Source: a virus. From it: a stretch of 64,000 nucleotides of DNA. This document shows, in pieces, positions 1 to 64,000 of this stretch (positions within the stretch are counted from its first letter, which is position 1; each line of letters begins with the position of its first letter). The notes beneath the pieces are model-generated. The model saw nothing but the letters and a program-made list of their open reading frames with translations, had not been told where the DNA came from and did not search any database. The translations under genes and the position numbers were made by a program. The stretch covers positions 1-64,000 of the IMG/VR virus record IMGVR_UViG_3300005613_000045; one strand, 5' to 3'.

Positions 1-82
1 CCCTTACTATAGTACCCTTAAAACGTCGCCAAACGTGTATTATGCAACATATCGAATATTCGATAGTATGAATACGATAATC

Positions 83-192
83 ACATACTCGCATGCACAC
101 ATACTCGCATGCACACATACTCGCATGCACACATACTCGCATGCACACATACTCGCATGCACACATACTCGCATGCACACATACTCGCATGC
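83..192. repeat. Tandem array of about 7 copies of a 16-bp unit (ACATACTCGCATGCAC)
   Basis: Head-to-tail identical units are directly visible at 83-98, 99-114 and onward; the last copy degenerates. The region is non-coding. Confidence 0.9.
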
Positions 193-249
193 TGTCTATA
201 ATGTATGATATACAGTATATGCAAACGATTATATTCTAGCTTGGAATAC

Positions 250-340
250 TTCGCATAACCATCGACTTCGCATAACCTATGGTTATGCGAAAAAAGAGCG
301 CAAACGCTCGTCCAAATGGTTATGCGAAAAGGTTATGCGA
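250..340. repeat. Cluster of 10-bp GGTTATGCGA motifs: three direct copies and two inverted copies (TCGCATAACC)
   Basis: TTCGCATAACC at 250-260 and 267-277; GGTTATGCGA at 280-289, 318-327 and 331-340. The arrangement is iteron-like. Confidence 0.8.
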
Positions 341-573
341 CATAAAATCGACTGTAGTGGTGTATGCTATGTACGACTGTCATCCCTCTCCTCTAGCTCA
401 TTACGAGTCGATCAATCAATCTATCTAACAATATCTACGAAAAACTCTCCATAACTATGCAACATCTCTACAAAAATGCAGCAAAAGTTGCAAAAACTTT
501 TTCCGCTTGCAGCGCCCACCTTCCCGCAGATTTCGTGTCTGCTAATCATCACTACCCCTGTGGGATCGGCAAG

Positions 574-619
574 GAGTCAGGACGAAATCAATAATGTACT
601 AGGACGAAAGACAACAATG
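574..619. repeat. Two imperfect 22-bp direct repeats (AGGACGAAAnCAAyAATGTACT) about 60 bp upstream of a consensus promoter
   Basis: aggacgaaatcaataatgtact followed by aggacgaaagacaacaatgtact; operator-like placement. Confidence 0.7.
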
Positions 620-676
620 TACTTGGATAGAAATCAGCGAGAATATTTTTTATCGACAAATTAGTCTAGATGAGTA

Positions 677-705
677 TTGACACGAGATAGTTTGTGTGCT
701 ATGAT
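677..705 (+). promoter_or_regulatory. sigma70-type promoter TTGACA-N17-TATGAT
   Basis: Exact -35 hexamer at 677-682, a 17-bp spacer, and TATGAT at 700-705. It lies upstream of the first rightward gene (ATG 784). Confidence 0.6.
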
Positions 706-783
706 ACCTGTGTGCTGAGGGAGACCAAAAGCAGACTCATAGTAGATCCTAATGAGAGCAAAGAAGAAAGGGGATAAAAGATT

Positions 784-1035
784 ATGGCGCTGGAATACGT
801 GGGCTGGAAAGCAATCTGTGATACCTGTGGTAAGGTCGAGTGGATTTCTGCAGGCACAGAAACAAGACCAGGACTTTTGGTGGAAGGGGCTTGTGGTGCT
901 ATTGATCATGGGTGGGGCTACCAATTTTTGACAGATATTCCTTTAGTTACAGATGGATATGCTCGCTGGTTATGCCCAAGTTGTTACAAGAAAGAAAATT
1001 TGTTTGGCAGGTTTGAGGTCGAAAAAGATGAGTAG
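784..1035 (+). CDS. Small Cys-rich protein (CxxC...CxxC zinc-ribbon-like)
   Basis: 83-aa ORF downstream of the promoter; contains CDTCG and CPSC pairs. Confidence 0.55.
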   Translation: MALEYVGWKAICDTCGKVEWISAGTETRPGLLVEGACGAIDHGWGYQFLTDIPLVTDGYARWLCPSCYKKENLFGRFEVEKDE

Positions 1036-1219
1036 ACGAGAGCAATGTGAAAAGATGTGGACTGCAGTAGAGCGTGCTCGTGTAGCAATGAAGGATGTAT
1101 CTTTGACAGGCAATAAGTATCTTGACGATCTTTATGATGATGCTGTTTGGGCACTTGAAATTCTTGAAGAAGATATTATATCTTTTGTTTACGAAGAGGA
1201 AGATAAGGATGTCAGATAA
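1028..1219 (+). CDS. Hypothetical small acidic protein (start refined to the ATG overlapping the upstream stop)
   Basis: ORF 953..1219; an internal ATG at 1028 overlaps the stop of the previous gene. Confidence 0.4.
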   Translation: MSRREQCEKMWTAVERARVAMKDVSLTGNKYLDDLYDDAVWALEILEEDIISFVYEEEDKDVR

Positions 1220-1361
1220 ACTATGTGCTTTGGTAAAGAAAATTAAACTAGCAGAAGAAGAACTTAAAGCTTGTATTGATCGAGCAAATAGAAACGAAAG
1301 TAAATGGGCAAAATGGATAGATCCACAAAAAGATAAACAAGTAAAAAAGAAAGATGAGTAA
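1209..1361 (+). CDS. Hypothetical small basic protein
   Basis: The ORF is 1122..1361; 1209 is the refined start, an internal ATG placed by overlap logic. Confidence 0.3.
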   Translation: MSDKLCALVKKIKLAEEELKACIDRANRNESKWAKWIDPQKDKQVKKKDE

Positions 1362-1741
1362 TGAATAGAGAAAAGCTAGTAGAGATACGAAAGCGTTGTA
1401 CGGGTGCTCGTAATGGAGCTTGTCAAACCTGTGACTGGATTGCTGGTGATTACATTTGTGAGACTTGTATTTCTGAGGATATGGATTACGTCTTAGCTCT
1501 GCTCGATGAGGCTGATGCGCGTAATGCAGAATTGCAAGCAAGCAGAGAGCGTGTGCGTTTAGCTCTTGTTACTTTAATGCACTTGGATGTTGGTGATAAT
1601 TTGGAAGACGCTATAGATACGCTGGAATATTTTGGACGTAATGATCTTGATCCAGAATGTCAGGCTGTTGCTAGAGTGTTTCGTGCCTTACTTCCTGACG
1701 ATCTAAAGAAAGAAGAAATTAAAAATGATAAAGCAAATTAA
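1361..1741 (+). CDS. Hypothetical protein with a Cys cluster (CTGARNGACQTC...CETC)
   Basis: 126-aa ORF; the start overlaps the upstream stop as TAATG. Confidence 0.55.
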   Translation: MNREKLVEIRKRCTGARNGACQTCDWIAGDYICETCISEDMDYVLALLDEADARNAELQASRERVRLALVTLMHLDVGDNLEDAIDTLEYFGRNDLDPECQAVARVFRALLPDDLKKEEIKNDKAN

Positions 1742-2303
1742 TCTTGTTAAAAGTATTTCTTTGGTAGGACTTTCTTCACCAATTATAATCAGATGTGAAT
1801 TAGAAGATGATTGGCTTGTAAGTGAGTTTGTTATAGATGTTCAATGGGCTAATCTTGCAACAAAAGATATTGATATGCTCTGCAGCAAACGTGGACATGT
1901 TGTTGATTGCGTTATTTATGGGCAGCGCAATTGTCATATACCAGCTAAAGGTGTGATGACAAATTTTTCGATTGATCTGCGTAATGTAGAGAATTCTTTT
2001 GTGTCAGCTTCAATTTCTTTTAAAGCACATCCGCTATTCGATAAGCTGGTTGCAGGATTCGAGAAAGAAGAAAAAGATATGGGTGAACAACCTGTGCTAC
2101 CTTGGCTTGTAAAGTTTATTGAATCTGTGTATTCAGAAACTACAGGAAAACTTATGTATGATCGACCAAGGTATGTGGTCGTGCTGACAAGAACTTTTAA
2201 TGATGCAAGTAGTCTTGCTCTAGATCATGCGATTGAAAAATTGAATAACGCAACGATTGAAAGTATCAGTCTGGTAGAGTGTGAGTATACTATTACGGAG
2301 TGA
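1725..2303 (+). CDS. Hypothetical protein
   Basis: 192-aa ORF, co-oriented and tightly packed with its neighbours. Confidence 0.6.
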   Translation: MIKQINLVKSISLVGLSSPIIIRCELEDDWLVSEFVIDVQWANLATKDIDMLCSKRGHVVDCVIYGQRNCHIPAKGVMTNFSIDLRNVENSFVSASISFKAHPLFDKLVAGFEKEEKDMGEQPVLPWLVKFIESVYSETTGKLMYDRPRYVVVLTRTFNDASSLALDHAIEKLNNATIESISLVECEYTITE

Positions 2304-2310
2304 GAATAAA

Positions 2311-2766
2311 ATGCTTGATTCTCATCTGGCTATAGAAAAGAAGAATGCTGTTAAGGATCTTTTAAATAAGCATGATTATAAGTCAGGAAAAATTATTTAT
2401 GACCTTGCTTTGAAAGAGTATCGTTCTAATTTTATTGTTGTGGAAGTACGTTTTCTTATTGCTGTATGTCCTACTTCTGATACTCCTTATCAAGAGTATC
2501 CATCTGGTACTAGATATAGTTTTGATTTTCAAGCTAGGATTGAAGAACATAGATTTGAATCAATTATATCAGATGGTACGGATGTTGAATACGCAGCAGA
2601 ACAAATCAGACGAACTGTAGGATTAAAGATTGCAGCGTTTTTTACAGACACAACCATAGAAAATCTGGAAACATTGGAACAACATTACATAATGCGAATG
2701 ATTCAGCTGGAGCGCGATCTACAAAACGCTTACACTGAACTGAGAGAATTGAAAAGGAGTTTTTAA
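2311..2766 (+). CDS. Hypothetical protein
   Basis: The ORF is 2281..2766; 2311 is the refined start, an ATG with a GGAGTGAG RBS after the upstream stop. Confidence 0.6.
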   Translation: MLDSHLAIEKKNAVKDLLNKHDYKSGKIIYDLALKEYRSNFIVVEVRFLIAVCPTSDTPYQEYPSGTRYSFDFQARIEEHRFESIISDGTDVEYAAEQIRRTVGLKIAAFFTDTTIENLETLEQHYIMRMIQLERDLQNAYTELRELKRSF

Positions 2767-2771
2767 GTATT

Positions 2772-3002
2772 ATGGCAATGATTACGCTACGCAAATATGA
2801 AGATGCGTTGGAAGATGTTGTAAAAGCATTTGATCTTATGGAATATCAGCAAAGAAAAGCTTTTACACCTGCGTTGGATAATTTGTTTTGGGCTATTACT
2901 TCGGATCTGTATGAGTTGAAGCAACGTTTAGAAGAAGAGATTGAGGCAGAGGAAGAAGATAGTCGTGAAGCAGAACTAGAGGATTATGACTACGAAGACT
3001 AG
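2772..3002 (+). CDS. Hypothetical small acidic protein
   Basis: 76-aa ORF. Confidence 0.5.
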   Translation: MAMITLRKYEDALEDVVKAFDLMEYQQRKAFTPALDNLFWAITSDLYELKQRLEEEIEAEEEDSREAELEDYDYED

Positions 3003-3576
3003 ATTTTGGGTTTCGATACTTTGTAGTATGCTAGTACTGTCTTTGTCTGCAACAGGCTACGCATTTATTAAACTAAATGCAGCAAATACTGCAAAGTTAC
3101 CCAGCATTCAAGAACAAGAACGAGGTTTGGTTTTTACTAAAGAGAATCAGCTTGTGCGTATATTGACTCCAGGACGATACAAGTTGCAAGCTAAAGAAGA
3201 TTATGTCAAGATAATTTCAATCGCAGACAGGTTCATTACTTTCCAAGATGATACCATAAGAACTGCAGAAGATATTCTTTATACCGTACAAGTTGTGTTG
3301 GTATATCATCGAGAAGATACAGAAGAAAGCTTGTTTGGACTTTGGAGAAGATACCCTGTAGAATCCACACAAGATTTTTTATTGGATGAATTGGTAGAAG
3401 ATATGTTAGCTGTTGCTGTAAAGCTGTCAGCAACAACGCTGACAGCCGAAGAAACTTTTTCAGCGGAAGGAATAAAAACTTTGAGTAGGCGTATTGATGA
3501 ACGACTCACCCCTGTGTTGGCTGCTCGTGGTTGTGTGTTGGTAAAAATAGAAATTAAAAATTTGTTTCAGGAGTAA
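2986..3576 (+). CDS. Membrane-anchored protein with an N-terminal signal/TM segment; possibly SPFH/band-7-like
   Basis: Hydrophobic N-terminus (FWVSILCSMLVLSLSATGYA). The domain call is weak. Confidence 0.55.
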   Translation: MTTKTRFWVSILCSMLVLSLSATGYAFIKLNAANTAKLPSIQEQERGLVFTKENQLVRILTPGRYKLQAKEDYVKIISIADRFITFQDDTIRTAEDILYTVQVVLVYHREDTEESLFGLWRRYPVESTQDFLLDELVEDMLAVAVKLSATTLTAEETFSAEGIKTLSRRIDERLTPVLAARGCVLVKIEIKNLFQE

Positions 3577-3588
3577 GGATACTACCTA

Positions 3589-3861
3589 ATGAAAACGAAA
3601 CGAGAACTATTGAATCAGGCAGCAAAGAGCTATGTGAATGATGCTCATTACGAACTTCCTGTAGTTGATATGTATATTGATGTGCATAGTCCTGTAACGA
3701 TCTCTATTCCTAGCTGTCCTATCTGTGGTAAAGCTCATGCTAACCTTGTCTGCATTCCTGTGAATCATCCACAGAAAGGATGGACACACGAAGTTCCTTG
3801 TCCTAATAGTCCTGATGATATTCTTTTGTTTTCTTTCGAACACGAGTGTCTTGATAGTTAG
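3589..3861 (+). CDS. Small Cys/His-rich protein
   Basis: 90-aa ORF with CPICGKAH...C...H...CPNSPDD, RBS-like AGGAG upstream. Confidence 0.5.
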   Translation: MKTKRELLNQAAKSYVNDAHYELPVVDMYIDVHSPVTISIPSCPICGKAHANLVCIPVNHPQKGWTHEVPCPNSPDDILLFSFEHECLDS

Positions 3862-3873
3862 GAGTGCTAAATA

Positions 3874-4119
3874 ATGTATGACTTGGAAGAAAGATATTCT
3901 CAATGTTTGATGGATCTTGATAAAGAAATAGAACAGCATATTAAATGTGATAAAATAATTTGGGGGCTGGAAACAGATCTTCAAATTACTTTAGATGATT
4001 TTTATGGTGTGCTCGACGCTTTAAAAGATTTAGTTTTTGAATTGTCTGATCCTAATTATTCTGAATCTGCTCAAGTTACTGCGTCAAAAATTCAGCACAT
4101 AATTTCATCGAATAGATAG
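3874..4119 (+). CDS. Hypothetical protein
   Basis: 81-aa ORF. Confidence 0.5.
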   Translation: MYDLEERYSQCLMDLDKEIEQHIKCDKIIWGLETDLQITLDDFYGVLDALKDLVFELSDPNYSESAQVTASKIQHIISSNR

Positions 4120-4130
4120 TCTATACTGAT

Positions 4131-4159
4131 TTGACAAAGAGTTTTGGTAGTGCTATATT
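4131..4159 (+). promoter_or_regulatory. sigma70-type promoter TTGACA-N17-TATATT
   Basis: Exact -35 at 4131-4136, 17-bp spacer, TATATT at 4154-4159. A GAGGAGGAG RBS and ATG 4187 follow. Confidence 0.6.
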
Positions 4160-4186
4160 ACTCGTATTCTAAGTGAGGAGGAGTTG

Positions 4187-4426
4187 ATGATAACTTACAA
4201 GCCAACGATGAATGAGGTTTATCGAGATGCGATGGATGATATTTATGATTTAGCTGATCTGTTAAGTGGGTTAGCTGTACACAGTAAAACAGAACATCGC
4301 ATTATTACCTTACGTTATGCACTTAAAAATTTAGAGTTTGTTTCTAGTTGCGTTAGAGAGTATCTTGAAGCTGCTACAGGAGAAACATTTAATGGACAGG
4401 ACAGTGAGGAAGAACTCGTCAGCTAA
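4187..4426 (+). CDS. Hypothetical protein
   Basis: The ORF is 4184..4426; 4187 is the ATG after the RBS. Confidence 0.5.
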   Translation: MITYKPTMNEVYRDAMDDIYDLADLLSGLAVHSKTEHRIITLRYALKNLEFVSSCVREYLEAATGETFNGQDSEEELVS

Positions 4427-4931
4427 TATATTTATTATTGTAGGTTTACTTTTTATAGTTTATCAAATACTAAAAACTTTTCTACTTGCGCCTATGACAT
4501 TAGTATCTGAACCAAGTATAGTAGAAGCAGAGATTGTTAATAATCTGGATGATTGGGAAGTAGGCGAACCACTTTGTGCGGAGATGATTACGCCTCAATC
4601 GCTTGGACCACGAGCAGGTGAAACAGTGCATGTTCCTGGTATAGGACCTGTGATTTGTGGAGAACACGCACAGGAGAGACATGGTGTGGAAGCTTTGCAA
4701 GCGCGTAGTGCGATTATGACAGGTGGTGGAAATAGGTACGACTGTGGAGATGGGCGTCAAAGAATTCTAAAACAATTGGGTCCTAAATCTGTAGCGATAA
4801 TGATTGTGGAACAGGGTGTGGAAGTAAGTTGTTTTATTAGCTCTAAAAGCTGGGAGAGGATGATGCGAGTGATTGCACGAGATGACTGTTCTCCTCCTCA
4901 AACACCTGAAGCTGGTATGGTTTTAAATTAG
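4392..4931 (+). CDS. Hypothetical protein with one N-terminal TM helix
   Basis: ORF 4338..4931. There is no start codon after the upstream stop until ATG 4494, so the start is taken as the internal ATG 4392. Confidence 0.45.
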   Translation: MDRTVRKNSSANIFIIVGLLFIVYQILKTFLLAPMTLVSEPSIVEAEIVNNLDDWEVGEPLCAEMITPQSLGPRAGETVHVPGIGPVICGEHAQERHGVEALQARSAIMTGGGNRYDCGDGRQRILKQLGPKSVAIMIVEQGVEVSCFISSKSWERMMRVIARDDCSPPQTPEAGMVLN

Positions 4932-4932
4932 A

Positions 4933-5154
4933 ATGGATAACAGAGAAAAGCTATTTATAGATGGTATAGAAATCAGAGAGCTTATGACTCCACAGCAAGC
5001 ACAGATTTATTTACGTTTGGATCGCCAAGCTCTCTACTATCTTATTGCAGAAAATAAAATTCCTTTCAGGATGTTCGAGAGTGAACGTAGATTTGTGCGC
5101 AGCGAACTAGATAATTGGCTTGAACGGTCTGTTAAACGAGGGGAGATCGGATAA
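4933..5154 (+). CDS. Excisionase/MerR-like HTH DNA-binding protein
   Basis: 73 aa; the segment TPQQAQIYLRLDRQALYYLIAENKIPF matches the HTH_17/excisionase-type motif pattern. Confidence 0.5.
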   Translation: MDNREKLFIDGIEIRELMTPQQAQIYLRLDRQALYYLIAENKIPFRMFESERRFVRSELDNWLERSVKRGEIG

Positions 5155-5637
5155 ATGTTTGTAGTTTATGCTTCTAATTTTATCAGTAATAATAGACCCA
5201 TCGCTGCTTTTTCTGAGGATGGTCCTGAACTGCAATCATTTTTAGAGATGACTGGATTAGATCAAGAAGATCATAGCGAAGTAGTTCAGGAACTTGTAGT
5301 AGATGAACTTAAAAATTATATGAGTCTTGGTCTTAAATTGTACATGGTAGAAACTGATGGAGAAGACTATTGGCGCATTGATGAACTTTCTGATACTCTT
5401 GATGAGTATATGTCATATGCTCCTGGAGAGTTTAAGCCTGTAGATAGTTATGAAGTTACTAACATTCTTGAAACATATTTTCTAGTAGGTTCTGTGTGGG
5501 CTATAGATAAAGAATACGCAGAAAAGAAGTTTCGCTGGATATTGGAAGAGATAAAGAAAAATAACAGGTGGGTTGACGGTTATATGTATCAATCTACTTG
5601 GCCCTATCAAAAGACTATTGGAGGAGATTTTGATTAA
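5155..5637 (+). CDS. Hypothetical protein
   Basis: 160-aa ORF. Confidence 0.6.
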   Translation: MFVVYASNFISNNRPIAAFSEDGPELQSFLEMTGLDQEDHSEVVQELVVDELKNYMSLGLKLYMVETDGEDYWRIDELSDTLDEYMSYAPGEFKPVDSYEVTNILETYFLVGSVWAIDKEYAEKKFRWILEEIKKNNRWVDGYMYQSTWPYQKTIGGDFD

Positions 5638-5884
5638 AGCTAACAAGTGGGTGATCTTTAAAGAGATTGCAATGGAACGAGAATGGCAGGATAAAAAGTA
5701 TGGTTCTTTGGAAGAGCGTAATCCTTCGGTTGATGAATGGGTAGATATTCTATCTGAAGAACTTGAAGAAGTTCTGTCTGCAAAAACTCTAGAAGATAAG
5801 CTTGAAGAACTTTTGCAGGTAGTTTCTGTAGGTGTAGCATGTCTTGAACAGCACGGAGTAATCAGGCGTAAAGAACTTCAATAA
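5573..5884 (+). CDS. Hypothetical protein, possibly a MazG-like all-alpha NTP pyrophosphohydrolase; the start is uncertain (TTG 5630 or ATG 5672 likely)
   Basis: Acidic EExxE-type motif (LSEELEEVLS). A GGAGGAG RBS lies at 5620-5626. Confidence 0.4.
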   Translation: MTVICINLLGPIKRLLEEILIKANKWVIFKEIAMEREWQDKKYGSLEERNPSVDEWVDILSEELEEVLSAKTLEDKLEELLQVVSVGVACLEQHGVIRRKELQ

Positions 5885-5896
5885 AGGAAGTAGATC

Positions 5897-6475
5897 ATGG
5901 CTTTGACAGAAGCACAGCAAGAACAAGCCAGGGAAATGTATTCGAATAATATTTCTGTGCGAGAGATTTGTTCAGCACTGGATACACCAGAAGGTGCGGT
6001 ATATGCTTTCTTTTCTTCTTCTAATCTTCCCTCTCTCAGGGAAGTAGCGAGGAAACAAGTACAAGATACAATTTATAAATTGTATCTTTCTGGACAAAAG
6101 CTTTCTTATAAAGAGATTGCAAAACTTGTAGGACGATCTTCTTCGCATGTATGCAGAGTAATTAAAAAATACGAGGCTGGAGAAGAGACACTTTCACCTG
6201 ATTCTGGTGTGGTTTTACCTGTAGTAAGAAAAAGTAAACAAGCCAGACTAAAAGAAAAAGTTCGTTGTTGTATGTGTGAATTGCTACAAAGTAAAACTAT
6301 AACGCTTAGTTATTCTTCTTTTTGCTTGTGTCACGAATGTCTTATGGCTGTGGTAAAATATCCTTATAAGGATTGGTCAGCCTATCTGACTGAAGATATG
6401 CTTAGAGAAGTGTTGGATGATCCTGTTTCTTTAAGAGCAGTAGAGTATTATAAGACACTACAACCTGTTCTATAA
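5897..6475 (+). CDS. HTH DNA-binding protein with a C-terminal Cys-rich region
   Basis: Two HTH-like segments (ISVREICSALD..., YKEIAKLVGRSSSHVCRVIKK) and a C-terminal CCMC...CLCHEC. Confidence 0.55.
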   Translation: MALTEAQQEQAREMYSNNISVREICSALDTPEGAVYAFFSSSNLPSLREVARKQVQDTIYKLYLSGQKLSYKEIAKLVGRSSSHVCRVIKKYEAGEETLSPDSGVVLPVVRKSKQARLKEKVRCCMCELLQSKTITLSYSSFCLCHECLMAVVKYPYKDWSAYLTEDMLREVLDDPVSLRAVEYYKTLQPVL

Positions 6476-6482
6476 TAATTAT

Positions 6483-6554
6483 GCTGGTATAACTTAATGG
6501 TAAAGTAACCACCTTGTAAGTGGTGGAGTGTAGGTTCAAGTCCTACTACCAGCT
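6483..6554 (+). tRNA. tRNA-Thr (anticodon UGU)
   Basis: Folded by hand: acceptor GCTGGTA/TACCAGC, D stem ACTT/AAGT, anticodon stem ACCAC/GTGGT with loop CTTGTAA, T arm GTAGG-TTCAAGT-CCTAC. No encoded CCA. Confidence 0.85.
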
Positions 6555-6702
6555 TATGCAAAAAGATGTAAGCCAAAATAAGATTATCCGTGTGGGACAC
6601 TCGCCCGTGTTCTGAAACTCGTGCAACATCTTTTTGCAGAACGCTAGACTTTTTATTTTAAGCCTGGGTTGCGCATAGGTTATCACGCAAAATGGAGCAC
6701 TC

Positions 6703-8415
6703 GTGAAAATAAAAAATATTTTATATTTGCTTATTGTTTTATTTTTAGTTTCTTGCCAAGCAACGCCTACACCTACTGCAGTTCGACAAACATCTTTGCC
6801 TCTACACAAAGCGATTCCTCCGAAGATTGGTCAGATGTTTGGTGTAACTCCTCCTAAAGATAGTATTTGGACAACTTGGGTTCCTTGGACAGATGTAGAA
6901 GCTTACGCAGGAGCTTTGTATAACTGGGATGCGGTAGATAAAAAACTAGCGTTAGCTGAGGAGTCTGAATCAACTGTGCAGTTCCAGATTCTTTTTTATA
7001 CCAGCGATATTAATTCGTCAGGTACAAAATATTTTATTAACTATACACCTTCTGGGTATGATAAAGGGTATGAGTTGACTAGCGGAAATCTGAGCGCAAC
7101 GATTCCTGCTTATGATAGCCAAGCATGGAGAAACGCTTACTGGAAAATGATTCAAGCTTTTGCAGAACGTTATGATAATGATCCTCGTCTTAATAGTTTT
7201 GTAATTGCCGTAGGCATAGATGGTGAAACACAGTGGATTAAAGACGCTGGAGCCGATTGGCAGGTAGAAGCTCGAAAGATTAGTGGACTGGAATACAGGT
7301 ACGGACAGTTTGTTTATCTCTCTATGGATCAGGCAGCAGGAGTATTTAACAACACTCGCTTGTTTTTGAATAATGCTCCTGGAGGAAATGCCCGTATAGA
7401 TCGCGCACGGTATGCTGCAGATCGAGGAATTGGTCTAAAGCATAGCGGAATGCTTCCTGATATTAATAGTGCTAAAGGTTATGGAGAGCAAATTGGTTCT
7501 TGGGATGCAATGAATGCGTTTCAAGGACAGACCCCCCTGTGGTGGGAAAGTGCTTATGGTTTGGGTGATGCAAGCACAAGATACTTTGGGTATTATGCTG
7601 GATTGACTTTTCATCCTGCAGCAATGGATGTTCATCCAGAGTGGATCACACAGATAGATCCTATCTTCAAGCTGTGGGTAGAAGATCATTTGGGTAAAAC
7701 AATTAGTACCACACCTAGTGTGTGGTGTGTTTTACGAGATAAAGAATATCCTAAAGTTATGTGGTCTAGTACAGAAGGTGTTAGCGGATGGCCAGGAAAC
7801 TTTAATTACTGGATGACTGTTGAAGGTGCGCAGATTGTAGAACGTAAAAATATTCCAGGAAATAATACAGCATGGCAAGCAAGGCAGGCTGGTTATATTA
7901 CTGAAGCCTCTGTGGATGTAAATGACAAGTTCACCAGAGAAAAATATTTTTTAAAGCTTATCCTTCAAACGACTGAGGATAGTTCTCTTACTGTAAGTTG
8001 GCATGGAAATTCTTATGAACTTCCTCTGGATCAAAGAGCTTTGAACTCTTGGGAAACTTTTATTATTCCTCTAGAAGATTTCACAGTGGACAGCGCAAAA
8101 GATATTGTGCTAGAAGGAAAAGCTTATGTACATCTGATCGAGGTGTATGGTGATAGTAATATTGTTATGCCAACAGTTACGGCACTTCCTACAACCACTG
8201 TGCGTCCTACGAATACAATCATTCCTACAAGCACCGTTATTCCAACTAGAACAATTATTCCTACAACAACCAGCATTGTAATTAAAACTACAACACCACG
8301 ACCTACTTCAACCAAAACAATTAAAGAAGATATGAGTGAGCTTAAGAAAAGAATTTATAATGAGTGGGGATTGCTTGTAGAATTTCAGCTTGTAGTAAAT
8401 ACAGATAGCCGCTAA
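6703..8415 (+). CDS. Secreted lipoprotein-like protein with a C-terminal Thr/Pro-rich linker; putative polysaccharide hydrolase
   Basis: GTG start with a GGAG RBS; signal peptide plus LVSC lipobox-like motif. The linker PTVTALPTTTVRPTNTIIPTSTVIPTRTIIPTTT is encoded at about 8160-8310. Enzymatic class not established. Confidence 0.65.
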   Translation: MKIKNILYLLIVLFLVSCQATPTPTAVRQTSLPLHKAIPPKIGQMFGVTPPKDSIWTTWVPWTDVEAYAGALYNWDAVDKKLALAEESESTVQFQILFYTSDINSSGTKYFINYTPSGYDKGYELTSGNLSATIPAYDSQAWRNAYWKMIQAFAERYDNDPRLNSFVIAVGIDGETQWIKDAGADWQVEARKISGLEYRYGQFVYLSMDQAAGVFNNTRLFLNNAPGGNARIDRARYAADRGIGLKHSGMLPDINSAKGYGEQIGSWDAMNAFQGQTPLWWESAYGLGDASTRYFGYYAGLTFHPAAMDVHPEWITQIDPIFKLWVEDHLGKTISTTPSVWCVLRDKEYPKVMWSSTEGVSGWPGNFNYWMTVEGAQIVERKNIPGNNTAWQARQAGYITEASVDVNDKFTREKYFLKLILQTTEDSSLTVSWHGNSYELPLDQRALNSWETFIIPLEDFTVDSAKDIVLEGKAYVHLIEVYGDSNIVMPTVTALPTTTVRPTNTIIPTSTVIPTRTIIPTTTSIVIKTTTPRPTSTKTIKEDMSELKKRIYNEWGLLVEFQLVVNTDSR

Positions 8416-8471
8416 TGTTGACAAATTATTGTAATTATATTAATCTATACTAAATAGTTGAGGAGAAGATA

Positions 8472-8924
8472 GTGACACAAATTATTCGTTTGGGTTATCC
8501 TTTTATGCAAAGACAAAGAATATCTAATCCTTATTCTGTAGAAAATAAACATGAAGGAGTAGATTTTGCAGCAGTAAAATCAGAAGACTATGCAGAGTTC
8601 TACGGTACACCTACTATTGCTACCCATGATGCGCAAATTCTTATCGGTTATTCTATTACGGGATATGGGTTATATGTTTATCTGAAATCTTTAGATGATC
8701 GTTTTGCTACACTTCATGCTCATTTATCAGAAACAATAGTTCCTGATCGAGAGATTGTTCATAAAGGAGATGTGGTCGGTTTGGTAGGTTGTACAGGAAA
8801 ATGTAAACCACCAGGAACACGAGGGACACACCTACATTTTGGATTCCGTACTCTTCCTGTGAGGACTAAATCTTATTGGGATTATGGGTATGTTGATCCT
8901 ATACCATTTATGGAGATGCTTTAA
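8472..8924 (+). CDS. M23-family (LytM-like) metalloendopeptidase, a candidate lysin
   Basis: GTG start with a GAGGAG RBS. HxxxD (HEGVD) and HxH (THLHFG) motifs are characteristic of peptidase M23. Confidence 0.7.
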   Translation: MTQIIRLGYPFMQRQRISNPYSVENKHEGVDFAAVKSEDYAEFYGTPTIATHDAQILIGYSITGYGLYVYLKSLDDRFATLHAHLSETIVPDREIVHKGDVVGLVGCTGKCKPPGTRGTHLHFGFRTLPVRTKSYWDYGYVDPIPFMEML

Positions 8925-9191
8925 ATGCTTGAATTCTCTTACGCTATTCGAGGAGAAGAGGAAGGGTGGGCAGAGAAAAAAGGGTTGATGCTAGAGAATC
9001 CTAGAGAATTGGCTAACAAGTCTGCAAGCTATGGTAGAGACATGTTTGTATTCTGGATGATAGAGCCAGATGGTAAGCTTCACTTTTATCGTTATCCAGA
9101 TATGATTAAAGATCTTCATTGGACAGGGCGAGAAGTTTTTCCTATTGATGCTTCTGATTTTATTAGTTGGGAGAAAGAATTATGTCAGTAA
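8925..9191 (+). CDS. Hypothetical protein
   Basis: 88-aa ORF; ATG overlaps the upstream stop. Confidence 0.5.
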   Translation: MLEFSYAIRGEEEGWAEKKGLMLENPRELANKSASYGRDMFVFWMIEPDGKLHFYRYPDMIKDLHWTGREVFPIDASDFISWEKELCQ

Positions 9192-10168
9192 AAAAGTTTG
9201 GTCCTTTTCTACAAAAGAATTCTACAAAAGTTTTTTTAAATGGTGCTCCTGTTGTTAAATTAATTGATCCTTCGATTCAAACAATCAAGGATGTTCGTGA
9301 TGCTATAGGGCCTAAGACACTTATTATTGTAAGAAAATTTTTTAAATCACAACCGCTGAAAGATCCTATTGGCGAAGCACAAAACTGGGGTAATATTTTT
9401 CTTCCCTACGTGACTTCGGGCTTGGATCGTAATGTTGTTTTTGAAGGATACAACGAAATCTCTGATGCAGACACAAGCGTACATGCAGTTTTTGAAGAAT
9501 ACAGACAAGCATTCTTACATCAATATGGCTATGGTGGAGTGTATGGTAATCATGGTGTAGGTAATCTTGATAACCGAAGTGCTCAACCATACGCTAAATT
9601 AGTTAGTAAATTTAATGATCGAGATTTTTTTGGTTGGCATTCTTATTGGGGAACAGATCAAACAGTTCTTAATCCTTGGCACACACTTCGCTGGACTCTT
9701 GTAGATATGCTTAAAGATGTTCCTGCTTTGGTTACAGAGTGTGGTAGAGATTTTGTTAAAGATATTAATCTGTCTCCTAGCTTGTGGGGAACACGAGGAT
9801 GGAGACTGGGAAAAATTTCTGAAGAGCAATACTATAACGAGTTTATGTCTTTTGGTGCTGCTTTGGATAGTTTCGATAATCTTGCAGGAGCAACAATATT
9901 TTTGGTTGGTCCTTGCGAAACACAGTGGGATAATTACCAATCCGAAAAATTATATCGCAGGATTAAAGAGAATCAAACAGAGAATTATTTTTATGTTTCG
10001 GATCAACCAATCCCCCCTGTGGATAGTCCTGAAGAACCTGACCACCCTATAGATCTGTTAGATCAGTTGTTTACTAAAACTTATAAGAATTTAACACAAA
10101 TCCAAAAACTCGTTGGTGAGGTAGAGGATGATGTAGAAAGTATGAGGAAGATGGTTTATGGGAAGTAA
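9182..10168 (+). CDS. Putative clan GH-A (GH5-like) glycoside hydrolase
   Basis: Start refined to ATG 9182. VVFEGYNEISD resembles the GH5 acid/base NEP signature and LVTECGRD resembles the nucleophile region. Read by eye only. Confidence 0.5.
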   Translation: MSVKKFGPFLQKNSTKVFLNGAPVVKLIDPSIQTIKDVRDAIGPKTLIIVRKFFKSQPLKDPIGEAQNWGNIFLPYVTSGLDRNVVFEGYNEISDADTSVHAVFEEYRQAFLHQYGYGGVYGNHGVGNLDNRSAQPYAKLVSKFNDRDFFGWHSYWGTDQTVLNPWHTLRWTLVDMLKDVPALVTECGRDFVKDINLSPSLWGTRGWRLGKISEEQYYNEFMSFGAALDSFDNLAGATIFLVGPCETQWDNYQSEKLYRRIKENQTENYFYVSDQPIPPVDSPEEPDHPIDLLDQLFTKTYKNLTQIQKLVGEVEDDVESMRKMVYGK

Positions 10169-10364
10169 TCAGACAAAATATTTTATTCGTTCTAAAGACA
10201 CAGGAATTTATCATCTAGTGAAAAACGAATTGAAAGGTGGTTTTCACCAAACCCTGTGTAATCTTATGGTACCACAAGTAGACACAGGAGATCCTCCAAC
10301 AGGCTATCGTCTGTGTCATCATTGCCAGGTTGTTCGAGATCGAGACGAACAACGAAGTAGTTGA
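10158..10364 (+). CDS. Small Cys/His protein
   Basis: 68-aa ORF with C...C and CHHC. Confidence 0.45.
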   Translation: MGSNQTKYFIRSKDTGIYHLVKNELKGGFHQTLCNLMVPQVDTGDPPTGYRLCHHCQVVRDRDEQRSS

Positions 10365-10443
10365 CAATTTATATTTAAAGCAGTAAAGTGTATTTACAAT
10401 AAAGATTATCCATCCTCCTTACGGTGTGTGGTTTCTCCCAGAT

Positions 10444-10484
10444 AAAGCCTGAGAGTCCTCTCCTCTCAGGCTTTGTCGTGTTTT
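10444..10484 (+). terminator. Rho-independent terminator
   Basis: 12-bp perfect stem AAAGCCTGAGAG/CTCTCAGGCTTT with a 7-nt loop, followed by GTCGTGTTTT. Confidence 0.7.
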
Positions 10485-10488
10485 ATAC

Positions 10489-10517
10489 TTGACACAGTTG
10501 GCGCATACTGATATGAT
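10489..10517 (+). promoter_or_regulatory. sigma70-type promoter TTGACA-N17-TATGAT
   Basis: Exact hexamers with a 17-bp spacer, immediately after the terminator. A GGAGGAG RBS and ATG 10559 follow. Confidence 0.65.
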
Positions 10518-10558
10518 GCAATTGTGATAAGTATACATAATCTTGGAGGAGATTTATA

Positions 10559-10942
10559 ATGTCTCAGACAAGCATCATCGAAGAAAAATATAAAGCTTGG
10601 TTAGGGACACCTCAAAGGCTTCGTCCAGCAGGACTGACAACGAAGAATCAGTTTGCTAAGAAATTTGATATAGACCCTGAAACGTTGGAACTCTGGCAAT
10701 TGCAACCTCGCTTTTGGGATGATGTCTTTGCTTCTGCTCGTAGTATTATTGGTTCTGAAATGTCTTCTATTATGGAAGCACTTTTGGAACGAGCGGAGGG
10801 TGGTAGCGTACAAGCTATCAAACTTTGTTTGGATCTATTGGGTGTGCATTCTGATAGTTTGGAATTGACTCACTCATTTAAGAATGATCAACTTGTACTT
10901 GTGTATGGTAACGCAGAAATTCCTAGCGAAGAAGAGGAGTAA
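10559..10942 (+). CDS. DNA-binding protein, candidate small terminase subunit
   Basis: 127 aa. It sits one small gene (10946..11353) upstream of the large terminase, is the first gene after the promoter, and has an acidic C-terminus. Confidence 0.4.
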   Translation: MSQTSIIEEKYKAWLGTPQRLRPAGLTTKNQFAKKFDIDPETLELWQLQPRFWDDVFASARSIIGSEMSSIMEALLERAEGGSVQAIKLCLDLLGVHSDSLELTHSFKNDQLVLVYGNAEIPSEEEE

Positions 10943-10945
10943 TTC

Positions 10946-11353
10946 ATGGAGAATTTGTTTACGATTGAAGATATGCTAAAGATTACTTGGGCTAGTCTTT
11001 CAAATCCTATCTCGCTCGCAATCTTTACTGTACTATTCATGCAACTGATTGGTAAGAATGTTATTGAACTGGGTCGTTATATTGTACTCAAGTTCGTAAT
11101 GAAGAAAGAAGTTGTTCCTGTATTGGATGGTTCAGAGGATTGGCCATTGCGAGGTGTGTTCTTTAATTTTGTGACTTATGCTTTTACTTTTGTATTGGCT
11201 AGGATGCAAGTTTCTGATACTTTCGCTGGGGGAGACGCTTTTGTGCTCTCTATTCTGGCTTCAACCTTCTCGATTGCTGTGTACGAAATTGTTAAGAACA
11301 TGCTTAAAATTGGGGGAGTGGAACTTATTACCAAGGGGTATAAGTGGCACTAA
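10946..11353 (+). CDS. Small integral membrane protein (3-4 TM helices)
   Basis: Hydrophobic segments ISLAIFTVLFMQLIG and YAFTFVLARM. Confidence 0.55.
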   Translation: MENLFTIEDMLKITWASLSNPISLAIFTVLFMQLIGKNVIELGRYIVLKFVMKKEVVPVLDGSEDWPLRGVFFNFVTYAFTFVLARMQVSDTFAGGDAFVLSILASTFSIAVYEIVKNMLKIGGVELITKGYKWH

Positions 11354-11358
11354 ACTAA

Positions 11359-12873
11359 ATGCCTAACTATTTTAAAGTTAGAAAAAATTTAGAGCCTTTT
11401 TTTAACTCCTATGCCCGTTTTTTACTGTTAGCTGGCGGCGTGGGTTCAGGCAAAACGGCATCAGGATCTGTGCTTGCTGTTAAAAAGATTGGGGAAGGTA
11501 AGGATGGTATTATAGTATCTCCTGACTTTCCCCAGCTTTCTCGTGCTACATGGCCAGAATTTATCAAATGGGCACCAATGTCTCGCTGTATCAATGCTCA
11601 CCTAGACCATCCATTCACACAGAAGAAGCAACTAAAATTTAATGTGAATGGTAAGATTGTTACCGTCTACTATGGTGGTATCGAAGATGAAGAAGGTTGG
11701 GCAGGTCCTAACGTAAACTGGGCATGGTTCGATGAAGGTGGTCGTAAGAGAACCAAGCGTGCTTTTGAAGTTCTCTCTGCTCGTATTCGTGTAGGCGATA
11801 ACCCCCAACTTTTTGTTACTACCACACCTGCAGGTACTTCACACTGGTTGTATGATATTTTTGTAAAGCAGGATTTTCCAGAAGAAGTATTACAAGCTCT
11901 AAAAGATTCTGGGTATGAAGGAAATCTTGCAGAATATATCCATGTAAAGACAGAAGAGAATAAAGAAAACCTCGATCCTTTCTATTATCTCTCTCTATCA
12001 AGTATGTATAGTGGTAAGGCAAAATCTCAGGAACTAGAAGGACAGTTTGTTTCGGCTGAGGGTGTGGTCTGGGAAAATCTGGACATGAACGAGGGTGGAA
12101 GAAACTGCACTGTGGATGCAGATTATGTTCCTGGAGTTCCTGTAGAATGGTGGGTGGACGACGGTTTTACTGAAGGACACCCTAGAGTTATGCTATTCGC
12201 TCAAGTAATTCCTCCTTACATTAATGTTTTTGATGAGCATATTAGTCTAGGAAAACTTCCAGAAATTTCTATTGCAGAAGCATTAGAAATGCCTTATAGT
12301 AAACCTACGATTGCTTATGTTGACTCGGCTGCTGCAGAATTAAGATCTCGTATTTGGCTTACAGATATTGATACAGTTTCGGCAACACACTCTGTAGAGG
12401 AAGGTATTAAACGTACATCATCCTGGATCTGTGATGCTAATTATGTAGGACATCTAAGATTTCATCCTCGTTGTACTTTCTCTCGTAAACAGATGCCTAA
12501 CTATTTTAGAGATCCTAAAACACAAAAGCCTATTAAAGATATGGATGACGTATCTGATGCAGTGCGTTACGGACTGTGGACAAAAGATAGAGAAACTATT
12601 TGGAATTCTATTACACCCAATTATACAAAATTGCTTATGGATCGTCGTGGTGTAGCAGATCAATTAGCAAAAGAAAAAGAAGAAGAACGTCTTCAACAAA
12701 TAGAAAATGATCCTTTGTCGCATTTATCTCCTTCTGGTATTATTACTCCAGAAGGACTCGATAAATTATACGCACAGCAGATAAGAGCTTCTAAAGCAGG
12801 ACATAACAGAAGGCAAGGTATGTATAATCCTACGATGGAAGATCTTATGAATCTTATGGAAGGTCGTTTATAA
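11359..12873 (+). CDS. terL: Terminase large subunit (ATPase plus nuclease)
   Basis: Walker A LLAGGVGSGKTASG and Walker B WAWFDEGG; 504 aa, typical size; sits before the portal. Confidence 0.85.
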   Translation: MPNYFKVRKNLEPFFNSYARFLLLAGGVGSGKTASGSVLAVKKIGEGKDGIIVSPDFPQLSRATWPEFIKWAPMSRCINAHLDHPFTQKKQLKFNVNGKIVTVYYGGIEDEEGWAGPNVNWAWFDEGGRKRTKRAFEVLSARIRVGDNPQLFVTTTPAGTSHWLYDIFVKQDFPEEVLQALKDSGYEGNLAEYIHVKTEENKENLDPFYYLSLSSMYSGKAKSQELEGQFVSAEGVVWENLDMNEGGRNCTVDADYVPGVPVEWWVDDGFTEGHPRVMLFAQVIPPYINVFDEHISLGKLPEISIAEALEMPYSKPTIAYVDSAAAELRSRIWLTDIDTVSATHSVEEGIKRTSSWICDANYVGHLRFHPRCTFSRKQMPNYFRDPKTQKPIKDMDDVSDAVRYGLWTKDRETIWNSITPNYTKLLMDRRGVADQLAKEKEEERLQQIENDPLSHLSPSGIITPEGLDKLYAQQIRASKAGHNRRQGMYNPTMEDLMNLMEGRL

Positions 12874-14244
12874 ATGCCACAAGATCCTGAAACTTTTACT
12901 TCGATGAGTGTCCAAGATAGAACCGAAACAGCGTTGATGCACGAATCTCCGCTGGTGTTCTATATGGCTGGGTTAGCTGATGGTGTACCTGCTTGGCCTT
13001 CTGTGGATCGAGACAAGTTTTTGGATAACATTTGGAAAGAAGAATCTCTTCTTTCTGGTGCTGTTTATTCTATGTGTGCAAAGGTAGGAGCGCTAGACTT
13101 TCGTTTAAAAGGACCACGAAACGCAGTTAAACGTAATAAGACAATGCTTCAAGGATCTGACCTGGGAAATGGTTGGATTCGTTTTGTTATGACCACCACA
13201 CTTGATATGCTCACACAAGATAATGGTGGATTTATCGAAGTGTTACGTCCTCCTGGTGCCTCTCCTGCAACATCTGCTGCAGGTATTGCTCATCTAGATT
13301 CACAAAAATGCACACTTACAGGTGATCCAGAATTCCCTGTTATTTATATTGACTCACATAACAGACAGCATTTGTTGGCTTGGTATCAGGTTATTTCTTT
13401 GGTTGATTTACCATCAGCACGAGAAGAACATCTGGGCAAAGGTTTTTGCGCAATAAGTCGCATCCTTCGTACAGCACAAATGATTCGTGATGTAGCACTC
13501 TACAAGCGTCAAAAGCTTTCTGGTAAAAGAGTTCCAGGTATTTTGTTTGTTAATGGTGCGCGGCGTAATGATGTTAAAGCAGCTATTACTCGCAGCATGA
13601 TTGAAGAATCCGAGAACTTGGATCGCACACTCTATACAGGACCTGTGATTGTGTCAGGTCAAGACTCTACCAGTAACGTAAGCGCACAGTTAGTAGAACT
13701 AGCCTCATTGCCTGATGGGTATAATGAAGACACTTTATTCAAGTGGTATATTACTTCACTTGCACTTGCCTTTGGTACAGATTATTCTGAGTTTGCTCCG
13801 CTTCCTGGTGGAGGATTAGGTTCTTCTTCTCAGATCGAAGGCATGGCTGCACGAGCACGAGGCAAAGGTCCTGGTATTATTCTACAGCAAATTGAATATG
13901 CGATGAATCATTATGTTCTTCCTAATACTGTGGAGTTTCAATTTGTTTCTTCTGACCCTTCTGCAGAAACACAGCGTATCGAACTTGCTCATGCACGCGC
14001 AAGAGAGCGTGCTTTGCGTGTAAACTCTGAAGAAATTACGCCTTTGCAAGCCTTACGATTGGCTGTTACTGAGGGCGATGCTCCAGAATCTTTTCTTCTT
14101 GAAGCAGAGAATCAATTACTCCCAGAAGAAGAAACTGATACAGAAGACAGCATTGAACGCATTATTCGTTCTGCTCAGGATCTGAATGAGTCTTATCAAA
14201 AGATTCAAAAAGTAATTGAGAGTAAGCATTATGTTGTTTCATAG
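12874..14244 (+). CDS. Portal protein (positional assignment)
   Basis: 456 aa, immediately after terL with ATG overlapping TAA; acidic C-terminus. Confidence 0.6.
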   Translation: MPQDPETFTSMSVQDRTETALMHESPLVFYMAGLADGVPAWPSVDRDKFLDNIWKEESLLSGAVYSMCAKVGALDFRLKGPRNAVKRNKTMLQGSDLGNGWIRFVMTTTLDMLTQDNGGFIEVLRPPGASPATSAAGIAHLDSQKCTLTGDPEFPVIYIDSHNRQHLLAWYQVISLVDLPSAREEHLGKGFCAISRILRTAQMIRDVALYKRQKLSGKRVPGILFVNGARRNDVKAAITRSMIEESENLDRTLYTGPVIVSGQDSTSNVSAQLVELASLPDGYNEDTLFKWYITSLALAFGTDYSEFAPLPGGGLGSSSQIEGMAARARGKGPGIILQQIEYAMNHYVLPNTVEFQFVSSDPSAETQRIELAHARARERALRVNSEEITPLQALRLAVTEGDAPESFLLEAENQLLPEEETDTEDSIERIIRSAQDLNESYQKIQKVIESKHYVVS

Positions 14245-14944
14245 AAAAGATCCTAAAGGCTTTGTCTATGTTTCCTCTCCTGAAAATCAAAGAGGATTTA
14301 TAGATGTTAATGCTTATATTGAAGGACAGAACCAAAATAAAATAGAAGCAGTTATAGAACAACTACAAACATATTTAACTACAGTAGCCGAAGATGTTGA
14401 AAAATTTTATAATTTTACTTGTAGAGCTTGGGAACACAAACCTAAATTTACTAGAACAATTGTTTCAGGACAAGATCTTCATGTAGCAGTTTATCTTGAT
14501 GAGCAGGCTAGTCAAGGAAAAACTAGAACAGGATTAAATCCTGCACAGCTTTATGCTCTAATTGAAACAGGAGCTAAGGCTCACCTTATCGAAGCAAAGA
14601 ATAAAGCTACTTATGAAGTTAGTTCTGCACAAGGAACGCTTGTAATGCGCAGAGCAAAACCCATGCTTGTTTTTAAATATCCTTATTCTTCTAGTTCAAT
14701 GGCTAATAGTTTTAATTCTGTGAAACATAGTGTAGGCGATAACTACGCTATAAAGCCTTCTGTAAATCATCCAGGTTTTGAGGGTAGAAATTATACAGAA
14801 AGAATTTCTAGCGTTGCTGAAACTGTTGTCGCTAGAGATGGACCAAAAATTATTGAGAAAACTTTATACGATCTTTCTGTTCGTGGTAAAATTTCTAACT
14901 TTGCTAGAGAATTAGGCAAACAAGCGGGTTCTTTATTTAAGTAG
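14216..14944 (+). CDS. Hypothetical head-morphogenesis protein; the start may be ATG 14231
   Basis: 242-aa ORF between portal and protease. Confidence 0.5.
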   Translation: MRVSIMLFHRKDPKGFVYVSSPENQRGFIDVNAYIEGQNQNKIEAVIEQLQTYLTTVAEDVEKFYNFTCRAWEHKPKFTRTIVSGQDLHVAVYLDEQASQGKTRTGLNPAQLYALIETGAKAHLIEAKNKATYEVSSAQGTLVMRRAKPMLVFKYPYSSSSMANSFNSVKHSVGDNYAIKPSVNHPGFEGRNYTERISSVAETVVARDGPKIIEKTLYDLSVRGKISNFARELGKQAGSLFK

Positions 14945-14958
14945 CTCAGGAGATCCTT

Positions 14959-16944
14959 ATGCCCTACACAATTAAACCTGTAGACGGAAAATTCTGTATA
15001 TACAAAGAAGATCCTAATGGTCAACCTATGGGAGAACCTTTGCATTGTCATCCTTCGCAAGAAGCGGCAGTCGCACAGATTGCAGCAATTATGGCGAGTG
15101 AAAGATTTCCTCGTAAGAAGGATAAGAAAGATGTTCTGCTTCCAGCAGAGCGAGATCTGTTTGCCGAAATAGATAAATTACCTGCTGTTTCTGCTGAACC
15201 ACCTGTGGTCCCTTCAGTAGAACCTGTGGTTAAAGTTACAATTACTCCTGAGTATCAGCAAGAAATTACAGAGTTGTGTGGTGTCTTTGCTTCTAAGTTA
15301 GGTTATGAAGTAGCAGTGGTAGATAAAGAAGATCAATCTTTTCTTACCATTAATCTTCCTCATAATGGTTTATTGACTACACCAATTAAAAAGAGTGAAG
15401 ATACAGCTAAACTATTTCCTAATGTTCTATTGGAGACAAGCATTCCTGTTACAGAGATGGTAATAGATTACGAACCTGCAAAAAAGTATCTTACTAAAAT
15501 GGTTTCAGAATCTGTGATTAAGGTTACTGTTGATCCTTCAGAAGATACTCGACAAGATTCTGAAGAAGATGAAGAAGGTTCTGAGACTTGCAAGTGTACA
15601 GAATGTGGTTATGAAGCTCCTCATAAAGGCGGAGAACCTTGTGTAAATAAGTATTGTCCTGAATGCGGAGCCAAGATGATGAATGGTAAAGCAGAGGACG
15701 AGAAGGAAAAGGTTACTCCTGTGAAAGAAGAACCTGATGATGAGGTAGTTGAATTGGGCCATCGTAAAACTACTGCAGAAATGTTTGATTCTGTAATTAA
15801 CTTTGTGCGTCAAGTTGTAGGGTTTACTGTCGCTACGAAGAACCGTACTCTAGATAATGATTTGGATAAGATTCTTACTCTCATTAAAGAGATGAAAGAA
15901 ACTAAACCAGTCTTATTTACGGTGAAGAGCGGCGTTGATAAATATAGGTGGGTAGCTATCTCTTCTTCTAACTATCAAGATCGTGATGGAGAAATAGTAC
16001 CTACGAAAGCTTTGGAAAAAGATGTTTTAAATAATCCGACAGACAGAGGAAAACTACTCTTCTGGCACGAGCCTTCCCTAGAGTTAGGTGAGTGTGATTT
16101 TGCTGTTGTCTCTGATGGTTTTCTTGTGGAATCTGGTTACTGGTACAATAATAATCTTGGGGTGGCTGCTCGCAAAGCTGTAGAGCAACGTAGTAGCTAT
16201 TATGGTATGAGTATCGGATTTCAAGCATACGTTCCAGATATTGAAGAAAAACAAGTTGTAGGTGATAAAAATGTAAAATCAGTATATAATACAATTAGAA
16301 CTGTTGAACGTTCTTTGTTACCTGCAAAATGGGCATCTAATTTGTTTACAGCTATACAGACGAAAGGACACGAGATAATGGACCCGACAAAGTTGGCTGA
16401 GTTTGAAGGAATGGTTGGTAAGGAACTAGCTTCTGCTGTACTTGAAAAGATTACAAACAGCAAGAAAGAAGCTGAAGCTGTGGGTGTTGTTTCTAAAGAA
16501 GTGACTGTAGAAAATCCTTCTCCTTTGGAAGTTATGATCAAGTCTCTTGCCGAGGCTGGTTATACTGAGGAGGCCGAAGCTCTTAAAGCTTCAAAGCCTG
16601 CGAAGAAAATGACTCCCGAAGAAGAGGAAGCTGCTAAGGAAGAAGAAGATAAGAAGAAACTTCCTCCTCAGTTTGCTAAGAAAGAGCAAGCTACTCCTGA
16701 CGAGTCAGCAACTCTTGCTACACTTCTTTCTACTTTGATGGAACAGCAAGCTAATCTCACAAAAGAGATTGGTGAACTTAAAGCAAGCCAATCCACGCAG
16801 CAGGGTTTGGTACGCCCCTCACAGACTGTTGATACCGTTGTAAAAGAGGGCACTATCACACCTGTGGTAGAAAAGTCTGCTGGTGATATTGTTCTCGATA
16901 GTATGACTCAATCTATGCTTAATCGTCTTAATGGAGGTGCGTAA
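14959..16944 (+). CDS. Prohead protease (HK97-like S78) fused to a scaffold-like acidic coiled-coil region; contains a zinc ribbon
   Basis: Central WHEP and GMSIGF motifs, proposed by eye as catalytic His/Ser, compatible with an HK97-type S78 prohead protease. Zinc ribbon CKCTECG...CPECG. C-terminal Glu/Lys/Ala-rich region. Sits before the capsid gene. Confidence 0.5.
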   Translation: MPYTIKPVDGKFCIYKEDPNGQPMGEPLHCHPSQEAAVAQIAAIMASERFPRKKDKKDVLLPAERDLFAEIDKLPAVSAEPPVVPSVEPVVKVTITPEYQQEITELCGVFASKLGYEVAVVDKEDQSFLTINLPHNGLLTTPIKKSEDTAKLFPNVLLETSIPVTEMVIDYEPAKKYLTKMVSESVIKVTVDPSEDTRQDSEEDEEGSETCKCTECGYEAPHKGGEPCVNKYCPECGAKMMNGKAEDEKEKVTPVKEEPDDEVVELGHRKTTAEMFDSVINFVRQVVGFTVATKNRTLDNDLDKILTLIKEMKETKPVLFTVKSGVDKYRWVAISSSNYQDRDGEIVPTKALEKDVLNNPTDRGKLLFWHEPSLELGECDFAVVSDGFLVESGYWYNNNLGVAARKAVEQRSSYYGMSIGFQAYVPDIEEKQVVGDKNVKSVYNTIRTVERSLLPAKWASNLFTAIQTKGHEIMDPTKLAEFEGMVGKELASAVLEKITNSKKEAEAVGVVSKEVTVENPSPLEVMIKSLAEAGYTEEAEALKASKPAKKMTPEEEEAAKEEEDKKKLPPQFAKKEQATPDESATLATLLSTLMEQQANLTKEIGELKASQSTQQGLVRPSQTVDTVVKEGTITPVVEKSAGDIVLDSMTQSMLNRLNGGA

Positions 16945-18398
16945 TGGAATCTGAAGTTTTGCTGCAACTAGCTAAAGCTGTTCAGGCTTTAGCTGATTCG
17001 AGTAGCACAAGCAAGAAAAAGTCTTTGACTGGTGTTGCTGACGCTCAGTTGATCTTTGGCCCTGGTGGTTTCTTTAGTAATTTTGGTATTGACAACACTG
17101 TTGTTAATGCTAGTCTTACTCCACGAGGTATGGGCGATCTCATTCCTGCGATGGGTACTAATGTTCTCTATCCTGTATTCCCTTATCTTACAGGGTTTGA
17201 GGAAGATGGTTCGGCAGAGCCTGCTGGTCCGTGTGATGACGCCCCTGGTGGTGTCATTGAAACTTGTCACCAGACTGCGGCCTTTGGTCGTGTAGCTCGT
17301 GGCTCTAAGGAGATGGAAGTCAACGATCTGATGCAGATTCTTAACGGCCATCTGACCACAGATCTGCGTCTGATGGGTGATGTTATCAATCCTGGTCATC
17401 AGCTTATGCCTCAGCAAGGCGTGAATCAGAACGATATGCTGAAGCAGGTTGTTCAGACTCAGATGGTGATTATCGCTATCGCTTTCCAGCGCTGGTTGAC
17501 TCGTCGTTTGTGGACTGGTAATCCTACCAATAATAACGTTGGTGGTGGTTATGCTGAGTTCCCTGGTTTGGATATTCTTATCTCGACCAACAAAGTTGAC
17601 GCCTTTACTGGTGTAGCTTGTCCTGCTCTGTACTCAGATATTAAAGACTTTGCCTTTAATTCTGTGGATAGTGGTACTCCTGACATCCTAAATCATATCA
17701 GTATGATGGAATACTACTTGCGTCATATCGCAGAGCGCACTAACCTTATGCCTGTTGATTGGGTTATCGCTATGCGTCCTGAGTTGTTCTTTGAGCTTAC
17801 GGCTGTGTGGCCTTGCAAGTATCTTACCTATCGTTGTGCTGACGCTGCTGGTGCTGATGTTACTGTTATGAACGATGACACCAATGTGCGTATGCGTGAT
17901 GAGATGCGTAATGGTAACTTCTTGCTGGTTAATGGTCGTAAAATTCCTGTTATCACTGATGATGGTATTTACGAAGATAACAACGAGACTGATGGTCGTT
18001 TGCTCCCTGGTGAATATGCTTCAGACATCTACTTCATTCCTGTGAAGGCTAAGGGTATGCCTGTTCTTTACTGGGAATATTTGGATTACACTGAGGGTGT
18101 TTCACAGGCTAACGCTGTTACTCAAGGCAAGGGTCAGTTCTGGGCTACTGATGGTGGTCGCTACCTGTGGGCTATGCAGAACCAGAACTACTGCTTCAAG
18201 ATTCAGGCTAAGATTCAGCCTCGCGTGATTCTTAAGACTCCGCAATTGGCTGGTCGTATTCAGAATGTGAAGTACAGTCCGTTGCAGCATCTCCGTAGTC
18301 CTTTCGAGGATTCGCCCTACTTTATGAAGGGTGGTAATGAGGAGTACACGAATAGTATTGCTACCCTCTACAGTGATTGGAATCTTCCTGTCACCTAG
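16944..18398 (+). CDS. Major capsid protein (positional; HK97-fold presumed)
   Basis: 484 aa directly after the protease/scaffold; strong GGAGGTG RBS. Codon usage is distinct, rich in CGT/CTG/GGT and suggesting high expression. A strong hairpin lies downstream. Confidence 0.6.
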   Translation: MESEVLLQLAKAVQALADSSSTSKKKSLTGVADAQLIFGPGGFFSNFGIDNTVVNASLTPRGMGDLIPAMGTNVLYPVFPYLTGFEEDGSAEPAGPCDDAPGGVIETCHQTAAFGRVARGSKEMEVNDLMQILNGHLTTDLRLMGDVINPGHQLMPQQGVNQNDMLKQVVQTQMVIIAIAFQRWLTRRLWTGNPTNNNVGGGYAEFPGLDILISTNKVDAFTGVACPALYSDIKDFAFNSVDSGTPDILNHISMMEYYLRHIAERTNLMPVDWVIAMRPELFFELTAVWPCKYLTYRCADAAGADVTVMNDDTNVRMRDEMRNGNFLLVNGRKIPVITDDGIYEDNNETDGRLLPGEYASDIYFIPVKAKGMPVLYWEYLDYTEGVSQANAVTQGKGQFWATDGGRYLWAMQNQNYCFKIQAKIQPRVILKTPQLAGRIQNVKYSPLQHLRSPFEDSPYFMKGGNEEYTNSIATLYSDWNLPVT

Positions 18399-18409
18399 AA
18401 AATAGCATA

Positions 18410-18441
18410 AAGAGTGTGCTCTCGAAAGAGAGCACACTCTT
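18410..18441 (+). terminator. Stem-loop terminator or RNA-stability hairpin after the capsid gene
   Basis: 14-bp perfect stem AAGAGTGTGCTCTC/GAGAGCACACTCTT with a GAAA tetraloop. The 3' tail is CTCAT..., not a strong U-tract. Confidence 0.55.
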
Positions 18442-18460
18442 CTCATAAAGGAGGGCATCT

Positions 18461-19159
18461 ATGATTTGGCCAGCGATCACTGTGATGATCATTACTTATA
18501 AACGTCCAACTGAAATTAGAAAAACAATTTCAGCACTCAAAGAAAAAATAAAATATCCTGGTAAAATTTTTTGGCATATCGCTGATGACGAGTCTGGAGA
18601 AAATTATATTCCAGATATTAAAAAAGATTTTCCAGAACTAAAAATTTCTGGTACGACTTGTCATCGAGGCGGATGGGGAAAAAATTTTAATACTGCTTTT
18701 CGTGAAGTTGCTACAGAATATATCTTTGTTTGTGAAGATGATTATGTGGCTATTCGTGAGATTGATCTGCAGACAGGTATTCTATTGATGAAGGAATTAC
18801 CTACTACGGGATTAATTCGTTATGATGGAATAGAGGGACACAAACTAAATTTGTTCCTTCGCTCTGTTAAAAGTGAAGAAACTTCAGAAACTATCCAGTT
18901 TGCTTTTATTGATAGGGATAGTCCTGATCTATATATTTATAGCAATCGTCCGCATTTAGTAAGTAAAGCTTTTCACAACAAGTATGGTTTATATCCTGAA
19001 GGTATATCTTTAGGAATAACTGAAGAAGCTTTTGCACATATCATTAAAGATAGAGTAGAAGATGAAATGGATCTAGCTATATTATCCACAGGAATTCCTA
19101 GAGCTTTCGATCATATAGGGCACAGCTATCAGCTTACAACTGAAGACATTTCAAAATAG
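18461..19159 (+). CDS. GT-A fold (GT2-like) glycosyltransferase
   Basis: N-terminal VMIITYKRP plus downstream acidic IADDE/CEDD motifs fit a GT2-type nucleotide-sugar-binding domain. Confidence 0.5.
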   Translation: MIWPAITVMIITYKRPTEIRKTISALKEKIKYPGKIFWHIADDESGENYIPDIKKDFPELKISGTTCHRGGWGKNFNTAFREVATEYIFVCEDDYVAIREIDLQTGILLMKELPTTGLIRYDGIEGHKLNLFLRSVKSEETSETIQFAFIDRDSPDLYIYSNRPHLVSKAFHNKYGLYPEGISLGITEEAFAHIIKDRVEDEMDLAILSTGIPRAFDHIGHSYQLTTEDISK

Positions 19160-19169
19160 GAGGAACACT

Positions 19170-19718
19170 GTGGATTATTCAGAACATCTTAGCAATACTT
19201 TTGGTTTTATTTCTTTAGAAGAATTAGAACTTTTAAAAAAGTTTATTTCGCAAAGCGATTCTAAAGCTGTTGTATTAGACTTGGGAACAGGTTCAGGTAC
19301 TACTCTGACAGCCGTACTAGAAGAAAGCCCACAAGCAAAAATTACAACTGTCGATAACAAACCTTCTTCTGCAGAAGGGCGTATGCACGAAGCAGGATTC
19401 TCTTGTGAGAATGTTTCTTTTGTTGTTGAAGATTCTCTTAAAGCTGCAGAATTTTGGGATACCCCTGTGGACTTTATTATTTTTGACCTTGATGTTCCTG
19501 ATAATACTTTAGAGGATCATATTAGGGCATGGGCTGCTCATCTTAAAGTTGGTGCATATTTTGCAATGCACGATTATGGTGAAAAATTTTCTTCTTGGGA
19601 AAACAAGAAAAATATTCTAGACAAATTTGCTCGTTATAATGGATTAAAATTGCAAGAACAGGTAGGATGTTTGGCTATCTTTAAAAAATATTCTACAAAA
19701 CGAGGACGTAAAAAGTAA
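19170..19718 (+). CDS. Class I SAM-dependent methyltransferase
   Basis: Motif I VVLDLGTGSGTT; GTG start with TAGGAGG RBS. Confidence 0.7.
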   Translation: MDYSEHLSNTFGFISLEELELLKKFISQSDSKAVVLDLGTGSGTTLTAVLEESPQAKITTVDNKPSSAEGRMHEAGFSCENVSFVVEDSLKAAEFWDTPVDFIIFDLDVPDNTLEDHIRAWAAHLKVGAYFAMHDYGEKFSSWENKKNILDKFARYNGLKLQEQVGCLAIFKKYSTKRGRKK

Positions 19719-20305
19719 TGTGCAACAGCTGGTGTATAGATTTTGTTAAAGCGTCTATGGAATATTGGCCAAAGCATCCTGATATTCTTGAAGTAGGTAG
19801 CCTCAATGTGAATGGGTCTCCTCGTGATGTGTGCCAAGGAAAATATAAGTCATACACAGGAGTAGATATTACTCCTGGATTCTGTGTCGATCAGGTTGTA
19901 TCTGTAGAAGATCTTCCTAATACTGACATTAAAAAAGCTGATGTTGTAATCTCTACAGAGATGCTAGAGCATGTACATGATTGGAAGATTGCTTTGTTCA
20001 ATCTTCTTTTTATGCTTAAAGACAATGGTGTTCTTGTACTTACAACTCGTAGTCCTGGGTTTGAATATCATCCTTACCCTGAAGATAATTGGCGTTTTGT
20101 GGTTAAAGATTTTGAACACTTGTTTGATAACTCTATCTTTCCCACATCTTTTAAACTTGTTCACGCTGAACCAGACCCAGATCTTCGCAACGGTGTTAGT
20201 TGTGGTGTAGGAATTATTGTTCAGAAAATTGGCTATGATTTAAAAATTATTCAAGAGCGGATTAATTCGTTCGACGCTTATAACATGCACACTCATAGAG
20301 GTTAA
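19718..20305 (+). CDS. Class I SAM-dependent methyltransferase (Methyltransf_11-like)
   Basis: ILEVGSLNVNG and ISTEMLEHVHDW motifs. Confidence 0.6.
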   Translation: MCNSWCIDFVKASMEYWPKHPDILEVGSLNVNGSPRDVCQGKYKSYTGVDITPGFCVDQVVSVEDLPNTDIKKADVVISTEMLEHVHDWKIALFNLLFMLKDNGVLVLTTRSPGFEYHPYPEDNWRFVVKDFEHLFDNSIFPTSFKLVHAEPDPDLRNGVSCGVGIIVQKIGYDLKIIQERINSFDAYNMHTHRG

Positions 20306-20312
20306 GAATATC

Positions 20313-20822
20313 ATGGATAACTACAAATTCGCTAAGGGTTGGCTTACTGCTGACGAACGTGAAACACTAAAACATTATGCAGAACTTGCTCAAACAGAGT
20401 CTAATCGTCCTCTTATTATTAATATTGGTGTAGAGTATGGTGCTTCACTGCACTGTTTTCGTGCGGGTTCTTTGCTCGCAGATATTGTTGGGGTCGATCT
20501 TGATGTTTCAAAACTTGATGGTGATCCACGAGCGGAGCTAATTGCAGGGGATTCGACAGACAAGAATACAGCAGATCAAGCAGGTGAAGCTTGTGATATT
20601 CTGTTTGTAGATGGTGGTCATGCTGCTGGAAATGTTACAGACGACATCCGCTTGTGGTCTCCTAAAGTAATTAAAGGTGGGATTATGCTGTTCCACGATT
20701 ATTCTCCTTTGGATATGCACAGTGGTGTTGTGCAGGCTGTGGATACGTGGTATTCTAAAAATAAAAAGAATTGGGAATTCATTGAACAAGTAGATACAAT
20801 ACGAGTTTATCTTAGGAAGTAA
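20313..20822 (+). CDS. Putative class I SAM-dependent methyltransferase (O-MTase/Methyltransf_24-like)
   Basis: LIINIGVEYGASL, ILFVDGGHA and LFHDY arrangement. Confidence 0.5.
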   Translation: MDNYKFAKGWLTADERETLKHYAELAQTESNRPLIINIGVEYGASLHCFRAGSLLADIVGVDLDVSKLDGDPRAELIAGDSTDKNTADQAGEACDILFVDGGHAAGNVTDDIRLWSPKVIKGGIMLFHDYSPLDMHSGVVQAVDTWYSKNKKNWEFIEQVDTIRVYLRK

Positions 20823-20850
20823 TCTAGTTCTCCTTTAAGGAGCTTCTAAC

Positions 20851-21747
20851 ATGACACGAAAAGTTAATGTTGGTCCTGCGGAACCTGTATATCTTACAAA
20901 CGCTAGTGATATTTCTATCAATACTGGAGACATCACGCTTGGTGATGTTGGCGTTACCAGCATTGGTAATGGTGTTGATGTCGCTCAGGGTGCCACAACA
21001 GACGCTGCTGCTAGTTCTTCGGTTGCAGAAGATACCACAGCACGAACTGGAATTGGACTGTGGAAGGGTATTAAAAATATCCTGATTCTGATCAATGCTA
21101 AATTTGGTTCGCTTGGTCAGAAAACAATGGCAGGTAGCGCCCCTGTGGTATTGGCTTCTGATCAGAGTGCGCTTGCTGTAGATGCCACAGGTCAAGGTGA
21201 TGTTCCTGTTACGCTTGATGGGGAAGAGGTTGTACTTGGTGCTGGCACTGCAGCAATTGGTAAACTTGCAGCCAATAGCGGTGTAGATATTGGTGATGTG
21301 GATGTAGCGAGTATTGCTGCAGGTGATAATAATATTGGTAACGTAGATCTTGCCAGTGCTATTCCATCAGGTACAAATCTTATTGGTAAAACGAGTGTTG
21401 GTCAAGATACTTCTACAATTTACAACGGCACTACAGCACTTACACCAAAGTTTGCTGCGATTAATGTGGCTTCAAGTGGTGATAATACAATTGTTGCAGC
21501 GGTTGTCGATAAAAAGATTCGTGTTTTGCAAGTTCTTTTAACCGCAGGAGCGGCTGTAAACGTGCGTTTTGAGGATGGTGCTGGTGGTACTGCATTGACA
21601 GGTATTATGGAAGTAGCTGCTAATGGTGGTTTTGTGCTTCCTTTTAGCCCTGTGGGTTGGTTTGAAACAGGTACGAATACTATTTTGAATCTTGAACTTA
21701 GTGCTGCTCAAAATGTTGATGGCATTATTGTTTACGTGGAGGTTTAA
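20851..21747 (+). CDS. Gly/Ala/Thr/Val-rich beta-type protein, a candidate virion surface or decoration protein
   Basis: 298 aa of low-complexity G/A/T/S/V/D-rich sequence. The strong RBS AAGGAG is embedded in a CTCCTTTAAGGAG palindrome. Confidence 0.5.
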   Translation: MTRKVNVGPAEPVYLTNASDISINTGDITLGDVGVTSIGNGVDVAQGATTDAAASSSVAEDTTARTGIGLWKGIKNILILINAKFGSLGQKTMAGSAPVVLASDQSALAVDATGQGDVPVTLDGEEVVLGAGTAAIGKLAANSGVDIGDVDVASIAAGDNNIGNVDLASAIPSGTNLIGKTSVGQDTSTIYNGTTALTPKFAAINVASSGDNTIVAAVVDKKIRVLQVLLTAGAAVNVRFEDGAGGTALTGIMEVAANGGFVLPFSPVGWFETGTNTILNLELSAAQNVDGIIVYVEV

Positions 21748-21749
21748 TA

Positions 21750-22298
21750 ATGAAAATTGTTAAAGTAAAAATTCGTCGCGGAGATCGTAGTAAGGGTGAA
21801 GATATGATGGTTTACCCTGCTGGATATAATGCTGAAGAGGTAGATAGTTATGGTTTCGGGCCTTCCGTACTCAATGGTACAGGTGGATACTCAGGCGGGA
21901 TTGGGCGGGGTTTTGCTGAGGAATCTTGTTTGATTGTTTTAGAAGACGAGGTAGCGGATCGCTATGCTCAAGATCCTGATATGGAAATTATTGATGAAGC
22001 TGCTGCAGATTCCCTTTCCGAGCAATGGCGTATAGCTAAACACGAAACAGAGATTGTAATTCGGGAGCCAGAAACTGTTCGCTATTTGCAAGATAAAAAA
22101 GCAAAAGGTGCAGAGCGTGTAGCGGATGGTAAGGGAGTTATTTCAGAATACACTCTTACTGCTGAAGAGTTAAAGATTCTTGATCCTGACGACCCGACAC
22201 CTGGGATCAATAAACGTCTTCGTCCTTATAAAATGGTTATTGAAGAAATGGGTCATACTCTAACTGCTAAAACTGGTGGACAAGCAAAAGGAGCGTAA
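21750..22298 (+). CDS. Hypothetical protein
   Basis: 182-aa ORF. Confidence 0.5.
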   Translation: MKIVKVKIRRGDRSKGEDMMVYPAGYNAEEVDSYGFGPSVLNGTGGYSGGIGRGFAEESCLIVLEDEVADRYAQDPDMEIIDEAAADSLSEQWRIAKHETEIVIREPETVRYLQDKKAKGAERVADGKGVISEYTLTAEELKILDPDDPTPGINKRLRPYKMVIEEMGHTLTAKTGGQAKGA

Positions 22299-22300
22299 AT

Positions 22301-22864
22301 ATGGCTCTTAAAGTTTATATAGCTTGCCCGAATAAAGGTAGTATAGATGCTCACACCGTGCTATGGCTGAGTCATGCCATAGCACAGCTTTCTAATAGTC
22401 TTGTGGTAGATTGTTTGCCTAGTCCTTATCCACTTCAGCAAGTAAGAAGTATGCAGCGCGAGAGGTTTTTAAAGAGTGATTGTACTCATATGTTCTTGCT
22501 GGATAGTGGTAAAGTTCCACAAGATCATACGATTCAGAAATTGCTTGAGCATGATAAAGATATTGTCGCAGCTCCACATCCTACTCGTATTGGATATGAG
22601 GTTGGACCAATGGTACTTGATCGTGTAGGTTCTGAGTATATGCAACATTATCCCTGGAAGGGTATGCAAGGACCGAATGTTGTAGTAGGATGTGGTGGTA
22701 TGCTCATTAAGAGAGAAGTTCTAGAGAAAGTTGGTCCTTTCTTTTGTCGCTATGATGATGCTGGATATGTTATTAAAACAGAAGATTTTGATTATTGTGA
22801 TCGTGCTCATAAATTAGGTTTTGAAGTCTGGGCAGATTTTAATCTAATACAGGAGCATTTTTAA
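22301..22864 (+). CDS. Putative GT-A fold glycosyltransferase
   Basis: C-terminal GCGGMLIKREV...TEDFDYCDRAHKLGFEV resembles the GT2 EDxDxxxRxxxxG region. Confidence 0.45.
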   Translation: MALKVYIACPNKGSIDAHTVLWLSHAIAQLSNSLVVDCLPSPYPLQQVRSMQRERFLKSDCTHMFLLDSGKVPQDHTIQKLLEHDKDIVAAPHPTRIGYEVGPMVLDRVGSEYMQHYPWKGMQGPNVVVGCGGMLIKREVLEKVGPFFCRYDDAGYVIKTEDFDYCDRAHKLGFEVWADFNLIQEHF

Positions 22865-23529
22865 TGACTTATAATGTTATAGGTTCTATTTTTCAAGACG
22901 ATAAAATATATAAATATGATGGATTTAGTTCTACTATTTTAACTTCTATTGCTACACCTGCAGAAGATTGTTATGATATTGGGCAACGTAATGATAATGT
23001 TTTATCTATTGATTATGTAACAGATAAGGTTTATGAGCTTGATGGTTTTACAACAACAATATTAAATAGTGTTGCTACAACAGAATTAACCAACACAGGT
23101 GTTACTTGGGATGGCTCAAATCTTATTGAAATGAATGTACAAACGGCTCGTTGCACAAAAGCTTCAGGTTTTTCTAATACTATTTCTGCTAGTTTTACTG
23201 CTCCTGTTACAAATCATTATGCAGTTGGCTGGGATGGAACTAATGCCCTTTCAACAAAAGCTGCAGGCGCTCCTCCTATTGTTTATCAATATACAGGATT
23301 CACAAGCTCTATTAAATCACAATTTAACGCCGCTGATTCTACTGTTCGGGGCATTGATATGGATGGAACAAATGTGCTAGTAGGTGTTAGTGGTAAAGTT
23401 GAAAAGCATGTAGGATTTACTTCTACTATTTCAAACTGTTTTAGTACAGGAGCAAACACAGCTTATATTATATGGTCTGATTTAGGTGCAGCAATTATAG
23501 CTAGAATGCTTTTAGGTGTTGGTGTTTAA
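22864..23529 (+). CDS. Protein built of about five ~43-aa internal repeats (GF[ST]x[ST]I ... DG[ST]N)
   Basis: Repeats are directly visible, e.g. YKYDGFSSTILTSIAT, YELDGFTTTILNSVAT, YQYTGFTSSIKSQFNA and KHVGFTSTISNCFST. Confidence 0.55.
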   Translation: MTYNVIGSIFQDDKIYKYDGFSSTILTSIATPAEDCYDIGQRNDNVLSIDYVTDKVYELDGFTTTILNSVATTELTNTGVTWDGSNLIEMNVQTARCTKASGFSNTISASFTAPVTNHYAVGWDGTNALSTKAAGAPPIVYQYTGFTSSIKSQFNAADSTVRGIDMDGTNVLVGVSGKVEKHVGFTSTISNCFSTGANTAYIIWSDLGAAIIARMLLGVGV

Positions 23530-23549
23530 TTTTCAATGAGGGCCAATCA

Positions 23550-25907
23550 ATGAAACTATTCCTTAATCCTCCTGCAAAGAAAAAAGAAAAGCTAGGTAGT
23601 GGTGTCGATGTTGTAGTTTATCAAATGACTAAACATCTACAAGAAATAGCTAATGTATTTCTTGTCCCTACTGTGGATGAAGCAGATATTTTTGCTACAC
23701 ATATTTCTGCTGAAGGATCTCGTCCTGCAGATGTTCTTCATTGTCATGGTCTCTATCCTACACAGGATAGAGAATCTGATAAATGGATGTGGAAAATTAA
23801 CCAGCTTGTTATCGAGTCTGCTAAGAAAGCTGTGTTGGTTACAGTTCCTTCTCCTTGGGTAGCTGAAATTTTTCAACGAGATATGGGATTCACACCAGAA
23901 ATTATTCCTCATGGTTTAGATTTAGCAGAGTGGAAACCTAGAACTCTAGGGCAAACACCTACTATTTTGTGGAATAAGAATAGAAATTCTGATGTCTGTA
24001 ATCCTGATCCTGTTAATGAGATCGCTGCTATAGCTAAGGATCTTTCTTTTGTATCTACCTTTGGTAAAGCTACACCTAACGTGAAAATTGTAGGCTCTAT
24101 GCCTCATCCACAAATGAAAGAGCTTTTATACCAAAGTGGGATTTATCTCGCTACAACAAAAGAAACTTTTGGTATAGGTATTCTTGAAGCTTTGATTTGT
24201 GGACTACCTGTGCTGGCTTGGAATTATGGTAATGCTCCTTACCTCGTACAGCATAAAGTCACAGGATATATTGCACAGCCTGGAGACTACCAAGATTCTG
24301 TTGCAGGCTTGCATTATATCACAGAGAATTGGGAAGAACTTTCCAAGAATGCTCAAGCTTACGCTAAAAGATTTTCTTGGAAAGAGGTTGCACTCCAATA
24401 TTTGCGTGTGTATGAAAAAGCCCTAGAAATTAAAGAAGAAGAAAAAGTAGGGCGTGTCAGCTTTGTTATGCCTTGTCATAATTATGGACAATGGGTAGGA
24501 GAAGCTATCCATTCTGTGCGTAATCAAACACGAGCAAACATTGAATGTATTGTTATTGATGATGGGTCCACAGATAACTCCTATGAAAAAGCTCTCGAAG
24601 CTGCAGGAGATGACCCACGAATTCGTGTGATTAAGCAAGAGAATCAAGGTGTAGCAGCTACAAGAAATCGTGGAGCAATGCTTGCTAAAGGTCCCTTCCT
24701 TTCTTTTTTGGATGCTGATGATAGACTGAGACCAGAATTTGTAGAGCGTCTTTTACCTGAACTTCAGGCAGATCGTTCTCTCGGTATCTCTTATGGTAAA
24801 CTAGCCATCATGGATAAGGATGGTAATACTACAGGACAAGCAAGAGATTGGCCAGAAGATTACTCCGCAGATAAGCAACTACAAAAGCAGAATAGAATTC
24901 CTGCTTGTTGTCTTATGCGCAAAGAAATCTTTTTACGCACAGGTGGGTTCAGACAGCATACAGCACCAACAGAAGACGCCGAACTGTGGGCACGCTTTGC
25001 ACTTATCGGATATAGAGGAAAGCTTTCTACAATTAAACCTGTGTATGATTACAGGTTGCATGGTAATAGTGCTTCTACAAGTTTGCAAGGTAAACCTGCG
25101 CCTGATTGGACAAGCTGGTTGGCTGCAGCTAATGGTGGAAAGGTTCCCTTCGCTGCAGAAGTTTCCAAAAAAGAAGCCTCACACCCTGTGTTAGATTATG
25201 ATCAACCTTTTATTTCTTTTATTATTCCTGTGGGTCCTGATCATGTTAAACATCTGCAGAGAGCTTTGGAATCAGTTGCTGGGCAGACATTACCTACATG
25301 GGAAGCTGTGGTTATTGATGATACAGATGAAGGTGATCTTAAAAAGCAAGGAAGTATTCCTTACGAGATTGCTTATCCTTGGGTAAGATGGGTAAGAAAT
25401 ACAAAGCTGCATAATGTGAGCGCTGCAAGAAACCAGGGGGCGGCTGTAGCTAGAGGAAAGTATCTTTGCTGCTTGGACGCTGACGATTATATCTATCGTG
25501 ACTTCATGGCAGGTATGAAGAACGTCTTGGACTATTGCGAAGGCGATGCACGTATTGTATACTCTGATTGGGTATCAATGCCTAATGGAGAAGTACATAA
25601 AGCGGAAAACTGGAACATTCAAAGACTTAAAGATCACGCTCTTTTCGCAGTTACTTTTGCAGTTCCTCGTTCAGCTTATTTTCAAGTGGGTGGTTTTGAT
25701 GAATCACTCGATCTCTGGGAAGATTGGGATTTTACAATCAAGCTTGCTCTTGCGGGATATGTAGGTATTCGTGTACCGAAACCTTTGTTTGCTTATTGTT
25801 ATGATACAGGAGAGCGGCGAGAGCAGAGCCTAGAAAATAAAGATAGATTGTTTAAAGCAATTCGAGGAGAATACGAAGCAGTTATTCCTGCAGCAAGGCG
25901 TGGTTGA
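23550..25907 (+). CDS. Three-domain glycosyltransferase: GT4/GT1-like (E-x7-E) plus two GT2 domains
   Basis: ETFGIGILEAL is the GT4 EX7E motif. First GT2 domain: VSFVMPCHNYGQW...VIDDGSTDNS...FLDADD. Second GT2 domain: ISFIIPVGPDH...VVIDDTDEG...CLDADD. 785 aa in total. Confidence 0.75.
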   Translation: MKLFLNPPAKKKEKLGSGVDVVVYQMTKHLQEIANVFLVPTVDEADIFATHISAEGSRPADVLHCHGLYPTQDRESDKWMWKINQLVIESAKKAVLVTVPSPWVAEIFQRDMGFTPEIIPHGLDLAEWKPRTLGQTPTILWNKNRNSDVCNPDPVNEIAAIAKDLSFVSTFGKATPNVKIVGSMPHPQMKELLYQSGIYLATTKETFGIGILEALICGLPVLAWNYGNAPYLVQHKVTGYIAQPGDYQDSVAGLHYITENWEELSKNAQAYAKRFSWKEVALQYLRVYEKALEIKEEEKVGRVSFVMPCHNYGQWVGEAIHSVRNQTRANIECIVIDDGSTDNSYEKALEAAGDDPRIRVIKQENQGVAATRNRGAMLAKGPFLSFLDADDRLRPEFVERLLPELQADRSLGISYGKLAIMDKDGNTTGQARDWPEDYSADKQLQKQNRIPACCLMRKEIFLRTGGFRQHTAPTEDAELWARFALIGYRGKLSTIKPVYDYRLHGNSASTSLQGKPAPDWTSWLAAANGGKVPFAAEVSKKEASHPVLDYDQPFISFIIPVGPDHVKHLQRALESVAGQTLPTWEAVVIDDTDEGDLKKQGSIPYEIAYPWVRWVRNTKLHNVSAARNQGAAVARGKYLCCLDADDYIYRDFMAGMKNVLDYCEGDARIVYSDWVSMPNGEVHKAENWNIQRLKDHALFAVTFAVPRSAYFQVGGFDESLDLWEDWDFTIKLALAGYVGIRVPKPLFAYCYDTGERREQSLENKDRLFKAIRGEYEAVIPAARRG

Positions 25908-25928
25908 GGAGGCAATAAACAAGCTGCC

Positions 25929-26198
25929 GTGAGCAGCGCTCCTCAGAAAGTTGTTCCTGCAACTTATGACAGCATCAGCCCCCCTGTGATTGCTGCTAAA
26001 GCTTCTGTAGAACGACGCTATGACATGGTTAAAATTCGTTATACTAGAAACATTTTAGGCATGAGGATTTTTCCTCTTCCTTCAAAACATAAATATCGCT
26101 TTGATGCTAGTCCTAGTAACAGAGAAAAAATTGTTCCAAGATATGATGCTGATGAATTGATGTCACGTTATCCTAATACCTTTGAGATTATAGAGTAG
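25929..26198 (+). CDS. Hypothetical protein
   Basis: 89-aa ORF. Confidence 0.45.
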   Translation: MSSAPQKVVPATYDSISPPVIAAKASVERRYDMVKIRYTRNILGMRIFPLPSKHKYRFDASPSNREKIVPRYDADELMSRYPNTFEIIE

Positions 26199-26205
26199 GT
26201 GCAGC

Positions 26206-27369
26206 ATGGCCAGAAGTGATTTTGAAACCTTACTTCCGCTAGATAGTTATGCAAGAATTATTGGTGTAGATCCAAGACATTTTAATCAAGTGTATTGTGA
26301 ATCTTTTCCTGATCGACGAGGAGAAGATCTAGTATGGTTTCAAGATCACTGGCCACAACCAGGAAGAGCTAGTCGAGATGATGTAGCTATTGCTATTGCA
26401 GAAGCAGAAGAACTTATTGCAGAAGTCTTAGGTTTCTATGTTGCTCCAAAATACACAGTCAATGAATCACACATATTTCCTGGATTAGTTTTTAAACCTT
26501 TAAGTTATAATCGAATTCATGTGGGTTTAGAGCATTTAAAGTATATTGCTGGTGGATGTAGAACAGTTGACTCTATCGAAGAGGGAGTAGATATTTCTTC
26601 TTCGTATGTTGATCTAGATGGTGATGGATGGGATGAACAAATTCTTTTCACTGTCACACACGCAGACGCAGCTTCTTGGCAAGCAGAAGAGATAGGTATT
26701 TTTCCTCCAGGAAGTGATACGGATATAACTAATCAGATTAGAGGATTGCGAATCTCTATCAGCGGGACAACTATTACAGTGCGAGGTCAATCAGCACAGT
26801 TTGTTATCCCCGAACTGTGGAATTCTTATCAAGGAATTAATGGTGATGATCCTACAGTCTTCTTACAGACTGTGGATGTACATAGGATTTATACAGCATC
26901 CTCAGAAGATTGCCCTCCTGTGAAGTTTGTTTATAGAGATGATTCTGTATATCCTCCACAAGCTTTTACTTACGGTATTCTAGAAGAAGTAATGCCAGAC
27001 AGAGGATTAGTAGAAACTATTCCTGCTACTTGGGATGGTACAACATGGACAATTAGCGCTGTTTCGTGTAGTATATTAAAAAAGCCAGAACGTATTATGT
27101 TAAATTATCTGAGTGGGCATCCTTTGCTAAGAGGAGAGGTTCACCCCAAACTCTCCCGCGCAATTGCTGCTTTAGCTACGGCTCGTCTAACTTCTCCTAT
27201 CACAGGAGGAGGTGAATCTGTTAATAAGATTTACTACGAATGGCAACGTCCAGCCATCGAAGCAAACTATGCTCAAAATGTATGCCCATTCGGAGATCGT
27301 CATGGGGCATGGATTGCTTGGCAGATCGTACATACAATGTTTGGTTCTTCAAATAGTTTTTCGCTTTAG
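26206..27369 (+). CDS. Hypothetical virion structural protein
   Basis: 387-aa ORF in the late block. Confidence 0.55.
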   Translation: MARSDFETLLPLDSYARIIGVDPRHFNQVYCESFPDRRGEDLVWFQDHWPQPGRASRDDVAIAIAEAEELIAEVLGFYVAPKYTVNESHIFPGLVFKPLSYNRIHVGLEHLKYIAGGCRTVDSIEEGVDISSSYVDLDGDGWDEQILFTVTHADAASWQAEEIGIFPPGSDTDITNQIRGLRISISGTTITVRGQSAQFVIPELWNSYQGINGDDPTVFLQTVDVHRIYTASSEDCPPVKFVYRDDSVYPPQAFTYGILEEVMPDRGLVETIPATWDGTTWTISAVSCSILKKPERIMLNYLSGHPLLRGEVHPKLSRAIAALATARLTSPITGGGESVNKIYYEWQRPAIEANYAQNVCPFGDRHGAWIAWQIVHTMFGSSNSFSL

Positions 27370-27377
27370 GAGGCACT

Positions 27378-36724: not shown

Positions 36725-38349
36725 TGGCAGAACTTCGTACCACTCAAGTAATCGCAGAAGTTGAACTTGGACCAGAGCTTCGCACAACACAGGTGGTTGC
36801 AGAAGTTGAGCTTGATTTAAATTTTCGCACTACTTCTATATCTCAATTTCTCCTAGAAATAGATTTTGGTCTGTCCGCAGGAGTATCTAGACTTTCGCAA
36901 TTTATGCTTGAAATAGATTCTGATTTTACTCCTGTCCTACCTGCATCTGTGTCGCAATTTCTGATAGAAATTGATGACACAGGAGTCGATACCACAAAAA
37001 CTCAAGATGATTTTAATTTACAGGCGCTTGTAGTAGACCCTACAACTACGAGTAGCTTCTTTACGCTTGCAGCCAAAGTAAAACCTACTTCTAAACACAG
37101 TGGGGTATTTAATTTACAAGCGTATGTAGAAGAAGCTACCAAAGAATTTTATCTTGCAGCCAAAGTTCGTAAAGAGATTCCTACAGTTACAGAATATTAC
37201 CCAGACTTTGAAGGTCCTTATGAAGTACGTTTGCTGGATCACGATCTCTCATTAGTTCGTGTACTTGAACGATTTGAGAGATTAGATTTTACTCGTGCTG
37301 TGAACGGTAAAAATTATAATGGGTATGGTTCTTTTACTTATACAGCAGCAGCAGATCTAACAAACATAGATGAGTTTACGCTGGATCGCATTATCGAAGT
37401 GCGTAGAATGTCTACCACATATGGTGCTGTACCTGTGTTTCAAGGACTTGTACGCTTTAAGAACATAACCATCAATGAAGACGATCATAAAAAATTATTC
37501 ATCTGTGCTGGTCCAGATCTTAGACACTTTATGAAGCGTCATATTATTATTCCTGATGAAGATCAAGCTTTCTTGTCTTTATCAGAACCTTTTGTTGACA
37601 TAATGCACGATATAGTTTTTCGTAACTGCAGCGTCTATACTGCAGGTACGAGACAAATGCCTGGGATTTTTCCAGGAACTTTTTCTGGTTATGGTATTCC
37701 TCTTAACCTAAACTTTAGATATTCTAAAGTGAGTGATGAGTTAGATAATCTAGCTAATGTTGCTGAAGGTGCTGATTGGGATGTCTTTATCTATAATAGC
37801 GCTCCAGATTATATAACCTTTGAAACTTTCTATCCGTTCAAAGGACGAGACAGGCGCACAAACACTGTGCAAGGTTGGCCAGAAATGGTTTGGTCTCTAG
37901 ACCGTGCCAATATTGTAGGACCTTCTTACACAGAGGATCGTGTGGATGAGGTTACTGTGACGTATGTTGCAGGAGAAGGGGTAGGAGTTGAACGCGCAAT
38001 AGTAGAACGGTATAATGTAGCAGATAGACAAAACGATTCGCCTTGGAATAGAGTAGAAGAATTCATTGATGCTAGTTCTGAAACATCAGAAGCAGTTCTA
38101 AAAGCTCAAGGTGATGCTAATAACGTTGAGCATGGTATGGTTAGAACATTCTCTGTACAAGCAGCGCAAAAAGAACTTTTAAGCTATGGAACGAAATGGA
38201 ATCTTGGGGATATTACCACAGGGGTGTTTGATTTAGGTGGTACTTTTGATATGCGTGTGGTAGAAGTTCGAGAGATTCTTGATCCTGGAGAAGGACATAT
38301 CGCTGTCTATCCTACGTTCTTTATCTATCCTAGACTGGAAGATTATTAA
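36724..38349 (+). CDS. Tail/baseplate protein with short N-terminal peptide repeats
   Basis: N-terminus carries ELRTTQV[IV]AEVEL twice and SQF[LM]LEID three times; 541 aa. Confidence 0.55.
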   Translation: MAELRTTQVIAEVELGPELRTTQVVAEVELDLNFRTTSISQFLLEIDFGLSAGVSRLSQFMLEIDSDFTPVLPASVSQFLIEIDDTGVDTTKTQDDFNLQALVVDPTTTSSFFTLAAKVKPTSKHSGVFNLQAYVEEATKEFYLAAKVRKEIPTVTEYYPDFEGPYEVRLLDHDLSLVRVLERFERLDFTRAVNGKNYNGYGSFTYTAAADLTNIDEFTLDRIIEVRRMSTTYGAVPVFQGLVRFKNITINEDDHKKLFICAGPDLRHFMKRHIIIPDEDQAFLSLSEPFVDIMHDIVFRNCSVYTAGTRQMPGIFPGTFSGYGIPLNLNFRYSKVSDELDNLANVAEGADWDVFIYNSAPDYITFETFYPFKGRDRRTNTVQGWPEMVWSLDRANIVGPSYTEDRVDEVTVTYVAGEGVGVERAIVERYNVADRQNDSPWNRVEEFIDASSETSEAVLKAQGDANNVEHGMVRTFSVQAAQKELLSYGTKWNLGDITTGVFDLGGTFDMRVVEVREILDPGEGHIAVYPTFFIYPRLEDY

Positions 38350-40838
38350 TGCCCAATAACGATCCTATGATTCGGCAAACAAAAAGAACAAGCACAATCC
38401 AACGAGGACTTGTTACTAAAGAAATTCCTTCAGTCAACCTGTGGAATGCTTCTGCTATAACTTTATCTCCTGGAGATGTTGTTATTCTTTCTGACACAGA
38501 TGAAAAATCTGTAGTAACTACAACAACTGCAGGTGCTGCGAATCCTTTGATCGTACTTATTGGTGCTGCTCCTGGTGAGCTTGTTAAATGTATTGTCCCT
38601 GGTTCTGGTGCTGCTGCCGCCTTGTGTGGTGGTGTAGCTATTGCTCCTGGGGATACTATTATTACGTCAACTTCCGCAACGTACGGTAAAAAATTAGAGA
38701 CTGAAGATGCTTCAGGATCTTTAGGTACTGCGATTTCAGCAAAAGCTGCAGGTGTTACTTCTCTAGTATCTGTTTTGCTACATGATAGCGTAGCACTTTA
38801 TAGTTCTGGTGGTGGGGGTAGTCCTGACCCCTCCACGATTGACCACAATTTGCTGTTAAATACACATAACCTTACAACAGATATAGATCATAACTTAATT
38901 ACAAATACGCATAATCTTACCACTGACATAGATCATAACTTAATTACAAATACACATAACCTTACAACAGATATAGATCATAACTTAATTACAAATACGC
39001 ATAATCTTACAACAGATATAGATCATAACTTAATTACAAATACGCATAATCTTACCACTGACATAGATCACAATCAACTAACAAACTATGAGGCAGATGA
39101 ACATGTTCCTCTTGATGATGCTGCAACAGATGATGCACATGTCTGGTCTGCAGAGCAAATTCAAGATGCTATTGATTTAACAGAACACAATACGCTAGGT
39201 GGTTTGCAGGGCGGTACAGCAGGAGAATACTTCCATCTTGCAGAAGATCAATATAATATACTTACTGATGGAGACGCAGTTGTAGATATTGCTGATGATC
39301 AACATGTTCATCAGCTTATACCTAATTCCATGACAATAAATGCCGTTAGTAGTATAAACGAACCAGCACTGTTAAATGTTCATCATTCTGGTGTAGGAAA
39401 TCCTACAGCTATTTTTGGGTCGCTCAGTACTTTATACACTGGTCCAGGAACTTTATTTATTGACAATAATAAAATAGGTATAGGTTATTATAATGATGCG
39501 GATGATGCTTCATTTTATTTAAATAATTCTGGTTATTTAGGGGGAATAAGTCGTTATCGTAACTTTATTATAGGAGATGGTAAAAACTCTCCGTTATCTT
39601 CTTGGAGTGGTTCTGGAGCTACTTTAGACCATGTAATTGAAATGTCAATTACTCCTCCAGCGATTGATCAAGTTCCTCTTACAATACAAGGACTAGCAGG
39701 ACAAACTGCAAACTTGCAGGAGTGGACTGACAGTACGCCAACAGCCCTAGCAAAAGTAGGGCCAGATGGTACCCTTACTACCCCAGCCATTGCTGGTGTG
39801 GGCAGTATAGGAAACGCAGGTCCTATAAGTATTCAGGCTGTGGGAGCCCCAGGGACAGAGGTAGTCTTCAATGAGCTCGGGGGAGACATAGATTTCAGAG
39901 TCGAGGGAGATACGGTATCAAATCTATTTTCTGTGGATGCGAGCACAGATAGGATTGGCATCGGTGTATCTACTCCTCAAGCGTTGCTTGATATAACTAA
40001 TACAGATACAGATCTTGTGGGTCTAGCCATCAATAGTAATTCTACAACACAACCTTATCTTTATATGAATGGACCTGCACCAGAAATTAGGTGGCGAGAT
40101 AGTGCCGCATCAGGAACTCCTCTTGCAAGGATGCTGGGGGATAGTGGTAATATGGTTTTTGAGTCTGATTCATCAGACGAGATAGCCGGTAGCTACATGG
40201 CTTTTACTATTGATGGCGCAGAAAAGATGAGGCTAGATGTCAATGGCAGAGTCGGTATTGGCACGGACGCGCCGAATGCCGATCTGGAGGTCATCGACTC
40301 AGGAGCGTCGGGCTTAAACGTTACCAAGTACACCACGACGGGCCAGGGCGCTTATAACGTCACTAGAACGGCAAGAGGCACAGAAGCGTCGCCAACCGCA
40401 TTGCAGAATGTTGACGCGCTTGGTTACTACTTGTTCAAGGGACATGACGGCGTCGGGTTTTACACCGGAGCCTATTTGCAAGCTGCAGCGTCTCAAACAT
40501 GGCAGGCTGGAAAGCATGGTACACAATACGAGTTCTTTGTCACGCGCAATGACACAACAGCTAATGTTAGTAGAATGCGTATCACAAATGATGGTCTCGT
40601 AAGTATAGGCAACTCGCTAACACCCGTTGCACAATTCCATGTCGATCAGGCAAACAATATAGCGGCTATTCCTGTGCTGATTCTCGATCAAGCAGATTTG
40701 AGCGAGGAGATGATTGAATTTGATACCACAGTAGGCGCTGGGTATCCCGTAGATACAGCAGCTATAGGGACTTATTACGGCAAAGTTCGTGTAAGTGTTA
40801 ATGGAACATTCAAGTACATACCATTATATAATTCGTAG
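38349..40838 (+). CDS. Tail fiber protein with 15-aa tandem repeats and a compositionally distinct C-terminal segment
   Basis: 829 aa; Gly/Ala-rich N-terminal part; (IDHNLITNTHNLTTD)x5; many G/S/T stretches; ends just before the holin-like genes. Confidence 0.65.
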   Translation: MPNNDPMIRQTKRTSTIQRGLVTKEIPSVNLWNASAITLSPGDVVILSDTDEKSVVTTTTAGAANPLIVLIGAAPGELVKCIVPGSGAAAALCGGVAIAPGDTIITSTSATYGKKLETEDASGSLGTAISAKAAGVTSLVSVLLHDSVALYSSGGGGSPDPSTIDHNLLLNTHNLTTDIDHNLITNTHNLTTDIDHNLITNTHNLTTDIDHNLITNTHNLTTDIDHNLITNTHNLTTDIDHNQLTNYEADEHVPLDDAATDDAHVWSAEQIQDAIDLTEHNTLGGLQGGTAGEYFHLAEDQYNILTDGDAVVDIADDQHVHQLIPNSMTINAVSSINEPALLNVHHSGVGNPTAIFGSLSTLYTGPGTLFIDNNKIGIGYYNDADDASFYLNNSGYLGGISRYRNFIIGDGKNSPLSSWSGSGATLDHVIEMSITPPAIDQVPLTIQGLAGQTANLQEWTDSTPTALAKVGPDGTLTTPAIAGVGSIGNAGPISIQAVGAPGTEVVFNELGGDIDFRVEGDTVSNLFSVDASTDRIGIGVSTPQALLDITNTDTDLVGLAINSNSTTQPYLYMNGPAPEIRWRDSAASGTPLARMLGDSGNMVFESDSSDEIAGSYMAFTIDGAEKMRLDVNGRVGIGTDAPNADLEVIDSGASGLNVTKYTTTGQGAYNVTRTARGTEASPTALQNVDALGYYLFKGHDGVGFYTGAYLQAAASQTWQAGKHGTQYEFFVTRNDTTANVSRMRITNDGLVSIGNSLTPVAQFHVDQANNIAAIPVLILDQADLSEEMIEFDTTVGAGYPVDTAAIGTYYGKVRVSVNGTFKYIPLYNS
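38838..39077 (+). repeat. 45-bp tandem repeat, about 5.3 copies, inside the tail fiber gene
   Basis: Units alternate between two near-synonymous DNA variants: ...aatacgcataatcttaccactgac versus ...aatacacataaccttacaacagat. Confidence 0.9.
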
Positions 40839-40846
40839 GAGGATTC

Positions 40847-41101
40847 ATGGATTTCATTCCTAGTGTACGACCTGTTCCTGATCATATCGGTGACATTAGT
40901 TTTATCATTACTAATTATTTAGATAACACAGAAACTCCTGATAGTGTGCAATATGAAGTGCAAGTTTTGCAAGCAGATGGTTCAATCTATAATATAGAAC
41001 AAGGTGATTTAATTCCTTATCTAACACAAGAACAGATTGTAATGCTTGTACAATTTGCAGATTCTATGCGGACATTAGCACAAGGATTAATTCCAGAATA
41101 A
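40847..41101 (+). CDS. Hypothetical protein
   Basis: 84-aa ORF with a GGAGGA RBS. Confidence 0.5.
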   Translation: MDFIPSVRPVPDHIGDISFIITNYLDNTETPDSVQYEVQVLQADGSIYNIEQGDLIPYLTQEQIVMLVQFADSMRTLAQGLIPE

Positions 41102-41119
41102 TTTTAGGAGGGCCGACCA

Positions 41120-41341
41120 ATGGATAAAATTGAATTGACTGAAGCAGAAGCAAAAATTGTTTTTACTCTGTATGAAACTAGGCAACAGGTAGTGGCAGAA
41201 CAGGATAGTATAATCTCTGCTTTGATAAAATTACTAGCAAAAAATTATGGGTTTTCTGAAGACGTTAATCTAAGTATTACTCAAACAGAGAATGGTAAAC
41301 TAGTATTAGAAAGTAAAGCTGATAAACAAAATGAAAAATAA
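41120..41341 (+). CDS. Hypothetical protein
   Basis: 73-aa ORF preceded by the AATTTTAGGAGGGCC motif. Confidence 0.5.
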   Translation: MDKIELTEAEAKIVFTLYETRQQVVAEQDSIISALIKLLAKNYGFSEDVNLSITQTENGKLVLESKADKQNEK

Positions 41342-41366
41342 AATTCATAAAAGAGTTTAAAAATTA

Positions 41367-41642
41367 ATGGCTGAATCAGAACTTCTTTTAAAAGGTATAG
41401 AATCTGGAAGTCTTGTTTTTGTAATTGTTCTTATGTATCTTGCCCTTCGCTATCTGCTTACAAAACTAGATAGAATAGATGCACTAGAAGATGCTGTAAT
41501 AACTATTACAAACACTCTCACAGAAAGACTTTCAGAACTTAATACATCATTAGCTATACTCACAGAGCAGAGTAGACGCTGCGAACAAGAGACAAGGGAG
41601 TCTATCAGACGAGTAGAAATTGAAATGAGAGGGAAGAACTAA
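41367..41642 (+). CDS. Small single-pass membrane protein (holin/antiholin-like)
   Basis: TM segment LVFVIVLMYLALRYLL followed by a charged coiled region. Confidence 0.45.
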   Translation: MAESELLLKGIESGSLVFVIVLMYLALRYLLTKLDRIDALEDAVITITNTLTERLSELNTSLAILTEQSRRCEQETRESIRRVEIEMRGKN

Positions 41643-41833
41643 TGACGGCACTATTGATTATTTTTCGTGTCGTTTTTGTTGTAACATCCGTTATGGGTTC
41701 TTCTTTCGCCATCTACATTCTAGCTTCTCGATACACCAGTGATGACGGAGCACAACGACTAGAAGAAGAAGTCTCAAAATTTTTGGCTGCCTACAGAAGT
41801 ATCGAAGGAGGACAGCCTAATGACAGACAATAA
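41642..41833 (+). CDS. Small membrane protein (holin-like)
   Basis: 63 aa with LLIIFRVVFVVTSVMGSSFAIYILA. Confidence 0.45.
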   Translation: MTALLIIFRVVFVVTSVMGSSFAIYILASRYTSDDGAQRLEEEVSKFLAAYRSIEGGQPNDRQ

Positions 41834-42176
41834 AAATATGTATGATTTAATAAGTGCGCTTACATTCTGGTTATCTGTTCCGCTTATCGTAGCTAATCTT
41901 ATTCTTGCTTGGAGATTTATCCGAGTATTGAAACAAAGAAAAAATATAGCGTCTGCTTTAATGTTTTTAATGATTATGTCCTTAACTTTTTCTACACTAT
42001 ATAAAGCTGTTATAAGTGTAGACATTATAGTTATTGAAGGTGCTATTATATTCTTATATAAAGAATATGAACCATTAATAGCTCTTAGCATTCGCTATAT
42101 TATAACAATCTTTCTGTATACTTTAATGTCTTTACGTCCTAAGAGCATCAGCATTAGACGTAAAACTGATAGATAG
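41820..42176 (+). CDS. Small 3-TM membrane protein (holin-like)
   Basis: 118 aa with three hydrophobic helices; last gene of the rightward block. Confidence 0.5.
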   Translation: MTDNKNMYDLISALTFWLSVPLIVANLILAWRFIRVLKQRKNIASALMFLMIMSLTFSTLYKAVISVDIIVIEGAIIFLYKEYEPLIALSIRYIITIFLYTLMSLRPKSISIRRKTDR

Positions 42177-42178
42177 TT

Positions 42179-43828
42179 TTAAATTTTATAGAGGGCCATA
42201 AGTTTTTCTGTAATATTTTTCTTGTATCTAGACAATTCTTGTACAAGAGCTTCTTTAAGAATAGCATCTGAAATCATTTGTTTTCTAGCTATTACATCTT
42301 CTACAGCAGCATCAATGGACTCTTTACAAATCAAATTGTAAATAGTTACAGGATTCTTTTGACCTATTCTATGCAGTCGTCCTTCTGCTTGATGCTGCTC
42401 TCTAGGATTCCAATGATGCTCGATAAAAATTGCCACAGAAGCAGCTTGCAGATTTAATCCTGTGCCTCCTGCTCCTAGCGTACAAAGTAAAACTTTACTA
42501 TCTCCAGAATCTAAACTATCCTTTGCTTCTTCTCTATCCTCGGCTTCGACATCCCCTGTGATAATCCCACAAGAAATATTTTCTTTTTTCAATCTCTGTT
42601 CTAGTGCAGCAATAGTTCCTTTGTACAAAGAGAACACAACAATTTGCTGATCTGTACCTGTGATAATATCCATCGCAGCATCCAACTTACCAGAAGAATC
42701 ATCAAAACCGATTGTGTGCGGTGTGCTCAGAATCTGTCTTAGTCTGGTAATGATTGCGATTTCAGCAAAGGCTTGTACTTCTTCTCCTGTTTCCGCTTGC
42801 GCTATAGCATTCAAAGCCATATCTTTATAATACTTTGCTTGTTTGATTGTCATTTCAACTTCAATATTGATCACAGTTTTATCTGGAATATCTATACTTA
42901 CATCCTGCTTTGTTCGTCTAAGCATCACAGGTGCAAGTTCTCTGCGCAGATATTCTTCATTACGTGTGCCTATAATTTTTCGTGATCCAAAATAATCTTC
43001 GACATAATCCACATACATCTCGAAGAAACGCCAATAAGAAGTAAATTTTTTAGGGTAAAGAATATTTAATAGAGACCATAGATCAGCAGTATTGTTTCCA
43101 ATAGGTGTACCTGTGAGCATGACAACATTAGCTGCTGCAAGGTTTTTTGCTTTCGCTACTGTTTTTGTTTTACGATTAGACATCATATGAGCTTCATCAT
43201 AAATGATCCAATCCCACTGAATACGGGGAAGATCATATGTTCTAAGATTATGATAGTTAAGAATGAACCAACCTTCTCGATATTCTTGTAGTTGCTTCTT
43301 TGCTTTCTTAGGTTCTGATACAACCACAGGTAGAGAATATTTAGACCATGTAGCAATCTCTTTAGCCCACTGCCATTTAACAGAATTAGGACAAACGATA
43401 AGAATATTTTTATGTCGTGGAGAAATGTCCGTAGCTAAAATAGTCTCTACCGTCTTACCTAACCCCATTTCGTCACCGAGAATACAGCGTGAAACAGATT
43501 TAATATACTGAACACCTACTCTTTGATAAGGTCGAAGCATCTTTTCTTTGGGATGATTTATTTGTACTTGCTTTGAGATAGTTTCTGCTAGAGTTCTTTC
43601 TGATTCAATCTGTTCTTCATACCACTCTTTGCTAAAATCGTCTGGTGTAATACCCAATTTCTCTACCAGAATTTCGTATAGTCTAGGTTCTGCGGGCATT
43701 GAAACAATACCATCATCCTGTGACACACCAGGAACTTTACCTAGCAAAGCCATTGTTTCAATTCTTTTTTCGTTATGCACAAGCAGTCTAGGAGTATAAC
43801 GCCCACCAGGATTGTAGTACGTGATCAT
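42179..43828 (-). CDS. SNF2/Rad54-family helicase
   Basis: Motif I LGDEMGLGKT, DEAH box IIYDEAHMMSN, LTGTPIGNN, and helicase-C motif QAEGRLHRIGQ. Confidence 0.85.
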   Translation of the reverse strand: MITYYNPGGRYTPRLLVHNEKRIETMALLGKVPGVSQDDGIVSMPAEPRLYEILVEKLGITPDDFSKEWYEEQIESERTLAETISKQVQINHPKEKMLRPYQRVGVQYIKSVSRCILGDEMGLGKTVETILATDISPRHKNILIVCPNSVKWQWAKEIATWSKYSLPVVVSEPKKAKKQLQEYREGWFILNYHNLRTYDLPRIQWDWIIYDEAHMMSNRKTKTVAKAKNLAAANVVMLTGTPIGNNTADLWSLLNILYPKKFTSYWRFFEMYVDYVEDYFGSRKIIGTRNEEYLRRELAPVMLRRTKQDVSIDIPDKTVINIEVEMTIKQAKYYKDMALNAIAQAETGEEVQAFAEIAIITRLRQILSTPHTIGFDDSSGKLDAAMDIITGTDQQIVVFSLYKGTIAALEQRLKKENISCGIITGDVEAEDREEAKDSLDSGDSKVLLCTLGAGGTGLNLQAASVAIFIEHHWNPREQHQAEGRLHRIGQKNPVTIYNLICKESIDAAVEDVIARKQMISDAILKEALVQELSRYKKNITEKLMALYKI

Positions 43829-44268
43829 TTTAAAAAGTCTGCTCCTTTTTTAGAAAGAATAAAAGCAAGAGCGTGTTTGCAGGCGTCCTGAATATGAGGA
43901 GAAGATCCACACATTTCTTGTTCAGATTGTGTAAGCACTAATCTTTTAATAAGTGAGGCGGGTTGAATGATCACAGGAGTATTTTGCTCCTGTGCTGCAT
44001 ATTTTATCACACCAATAACTTCTACAGGAAGCAATGCACTATGTGATAAAGCTTTAGCTTTTCCTGGGTAGAGTCCAAATCTTTCGCAGATAATAATGTC
44101 AGGAAGATACCTCATTCGGATCATGTGGGGAATATCATTCCAAAGTTCTACAGTTCCACAAAAAGAATCGTATTGATTATCTCTAAAATTTCTAAAGCTG
44201 TTGTCATAATCAGCACAAAACCAGCCTGTAGTTTCTCCTGGATCAAAAGCTAGAACTCTTTTTAACAC
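43825..44268 (-). CDS. RuvC-like Holliday junction resolvase
   Basis: Start refined to GTG 44268 with an AGGAGG RBS. VLAFDPGETTGW resembles the RuvC N-terminal catalytic Asp motif. Confidence 0.5.
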   Translation of the reverse strand: MLKRVLAFDPGETTGWFCADYDNSFRNFRDNQYDSFCGTVELWNDIPHMIRMRYLPDIIICERFGLYPGKAKALSHSALLPVEVIGVIKYAAQEQNTPVIIQPASLIKRLVLTQSEQEMCGSSPHIQDACKHALAFILSKKGADFLK

Positions 44269-44412
44269 GATTCCTCCTAGGAAAAGAAGAGAGAATAGTC
44301 GCGCCAACAACTATTCTCTCTAGCCTAAAACACGACTTTTGTTTATGGTCTAAATAATTTATCCTGGTGAGATAACTGTCATATTCCTATACATAAACAA
44401 AAGGCGCACAGT

Positions 44413-44496
44413 TGAGGTGGGAGGGATTTGAACCCTCATGGCGTTTCCGCCAGCGGCTTTTAAGGCCGCCATGTCTACCAATTCCATCACCACCCC
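44413..44496 (-). tRNA. tRNA-Leu (anticodon UAA), type II with a long variable arm
   Basis: Reverse complement folds as acceptor GGGGTGG/CCACCTC (one G-U pair), anticodon stem GCGGC/GCCGC with loop CTTAAAA, 15-nt variable arm, and T arm GAGGG-TTCAAAT-CCCTC. Confidence 0.85.
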
Positions 44497-44504
44497 GACT
44501 AATG

Positions 44505-44777
44505 TTAGATATAATCTATAGATGTTATCATTGCTGCTACAGCTTTTGGATCAAGCAACATAAAATTATCTGAAGATAAAGTTTTTCCGTTTGAAGTTCT
44601 TATTCCATCTTCGTCGTTGTTGTTTGAAAAAATAAAATTATCTAGTGTTATCCAAGCATTTTCTTCGGTGGTCGCAGTTAAAGCCACAACAAATCCGTCA
44701 TTAATAGGTTTTTTGGGGGAGAGATTATGACACCTAGACATGCCTGGCCAAGTAGTAAAAGTCCATAAAGTATCCAT
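44505..44777 (-). CDS. Hypothetical protein
   Basis: 90-aa ORF. Confidence 0.5.
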   Translation of the reverse strand: MDTLWTFTTWPGMSRCHNLSPKKPINDGFVVALTATTEENAWITLDNFIFSNNNDEDGIRTSNGKTLSSDNFMLLDPKAVAAMITSIDYI

Positions 44778-44780
44778 TAT

Positions 44781-47700
44781 TTAATCCTCTTCTACAATAA
44801 GAGAACCCCAACGATAACCACGTTCTGCTTCTACAGGAAAAGGAATCGTATCACCATAAAGTTCTGCCGCTGTGCCTTCCATACACTTGCTAAGTTCGTG
44901 TACTGCGTCCTCTGCATCTTCTTCAGGAACACAGGCTGTGATACTATCATGGACTGTCATGCGCACTGAGAGACCTAGTTTATCTAAGGCGATGATAGAC
45001 GCAAGTGTAGCATCACTAGCAGAGCTTTGGGGAATCATATTGATTGCCTGTCTGAAAATTTCTGATACTCGATAGCGATCATTCTTTACATAAACAAGCT
45101 CAGGAAATCTTCTCTTTCTACCAAGCAGAGATTCAACATACCCTTGTTCGAGTACAAGCTGCTTTACTTTCTCGTTATATTCTACCACCTTGGGCATTTT
45201 TGAAAAGAAAGCTGAAGCAATCTTGTGGACAATTTCAGGATCTACACCATGTGTACCGTCACGCTGTAGTTTATCCTCAGATGCTCCATAAAGCAAAGCA
45301 AAGTTAAAAGTTTTTGCAGAAGAGCGATTGGCTTTTGTATAGTCATCTCCCCAACCATCTCGTGCAGTTTCTCCGTGCAAGTCTCGTCCTTCTCGATAGC
45401 AATTAATCAGATAAGGATCTTGAGATAGTAGAGCAATTGTTCTATATTCGATTTGACTATTACAAGTAAATACACCGCAACTTAAAGCAAAATTATGTTG
45501 ATCATCTACAGTAATAGCTCGCATAGGTTGTAGACCCACAGGTTGAATATCTATAATTACATGATTTTTACCGCCCCTTCGTGCTGTGTCATAACATTCT
45601 CTAGAACAATATTTTTTAGTATTTCCTTTTGTAACATAACACTCTTTACCACAGATGGGACAAACTACGAAAGTTCCAGAACGTTTTCCGTAATTAGGAT
45701 TATTTTTTCCAACATACGAACGACGATTTTTAATTCCTTCTCTAAGATTGTTTAATCTTAATGTGTGATCTTGTTCAGCGTAATTTTGTTTACCGTGTTC
45801 AGACCAGTGTTTTTTAGCATTCACATATGTAAGATTATCTGGCAGATTATTTTGTCTATTTCCGTCTTTATGGTGTACATGCGTATTTTTATTACGTTTT
45901 CCAAACAAAGTTTCAGCTACAAGTATATGTTCTTTTATATAATCAGTTGCATGAGTAGTATATAAATGAACATAACCATTACGAGGATTAACGTACCTAT
46001 TAAAAGGAAGAAGACGATCTCCTATGGTCAGATTTTCTGTTGTTCGTTCTTCGATAGGATGATAGCGCCGACCTTTTCCTGTTTTTATTAACCACTTGTG
46101 ATCTTTAGAAGCAATAATAGATTCTCCATTATCTAACGTTATACGAAAACTCTCTAGCATTCCTACATTTACTTCTTTTGTTACCAAACCTGCGCACACT
46201 TTATGATCATCTACAGAATAAACACGCTCTCCAACATGAATATCTTTTAAAGGTTTGGCTCCTTCAAAAGTTTCTACAAGTGTTTCTGGATGAAGACAAA
46301 AATCGGCCTCTACAAAGACAGATCCTAAATCAGCAATAAACAAATTACGAATATCTGTTTTTGCCTCTTTATTCCTGCTAGGCTGGTTTTGTAGATTTGG
46401 CGTTGAGGATGACAGCCTTCCTGTGACTGTACCCGCAAGGTTAAAGCTTGTGTGTACTCTACCATCAGCAAGCATAGAGTTTTGTAGTCCTGTGACGTAT
46501 CGAGATGAGATAGTATAAGCTTCTCGATAATCCAGTAACATACGCACAAACTCGTGCTGATTTTCTAGCATAGATAGAACAGTCTTTGCATTTGTAGAAC
46601 GTCCATCTATCTCAGGCAAACCTAACTCATCAAAAAGAATATGCGATACTTGTTGTGGTGATCGTGGGTTAAATTCATGACCACAACATTGTTCCATTTG
46701 TTTATAAGCATCAAGAGCTTTTGATTCATACTTTGGAATAAGCGTTTGAAGAAGTTGCTGATCTAATAAAATACCCTTCGCTTCAGCATTAGAAAGCGCC
46801 AACACTCCAGGCATAAGAAGATTCTTATATATCCAAACCAACTTCTCTTGTGGTTTAAGCATCTTGTGCAGTTCCCACGTCATTACTCGCTGCCAATAAC
46901 CGTCATTTGCTGTATAAGTATGTAGCATTTGTGTAGGCATAGCAGAGTAATCAACATCTTTTCCTGTAAAAAACTCTTTCACAGGAGTATCCCAATCAGG
47001 AGCGCGAAACATAGCAGCACAAATTTCTTTAGCTCCATGCGTACCTTGTCGCTCATCAAGCAAGTAATGAGCAAGAAGCGTATCATACTTGAAATCAAGC
47101 GTAACACCCAATTGCAGACGAATAAAGTTGCGATCAAACTTTACGTTATGCCCAGACCAAGCTACTTGTGGACTTGCTTTTTTCAAAGCTTCTGCAAAAC
47201 CCTGTGAATAGATCACATGTTCTGGAATGAGATAAACTAACTCATCTTCACTTGGAGCCATTACAAGCAGAATAATTTTACCTGATACAGGATCAAGAGA
47301 ATTTGTTTCAATATCCAGAACACAGAAAGAATTTTGTTGTGCCTTACGCAATACCATATCATAATCTTCTGTGAGCACATACTTAACTTCTTCAGGATTC
47401 GGAGGACGCACATCAAAAATATCTGGATTCAGAATAGCATGTACATATTTTAGATCAGCCGTAATATCTGCAAGCAAACGATTGTTTTTCATAACAGCGC
47501 CTGGATGCACAGTAGGAATAACCTCTACTCGATAACTATCTCCATCTTTTACAGGGATGTCGATAGTTTTTCTGATGCCTCTGCGCTTAGTGATTCCAGG
47601 ACCCTTACCCAGCAGATTTTTTGTAGCCAGATTACCTAGCGTAAGCACAAGCTTTGGTTTAAGGGAAGCAATTTCATCCAGCAATCTGTCTTTACATAAT

Positions 47701-47999
47701 CCTGCTGCTTCTTCTTTTTGTTTTTCATCCTGACCAAAACACAAACAAGTATTGGTGAACCAATAGGAAGACAGATCTTCTAGGTGCAGAGTATCCCGCA
47801 GAATTTTAAAGCTATCAGCAGAGAATATTTTTCGATTGACAACCTCCTGTGTTGTTGGTCCTTCTCCAACGATCACAAGATCTGCGTGCTGCTGATTGTC
47901 TAGCTTACCCTGACCTCTAAGACCGATACGATTTTTAAAGGGACAATTTTCACAAGCTGCGAGAGGGTGTTTACGACTACTCATTTTGAATCTCTTCAA
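44781..47999 (-). CDS. Family A DNA polymerase with an N-terminal family-4 UDG-like domain, a 3'-5' exonuclease, and an intein in motif A
   Basis: UDG4-like: Cys cluster CENCP...CLC...C, GEGPT and HPGAV. Exonuclease I: VLDIETNSLD. Polymerase: NLQNQP; motif A split as VFVEADF|...|SQIEYRTIALLS; motif B RSSAKTFNFALLYG; motif C VHDSI. Confidence 0.9.
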   Translation of the reverse strand: MKRFKMSSRKHPLAACENCPFKNRIGLRGQGKLDNQQHADLVIVGEGPTTQEVVNRKIFSADSFKILRDTLHLEDLSSYWFTNTCLCFGQDEKQKEEAAGLCKDRLLDEIASLKPKLVLTLGNLATKNLLGKGPGITKRRGIRKTIDIPVKDGDSYRVEVIPTVHPGAVMKNNRLLADITADLKYVHAILNPDIFDVRPPNPEEVKYVLTEDYDMVLRKAQQNSFCVLDIETNSLDPVSGKIILLVMAPSEDELVYLIPEHVIYSQGFAEALKKASPQVAWSGHNVKFDRNFIRLQLGVTLDFKYDTLLAHYLLDERQGTHGAKEICAAMFRAPDWDTPVKEFFTGKDVDYSAMPTQMLHTYTANDGYWQRVMTWELHKMLKPQEKLVWIYKNLLMPGVLALSNAEAKGILLDQQLLQTLIPKYESKALDAYKQMEQCCGHEFNPRSPQQVSHILFDELGLPEIDGRSTNAKTVLSMLENQHEFVRMLLDYREAYTISSRYVTGLQNSMLADGRVHTSFNLAGTVTGRLSSSTPNLQNQPSRNKEAKTDIRNLFIADLGSVFVEADFCLHPETLVETFEGAKPLKDIHVGERVYSVDDHKVCAGLVTKEVNVGMLESFRITLDNGESIIASKDHKWLIKTGKGRRYHPIEERTTENLTIGDRLLPFNRYVNPRNGYVHLYTTHATDYIKEHILVAETLFGKRNKNTHVHHKDGNRQNNLPDNLTYVNAKKHWSEHGKQNYAEQDHTLRLNNLREGIKNRRSYVGKNNPNYGKRSGTFVVCPICGKECYVTKGNTKKYCSRECYDTARRGGKNHVIIDIQPVGLQPMRAITVDDQHNFALSCGVFTCNSQIEYRTIALLSQDPYLINCYREGRDLHGETARDGWGDDYTKANRSSAKTFNFALLYGASEDKLQRDGTHGVDPEIVHKIASAFFSKMPKVVEYNEKVKQLVLEQGYVESLLGRKRRFPELVYVKNDRYRVSEIFRQAINMIPQSSASDATLASIIALDKLGLSVRMTVHDSITACVPEEDAEDAVHELSKCMEGTAAELYGDTIPFPVEAERGYRWGSLIVEED
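45459..46298 (-). mobile_element. Intein (280 aa) with an HNH endonuclease domain, inserted in Pol A motif A
   Basis: Begins with Cys (CLHPETLV, block A-like) and has a block-B-like SKDHKWL. HNH motif is HVHHKDGNRQNN...H with a zinc ribbon CPICG...C..C. Ends ...VFTCN and is followed by Ser. The flanks reconstitute ADFSQIEYR, like ADYSQIELR. Confidence 0.75.
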
Positions 48000-48228
48000 G
48001 TGCTACTCTAAGATCTCGATTTTCTAGTTCTGCTTGACATAAATACTGCCATAGATCTATAAGTTCTTCTTTAGCGTCCTGGAAAACATTTCTACCGTTG
48101 TGTGTTTCTAGTGTAGTACCATATGTTTCGATGCCTCTACGTTCTGCATCATCAAGCATTCGATTAAACTCTTTACGAGCATAAGGTGTAACTCTGTCTT
48201 TTCCTGGTGTGGGATTTTCTTGTGGCAT
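47977..48228 (-). CDS. Hypothetical protein
   Basis: 83-aa ORF. Confidence 0.5.
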   Translation of the reverse strand: MPQENPTPGKDRVTPYARKEFNRMLDDAERRGIETYGTTLETHNGRNVFQDAKEELIDLWQYLCQAELENRDLRVALEEIQNE

Positions 48229-48240
48229 AGGAAGGCCCTC

Positions 48241-50793
48241 CTAATATAAAGATTTCACAGTAGCTACTGGTGTATTTATTTCTGCTCCCTTGAGTGTGAT
48301 ACCATACTTTGATACAAGTGTTTCATTCGTTAAGAAGTTAGGCACATTCAGACCAGCTTTAAAAGCGTTCTGCAATCTGATACCATACATCTGTAACTTG
48401 TTTCCTGGAGCAGTCTCTAGCAGCGTTAGCGGTACAACATAATTACTGTTATCTCTACTCCTCTCTGATAACTGTGATTGCATTGCTTGAGATTCCAGCA
48501 TTCCTTTTCCTCTGATTCTCCTTTCTCTAGCCCACCATTGATGTGCTGTAGTAAAATGAATCCAAAGAACATTACTATCTTTGGAATAGAAACAAATAAA
48601 AGGTACCTTTGTATTCTGAACATTGGCCACATAAGAGACAACATCTTCTACGAAATCATCCACCATTGTCCTTGACATTCCTGTGGTCAAACGCATGACG
48701 ACGAGATCAACACACTCCGAGAAATCATCCATTGACCATTTGATAGGTGCTACTTCATAAGCTTTAAAATGATCATTCAAAATGCGCATACCACAGGCTG
48801 TTACTGTGATATTATTTCTTACACGATCAGGAAGAGTGGTTGTAAATTCCTTCTGGGTTTTTGCAAATTCTTCTCTATATATTTCTAGAATATCTTCAGG
48901 TGTATATCGTAGAGTGTGCTGAATAAAACGACCAGCGAAAGCAGCAATATCATATTCTACTAATTCTTTATAAGCTCTGTGATGTACAGAACCCTCTCGT
49001 ACATCTTCAGGATGTAGATTGATAATAATAGAACGCTGTTTCAACGCTGGATCTGATAGGGCATCTTCACCATCAACAATCACAGGTGCTTCCAAAAGAT
49101 AAGTTTCTGTAGACTGATCGGCGTGTCCTCGGCTATCCATTCCTGTGTCATAGAGCATACGCAAGAGACCATGAAGATCTGATTTTGCGTCAATGGTTGA
49201 TTCTCGATACTCGCCAAAAGTTACAGGGAGTGCGTTTGTCTGTGAGAGTAGCATACGCAGAACGAATTTCGTGGTGCTGGATGAGTTGGTGTGAGCATCT
49301 GTGATTCCTAACAAACGCATAAGAACGTTATTAATAATAGAAGTTTTGCCTGATCCAAGCGTTCCAAAAATATTCAGGATAGGAAAACGAATTTCAGCCA
49401 AATGAAAAAGCTGCTTGACAGTTGCGGCAGCAAACCATCCCAGCATAGGAATAATCGCAGTTCTTTTATTCGTTAATCCTAAAAGAGGACTCATTGCTTT
49501 GAGCAATGCTTTATAATCGTCATCATCAGGGAACGTATACACAGTAGAAGGTACTGTATCGACACCCTCTCTTCGCCTATTTTTTCTATCAGCATATAGA
49601 TAAGGAGATTCTGAAGCTTCATAAGTGCGTGTAGCATCTATTGTAATTGTTTTAGTTACCCAGAAATTTTTATGTCTACCAACTACATAGGTGCTAACAG
49701 CATCAGTTACTTCGTTCTCTCTACATTTATCCATAAGATAGAGGAGATACTGCTTTGTTTCAAACTCGGAGCCAAGCCATTGCCATTCCATTGCGGTCAT
49801 GTATTTCATAAAACCTGTGAGAGAGGAGAAAGCAGAACGTGGAAGAATAACTCCTTCCCAGGTTTTGTCTTCTGTTTTAATGGTGCCAAGAAAAGCATCC
49901 TCGGCAGAGTCTTGACTACGCAAAAGTTTCTCAGGGATATAATTAAAAGTAGCTACTTGATGCTTACCTTTAGCACCGTCGTAAAAAAGCATACCATTAA
50001 CTTCAGTAAACTTTTGTGAGCTTTCAGCGTAAGAATCTTTTGCTTTAGCTAGATCAATATTTAGTAGACGATAATTATCTTCTCTCCATCGAGCACCAAT
50101 AGGATTTTGATCTGCAATAAGTTTAATTGTTTTATCTGATACACCAGCAGCAATAAGATTTCTAAGAACAAACCAGTCTCGTTCGCTTCTGGTTTTGAAT
50201 CCTACATCACTACCTGTTTTGATTGTCTCTAAACACTGTGAAGATACTCTAACCAGCGCAAGCAAATCATCTGGATCGTATCGTTTAGTAGGATCAGAAA
50301 CTTTGATCTCAACTTTTCTAATATTCCTGGCATCTTTACAATTGTGTGTATCAGGAATGCGAAGAATACGTTCTGGATCATGCACAGCATCAGAACCGAT
50401 GATAGACATGATACCTTTACATATTTTTTGGGAGATCGCTCCATCAACAGAACGTTCTAGCAACCAATAAATATGTAGACCATGACCACTGTTTACAACA
50501 TATGAGGGACGAACAGGAAAAGATTCAACACGATCTAAAAGAGTTTCTTCTGTGACATCGAAATTATTTATCCCATCAATATCAGCATATACACAGGTTA
50601 GTCGTGTGTATGCGTCATAATAATTTCGTTTTCTAGGAGCAACTCCAAAATACAAATCATATTGAAGATTGTTTTGTGCATACTCTCTAACTTCTTTAGG
50701 AGAATCAAAGAGCAATCTTTTTACTGGAGAAGATTTCTGAAAAACATAAATCTGTTCGTCTGGATGAAGACTCTCAAAAATAACATCCAGCAT
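48241..50793 (-). CDS. Primase-polymerase (prim-pol) N-terminal domain fused to a P-loop SF3/D5-like helicase
   Basis: N-terminus: YFGVAPRKR..VYADIDG and SGHGLHIYW. C-terminus: Walker A GTLGSGKTS and Walker B VIVDGED. RBS GGAGGA. Confidence 0.7.
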   Translation of the reverse strand: MLDVIFESLHPDEQIYVFQKSSPVKRLLFDSPKEVREYAQNNLQYDLYFGVAPRKRNYYDAYTRLTCVYADIDGINNFDVTEETLLDRVESFPVRPSYVVNSGHGLHIYWLLERSVDGAISQKICKGIMSIIGSDAVHDPERILRIPDTHNCKDARNIRKVEIKVSDPTKRYDPDDLLALVRVSSQCLETIKTGSDVGFKTRSERDWFVLRNLIAAGVSDKTIKLIADQNPIGARWREDNYRLLNIDLAKAKDSYAESSQKFTEVNGMLFYDGAKGKHQVATFNYIPEKLLRSQDSAEDAFLGTIKTEDKTWEGVILPRSAFSSLTGFMKYMTAMEWQWLGSEFETKQYLLYLMDKCRENEVTDAVSTYVVGRHKNFWVTKTITIDATRTYEASESPYLYADRKNRRREGVDTVPSTVYTFPDDDDYKALLKAMSPLLGLTNKRTAIIPMLGWFAAATVKQLFHLAEIRFPILNIFGTLGSGKTSIINNVLMRLLGITDAHTNSSSTTKFVLRMLLSQTNALPVTFGEYRESTIDAKSDLHGLLRMLYDTGMDSRGHADQSTETYLLEAPVIVDGEDALSDPALKQRSIIINLHPEDVREGSVHHRAYKELVEYDIAAFAGRFIQHTLRYTPEDILEIYREEFAKTQKEFTTTLPDRVRNNITVTACGMRILNDHFKAYEVAPIKWSMDDFSECVDLVVMRLTTGMSRTMVDDFVEDVVSYVANVQNTKVPFICFYSKDSNVLWIHFTTAHQWWARERRIRGKGMLESQAMQSQLSERSRDNSNYVVPLTLLETAPGNKLQMYGIRLQNAFKAGLNVPNFLTNETLVSKYGITLKGAEINTPVATVKSLY

Positions 50794-50821
50794 TAGGTAT
50801 CCTCCAAGGAGAAAGAACAGT

Positions 50822-50850
50822 GGGCATCACACAGATGCCCACTGTATTTT
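50822..50850 (-). terminator. Bidirectional-looking terminator hairpin between the 50864 gene and the primase gene
   Basis: 12-bp stem ACAGTGGGCATC/GATGCCCACTGT with a 5-nt loop; T-rich on both sides. Confidence 0.5.
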
Positions 50851-50863
50851 AATTACAGACTGG

Positions 50864-51319
50864 TTAGAGAAGACCACCACTTGAGGGACGCTGACTAGCT
50901 GAAGCAGCAGGCATGGATTCTCCTGAAGGACCTTCGCACTCGTCTACAGGGCAGGTACGCTTTACGTTTGTAGTAGGCTGACCATTATACATCGAAGGCG
51001 TAAGAACAACACCCACACGACGACCAATCAGATCATCATACTCAAAGCTAAAGTTCGGAGAGATAATGTCCTCTTCAGTATACTCTCCCGTAGCAAGCAG
51101 AAGCAGAGCTACTTGATACTTGGCAGCAGGCAGAACAATATTCTGCCAAGCCTTGCGACCTTCATAGCCTTGATGTACGCAATCATAAGTGACTTTCATC
51201 ATTGGCTTGTTGGTGTTTCTAGTAATAGTATCTTCAATAGATTCGATAGCCATCTCGTAGCTACCAGGAGCAAGCGGTTCGGGACGAAAATCGGAGGAAG
51301 AAAAATTAAACGTAGGCAT
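50864..51319 (-). CDS. Hypothetical protein, possibly ssDNA-binding (positional guess)
   Basis: 151 aa, preceded by a strong RBS and sitting between the recombinase ATPase and the primase. Confidence 0.4.
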   Translation of the reverse strand: MPTFNFSSSDFRPEPLAPGSYEMAIESIEDTITRNTNKPMMKVTYDCVHQGYEGRKAWQNIVLPAAKYQVALLLLATGEYTEEDIISPNFSFEYDDLIGRRVGVVLTPSMYNGQPTTNVKRTCPVDECEGPSGESMPAASASQRPSSGGLL

Positions 51320-51333
51320 TGTGTGTGGTTCCT

Positions 51334-52089
51334 TTACTGAGTTTTAATGTTGTCGAAACGATGTGACCAAGCGTTCCAAATCGCAGCCATAGTTGGATCA
51401 GAAAGCACAGCAGGAAACGATTTGGGAAGACGACTCTTTGCCCTGATCCTAGAAAAGGGCTGGGTTTGTAGTGTTCTTTTAGCTTCTTTAAGTTCTCCTT
51501 CCTTGACAGCTTTAAGATCGGCATCCAAGTATCCGACCAAATCAAAAAGTGGCGGCATCTTTTGTACTAATCGTCCTACCATAGCAGGCTCTCGATACAG
51601 ACCACCACTAATTTCATCCTTCTGTGCGCTCTCGCCGCAGGTGATGATAAGATTCAGTTTACGCTTTTGAATCGTAACACGCAAAAGTTGAAGCATGGTA
51701 TCGCTGACTACACCATAGTCCTGAATCTGGGGCATTCCAGACTCACGACCTTGATTAATAAGGTTCTCTCGCATCAGCAATGTCCACCAAGCAGAAGCAC
51801 TATCAATAATTACTGTTTTATACTTGGTCTCAGGATCTTTCATAATCGAAGACATTTGACGCATATCGTCCAGAGATTCCATTGTCCACAGATCTACCCT
51901 GGACCAGTTGGCCTTCAGCTTGTCACTGATACTACCTACACCATCCTCGAAATCTGCGTAGAATACAGGACACATTTCATCTACCAGCAGTGTAGTTCCT
52001 GCTAGATGTGTTTTACCTACACCTGTACCGCCGTAGATAAAGCACCTAAGCTTTCCTTCTGTGAGTTCCTTTTCAGTTACTTTAGGCAT
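51334..52089 (-). CDS. Sak4-like (AAA_24/RecA-fold) recombination ATPase
   Basis: Walker A YGGTGVGKT, Walker B-like VIIDSA; about 250 aa. Confidence 0.6.
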   Translation of the reverse strand: MPKVTEKELTEGKLRCFIYGGTGVGKTHLAGTTLLVDEMCPVFYADFEDGVGSISDKLKANWSRVDLWTMESLDDMRQMSSIMKDPETKYKTVIIDSASAWWTLLMRENLINQGRESGMPQIQDYGVVSDTMLQLLRVTIQKRKLNLIITCGESAQKDEISGGLYREPAMVGRLVQKMPPLFDLVGYLDADLKAVKEGELKEAKRTLQTQPFSRIRAKSRLPKSFPAVLSDPTMAAIWNAWSHRFDNIKTQ

Positions 52090-53165
52090 TAAGCAATTTC
52101 CCCCCTGTGATGTTTTTCTTTCTCGCAGTACAAAAGTTTATCATAAGTTACTACATCAGGTGTTTGTCCTTGCTCTCGCATAGTTTTACAGATAGGTTTA
52201 AAAGAACACATATTACAGGTCATAGGATGACCAGGACGAGGAATATTATAATGATCACACACAAGCATTTCTTGAGCACAAATGTCTACAAGTGCTGTAG
52301 ACCATTCCAAATGATTTTCTGTAGGTGCGTATGTGATCTGTTTATTATATCGTGAGTCGTTCAAAGTAGCTACAAATTCTAGATAGCTCGGATCGTTATC
52401 CAATCCTCTATCTCGCATAGCTTGCATGTACAAGCCTTGTGTTGTTCTCTGACTTTTATCTTTGGAGAGTGCTCCAGATTTTAAAACTCGTGGAGCCACA
52501 GGAGGAGTAGAAGATAGAATGTTCTGCATAATAGCAGGACGATTTTCGTTATCATCCAGCATTTCTATAAGAGAGCTTGGAATCTCGTCCTCGGTATGAA
52601 ATTCTGTAGTATCTGAACGTAGCATAGCTAGGTAGAAAGGAAGTTGCAGATCGAGAAAGAGACTATCATCATCAGGCATGTGACCATATACTTTATGATC
52701 TACAACATACAACATCTGATCTACTTTTACAAGCGCATCTACACGCCCTTTAATAGTATAACCAGACTTTTTATTACGGTGTTTAAAAGGAACCTCTACT
52801 GCTAATACATCCCAACGAAGTTTAGGAAGTACATCATCAATGAAATAGATTCCAATATCTACACCAGCATAAATAGCGGCGTTTATTGCCTGCAAATCTA
52901 GCTCACCAAACAAAGCTGCTTGTTTCTCTCGTGCTATAATTTCAGGAACCACACTTGTCATCACGAATTCTATGCAAACCTGTAACCTGACAGGAGCCAT
53001 ATTATACATGGCTTGCATAGCTTCTTCAATCATCGCATGAGCAACTTCACCACGAATCATAGACTTGGAGAAAGAACGTGGTCGTAACTTTCTTATATAG
53101 CCAAGATACCATTGAGTAGGACATGTTAGATAAGATTGAATACTTGAAGCAGATACAGAAAGCAT
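52089..53165 (-). CDS. PD-(D/E)xK nuclease of the Cas4/RecB family with an Fe-S cysteine cluster
   Basis: N-terminal Cys (YLTCP) plus C-terminal C-x5-C / CxxC cluster (CDHYNIPRPGHPMTCNMCSFKPIC); nuclease motif GRVDAL...YVVDHKVYG. Confidence 0.6.
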   Translation of the reverse strand: MLSVSASSIQSYLTCPTQWYLGYIRKLRPRSFSKSMIRGEVAHAMIEEAMQAMYNMAPVRLQVCIEFVMTSVVPEIIAREKQAALFGELDLQAINAAIYAGVDIGIYFIDDVLPKLRWDVLAVEVPFKHRNKKSGYTIKGRVDALVKVDQMLYVVDHKVYGHMPDDDSLFLDLQLPFYLAMLRSDTTEFHTEDEIPSSLIEMLDDNENRPAIMQNILSSTPPVAPRVLKSGALSKDKSQRTTQGLYMQAMRDRGLDNDPSYLEFVATLNDSRYNKQITYAPTENHLEWSTALVDICAQEMLVCDHYNIPRPGHPMTCNMCSFKPICKTMREQGQTPDVVTYDKLLYCEKEKHHRGEIA

Positions 53166-53182
53166 TTGGCCCTCCTTTTTAT

Positions 53183-53488
53183 TTAGAGAATGTTTTGCAA
53201 CTGCGAAACAAGCGTGCGCATCAAAGCTGTATTAAGTGTGTAGCGAACATCGCGGCTATCGTAAGTAGTTTTAATCAGCACACCTGCCTCAGAAAGACGC
53301 TTCAACTGTGGCCATGCTCCAAGATGCTTTTCAAGTTGCTCACAGATTTCATAGTGTGTCATGCCCACTTCACCTGCTTCAGAAACCATTTTAATAATTT
53401 CCCAGCGCAGCGGCAAGCCAAGCATTTTAAAAGCGTCGATCAAATTGTATTCAGTTACAGCAGTGTTAGTCATCTCTTGGTTATCCAT
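53183..53488 (-). CDS. Winged-helix transcriptional regulator
   Basis: 101 aa; LRWEIIKMVSEAGEVGMTHYEICEQL fits a wHTH (ArsR/MarR-like) fold. Confidence 0.5.
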   Translation of the reverse strand: MDNQEMTNTAVTEYNLIDAFKMLGLPLRWEIIKMVSEAGEVGMTHYEICEQLEKHLGAWPQLKRLSEAGVLIKTTYDSRDVRYTLNTALMRTLVSQLQNIL

Positions 53489-53492
53489 TGTT

Positions 53493-53927
53493 TTACCTCT
53501 TCATTCCTGTGAAAATTTCATTATACATTTTAGTTCCGCGAACCGCAGTAATACTTTTTCCTGTGAGTTCGTCTCGATAAACAAAGTATGGAGGACCACC
53601 TTCACTGTGATCTTCAAGAGACCATGCCCCAGGTTTAGGATCTTCTTGCAAGATGTTCATACTTTCTTTAAAAGACGCTAAATCTTCTTTACTCCATTGT
53701 GCAAACCCCACTTCCTTTTTTCTTTGTAGATCACTAGCTACTTTATCCTTAGAGCGTTGCAGTGTTTCTTTATAAGGCCTATCAACATAAATTGTTCTAG
53801 GATTATGCTGAATCATTCTTACCATAAGACCACAGGCGGCAAGAATAATCAGGATAAGCATACCAGAATCTTCCATTAAACTACTCTTCCAAACGTTTAG
53901 ATTCTTTATCCAACTCAATAAGATCAC
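53493..53927 (-). CDS. Membrane-anchored hypothetical protein
   Basis: TM segment MLILIILAACGLMV. Confidence 0.45.
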   Translation of the reverse strand: MILLSWIKNLNVWKSSLMEDSGMLILIILAACGLMVRMIQHNPRTIYVDRPYKETLQRSKDKVASDLQRKKEVGFAQWSKEDLASFKESMNILQEDPKPGAWSLEDHSEGGPPYFVYRDELTGKSITAVRGTKMYNEIFTGMKR

Positions 53928-54708
53928 GCATTAAAACAACCCAACGTTCTCTCAGATTTGTGGGTAGCAGTTGTTTGTTGAGAGTTATCTCTTCTTGCGC
54001 AGCATCAAGATCTTTTTCCAAGATGTATTCTAGTATAGCTCCGCGAGAAGCACCTGTGATCTCAGCAACCTCACTCAAAAAATCTGCTACATCATAAGGA
54101 ATTCTTACACTTTTCAGTTCCTCCCTTTTTCCAACTTCGACAACCTGTGCAACTTCTAGCGCAAGTTTATTAGCTGCTCGAATGATTTCATTCTGGGGGA
54201 ATCCTAACAATGTGTGCTCAACATAACTTACGATAGTCAAACGATCTTCTCTAGTCTCTGAAATAGCATCCAAGTAATTTTGAATACGCTTGTGAAGAGA
54301 TTTCTTTATCGTTACTACTTTTGTAAGCGGCCTTGTTTTTGCTGAACTATCTATGTTGAGTGCTTGTTCTTGAATCCAGGGAAAAATTTCTGGATTAGTT
54401 TTTAGCGTTACTAGATTGTCTTGGATGATGATAGTAGATATGATGTGCATTCTTGTTCTATAAGATGATGCCATATCTTTAACCCAAAGTTGCACCCATT
54501 TCGGTACGCCGAACGATCCCATTACTGTGAGATTTAGATCACTCAAGTAATCATAGGCTTCTACACTTTCTTCTGTAAGACTATTATTATGTTCACGAAA
54601 CAAATAATCTAGCAAAGCTGCTGGTCTAATCTGCAAAGTTGTACAGAGTTCTCTAAATTCTTTTGCAACTGTGGCTTCGCATAGAATGCGTCCTCTATTT
54701 TTTGACAT
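53881..54708 (-). CDS. Hypothetical protein (start refined to ATG 54708 with an AAAGGAG RBS)
   Basis: ORF 53881..54798; the internal ATG sits after the stop of the upstream gene. Confidence 0.5.
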   Translation of the reverse strand: MSKNRGRILCEATVAKEFRELCTTLQIRPAALLDYLFREHNNSLTEESVEAYDYLSDLNLTVMGSFGVPKWVQLWVKDMASSYRTRMHIISTIIIQDNLVTLKTNPEIFPWIQEQALNIDSSAKTRPLTKVVTIKKSLHKRIQNYLDAISETREDRLTIVSYVEHTLLGFPQNEIIRAANKLALEVAQVVEVGKREELKSVRIPYDVADFLSEVAEITGASRGAILEYILEKDLDAAQEEITLNKQLLPTNLRERWVVLMRDLIELDKESKRLEE

Positions 54709-54719
54709 GCTCACTCCTT

Positions 54720-55154
54720 TTAAATCTTTTGAAAATCTACTGCCTCGGAGTAATACCCATTCGATCCCCCATACCAGCGAATCGTAACTGCTCCCCAAAC
54801 AGTAGCCAGTTTATAAAATGTCCAAGTATAAGAATCAGAGGGATACTCTGGATGAGATGTTCCTTCAGGTGTTTCATCTTGATAAGAAATTTCTTCTGCT
54901 AATAGGATAGGTCCATGCCCAACAAGGTCATTAAGATCACCACAAATATCTTCGATATAAACATATTCGCAACACTCCTGAGTATGCCATAGTTTATATT
55001 GATCACCATTATCAACAGTAAAAATTATTTGTTCGTCATCATTAATAACTTCGACAGCAGTTAAAGTTTGTCCTTCTAGAATCTCGAATGAGTCCATTGT
55101 ATTTCTCCTCTCGAATAGTACAACTATTCTAGCATACATTTGTGATCGTGTCAA
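54720..55154 (-). CDS. Hypothetical protein
   Basis: 144-aa ORF. Confidence 0.5.
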   Translation of the reverse strand: MTRSQMYARIVVLFERRNTMDSFEILEGQTLTAVEVINDDEQIIFTVDNGDQYKLWHTQECCEYVYIEDICGDLNDLVGHGPILLAEEISYQDETPEGTSHPEYPSDSYTWTFYKLATVWGAVTIRWYGGSNGYYSEAVDFQKI

Positions 55155-55396
55155 GAAGCTTTCAGAGATATAACTGTTGCTGTAGAATCTTTCTTCACGC
55201 CCACCTTGTAAGATGTTACAATAAGTTCTTGATCCTCACACTCTTCCAGAGTATACTTACCTCCTACTACAGCACGCACAGCCTTCTCTGTGTCCTGCAT
55301 TCCTACAGTCTTGCAGACTTGAATGTTTCCCTCAGTATAAGAAGCAGCAGGACCAGTAACGAGCACTACACACACTTCGTTTTTTATTTTTGCCAT
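55151..55396 (-). CDS. Hypothetical protein
   Basis: 81-aa ORF. Confidence 0.45.
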   Translation of the reverse strand: MAKIKNEVCVVLVTGPAASYTEGNIQVCKTVGMQDTEKAVRAVVGGKYTLEECEDQELIVTSYKVGVKKDSTATVISLKAS

Positions 55397-55944
55397 ATAT
55401 TTTGTACTCGTTCAGGCATAATATCTAGAAGAGCATCTACAGAGTTCCCAATGTCTACGATTAAAGATTTCTCAGTGAGCATTCCACCAGCCGTAGCCAA
55501 CATTGAAACTGCCAGACGAATCATATAGTAAAGCATTTCTCTTGAAGGTATCTGTTTATTAGATTTATAAAAGATCTCTGTATTTTCAAACAGTTTCAAA
55601 CTATGCAGAGCAATTCCTCGTTGGGCTGTCTCGATATAATCATATCCCCAAGAAAGTAACACACCATAAGTAGCCATGTATACAACAATCTCTGCAAAAT
55701 CATCACAGAGTAGGTCTTCTTTAGGTAGAAGGATGTGAAGAATTTCGTGAGTCAGTGCATACATTCGATACTCTGTGTGTTGGTCAGCAGGAAGTACGAT
55801 TGATTTGAAAAGCTTTCCTGTATTCAAACCACCTGTGTCTTTTGGTAAAACTTTATAAATAATTTTGTATCCGAGCAGAGTAGCAATCTTTTTTAATTGT
55901 TCAAATAGCTCTACTTCTGGAATCCTGTTAACTGTTTTACTCAC
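55384..55944 (-). CDS. ImmA/IrrE-like (DUF955) HExxH metallopeptidase
   Basis: YALTHEILHILL matches the AHELGHxLLH zinc-binding motif. Confidence 0.5.
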   Translation of the reverse strand: MSKTVNRIPEVELFEQLKKIATLLGYKIIYKVLPKDTGGLNTGKLFKSIVLPADQHTEYRMYALTHEILHILLPKEDLLCDDFAEIVVYMATYGVLLSWGYDYIETAQRGIALHSLKLFENTEIFYKSNKQIPSREMLYYMIRLAVSMLATAGGMLTEKSLIVDIGNSVDALLDIMPERVQNIWQK

Positions 55945-56263
55945 TATACAAATCCTCCTGTTGGTTTAGAAAAACTCTGATCGCTAAAGCAATATCAGAT
56001 TGCTCAAGCAAATTTTCTGTAAGCACTTCATAGACTTCTTGCAAGAGATTCAAGCTGGAAGCTTTAAAGGTTTCATCCACAGCAAAAGGACTAACGAACC
56101 AAGAAATTCTAGGCTCTTGGGCAAGTACACTATCTACTGTTTCAAGAATAGCAACACTCTCAGGATATAATTCTACAACATCCAGCGCTTCTTCAGAAGA
56201 TTCTGCCAACACTAGGAATGTTTTCTGGTGTGTTTCATTATAGGCTACAACAAATTTGCTCAT
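55937..56263 (-). CDS. Hypothetical acidic protein
   Basis: 108-aa ORF. Confidence 0.5.
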   Translation of the reverse strand: MSKFVVAYNETHQKTFLVLAESSEEALDVVELYPESVAILETVDSVLAQEPRISWFVSPFAVDETFKASSLNLLQEVYEVLTENLLEQSDIALAIRVFLNQQEDLYSE

Positions 56264-56276
56264 GTTTCCTCTCCTA

Positions 56277-56314
56277 TAATAGAGAGCGCTACATAACTGT
56301 AGCGCTCTCTATTA
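56277..56314 (-). other. 17-bp perfect inverted repeat hairpin in an intergenic gap
   Basis: TAATAGAGAGCGCTACA ... TGTAGCGCTCTCTATTA with a 4-nt loop. Confidence 0.5.
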
Positions 56315-56331
56315 ACAATAAATTCTACTAT

Positions 56332-56604
56332 TTACAAAAGTTCTTTATCATAATCAGTTGTAATCTCTTGCGGCTGATCTTCATAAGGTTCATCAGGAAC
56401 CACACCTACAACACTAAAGATTGTTTCCTTTACCTTATAGATGCCGCGCAGTGCTGCGATCCAGGCTAGACAATCTTTTTCCATCGCATCAATATCACCA
56501 GCAGTGAGCATAAAAGCTTTTTGCTTTGTGTTAGAAACTACAGTAGCCAGGACTTTTTCATAGTGTGAAGTAAGTTGGTCGATAGGATTCATTTGAGTAG
56601 TCAT
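56332..56604 (-). CDS. Hypothetical protein
   Basis: 90-aa ORF. Confidence 0.5.
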   Translation of the reverse strand: MTTQMNPIDQLTSHYEKVLATVVSNTKQKAFMLTAGDIDAMEKDCLAWIAALRGIYKVKETIFSVVGVVPDEPYEDQPQEITTDYDKELL

Positions 56605-56607
56605 TGT

Positions 56608-57165
56608 TTAATCTTCCTCATCATCTGTGTGTGTAAAATTTTTAAGGTACAGTTCGATCTCGGAAATAATATCCTCTTCCTCTACGTCATAGTCTGGAAC
56701 TCCTTCTTGTATGTCTGAATCGTCAGTAAACATTATACGTGTCTCCTCATCAAAGTAGGATTCTGATGAGAGAAACTTTGGCTTTTCCTGTGGTGAAAGT
56801 AAAGCCAAAAGAATCCAAGTTTCTGCTGTCTGTTTTAGAAAACGAACATCATCACTAATCATTGTCTTAGTACACAGTATCACTTCACCATCTGTTTTAT
56901 AAGTAAAAGAATAGGCTAGGATATAAAGAATATAATCTTTTTCTATAACACTTTTTGTTATGGAAGCTGAAGGATGTTCTACAACTTTTCCTTGATAGAC
57001 CACTACTGCACGTAAATATTTGTCCTCTAGTTCGTGTCCATAATCAGTAAGCGCTGAATCAAAACTACTTCCTAATGTTTTTTCAATGCTGTGATTTACC
57101 CAAGAAATCTCTAGCATATATTCTCCTCTCCGATAAGTTTTACCATCTTGTCTGAGATAAAGCAT
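56608..57165 (-). CDS. Hypothetical protein
   Basis: 185-aa ORF with an acidic C-terminus. Confidence 0.5.
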   Translation of the reverse strand: MLYLRQDGKTYRRGEYMLEISWVNHSIEKTLGSSFDSALTDYGHELEDKYLRAVVVYQGKVVEHPSASITKSVIEKDYILYILAYSFTYKTDGEVILCTKTMISDDVRFLKQTAETWILLALLSPQEKPKFLSSESYFDEETRIMFTDDSDIQEGVPDYDVEEEDIISEIELYLKNFTHTDDEED

Positions 57166-57566
57166 TCATCAAACTTAGTCCTAGCCCAGCGAACTTTCAT
57201 ATCTTCAGTATTTCCGCGATAAGTCAAATCAAAAATCATCATAGATCTATATCTTTTAGTTTTCGCATCTTTAGATATTGCAGATCGCATTGCTTGATAC
57301 GCTGCTAAAGCTGTAGCATATTTCTGTTCTCGGAAATCATCATCCTTATAACCAAACAACCAGAGAGCAAATACAGGTGGTGAAGAAGTTATTGCTTGGT
57401 CATTGATAATTTCTTTCAACTTTTTATTATGATCTTCTTGCAAAAGATACTTTGCAACTGTGTTTGCTACCTCTACAATATCAAAGCGCACCAAGTTAGC
57501 TACTTTATTTGTAGAGAACAACGCTTGATGAATAAGCGCAGCCAAATCTTTTTGTTTTGTGTCCAT
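57111..57566 (-). CDS. Hypothetical protein
   Basis: 151-aa ORF with an AGGAGA RBS, downstream of a consensus promoter. Confidence 0.5.
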   Translation of the reverse strand: MDTKQKDLAALIHQALFSTNKVANLVRFDIVEVANTVAKYLLQEDHNKKLKEIINDQAITSSPPVFALWLFGYKDDDFREQKYATALAAYQAMRSAISKDAKTKRYRSMMIFDLTYRGNTEDMKVRWARTKFDECFISDKMVKLIGEENIC

Positions 57567-57592
57567 ACTTTCTCCTAGTAAATACTAAAACT

Positions 57593-57621
57593 ATAATAGC
57601 ATAATTTTTCGATGATGTCAA
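57593..57621 (-). promoter_or_regulatory. sigma70-type promoter TTGACA-N17-TATTAT on the minus strand
   Basis: The reverse complement reads TTGACA tcatcgaaaaattatgc TATTAT, about 27 bp upstream of ATG 57566. Confidence 0.55.
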
Positions 57622-57624
57622 TAA

Positions 57625-57954
57625 CTAAATCTCTGGTTCAGTATCCTTAATCAATGAGGACACCAACTCAATAGCACAGGATTTACAGATAGTCATAGCG
57701 ACTTGTTCTAGTGCTGGCTCTTTATCCCATCCTTTAGGATATTTTTCTTCGAGTTCGTCAAGCTGAATCGTACAGTGTAGAGGTTTTGTAGACACAGGTT
57801 GTGTGTTCAATAGAACAACCAACCATGCTTTTAGTTGGATAGAATTAGCTAAGGCAGACTGCACTTCCCAAATAATAAACGGTGCAATACTTTCGAGTTT
57901 ATCTTTTAGTATTTGTTTCATTCTGCTGAATTTCCTCGTAGTTCTTCTTCCCAC
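57625..57954 (-). CDS. Hypothetical protein
   Basis: 109-aa ORF. Confidence 0.5.
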   Translation of the reverse strand: MGRRTTRKFSRMKQILKDKLESIAPFIIWEVQSALANSIQLKAWLVVLLNTQPVSTKPLHCTIQLDELEEKYPKGWDKEPALEQVAMTICKSCAIELVSSLIKDTEPEI

Positions 57955-58367
57955 ACCAGCATTTCATCTGTAAGCAATTCGTCGCTGGCAAATCTCAATT
58001 GTTCCTCTGTGTAATTATCAAAGTATTCCTCATCAATATCTCCAGGACTAATCGAAAGCCAACCAACAATTTCTGAAAGCGATTGGTTAGAAGCAAAATC
58101 ATATAGAGGCGAAGGATAAAAATCATCACCAGAGAATAGTAGATCACCTTTATAATAGAAATTATAGGTGAGCTTCCACCTAGATTGAAACGTTCCTTTA
58201 CCATCAAGCACAGGTTTGCCAAGAGCGATAATAAAATCTCCTTGCCAATCCCAAGCAACAATATCCCTAAGCTGCATCACCTTCTTTCTATTGATATGGA
58301 TGTCTTGTCCTAGTTTAAACTTTTCAAGAAGTGTACGACCTTTAAAAGTTGTAGGATAATTACTCAT
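57918..58367 (-). CDS. Hypothetical protein (start refined to ATG 58367, an ATGA overlap with the upstream stop and an AAGGAG RBS)
   Basis: ORF 57918..58457; the N-terminal 30 codons overlap the upstream gene. Confidence 0.5.
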   Translation of the reverse strand: MSNYPTTFKGRTLLEKFKLGQDIHINRKKVMQLRDIVAWDWQGDFIIALGKPVLDGKGTFQSRWKLTYNFYYKGDLLFSGDDFYPSPLYDFASNQSLSEIVGWLSISPGDIDEEYFDNYTEEQLRFASDELLTDEMLVWEEELRGNSAE

Positions 58368-58860
58368 CTTCATCTCCTTCATCTTCCCAAGTGTAATCAT
58401 CTTCATCATCTGCTTCGTTATCAACATTACTATCTTTAAGCTCCTGCATATAATCAAGTAGTTTATCTATATTACTATAAGCGTAATTTCCTAGAATTTC
58501 TCCCCATACTGCATCGAAATTTTCTTGCTCATTCCAAGACAAATCTTGTTCTGCGTAATCAAACCAGTCTTGGAAGTAGTATCGAACACCAATAATATTC
58601 CTATCACTATCAAGCTCTACGATAAAACCATCAGCAGGACCACCCCAGGACAGTTGCACTTGTACAATAAAAACAGTATGAAAATTTACATCTTCCACAT
58701 TCCAAGCAGGTGCTTGAATATTGAGCACTCCTTCCATATAATTGTCATACAAATCTTCGTATTTTTTATAATCGTCATCATCTGCATGATCTACGATCTC
58801 GTTAATATCCTGCATTGCACTAGCCATATAATCTTGAATACGTTCTGCACAAGTTGCCAT
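58360..58860 (-). CDS. Hypothetical highly acidic protein
   Basis: 166 aa, D/E-rich. Confidence 0.5.
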   Translation of the reverse strand: MATCAERIQDYMASAMQDINEIVDHADDDDYKKYEDLYDNYMEGVLNIQAPAWNVEDVNFHTVFIVQVQLSWGGPADGFIVELDSDRNIIGVRYYFQDWFDYAEQDLSWNEQENFDAVWGEILGNYAYSNIDKLLDYMQELKDSNVDNEADDEDDYTWEDEGDEDE

Positions 58861-58864
58861 AATG

Positions 58865-58966
58865 TTAGCCCTTCTTTACTGTTACATAAATCATAGCTAC
58901 TAGAACAATTAAACTACAGTAGAGACTCTTACATATAATAAAAGTCATCATAATCTTTTCGCTCAT
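58865..58966 (-). CDS. Candidate 33-aa hydrophobic mini-protein (MSEKIMMTFIICKSLYCSLIVLVAMIYVTVKKG)
   Basis: Hand-translated from the 107-bp gap between thyX and the next gene; an AGGA sits 9-13 nt upstream. Confidence 0.3.
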   Translation of the reverse strand: MSEKIMMTFIICKSLYCSLIVLVAMIYVTVKKG

Positions 58967-58967
58967 T

Positions 58968-59744
58968 TTATTTCATCCTTTCCATATCACTTAAAAGTTG
59001 TGCGATCATAGAATCACTAGACTGATCCAATTTATTATACTCTACATAGGCTTGACCAAGTATAGGAAAAGCCAGCATAAACATTCCCAAACCTGCTACA
59101 GCATACGCTCTATGTTCTACCTGTGCATGTTTATCAAGACGTTTGTTCAACCAATTCATAAAGCTCCAAGCATTTACAGTCCAGATAAATTCTGTATACA
59201 TACTCACAGGAAGCATACCGCGAATTTCTTCCCTCCTCCATCTGTGTGATGCAAGCATGTGTTCGTATCTATCAATACTCATCTCTGTTTGAAGAATATA
59301 CTCTGCGTGTTCATGGGTTACTCGTTCATCTAGAGGATTCTGGTCGCTATCTACAACACTATAATCTCCTCGCCTGTGGAAACTTTTAATATATTCATCA
59401 ACACCAGGATTCCAGCGAGGAACATAGTAGCTACGTTCTGCGACTGTGTAGCGCAAACTTTTTTCGCAAAAAGTTCCTATCCTATGTCGCATCCACTGAC
59501 GTGCTACAAAAATTGGTAGCTTAACTTTCCAGCGCATAACAATATGTTCTAGTGGTGTGTTATGCCCAAGCTCTAAAAGTTTTTTAAGGAGCTTGATGTC
59601 TTGATTATCTCCTGTAACTTCTGTACCTGTACAAATTCTAGCTGCTTCTATAGCTACCATCTCTGAAAAATTTCCTTCCAGAGACATATAACCAGTGTGA
59701 TCGAGCACTTGTGCATACCGATCTTCAAGAAAATAAATGTGCAT
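58968..59744 (-). CDS. thyX: Flavin-dependent thymidylate synthase ThyX
   Basis: RHRx7S signature (WMRHRIGTFCEKS); overall ThyX-like sequence, 258 aa. Confidence 0.9.
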   Translation of the reverse strand: MHIYFLEDRYAQVLDHTGYMSLEGNFSEMVAIEAARICTGTEVTGDNQDIKLLKKLLELGHNTPLEHIVMRWKVKLPIFVARQWMRHRIGTFCEKSLRYTVAERSYYVPRWNPGVDEYIKSFHRRGDYSVVDSDQNPLDERVTHEHAEYILQTEMSIDRYEHMLASHRWRREEIRGMLPVSMYTEFIWTVNAWSFMNWLNKRLDKHAQVEHRAYAVAGLGMFMLAFPILGQAYVEYNKLDQSSDSMIAQLLSDMERMK

Positions 59745-59752
59745 ATTACTCC

Positions 59753-60475
59753 TTAGTGATGACTTGAATATTCATACTCATCGGTAGGAAATCCTTCGCT
59801 GTACAATCTGTGCTTAATCCATCCACCCTCCCAATTTTTATGTCCTTCAAAATTATTGTCTGGCTCATTCAGCAATGAGGAATAAAAGTAGAAACTATCT
59901 TGTGCTCCATCTTGAACTACATGCAAGACTACTCGTTGCCCATCAGAGCTATTTCGCATCACTCGCATTTCATCTTGAATACAACGCTTAAGTGTCGGCC
60001 ACCAAGGAGATTTTCTCATATGCTGCATATTTTCTTTTGTTTTATCTGTACTAAATACCAGACGAGTTCTTGGTTTGTGTAGACGAGCAAGTTCTTTAAT
60101 TTTTGTAGGCTCCATAGATACGTACTCATCATTCGGGCACATATTATAATCCATCCACGCAGCCAAGTGTTCTCCAGGAAATACTACAGTAATAATATCT
60201 CTGGTGCCTACTGTTGCTACATTAAAACCATGAGGAGAAATCCTAAACATCACCTTACAAATATCCTCGAAAGCTACAACTTTGGAATAATCTACTTCTC
60301 CTCTCAAATGGTTCTTAAACATCCTGAAAGTTTTATCTGAGTAAAAGTAAAAGCTCTCTGAATATTTTGCTCCTTTCACTTGAAAATTTATAATCGTATA
60401 CACAGGTGGTTGTTCACCTGTGTAACTAGTTGCCAAAAATCTACGTATTTTAAATGATTCAAGATTGCAGTTCAT
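59753..60475 (-). CDS. Hypothetical protein
   Basis: 240-aa ORF. Confidence 0.55.
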   Translation of the reverse strand: MNCNLESFKIRRFLATSYTGEQPPVYTIINFQVKGAKYSESFYFYSDKTFRMFKNHLRGEVDYSKVVAFEDICKVMFRISPHGFNVATVGTRDIITVVFPGEHLAAWMDYNMCPNDEYVSMEPTKIKELARLHKPRTRLVFSTDKTKENMQHMRKSPWWPTLKRCIQDEMRVMRNSSDGQRVVLHVVQDGAQDSFYFYSSLLNEPDNNFEGHKNWEGGWIKHRLYSEGFPTDEYEYSSHH

Positions 60476-60496
60476 ACTAACCTCCTGTAGTTCTCC

Positions 60497-61312
60497 TTAT
60501 ACCAACAAGCGACGTTCAAGATATTTCACCAACATCTTTACAACTTCTTTTGTAGTACTTTCTTTAAACATCATACCTTTCTCTTTATAATGATTAGGAA
60601 CATTAACATCTTCTGGGTTCGAGCACAGCATCATCATAGCAAGAATATCATCGTGAATAAGTATACCCATTGCATGTTCTTTCATAGCATTTGTTAGTAG
60701 ACTGGGTACATAATATTTTTCTTCGATGTGAGAGAGCAAATGATTATCTGCCGTAGTATCTCCTAGCGATTCTCCTTCTTGAGTATACATACTACAGAGC
60801 CAACAATCACCACCATCTGGAAGAGGAATTTTTTGATTTGCCAATTGCTTGGCAAACGCTTTAGCATACTTGCGAATATCTTTTTTCAATTGTGTTTGAT
60901 AATTAAACTTTTCAATACTCATACCCCCTGTGACTGTACCATCTGCATGAATTGTAAGACCATTTTCAAATACTGCTTTTCGATCTTCTTTATCCCAGCC
61001 TGTGCCAAGAAACCACATACCTTTATCAGCTACCAACCGATAAGGTTTAGGAAGAAACATATTCATACGACCTTTGGTCAGTGGAGTATGCCAACCACCA
61101 GAGTCAAGAATAATATCTCCATTATCCTTGAGCGTTACAATATCTGTGGTGTGCAAACGAATAACAATCGTGTGCTCATCCTCACGAATAACTCTGGTGT
61201 TATTCATAAAAGGTCGGTCTGTTTTATCCCTTCCTTTCAACAAATATTCTGCTGCACACTCGTAACCATAATCAGCGTTCCGGCCCTGTGTAAAATATCC
61301 ATTAGATGTCAT
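60497..61312 (-). CDS. Hypothetical protein
   Basis: 271-aa ORF. Confidence 0.55.
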   Translation of the reverse strand: MTSNGYFTQGRNADYGYECAAEYLLKGRDKTDRPFMNNTRVIREDEHTIVIRLHTTDIVTLKDNGDIILDSGGWHTPLTKGRMNMFLPKPYRLVADKGMWFLGTGWDKEDRKAVFENGLTIHADGTVTGGMSIEKFNYQTQLKKDIRKYAKAFAKQLANQKIPLPDGGDCWLCSMYTQEGESLGDTTADNHLLSHIEEKYYVPSLLTNAMKEHAMGILIHDDILAMMMLCSNPEDVNVPNHYKEKGMMFKESTTKEVVKMLVKYLERRLLV

Positions 61313-61313
61313 G

Positions 61314-62012
61314 TTATTTATTCTCCTTAATCAAATAGTCCACAGTATTTTTTGCTTCAGACAATGCAAACTCTTCACTGATAAAACCATAACCATCTGC
61401 TACACAATCATCATCATCCCATACATAATCCTCCTCTTCTTCTACACAAGGATAAATTTCATACTTGTAATATTCTCCTCTCAAATATCTATCATAAGTA
61501 TCTACCTCTTGCCTTAAATATTCTTCTCCTCTCTCGATAAGTTTCTTGGACAACTTCTTGCGCTTGAATTCTTTTTTCAAATCCTCATAGGTTATATAAA
61601 TAAATCCTATCTGTCCGCTATCCCAAGGATCACAGAAAGGATAGTGACCACTAGAAGTAGACATACTGATTCCATTGTGATCATAAAGATAAAGAGGAAG
61701 CACGAGCGCAACTTTATTAAACACTGCCATCAATTCTTCTAGCGTAGCACCCCAGTTATAACCAAGCTGATTTCCTTTTCTTTCGCAATAACGTTCAAGT
61801 TTATCATACAAATCTTCATGATTGTCAGCCAAGAAAAAATAGATAAAATTTTCTGGACTGTTGTGCTTATGCTTATCTCCTAGAATATATCTATTGTGCC
61901 AGCACATCATCGTTCCAAAGTTATCCCACTCTCTAGGCGACTCGTCTTGATACACTTCATCATAATTAACAACAATCATGTGACCTTTGTAAAATTCTTC
62001 TAGCAGACTCAT
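61314..62012 (-). CDS. Hypothetical protein (start moved to ATG 62012 with an AAGGAG RBS, because a terminator occupies the annotated N-terminus)
   Basis: ORF 61314..62096; a hairpin-plus-T-tract terminator lies at 62071-62112. Confidence 0.5.
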   Translation of the reverse strand: MSLLEEFYKGHMIVVNYDEVYQDESPREWDNFGTMMCWHNRYILGDKHKHNSPENFIYFFLADNHEDLYDKLERYCERKGNQLGYNWGATLEELMAVFNKVALVLPLYLYDHNGISMSTSSGHYPFCDPWDSGQIGFIYITYEDLKKEFKRKKLSKKLIERGEEYLRQEVDTYDRYLRGEYYKYEIYPCVEEEEDYVWDDDDCVADGYGFISEEFALSEAKNTVDYLIKENK

Positions 62013-62070
62013 TGCAAACTCCTTAATATATAATCTACAATTGGTTCCAGGTATGTGAGAAACAAACAAC

Positions 62071-62112
62071 CAAAGATAATTAAAACACCGAGACATCCTT
62101 CACGTCTCGGTG
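62071..62112 (-). terminator. Rho-independent terminator (minus strand)
   Basis: 11-bp stem AACACCGAGAC/GTCTCGGTGTT with a 9-nt loop, then TTTAATTATCTT on the minus strand. Confidence 0.6.
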
Positions 62113-62133
62113 TTTTCTTGGAGTAGTAGTAAT

Positions 62134-62559
62134 TCATTTAAAATTCAATTGCATAAACCAAGTTGTATCCATCACCACAGAGTTTTCAGAAAACCAGAGT
62201 TCTATAATCTCTCCATCCTTTTCTTTAACCAAAAGAGATTGAATGTCTTGTACTTTATATCCTGTAGAATGTACAAGGTCTGCAACATCTAAAGTATCAA
62301 TGACCAGTGTATAAGTATCAGCAAAACTTTGCGCTTGTCTTTCTGCCCCATCAAACGGAAGTATTGCGTATTCATCATCATCAATAATTCTTTGATACTC
62401 ATCAGGCAGTTGTCGCAAAGTTCTTACATAAGCCTCGCTTGTTACTTGTTGTTGTTCTCCTACAAGATCAAGATCAATCACTATAGCCTCTACATAATCT
62501 GTTTTAAAGTATACTTCATCAACCATACCACCAGAGACAACAATAATAATCTTTTCCAT
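62134..62559 (-). CDS. Hypothetical protein
   Basis: 141-aa ORF. Confidence 0.5.
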   Translation of the reverse strand: MEKIIIVVSGGMVDEVYFKTDYVEAIVIDLDLVGEQQQVTSEAYVRTLRQLPDEYQRIIDDDEYAILPFDGAERQAQSFADTYTLVIDTLDVADLVHSTGYKVQDIQSLLVKEKDGEIIELWFSENSVVMDTTWFMQLNFK

Positions 62560-62564
62560 GTTAG

Positions 62565-62936
62565 TTATTCTTTCCCCTCATTATAAAACTTGATTACTCT
62601 TTCTTGAATATTAGGATCAAGAGCAGTAAACATTTTTGCAAAATGTTCAGCACACATAATCGCTGCATCACGAGTAAGACAAAGATGTGTCAGTACAGTA
62701 TCCACATAACCATTCACATAAGAAATTCTAATCTTATAAATATAATTCTCCTGATTAAATATACTTTTTTCCTGAGTAACGAAGATCCAATAAGCCCAAC
62801 CTGTGTAAGGTTGTTCAATAAGCGTTGTCTCAAAATATTCCATCGTATCTTTACTAAAGAAATATCTACCTGCGTTTTTATTTGCTTTCTTTAATTTCTT
62901 GCATGAGTAATCTTTTCTTGGTTTAAGAAGATACAT
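62565..62936 (-). CDS. Hypothetical protein
   Basis: 123-aa ORF. Confidence 0.5.
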   Translation of the reverse strand: MYLLKPRKDYSCKKLKKANKNAGRYFFSKDTMEYFETTLIEQPYTGWAYWIFVTQEKSIFNQENYIYKIRISYVNGYVDTVLTHLCLTRDAAIMCAEHFAKMFTALDPNIQERVIKFYNEGKE

Positions 62937-62938
62937 TT

Positions 62939-63355
62939 TTACTTGTCTCCCAGATTCAGATTCAAAGTAATTGTAGGTTTTGATTCTTCTTCTTGTCCTA
63001 GTTCTGAAGGAACGAACAAAGATAATGCTGCATGTTTTGCTTCAAATTCTACATCTCCTGAATACATACAGAACGCATAAGATTGTTTATCTGTATCCTC
63101 TCGATAAACTACAGCATCATAATCATTCACAGGAATAACCCACAACCTAACACATTTTTGATTCTGCACAGGGATGCTGTAAGGTGAATTTCCAATCCTC
63201 AAATCTATACCTACTGAAATATACGGGCCTTGGTATACATCATAAGGTTTTAATTCACCTCCTACAGCTTTAGCAATTGCTAGATGGATATTCCACACAT
63301 CACCATTAGAATCTTTTCCAGTTTCAGGATTGATCCAAGACATTTCACCAGTCAT
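62939..63355 (-). CDS. Hypothetical protein
   Basis: 138-aa ORF. Confidence 0.5.
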   Translation of the reverse strand: MTGEMSWINPETGKDSNGDVWNIHLAIAKAVGGELKPYDVYQGPYISVGIDLRIGNSPYSIPVQNQKCVRLWVIPVNDYDAVVYREDTDKQSYAFCMYSGDVEFEAKHAALSLFVPSELGQEEESKPTITLNLNLGDK

Positions 63356-63357
63356 AA

Positions 63358-63630
63358 TTATTCTTGCTCCTCATCTTCTTGTTCTTCTAGTCTTAACAAT
63401 TCTTCTTTGCGCTCATCGAGATAAGCATACTCATCCTCTAAAAGTTCTTGACAATAAGAAAGAATCGTTTCCAAATCTTCTATATTATCTTGCAAATTCT
63501 GTGGAAAAAGTGCGTCAGGTCTTTGATAATATGCTCTAGCCATATCATCAAGACAACGTCCTGTATCACAAAGTATATCTGTGTAATGTTCACAATCTTC
63601 TAGCGAATTTAGTTCTAGTTCGTGTGCCAT
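63358..63630 (-). CDS. Hypothetical acidic protein
   Basis: 90-aa ORF. Confidence 0.5.
   Translation of the reverse strand: MAHELELNSLEDCEHYTDILCDTGRCLDDMARAYYQRPDALFPQNLQDNIEDLETILSYCQELLEDEYAYLDERKEELLRLEEQEDEEQE

Positions 63631-64000: not shown

Follow-up and report, generated by a model that had tools for sequence, protein, structure and literature searches.

What does the long minus-strand open reading frame (ORF) at 44781..47999 of this viral DNA encode, and would its product couple the handling of uracil to replication? The first-pass annotation of the window (the whole 64,000-nucleotide stretch analyzed here) had read the ORF as one contiguous enzyme, a family A DNA polymerase fused to a uracil-DNA glycosylase (UDG)-like domain. 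Pfam, NCBIfam and PHROG domain assignments returned a UDG, a 3'-5' exonuclease and a family A polymerase (PolA); within polymerase motif A lies an intein that had been overlooked. The ORF is therefore a precursor and not the enzyme itself.

The precursor and its polymerase domains

The reading frame is uninterrupted over 1072 aa from the listed TTG at 47999, although translation probably begins further on. The ATG at 47984 (M6 in the numbering used throughout) overlaps the stop codon of the upstream ORF (ATGAGTAG) and is preceded, 7 nt upstream, by GAAGAG; counted from this codon, the precursor is probably 1067 aa long. The motifs that had been pointed out by eye are all there: the four-Cys cluster (plus C85), GEGPT at 45-49, HPGAV at 165-169 and VLDIETNS, which supplies D229 and E231. 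These last two residues form Exo I of a 3'-5' proofreading exonuclease (aa ~205-380; 46860..47387, minus strand) that was recognized by Pfam DNA_pol_A_exo1 (E 1e-7) and modeled with pLDDT above 90 in a Klenow-like fold. Exo I, Exo II (N285, F288, D289) and Exo III (Y362, D366) are invariant in an alignment of 21 sequences.

The Pfam DNA_pol_A profile matched in two stretches with an E value of 2e-77, which, like the matches to the UDG and exonuclease profiles, greatly exceeds what chance would give. The first ends at residue 567 and marks the end of the N-extein, whose polymerase thumb and palm (46299..46859, minus strand) run into motif A at ...VEAD566-F567. The second (848-1065) lies in the C-extein (aa 848-1072 and the stop codon; 44781..45458, minus strand), which contains the remainder of motif A (SQIE851YR), motif B (R892, K896, F900 and YG) and motif C (H1017, D1018), and which stops about 7 residues past the conserved C-terminal GYRWGSL motif, with no C-terminal extension. 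D566, E851, R892/K896/F900 and H1017/D1018 are, like the Exo I-III residues, invariant or nearly so in the same alignment, and the modeled exonuclease and polymerase together adopt a Klenow-like fold (TM 0.84-0.87). The protein thus carries Exo I-III and polymerase motifs A (D...E), B (RxxxKxxxFxxxYG) and C (HD), as a family A polymerase with proofreading does. Of the proposed in-frame fusion to Pol I, the domains hold, but the polymerase is not contiguous: the Pfam matches and the alignment of homologues show it split by a 280-aa HNH intein.

An HNH intein in polymerase motif A

The intein (aa 568-847; 45459..46298, minus strand) interrupts motif A as EADF|C...CN|SQIEYR. Its identification rests on its absence from the closest homologue, its similarity to solved inteins, the insertion site that it shares with its family, and its composition. 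The closest homologue (P0001, 62% identical over the extein) is intein-free and reads an uninterrupted GDY-SQIEYR, and removing the insert from the window protein restores a DF|SQIEYR junction. Within the clade, which comprises the window protein and homologues P0001-P0019, only 5 of the 20 members carry any intein. Comparison with solved inteins in the PDB gave matches to gp41-1 (phmmer E 1.5e-4) and DnaE. The GC content of the intein is 33.8%, with 15% GC at third codon positions (GC3) versus 28-29% GC3 in the exteins. The splicing elements consist of Cys1 (C568, in CLHPETL), a block B SKDH (H634), a block F HNFAL and a C-terminal ...VFTCN (N847), followed by Ser848 at position +1. These class-1 features (N-terminal Cys, block B His, block F, terminal Asn and +1 Ser) are conserved across 45 aligned members of the intein family, and every splicing, HNH and zinc-ribbon residue conserved among them is kept here.

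Inside the intein lies an HNH homing-endonuclease core (aa 691-731, HHKDGNRQNNLPDNL...H; 45807..45929, minus strand), which passed the cut-off of Pfam HNH_3 (PF13392; 31.3 bits versus 24.8), matched PHROG HNH families and showed a weak match to I-HmuI (1u3e); its residues H142, H143, N151, N155 and H164 (intein numbering) are conserved in the family. The endonuclease also has a zinc-ribbon-like motif, CPIC...CSREC (intein C213, C216, C231 and C235; 45594..45662, minus strand), whose four cysteines are 84-89% conserved among the 45 members and may bind a metal.

The full family comprises 67 clusters (50% identity) at E<=1e-30, all of metagenomic proteins. Among 45 full-length relatives checked, 44 share the D[YF]|SQ[IL]E insertion site, in PolAs that are diverse in other respects, and the closest inteins are 47-49% identical to that of the window, yet their exteins are only 24-29% identical to the window protein's. 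In 50,697 deposited phage records, no PolA bore a detectable relative of the intein. Motif-A HNH inteins are abundant in metagenomic PolAs and undetected in deposited phage genomes. That a large, metagenome-only intein family appears to home into PolA motif A is a new point, although a modest one. PolA is a known intein host in bacteria, and known phage HNH inteins, such as the dCTP deaminase intein of cyanophage CL131, likewise have an in-frame HNH_3 inside a Hint splicing domain and are likewise inserted beside the catalytic residues of a DNA-metabolism enzyme. The present family differs from them in its PolA motif A target, in having been found here only in metagenomic proteins and in a penultimate residue other than His.

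We propose that translation yields an inactive precursor in which the intein separates Asp566-Phe567 from Ser848-Gln-Ile-Glu851 of motif A. Attack by Cys1, transesterification to Ser+1 and cyclization of Asn280 would then excise the intein, and the spliced product should be a 792-aa polymerase with motif A intact. In a co-infection, the intein endonuclease would cleave polA alleles that lack the intein, at the conserved sequence encoding motif A, after which the intein would be copied in. It is highly improbable that the insert is not a working intein, that is, either a degenerate relic that has cost the polymerase gene its function or an HNH insertion that stays permanently in the mature enzyme. 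Such a reading could draw on the curated cut-offs that the insert misses (Pfam Intein_splicing, 18.9 versus 35.8; Hint, 14 versus 29.7; NCBIfam intein_Nterm, 19.2 versus 24.5), on the penultimate Cys846 in place of the canonical His and on the low confidence of this part of the structural model (pLDDT 45-65). However, no single residue is fixed at the penultimate position anywhere in the family (C, Y, L, M, S, K, F, N, H, T, A or R), whereas the residues conserved in the 45 members, including Cys1, the His of block B, the HN of block F, the C-terminal Asn and the Ser at +1, are all present, and the insert resembles solved inteins that are splicing-competent. A decayed gene is also at odds with an open reading frame that encodes the only DNA polymerase recognized in the replication module. 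The catalytic carboxylates of motif A correspond to D705 and E710 in Klenow, and a permanent insert between D566 and E851 would part them. As working inteins, the members of this family would be a ready source of compact inteins with a ...D[YF]/SQ... junction, for which splicing is predicted. Their presence also calls for caution in PolA-based virioplankton surveys and annotation pipelines, where intein-bearing genes may be mis-sized or split.

[quoted passage not shown]

The assignment of the N-terminal domain (aa ~10-190; 47430..47972, minus strand) to the family-4 UDGs, which the first-pass annotation had made from the motifs, was borne out by profile, sequence and structure comparisons. 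Residues 37-180 passed the cut-off of Pfam UDG (PF03167, E 1e-13, 52 bits versus 24.3), and the domain matched the PDB sequences 4zbx, 1ui0 and 1l9g; the NCBIfam family-4 profile TIGR00758 gave 54.4 bits and did not reach its cut-off of 125.3. A profile of the clade's N-domains matched solved family-4 UDGs with E values of 1e-40 to 1e-37. The structural model (pLDDT 90.4) found 4zby, 4zbx, 1ui0, UdgX and 1l9g as its top Foldseek PDB matches (E 2e-12 to 1e-10, TM 0.62-0.72), and the phiLo DNA polymerase (9qhs) was also among the best; the best structural matches are hence family-4 UDGs and not a non-UDG fold. Identity as UdgX was rejected, with 34 bits against the TIGR03914 cut-off of 190 and a motif A of GEGPT versus GEQPG in UdgX; a KRRIH-like segment (the UdgX R-loop with His109) was not found in the sequence between C87 and C102.

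Four cysteines, C16 (47952-47954), C19 (47943-47945), C87 (47739-47741) and C102 (47694-47696, all minus strand), align to those of TM0511, are invariant in the 20 clade members, phiLo and Shanette, and are predicted to bind a 4Fe-4S cluster. Alignment of the catalytic residues, which had been suggested as a check, showed that motif A (G45-E46-G47-P48-T49; 47853-47867, minus strand) keeps the EG doublet and the Pro of GE[A/G]PG and ends in Thr, where 18 of 19 clade members have Gly. Motif B (H165-P166-G-A-V-M-K; 47487-47507, minus strand) fits HP[A/S]xx[L/V]R, with the His and Pro invariant and a conservative Arg to Lys change. The six uracil-pocket residues of Thermus thermophilus (Tth) UDGa (E41, G42, E47, F54, N80 and H155; PMC5387724) are all kept, as E46, G47, E52, F59, N83 and H165, as are the catalytic E53, P55 and H178 of phiLo and YerA41 (E46, P48 and H165 here). 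The stand-alone family-4 UDGs (Tth UDGa, 1UI0; Sulfolobus tokodaii, 4ZBX; Thermotoga TM0511, 1L9G) share with the window domain the fold, the 4-Cys signature, motif A GE[GA]P, motif B HP, the pocket residues and the stacking Phe. They differ from it in not being fused to a polymerase and in ending motif A with Gly; moreover, their PFVGxAG is IFSADSF in the window protein, their KCRPP motif-3 triplet is LCFGQ, and the water-positioning N89 of Tth UDGa is D91.

The UDG-PolA fusion itself is not new, and the window protein extends a kind already described: such fusions were already familiar from phage SPO1, and a classification was published in 2023 by Czernecki et al. (PMC10201439). Cryo-EM structures (phiLo, PDB 9qhs) were reported in 2025 by Missoury et al., who showed that in SP15-like fusions the UDG removes template dU while it is still 5 nt ahead of the polymerase site (bioRxiv 10.1101/2025.03.26.645540). 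The SP15-like enzymes have a C-terminal domain (CTD) implicated in abasic-site bypass, and their phages co-encode a partner PolX (AP endonuclease) and a DNA ligase. The UDG domain of the SP15-like enzymes (phiLo, YerA41) is homologous to that of the window protein (27% identity, E 7e-11; Foldseek E 4e-10), with the same catalytic residues and four cysteines, and phiLo, like the window phage, encodes ThyX. Membership of the SP15-like subfamily was rejected, as Insert 1 (exonuclease), Insert 2 (thumb) and the ~80-aa CTD are all absent from the window protein. In addition, phiLo has no intein, is 1175 aa long versus 792 aa for the window extein and has motif A at ~870 rather than ~566. The N4-like PolAs (cluster 17 of Czernecki et al. 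2023) are also phage replicases in which an N-terminal family-4 UDG-like domain precedes an exonuclease and PolA, but in these the UDG-like domain lacks the catalytic residues, one helix and the hairpin that bears the His, all of which were lost (PMC10201439). The window protein retains E46, N83, H165, F59 and the Fe-S cysteines, and N4-like identity was therefore rejected.

In architecture the window protein agrees with the SPO1-type enzymes of Herelleviridae (Bacillus phages SPO1, SP-10, Shanette and CP-51), which have the same order of family-4 UDG, 3'-5' exonuclease and PolA, likewise without a CTD, which are of similar size (944 aa in Shanette versus 792 aa here after splicing), and which share the E, P and H of the UDG motifs and the four cysteines. 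Their polymerases are its best tblastn matches among deposited phages, but identity is only 24-27%, so that the shared membership is architectural and the clade is separate. No deposited phage exceeds 29% identity to the window protein; its clade is uncultured, with genomes of ~70 kb and siphovirus-like modules. SPO1-type phages replace T by 5hmU, whereas the window phage encodes ThyX. The SPO1 pol gene is also interrupted, by a group I intron and not an intein.

Possible uracil excision and the replication context

Despite the intact pocket, the UDG domain departs from its clade at 7 of the 32 positions that are at least 90% conserved there (G49T, G61A, P62D, G64F, A167G, L170M and R171K). 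The corresponding numbers are 2 of 22 in the exonuclease and 1 of 65 in the polymerase (Fisher p = 0.004 for the UDG excess). All seven changes fall within or adjoin motifs A and B, and a relaxation of constraint could account for them. Nor does the window protein conserve N177, F181 and R185, through which phiLo contacts DNA. Because the changed clade-invariant positions lie beside the active site, whether the domain excises uracil is uncertain; this deviation is a second new point, again a modest one.

We consider it likely that the gene encodes the replicative UDG-PolA of an uncultured tailed phage, with the short SPO1-type architecture and a class-1 HNH intein in motif A, and that its UDG works as in phiLo and YerA41. 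SP15-like enzymes provide the only experimentally demonstrated mechanism for such fusions, which we extend to the SPO1 type by analogy. The single-stranded template would be threaded through the UDG domain 5' of the polymerase site, and dU, whether misincorporated from dUTP or produced by deamination of cytosine, would be flipped out and excised, with E46, G47, E52, F59 and N83 forming the pocket and H165 stabilizing the leaving group. The resulting abasic site may bring the polymerase to a halt and attract the base excision repair of the host. The coupling of uracil excision to replication, suggested before on the strength of the fusion, would then match what experiments have shown for the homologous phiLo and YerA41 enzymes (bioRxiv 10.1101/2025.03.26.645540).

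The clustering of the seven changes around motifs A and B and the FVGPSG turn, next to an ordinary exonuclease and polymerase, could also mean that the UDG has lost or is losing its catalytic activity and acts only as a structural element or in DNA binding or processivity, with the Fe-S fold retained for stability. Two of the changes, G64F and P62D, are non-conservative, and a precedent has been proposed for the N4-like PolAs (PMC10201439). Furthermore, searches with Pfam, PHROGs and NCBIfam that covered the first 8.4 kb of the window and its replication arm (41-64 kb) recognized no AP endonuclease, PolX or ligase that would process abasic sites. Yet the 64-kb window is only part of the genome, whose size is probably at least 70 kb, and base excision repair can be provided by the host. 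The three changes in motif B (A to G, L to M, R to K) are conservative ones, and the Arg is missing from S. tokodaii UDG4 as well. The six pocket residues and the catalytic His are intact, whereas the N4-like enzymes have lost theirs together with a helix and a β-hairpin. We therefore regard a dead UDG as rather unlikely. A shift of specificity toward a modified or damaged pyrimidine such as 5-hydroxymethyluracil, in a phage with a non-canonical thymine replacement like SPO1, SP-15 and YerA41, seems very unlikely. T-modified DNA does occur in several UDG-PolA phages, the unusual substitutions adjoin the pocket, and several neighboring ORFs have no recognizable function. However, the residues that read the uracil face (N83 and F59) have not changed, nor has E52, the determinant of the tight pocket in Tth UDGa. 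The phage also has a bona fide ThyX of its own (FAD-dependent thymidylate synthase; 58968..59744, minus strand; Pfam Thy1 E 2e-39; NCBIfam thyX equivalog, 132.5 bits versus a cut-off of 87.9), an enzyme that makes dTMP and that phiLo encodes alongside an active uracil-specific domain. No dUMP hydroxymethylase, dCTP/dCMP deaminase, dUTPase, 5-hmU DNA kinase or aGPT-Pplase was detected in the part of the window searched.

We think it improbable that the fusion acts unlike its published relatives, either through remodeled UDG surroundings (an altered substrate range, or a pure uracil or abasic-site sensor that stalls the polymerase instead of excising) or through use of the motif-A intein as a conditional switch. 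A remodeled UDG would fit the seven changed clade-invariant positions with all catalytic residues kept. An intein switch could operate, for example, by redox control through Cys1 and Cys846, which flank the scissile bonds, and would time polymerase activation during infection.

On the favored reading as a replicative UDG-PolA, these data offer no new biological principle and are chiefly of value as a corrected annotation. They extend the UDG-polymerase fusion to an uncultured clade of mid-sized phages with ordinary thymidylate synthesis and without a recognized PolX, ligase or CTD, which prompts one to ask how an enzyme of this minimal SPO1-type architecture copes with abasic sites. As for the tight control of dU/dT that thyX had been taken to hint at, the gene is present, but its link to the fusion is one of co-occurrence only; in the part of the window searched, no dUTPase, dCMP/dCTP deaminase, PolX, ligase or AP endonuclease was recognized. 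Many ORFs of the window have no database match; the recognized neighbors in the replication module are, besides ThyX, an SNF2 helicase, a primase-helicase, a DUF669 protein, an AAA_24 protein and a PD-(D/E)XK nuclease.

Domain organization and the family-4 UDG domain

The open reading frame at 44781..47999 (- strand) encodes 1072 amino acids in a single, unbroken reading frame (window ORF list). Pfam assigned residues 37-180 to UDG (PF03167, E 1e-13), residues 218-368 to DNA_pol_A_exo1, and two separate pieces to DNA_pol_A (E 2e-77), one running up to residue 567 and the other starting again at residue 848. HNH_3 lies between these two pieces (residues 691-731), where the Hint and Intein_splicing matches were weak. 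NCBIfam and PHROGs were consistent with this domain picture, and because PHROG 17 ("DNA polymerase") spans residues 34-567, the UDG-exonuclease-polymerase layout is already present among phage protein families. The first-pass annotation had correctly recognized a UDG-polymerase fusion (UDG-PolA) from its motifs and domains, but its interpretation was incomplete because the intein that interrupts polymerase motif A had been overlooked. The real start of the gene is probably the ATG at 47984 (M6) and not the listed TTG at 47999. This ATG overlaps the stop codon of an upstream 83-aa ORF (ATGAGTAG, region 47977-47999) and is preceded at 7 nt by the Shine-Dalgarno-like hexamer GAAGAG, which suggests that the 2 genes are translationally coupled.

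Sequence and predicted structure both place the N-terminal domain among the family-4 UDGs, as had been proposed for the first ~200 residues, and all motifs quoted in that proposal were found: C16, C19, C87, and C102; GEGPT (45-49); HPGAV (165-169); and VLDIETNS (D229, E231). A single-sequence search of the PDB retrieved the enzymes of S. tokodaii (4zbx, 5e-7), T. thermophilus (1ui0, 1.6e-6), and T. maritima (1l9g, 2.5e-5), with UdgX weaker than the family-4 UDGs, and also 9qhs_A, a 1142-aa chain. A profile of 20 N-domains from the clade (the window protein and its metagenomic relatives P0001-P0019) matched these 3 family-4 structures at 1e-40 to 1e-37, UdgX at ~1e-27, 9qhs at 5e-22, and family-5 UDGb at just 3.5e-4. 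The N-domain was also modeled separately with AlphaFold (residues 1-205, pLDDT 90.4); its best structural matches in Foldseek were 4zby, 4zbx, 1ui0, UdgX, and 1l9g, and it matched 9qhs_A ("phiLo family-A DNA polymerase with modified template") as well. The full-length model retrieved Klenow, Taq, and Bst polymerases alone and was uninformative on the N-domain. The uracil pocket of Tth UDGa is formed by E41, G42, E47, F54, N80, and H155, the last being key for catalysis (Xia et al., PMC5387724). All 6 are conserved in our alignment, as E46, G47, E52, F59, N83, and H165, and the water-positioning N89 corresponds to D91. Hence, neither a non-UDG fold nor replacement of all catalytic residues was found. 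Each of the 4 cysteines has an aligned counterpart in TM0511; none varies within the clade, and phiLo and Shanette have all 4 too. UdgX-type covalent chemistry was rejected, as the UdgX model scored far under its cut-off and the R-loop is absent.

An intein in polymerase motif A

Compared with 20 relatives in a 21-sequence alignment, the window protein carries an insertion in motif A at amino acids 568-847 (45459..46298, - strand), with junctions ...VEAD566-F567 | C568LHPETL ... GVFTC846-N847 | S848-QIE851-YR. Without it, motif A reads DF-SQIEYR; the intein-free P0001 has DY-SQIEYR, and the intein-free motif-A sequence of the P0001 type is ...GAYTAYTCNCARATHGA... Both splicing lobes resemble the solved gp41-1 and DnaE inteins, and the HNH part weakly resembles I-HmuI. 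A word-index search with the intein yielded just 4 NUMOD4/HNH_3 endonucleases, all free-standing, and none of the true relatives, so an exhaustive search was needed; covering 1.84 billion representatives, it returned 2405 intein relatives, 67 of them with E<=1e-30. PolA was recognizable in 73 and a UDG domain in 27 of the best 150 representatives. When 45 full-length matches were checked, 44 occupied the identical site, D[YF..]|C...N|[SC]Q[IL]E[LM]R, in host PolAs of very unequal length, and 1, that of P0124, which shares 35% identity with the window copy, lay at a second site, ...SSTDPN|C...HN|TQN. All residues conserved in the 45-sequence alignment are retained in the window intein, namely Cys1, Thr6, block B His67, the HNH residues H142, H143, N151, N155, and H164, 4 zinc-ribbon cysteines, block F H268-N269, terminal Asn280, and the +1 Ser; its penultimate residue is Cys rather than His, at a position that varies throughout the family. 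These sequence features identify the insert as an HNH intein, a type already known, located here in PolA motif A. In general terms, it is on record that phages carry HNH inteins and that Pol I can host inteins. Our literature search for a PolA motif-A intein returned just general statements on bacterial Pol I hosting inteins, and no description of this particular allele.

Several observations suggest that the intein is mobile. The nearest inteins are 47-49% identical to it, yet their PolA exteins are only 24-29% identical to the window extein, and the nearest extein (P0001, 62%) is intein-free. Within the clade, the motif-A intein is confined to the window protein and P0004. It is also AT-rich (GC 33.8%, GC3 15%, against GC3 28-29% in the exteins), and just 2.6% of 840-nt windows are as GC-poor. 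No second copy was detected within the window, and no PolA of the deposited phage collection has a detectable intein relative. In the clade members P0007, P0016, and P0018, a distant relative of this intein occupies another site, TGRL|C...HN|SS (alignment columns ~640-916). Together with motif A and the P0124 site, this makes at least 3 intein insertion points in PolA. The TGRL|SS intein sits in the conserved TGRLSS.PNLQN motif and is 24% identical to the window intein. A tblastn match in Bacillus phage SP-15 was discarded as a polymerase intein: it falls in SP15_022 (L007:3674-5293), a 539-aa hypothetical protein and not the SP-15 polymerase. Its similarity to the window intein covers the first 170 intein residues (29% identity, E 3e-8), and SP15_022 may represent an intein or Hint-domain protein that annotation has overlooked, outside the polymerase gene.

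The motif-A Asp and Glu (D705 and E710 in Klenow) need one continuous strand-turn, and the precursor would therefore be unable to polymerize while it contains the intein. Class-1 splicing would release the 792-aa enzyme, and the HNH endonuclease would promote homing into polA alleles that lack the intein when phages co-infect a cell.

Relatives of the fusion and predicted uracil excision

UDG-PolA fusions are already known, and those of SPO1, SP-10, and SP-15 retain the catalytic residues (Czernecki et al., PMC10201439). Both the YerA41 and the phiLo enzyme have been solved by cryo-EM (Missoury et al., bioRxiv 10.1101/2025.03.26.645540); their UDG domain removes dU on the 5' template strand, five nucleotides before the polymerase site, and after bypass of the abasic site, repair is finished by a phage PolX in the role of AP endonuclease together with a ligase (same preprint). 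The phiLo polymerase is phiLo_158; phiLo_82 was considered and is wrong. The UDG domain of this Thermus phage polymerase (L005:18900-19617, - strand, the DNAP N-terminus) carries C23, C26, C94, and C113, as in Fe-S family-4 UDGs; the preprint text nowhere mentions iron, Fe-S, or cysteines. The phiLo catalytic residues E53, P55, and H178 align with E46, P48, and H165 of the window protein. The window extein is shorter than the SP15-like phiLo enzyme (792 versus 1175 aa), its motif A lies earlier (~566 versus ~870), and it stops a few residues past the conserved PolA C-terminus. The protein thus lacks Insert 1, Insert 2, and the CTD, and is not SP15-like. Nor is it N4-like: its catalytic residues are kept, and an N4-like inactivation of its UDG domain was rejected on that ground. 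Its architecture matches that of the SPO1-type enzymes, and it is a further UDG-PolA of this architecture. These enzymes are also its best deposited-phage matches in tblastn, at only 25-29% identity, which leaves it without a named relative; a megablast search with the gene gave zero matches among 50,697 phage records. A genome-contig scan reached 34% identity at most, chiefly to cellular Pol I, precluding a host assignment. The true relatives are approximately 30 metagenomic proteins with the identical three Pfam domains.

For every sequence, deviations were counted at those alignment columns that reach at least 90% conservation in the remaining sequences. The window UDG domain was off-consensus at 7/32 positions (G49T, G61A, P62D, G64F, A167G, L170M, and R171K), in contrast to 2/22 in the exonuclease and 1/65 in the polymerase (Fisher p = 0.004), and to 10/441 UDG positions in 15 close clade members pooled (p = 4e-5). 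All 7 changes lie at the end of UDG motif A, in motif B, or in the PFVGxAG turn that follows the stacking Phe. They leave the catalytic core intact within drifted surroundings, and we consider it reasonably probable that the domain can still excise uracil. The main rival reading is a degenerate structural module. The points of interest are this drift, specific to the UDG domain, and an intein family abundant in metagenomes alone.

The domain identities, boundaries, and residue conservation are established here; splicing, homing, and uracil excision are inferred. If the UDG domain is active, it would scan the single-stranded template before the active site and take out uracil, as in phiLo and YerA41. 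The CTD implicated in abasic-site bypass is missing here; plausibly, the abasic site is either handed to base excision repair of the host or stalls the polymerase, with proofreading. Searches with Pfam, PHROGs, and NCBIfam over the replication arm and the first 8.4 kb of the window recognized no gene for PolX, ligase, AP endonuclease, dUTPase, dCMP/dCTP deaminase, or T-hypermodification. The ThyX of the window is genuine, which argues for ordinary thymine in the phage DNA; phiLo likewise encodes ThyX. The earlier idea of tight dU/dT control is reasonable, and its support consists of this co-occurrence only.

Genomic setting

The UDG-PolA gene belongs to a leftward-transcribed replication module (42-64 kb), separated from a rightward structural module (1-41 kb) by a GC-skew sign change and coding-strand switch at ~41000-42200. 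Adjoining it, an 850-aa protein (48241-50793, - strand) had no Pfam match and weak PHROG matches to primase in its N-part and primase/polymerase-primase in its C-part, and is presumably a divergent primase-helicase. The closest relative, P0001, comes from a 73-kb contig on which the genes follow the same order: PD-(D/E)XK nuclease, AAA_24, primase-helicase (conserved there as an 855-aa protein), UDG-PolA, and SNF2 helicase. Between its UDG-PolA and SNF2 helicase, that contig encodes a TROVE-domain (Ro60-like) protein (L001:13770-15245); the window has a tRNA and small ORFs at that place and no TROVE counterpart. The tRNA-Leu(TAA) gene (44413-44496, - strand) lies directly downstream of the polymerase gene, and UUA would be a preferred codon in this AT-rich genome (third-position GC ~28%); a second phage tRNA is tRNA-Thr(TGT) (6483-6554, + strand). 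ORF matches to 3 domains defined only recently and of unknown function, DUF7448 (54720-55154, - strand), DUF7447 (62565-62936, - strand), and Kyano_Gp96 (60497-61312, - strand; named for Kyanoviridae cyanophages), are possible hints of an aquatic or cyanophage-related gene pool. Finally, an SPFH/Band 7 domain protein (2986-3576, + strand; Pfam E 2e-7) is encoded among the small ORFs of the early region.
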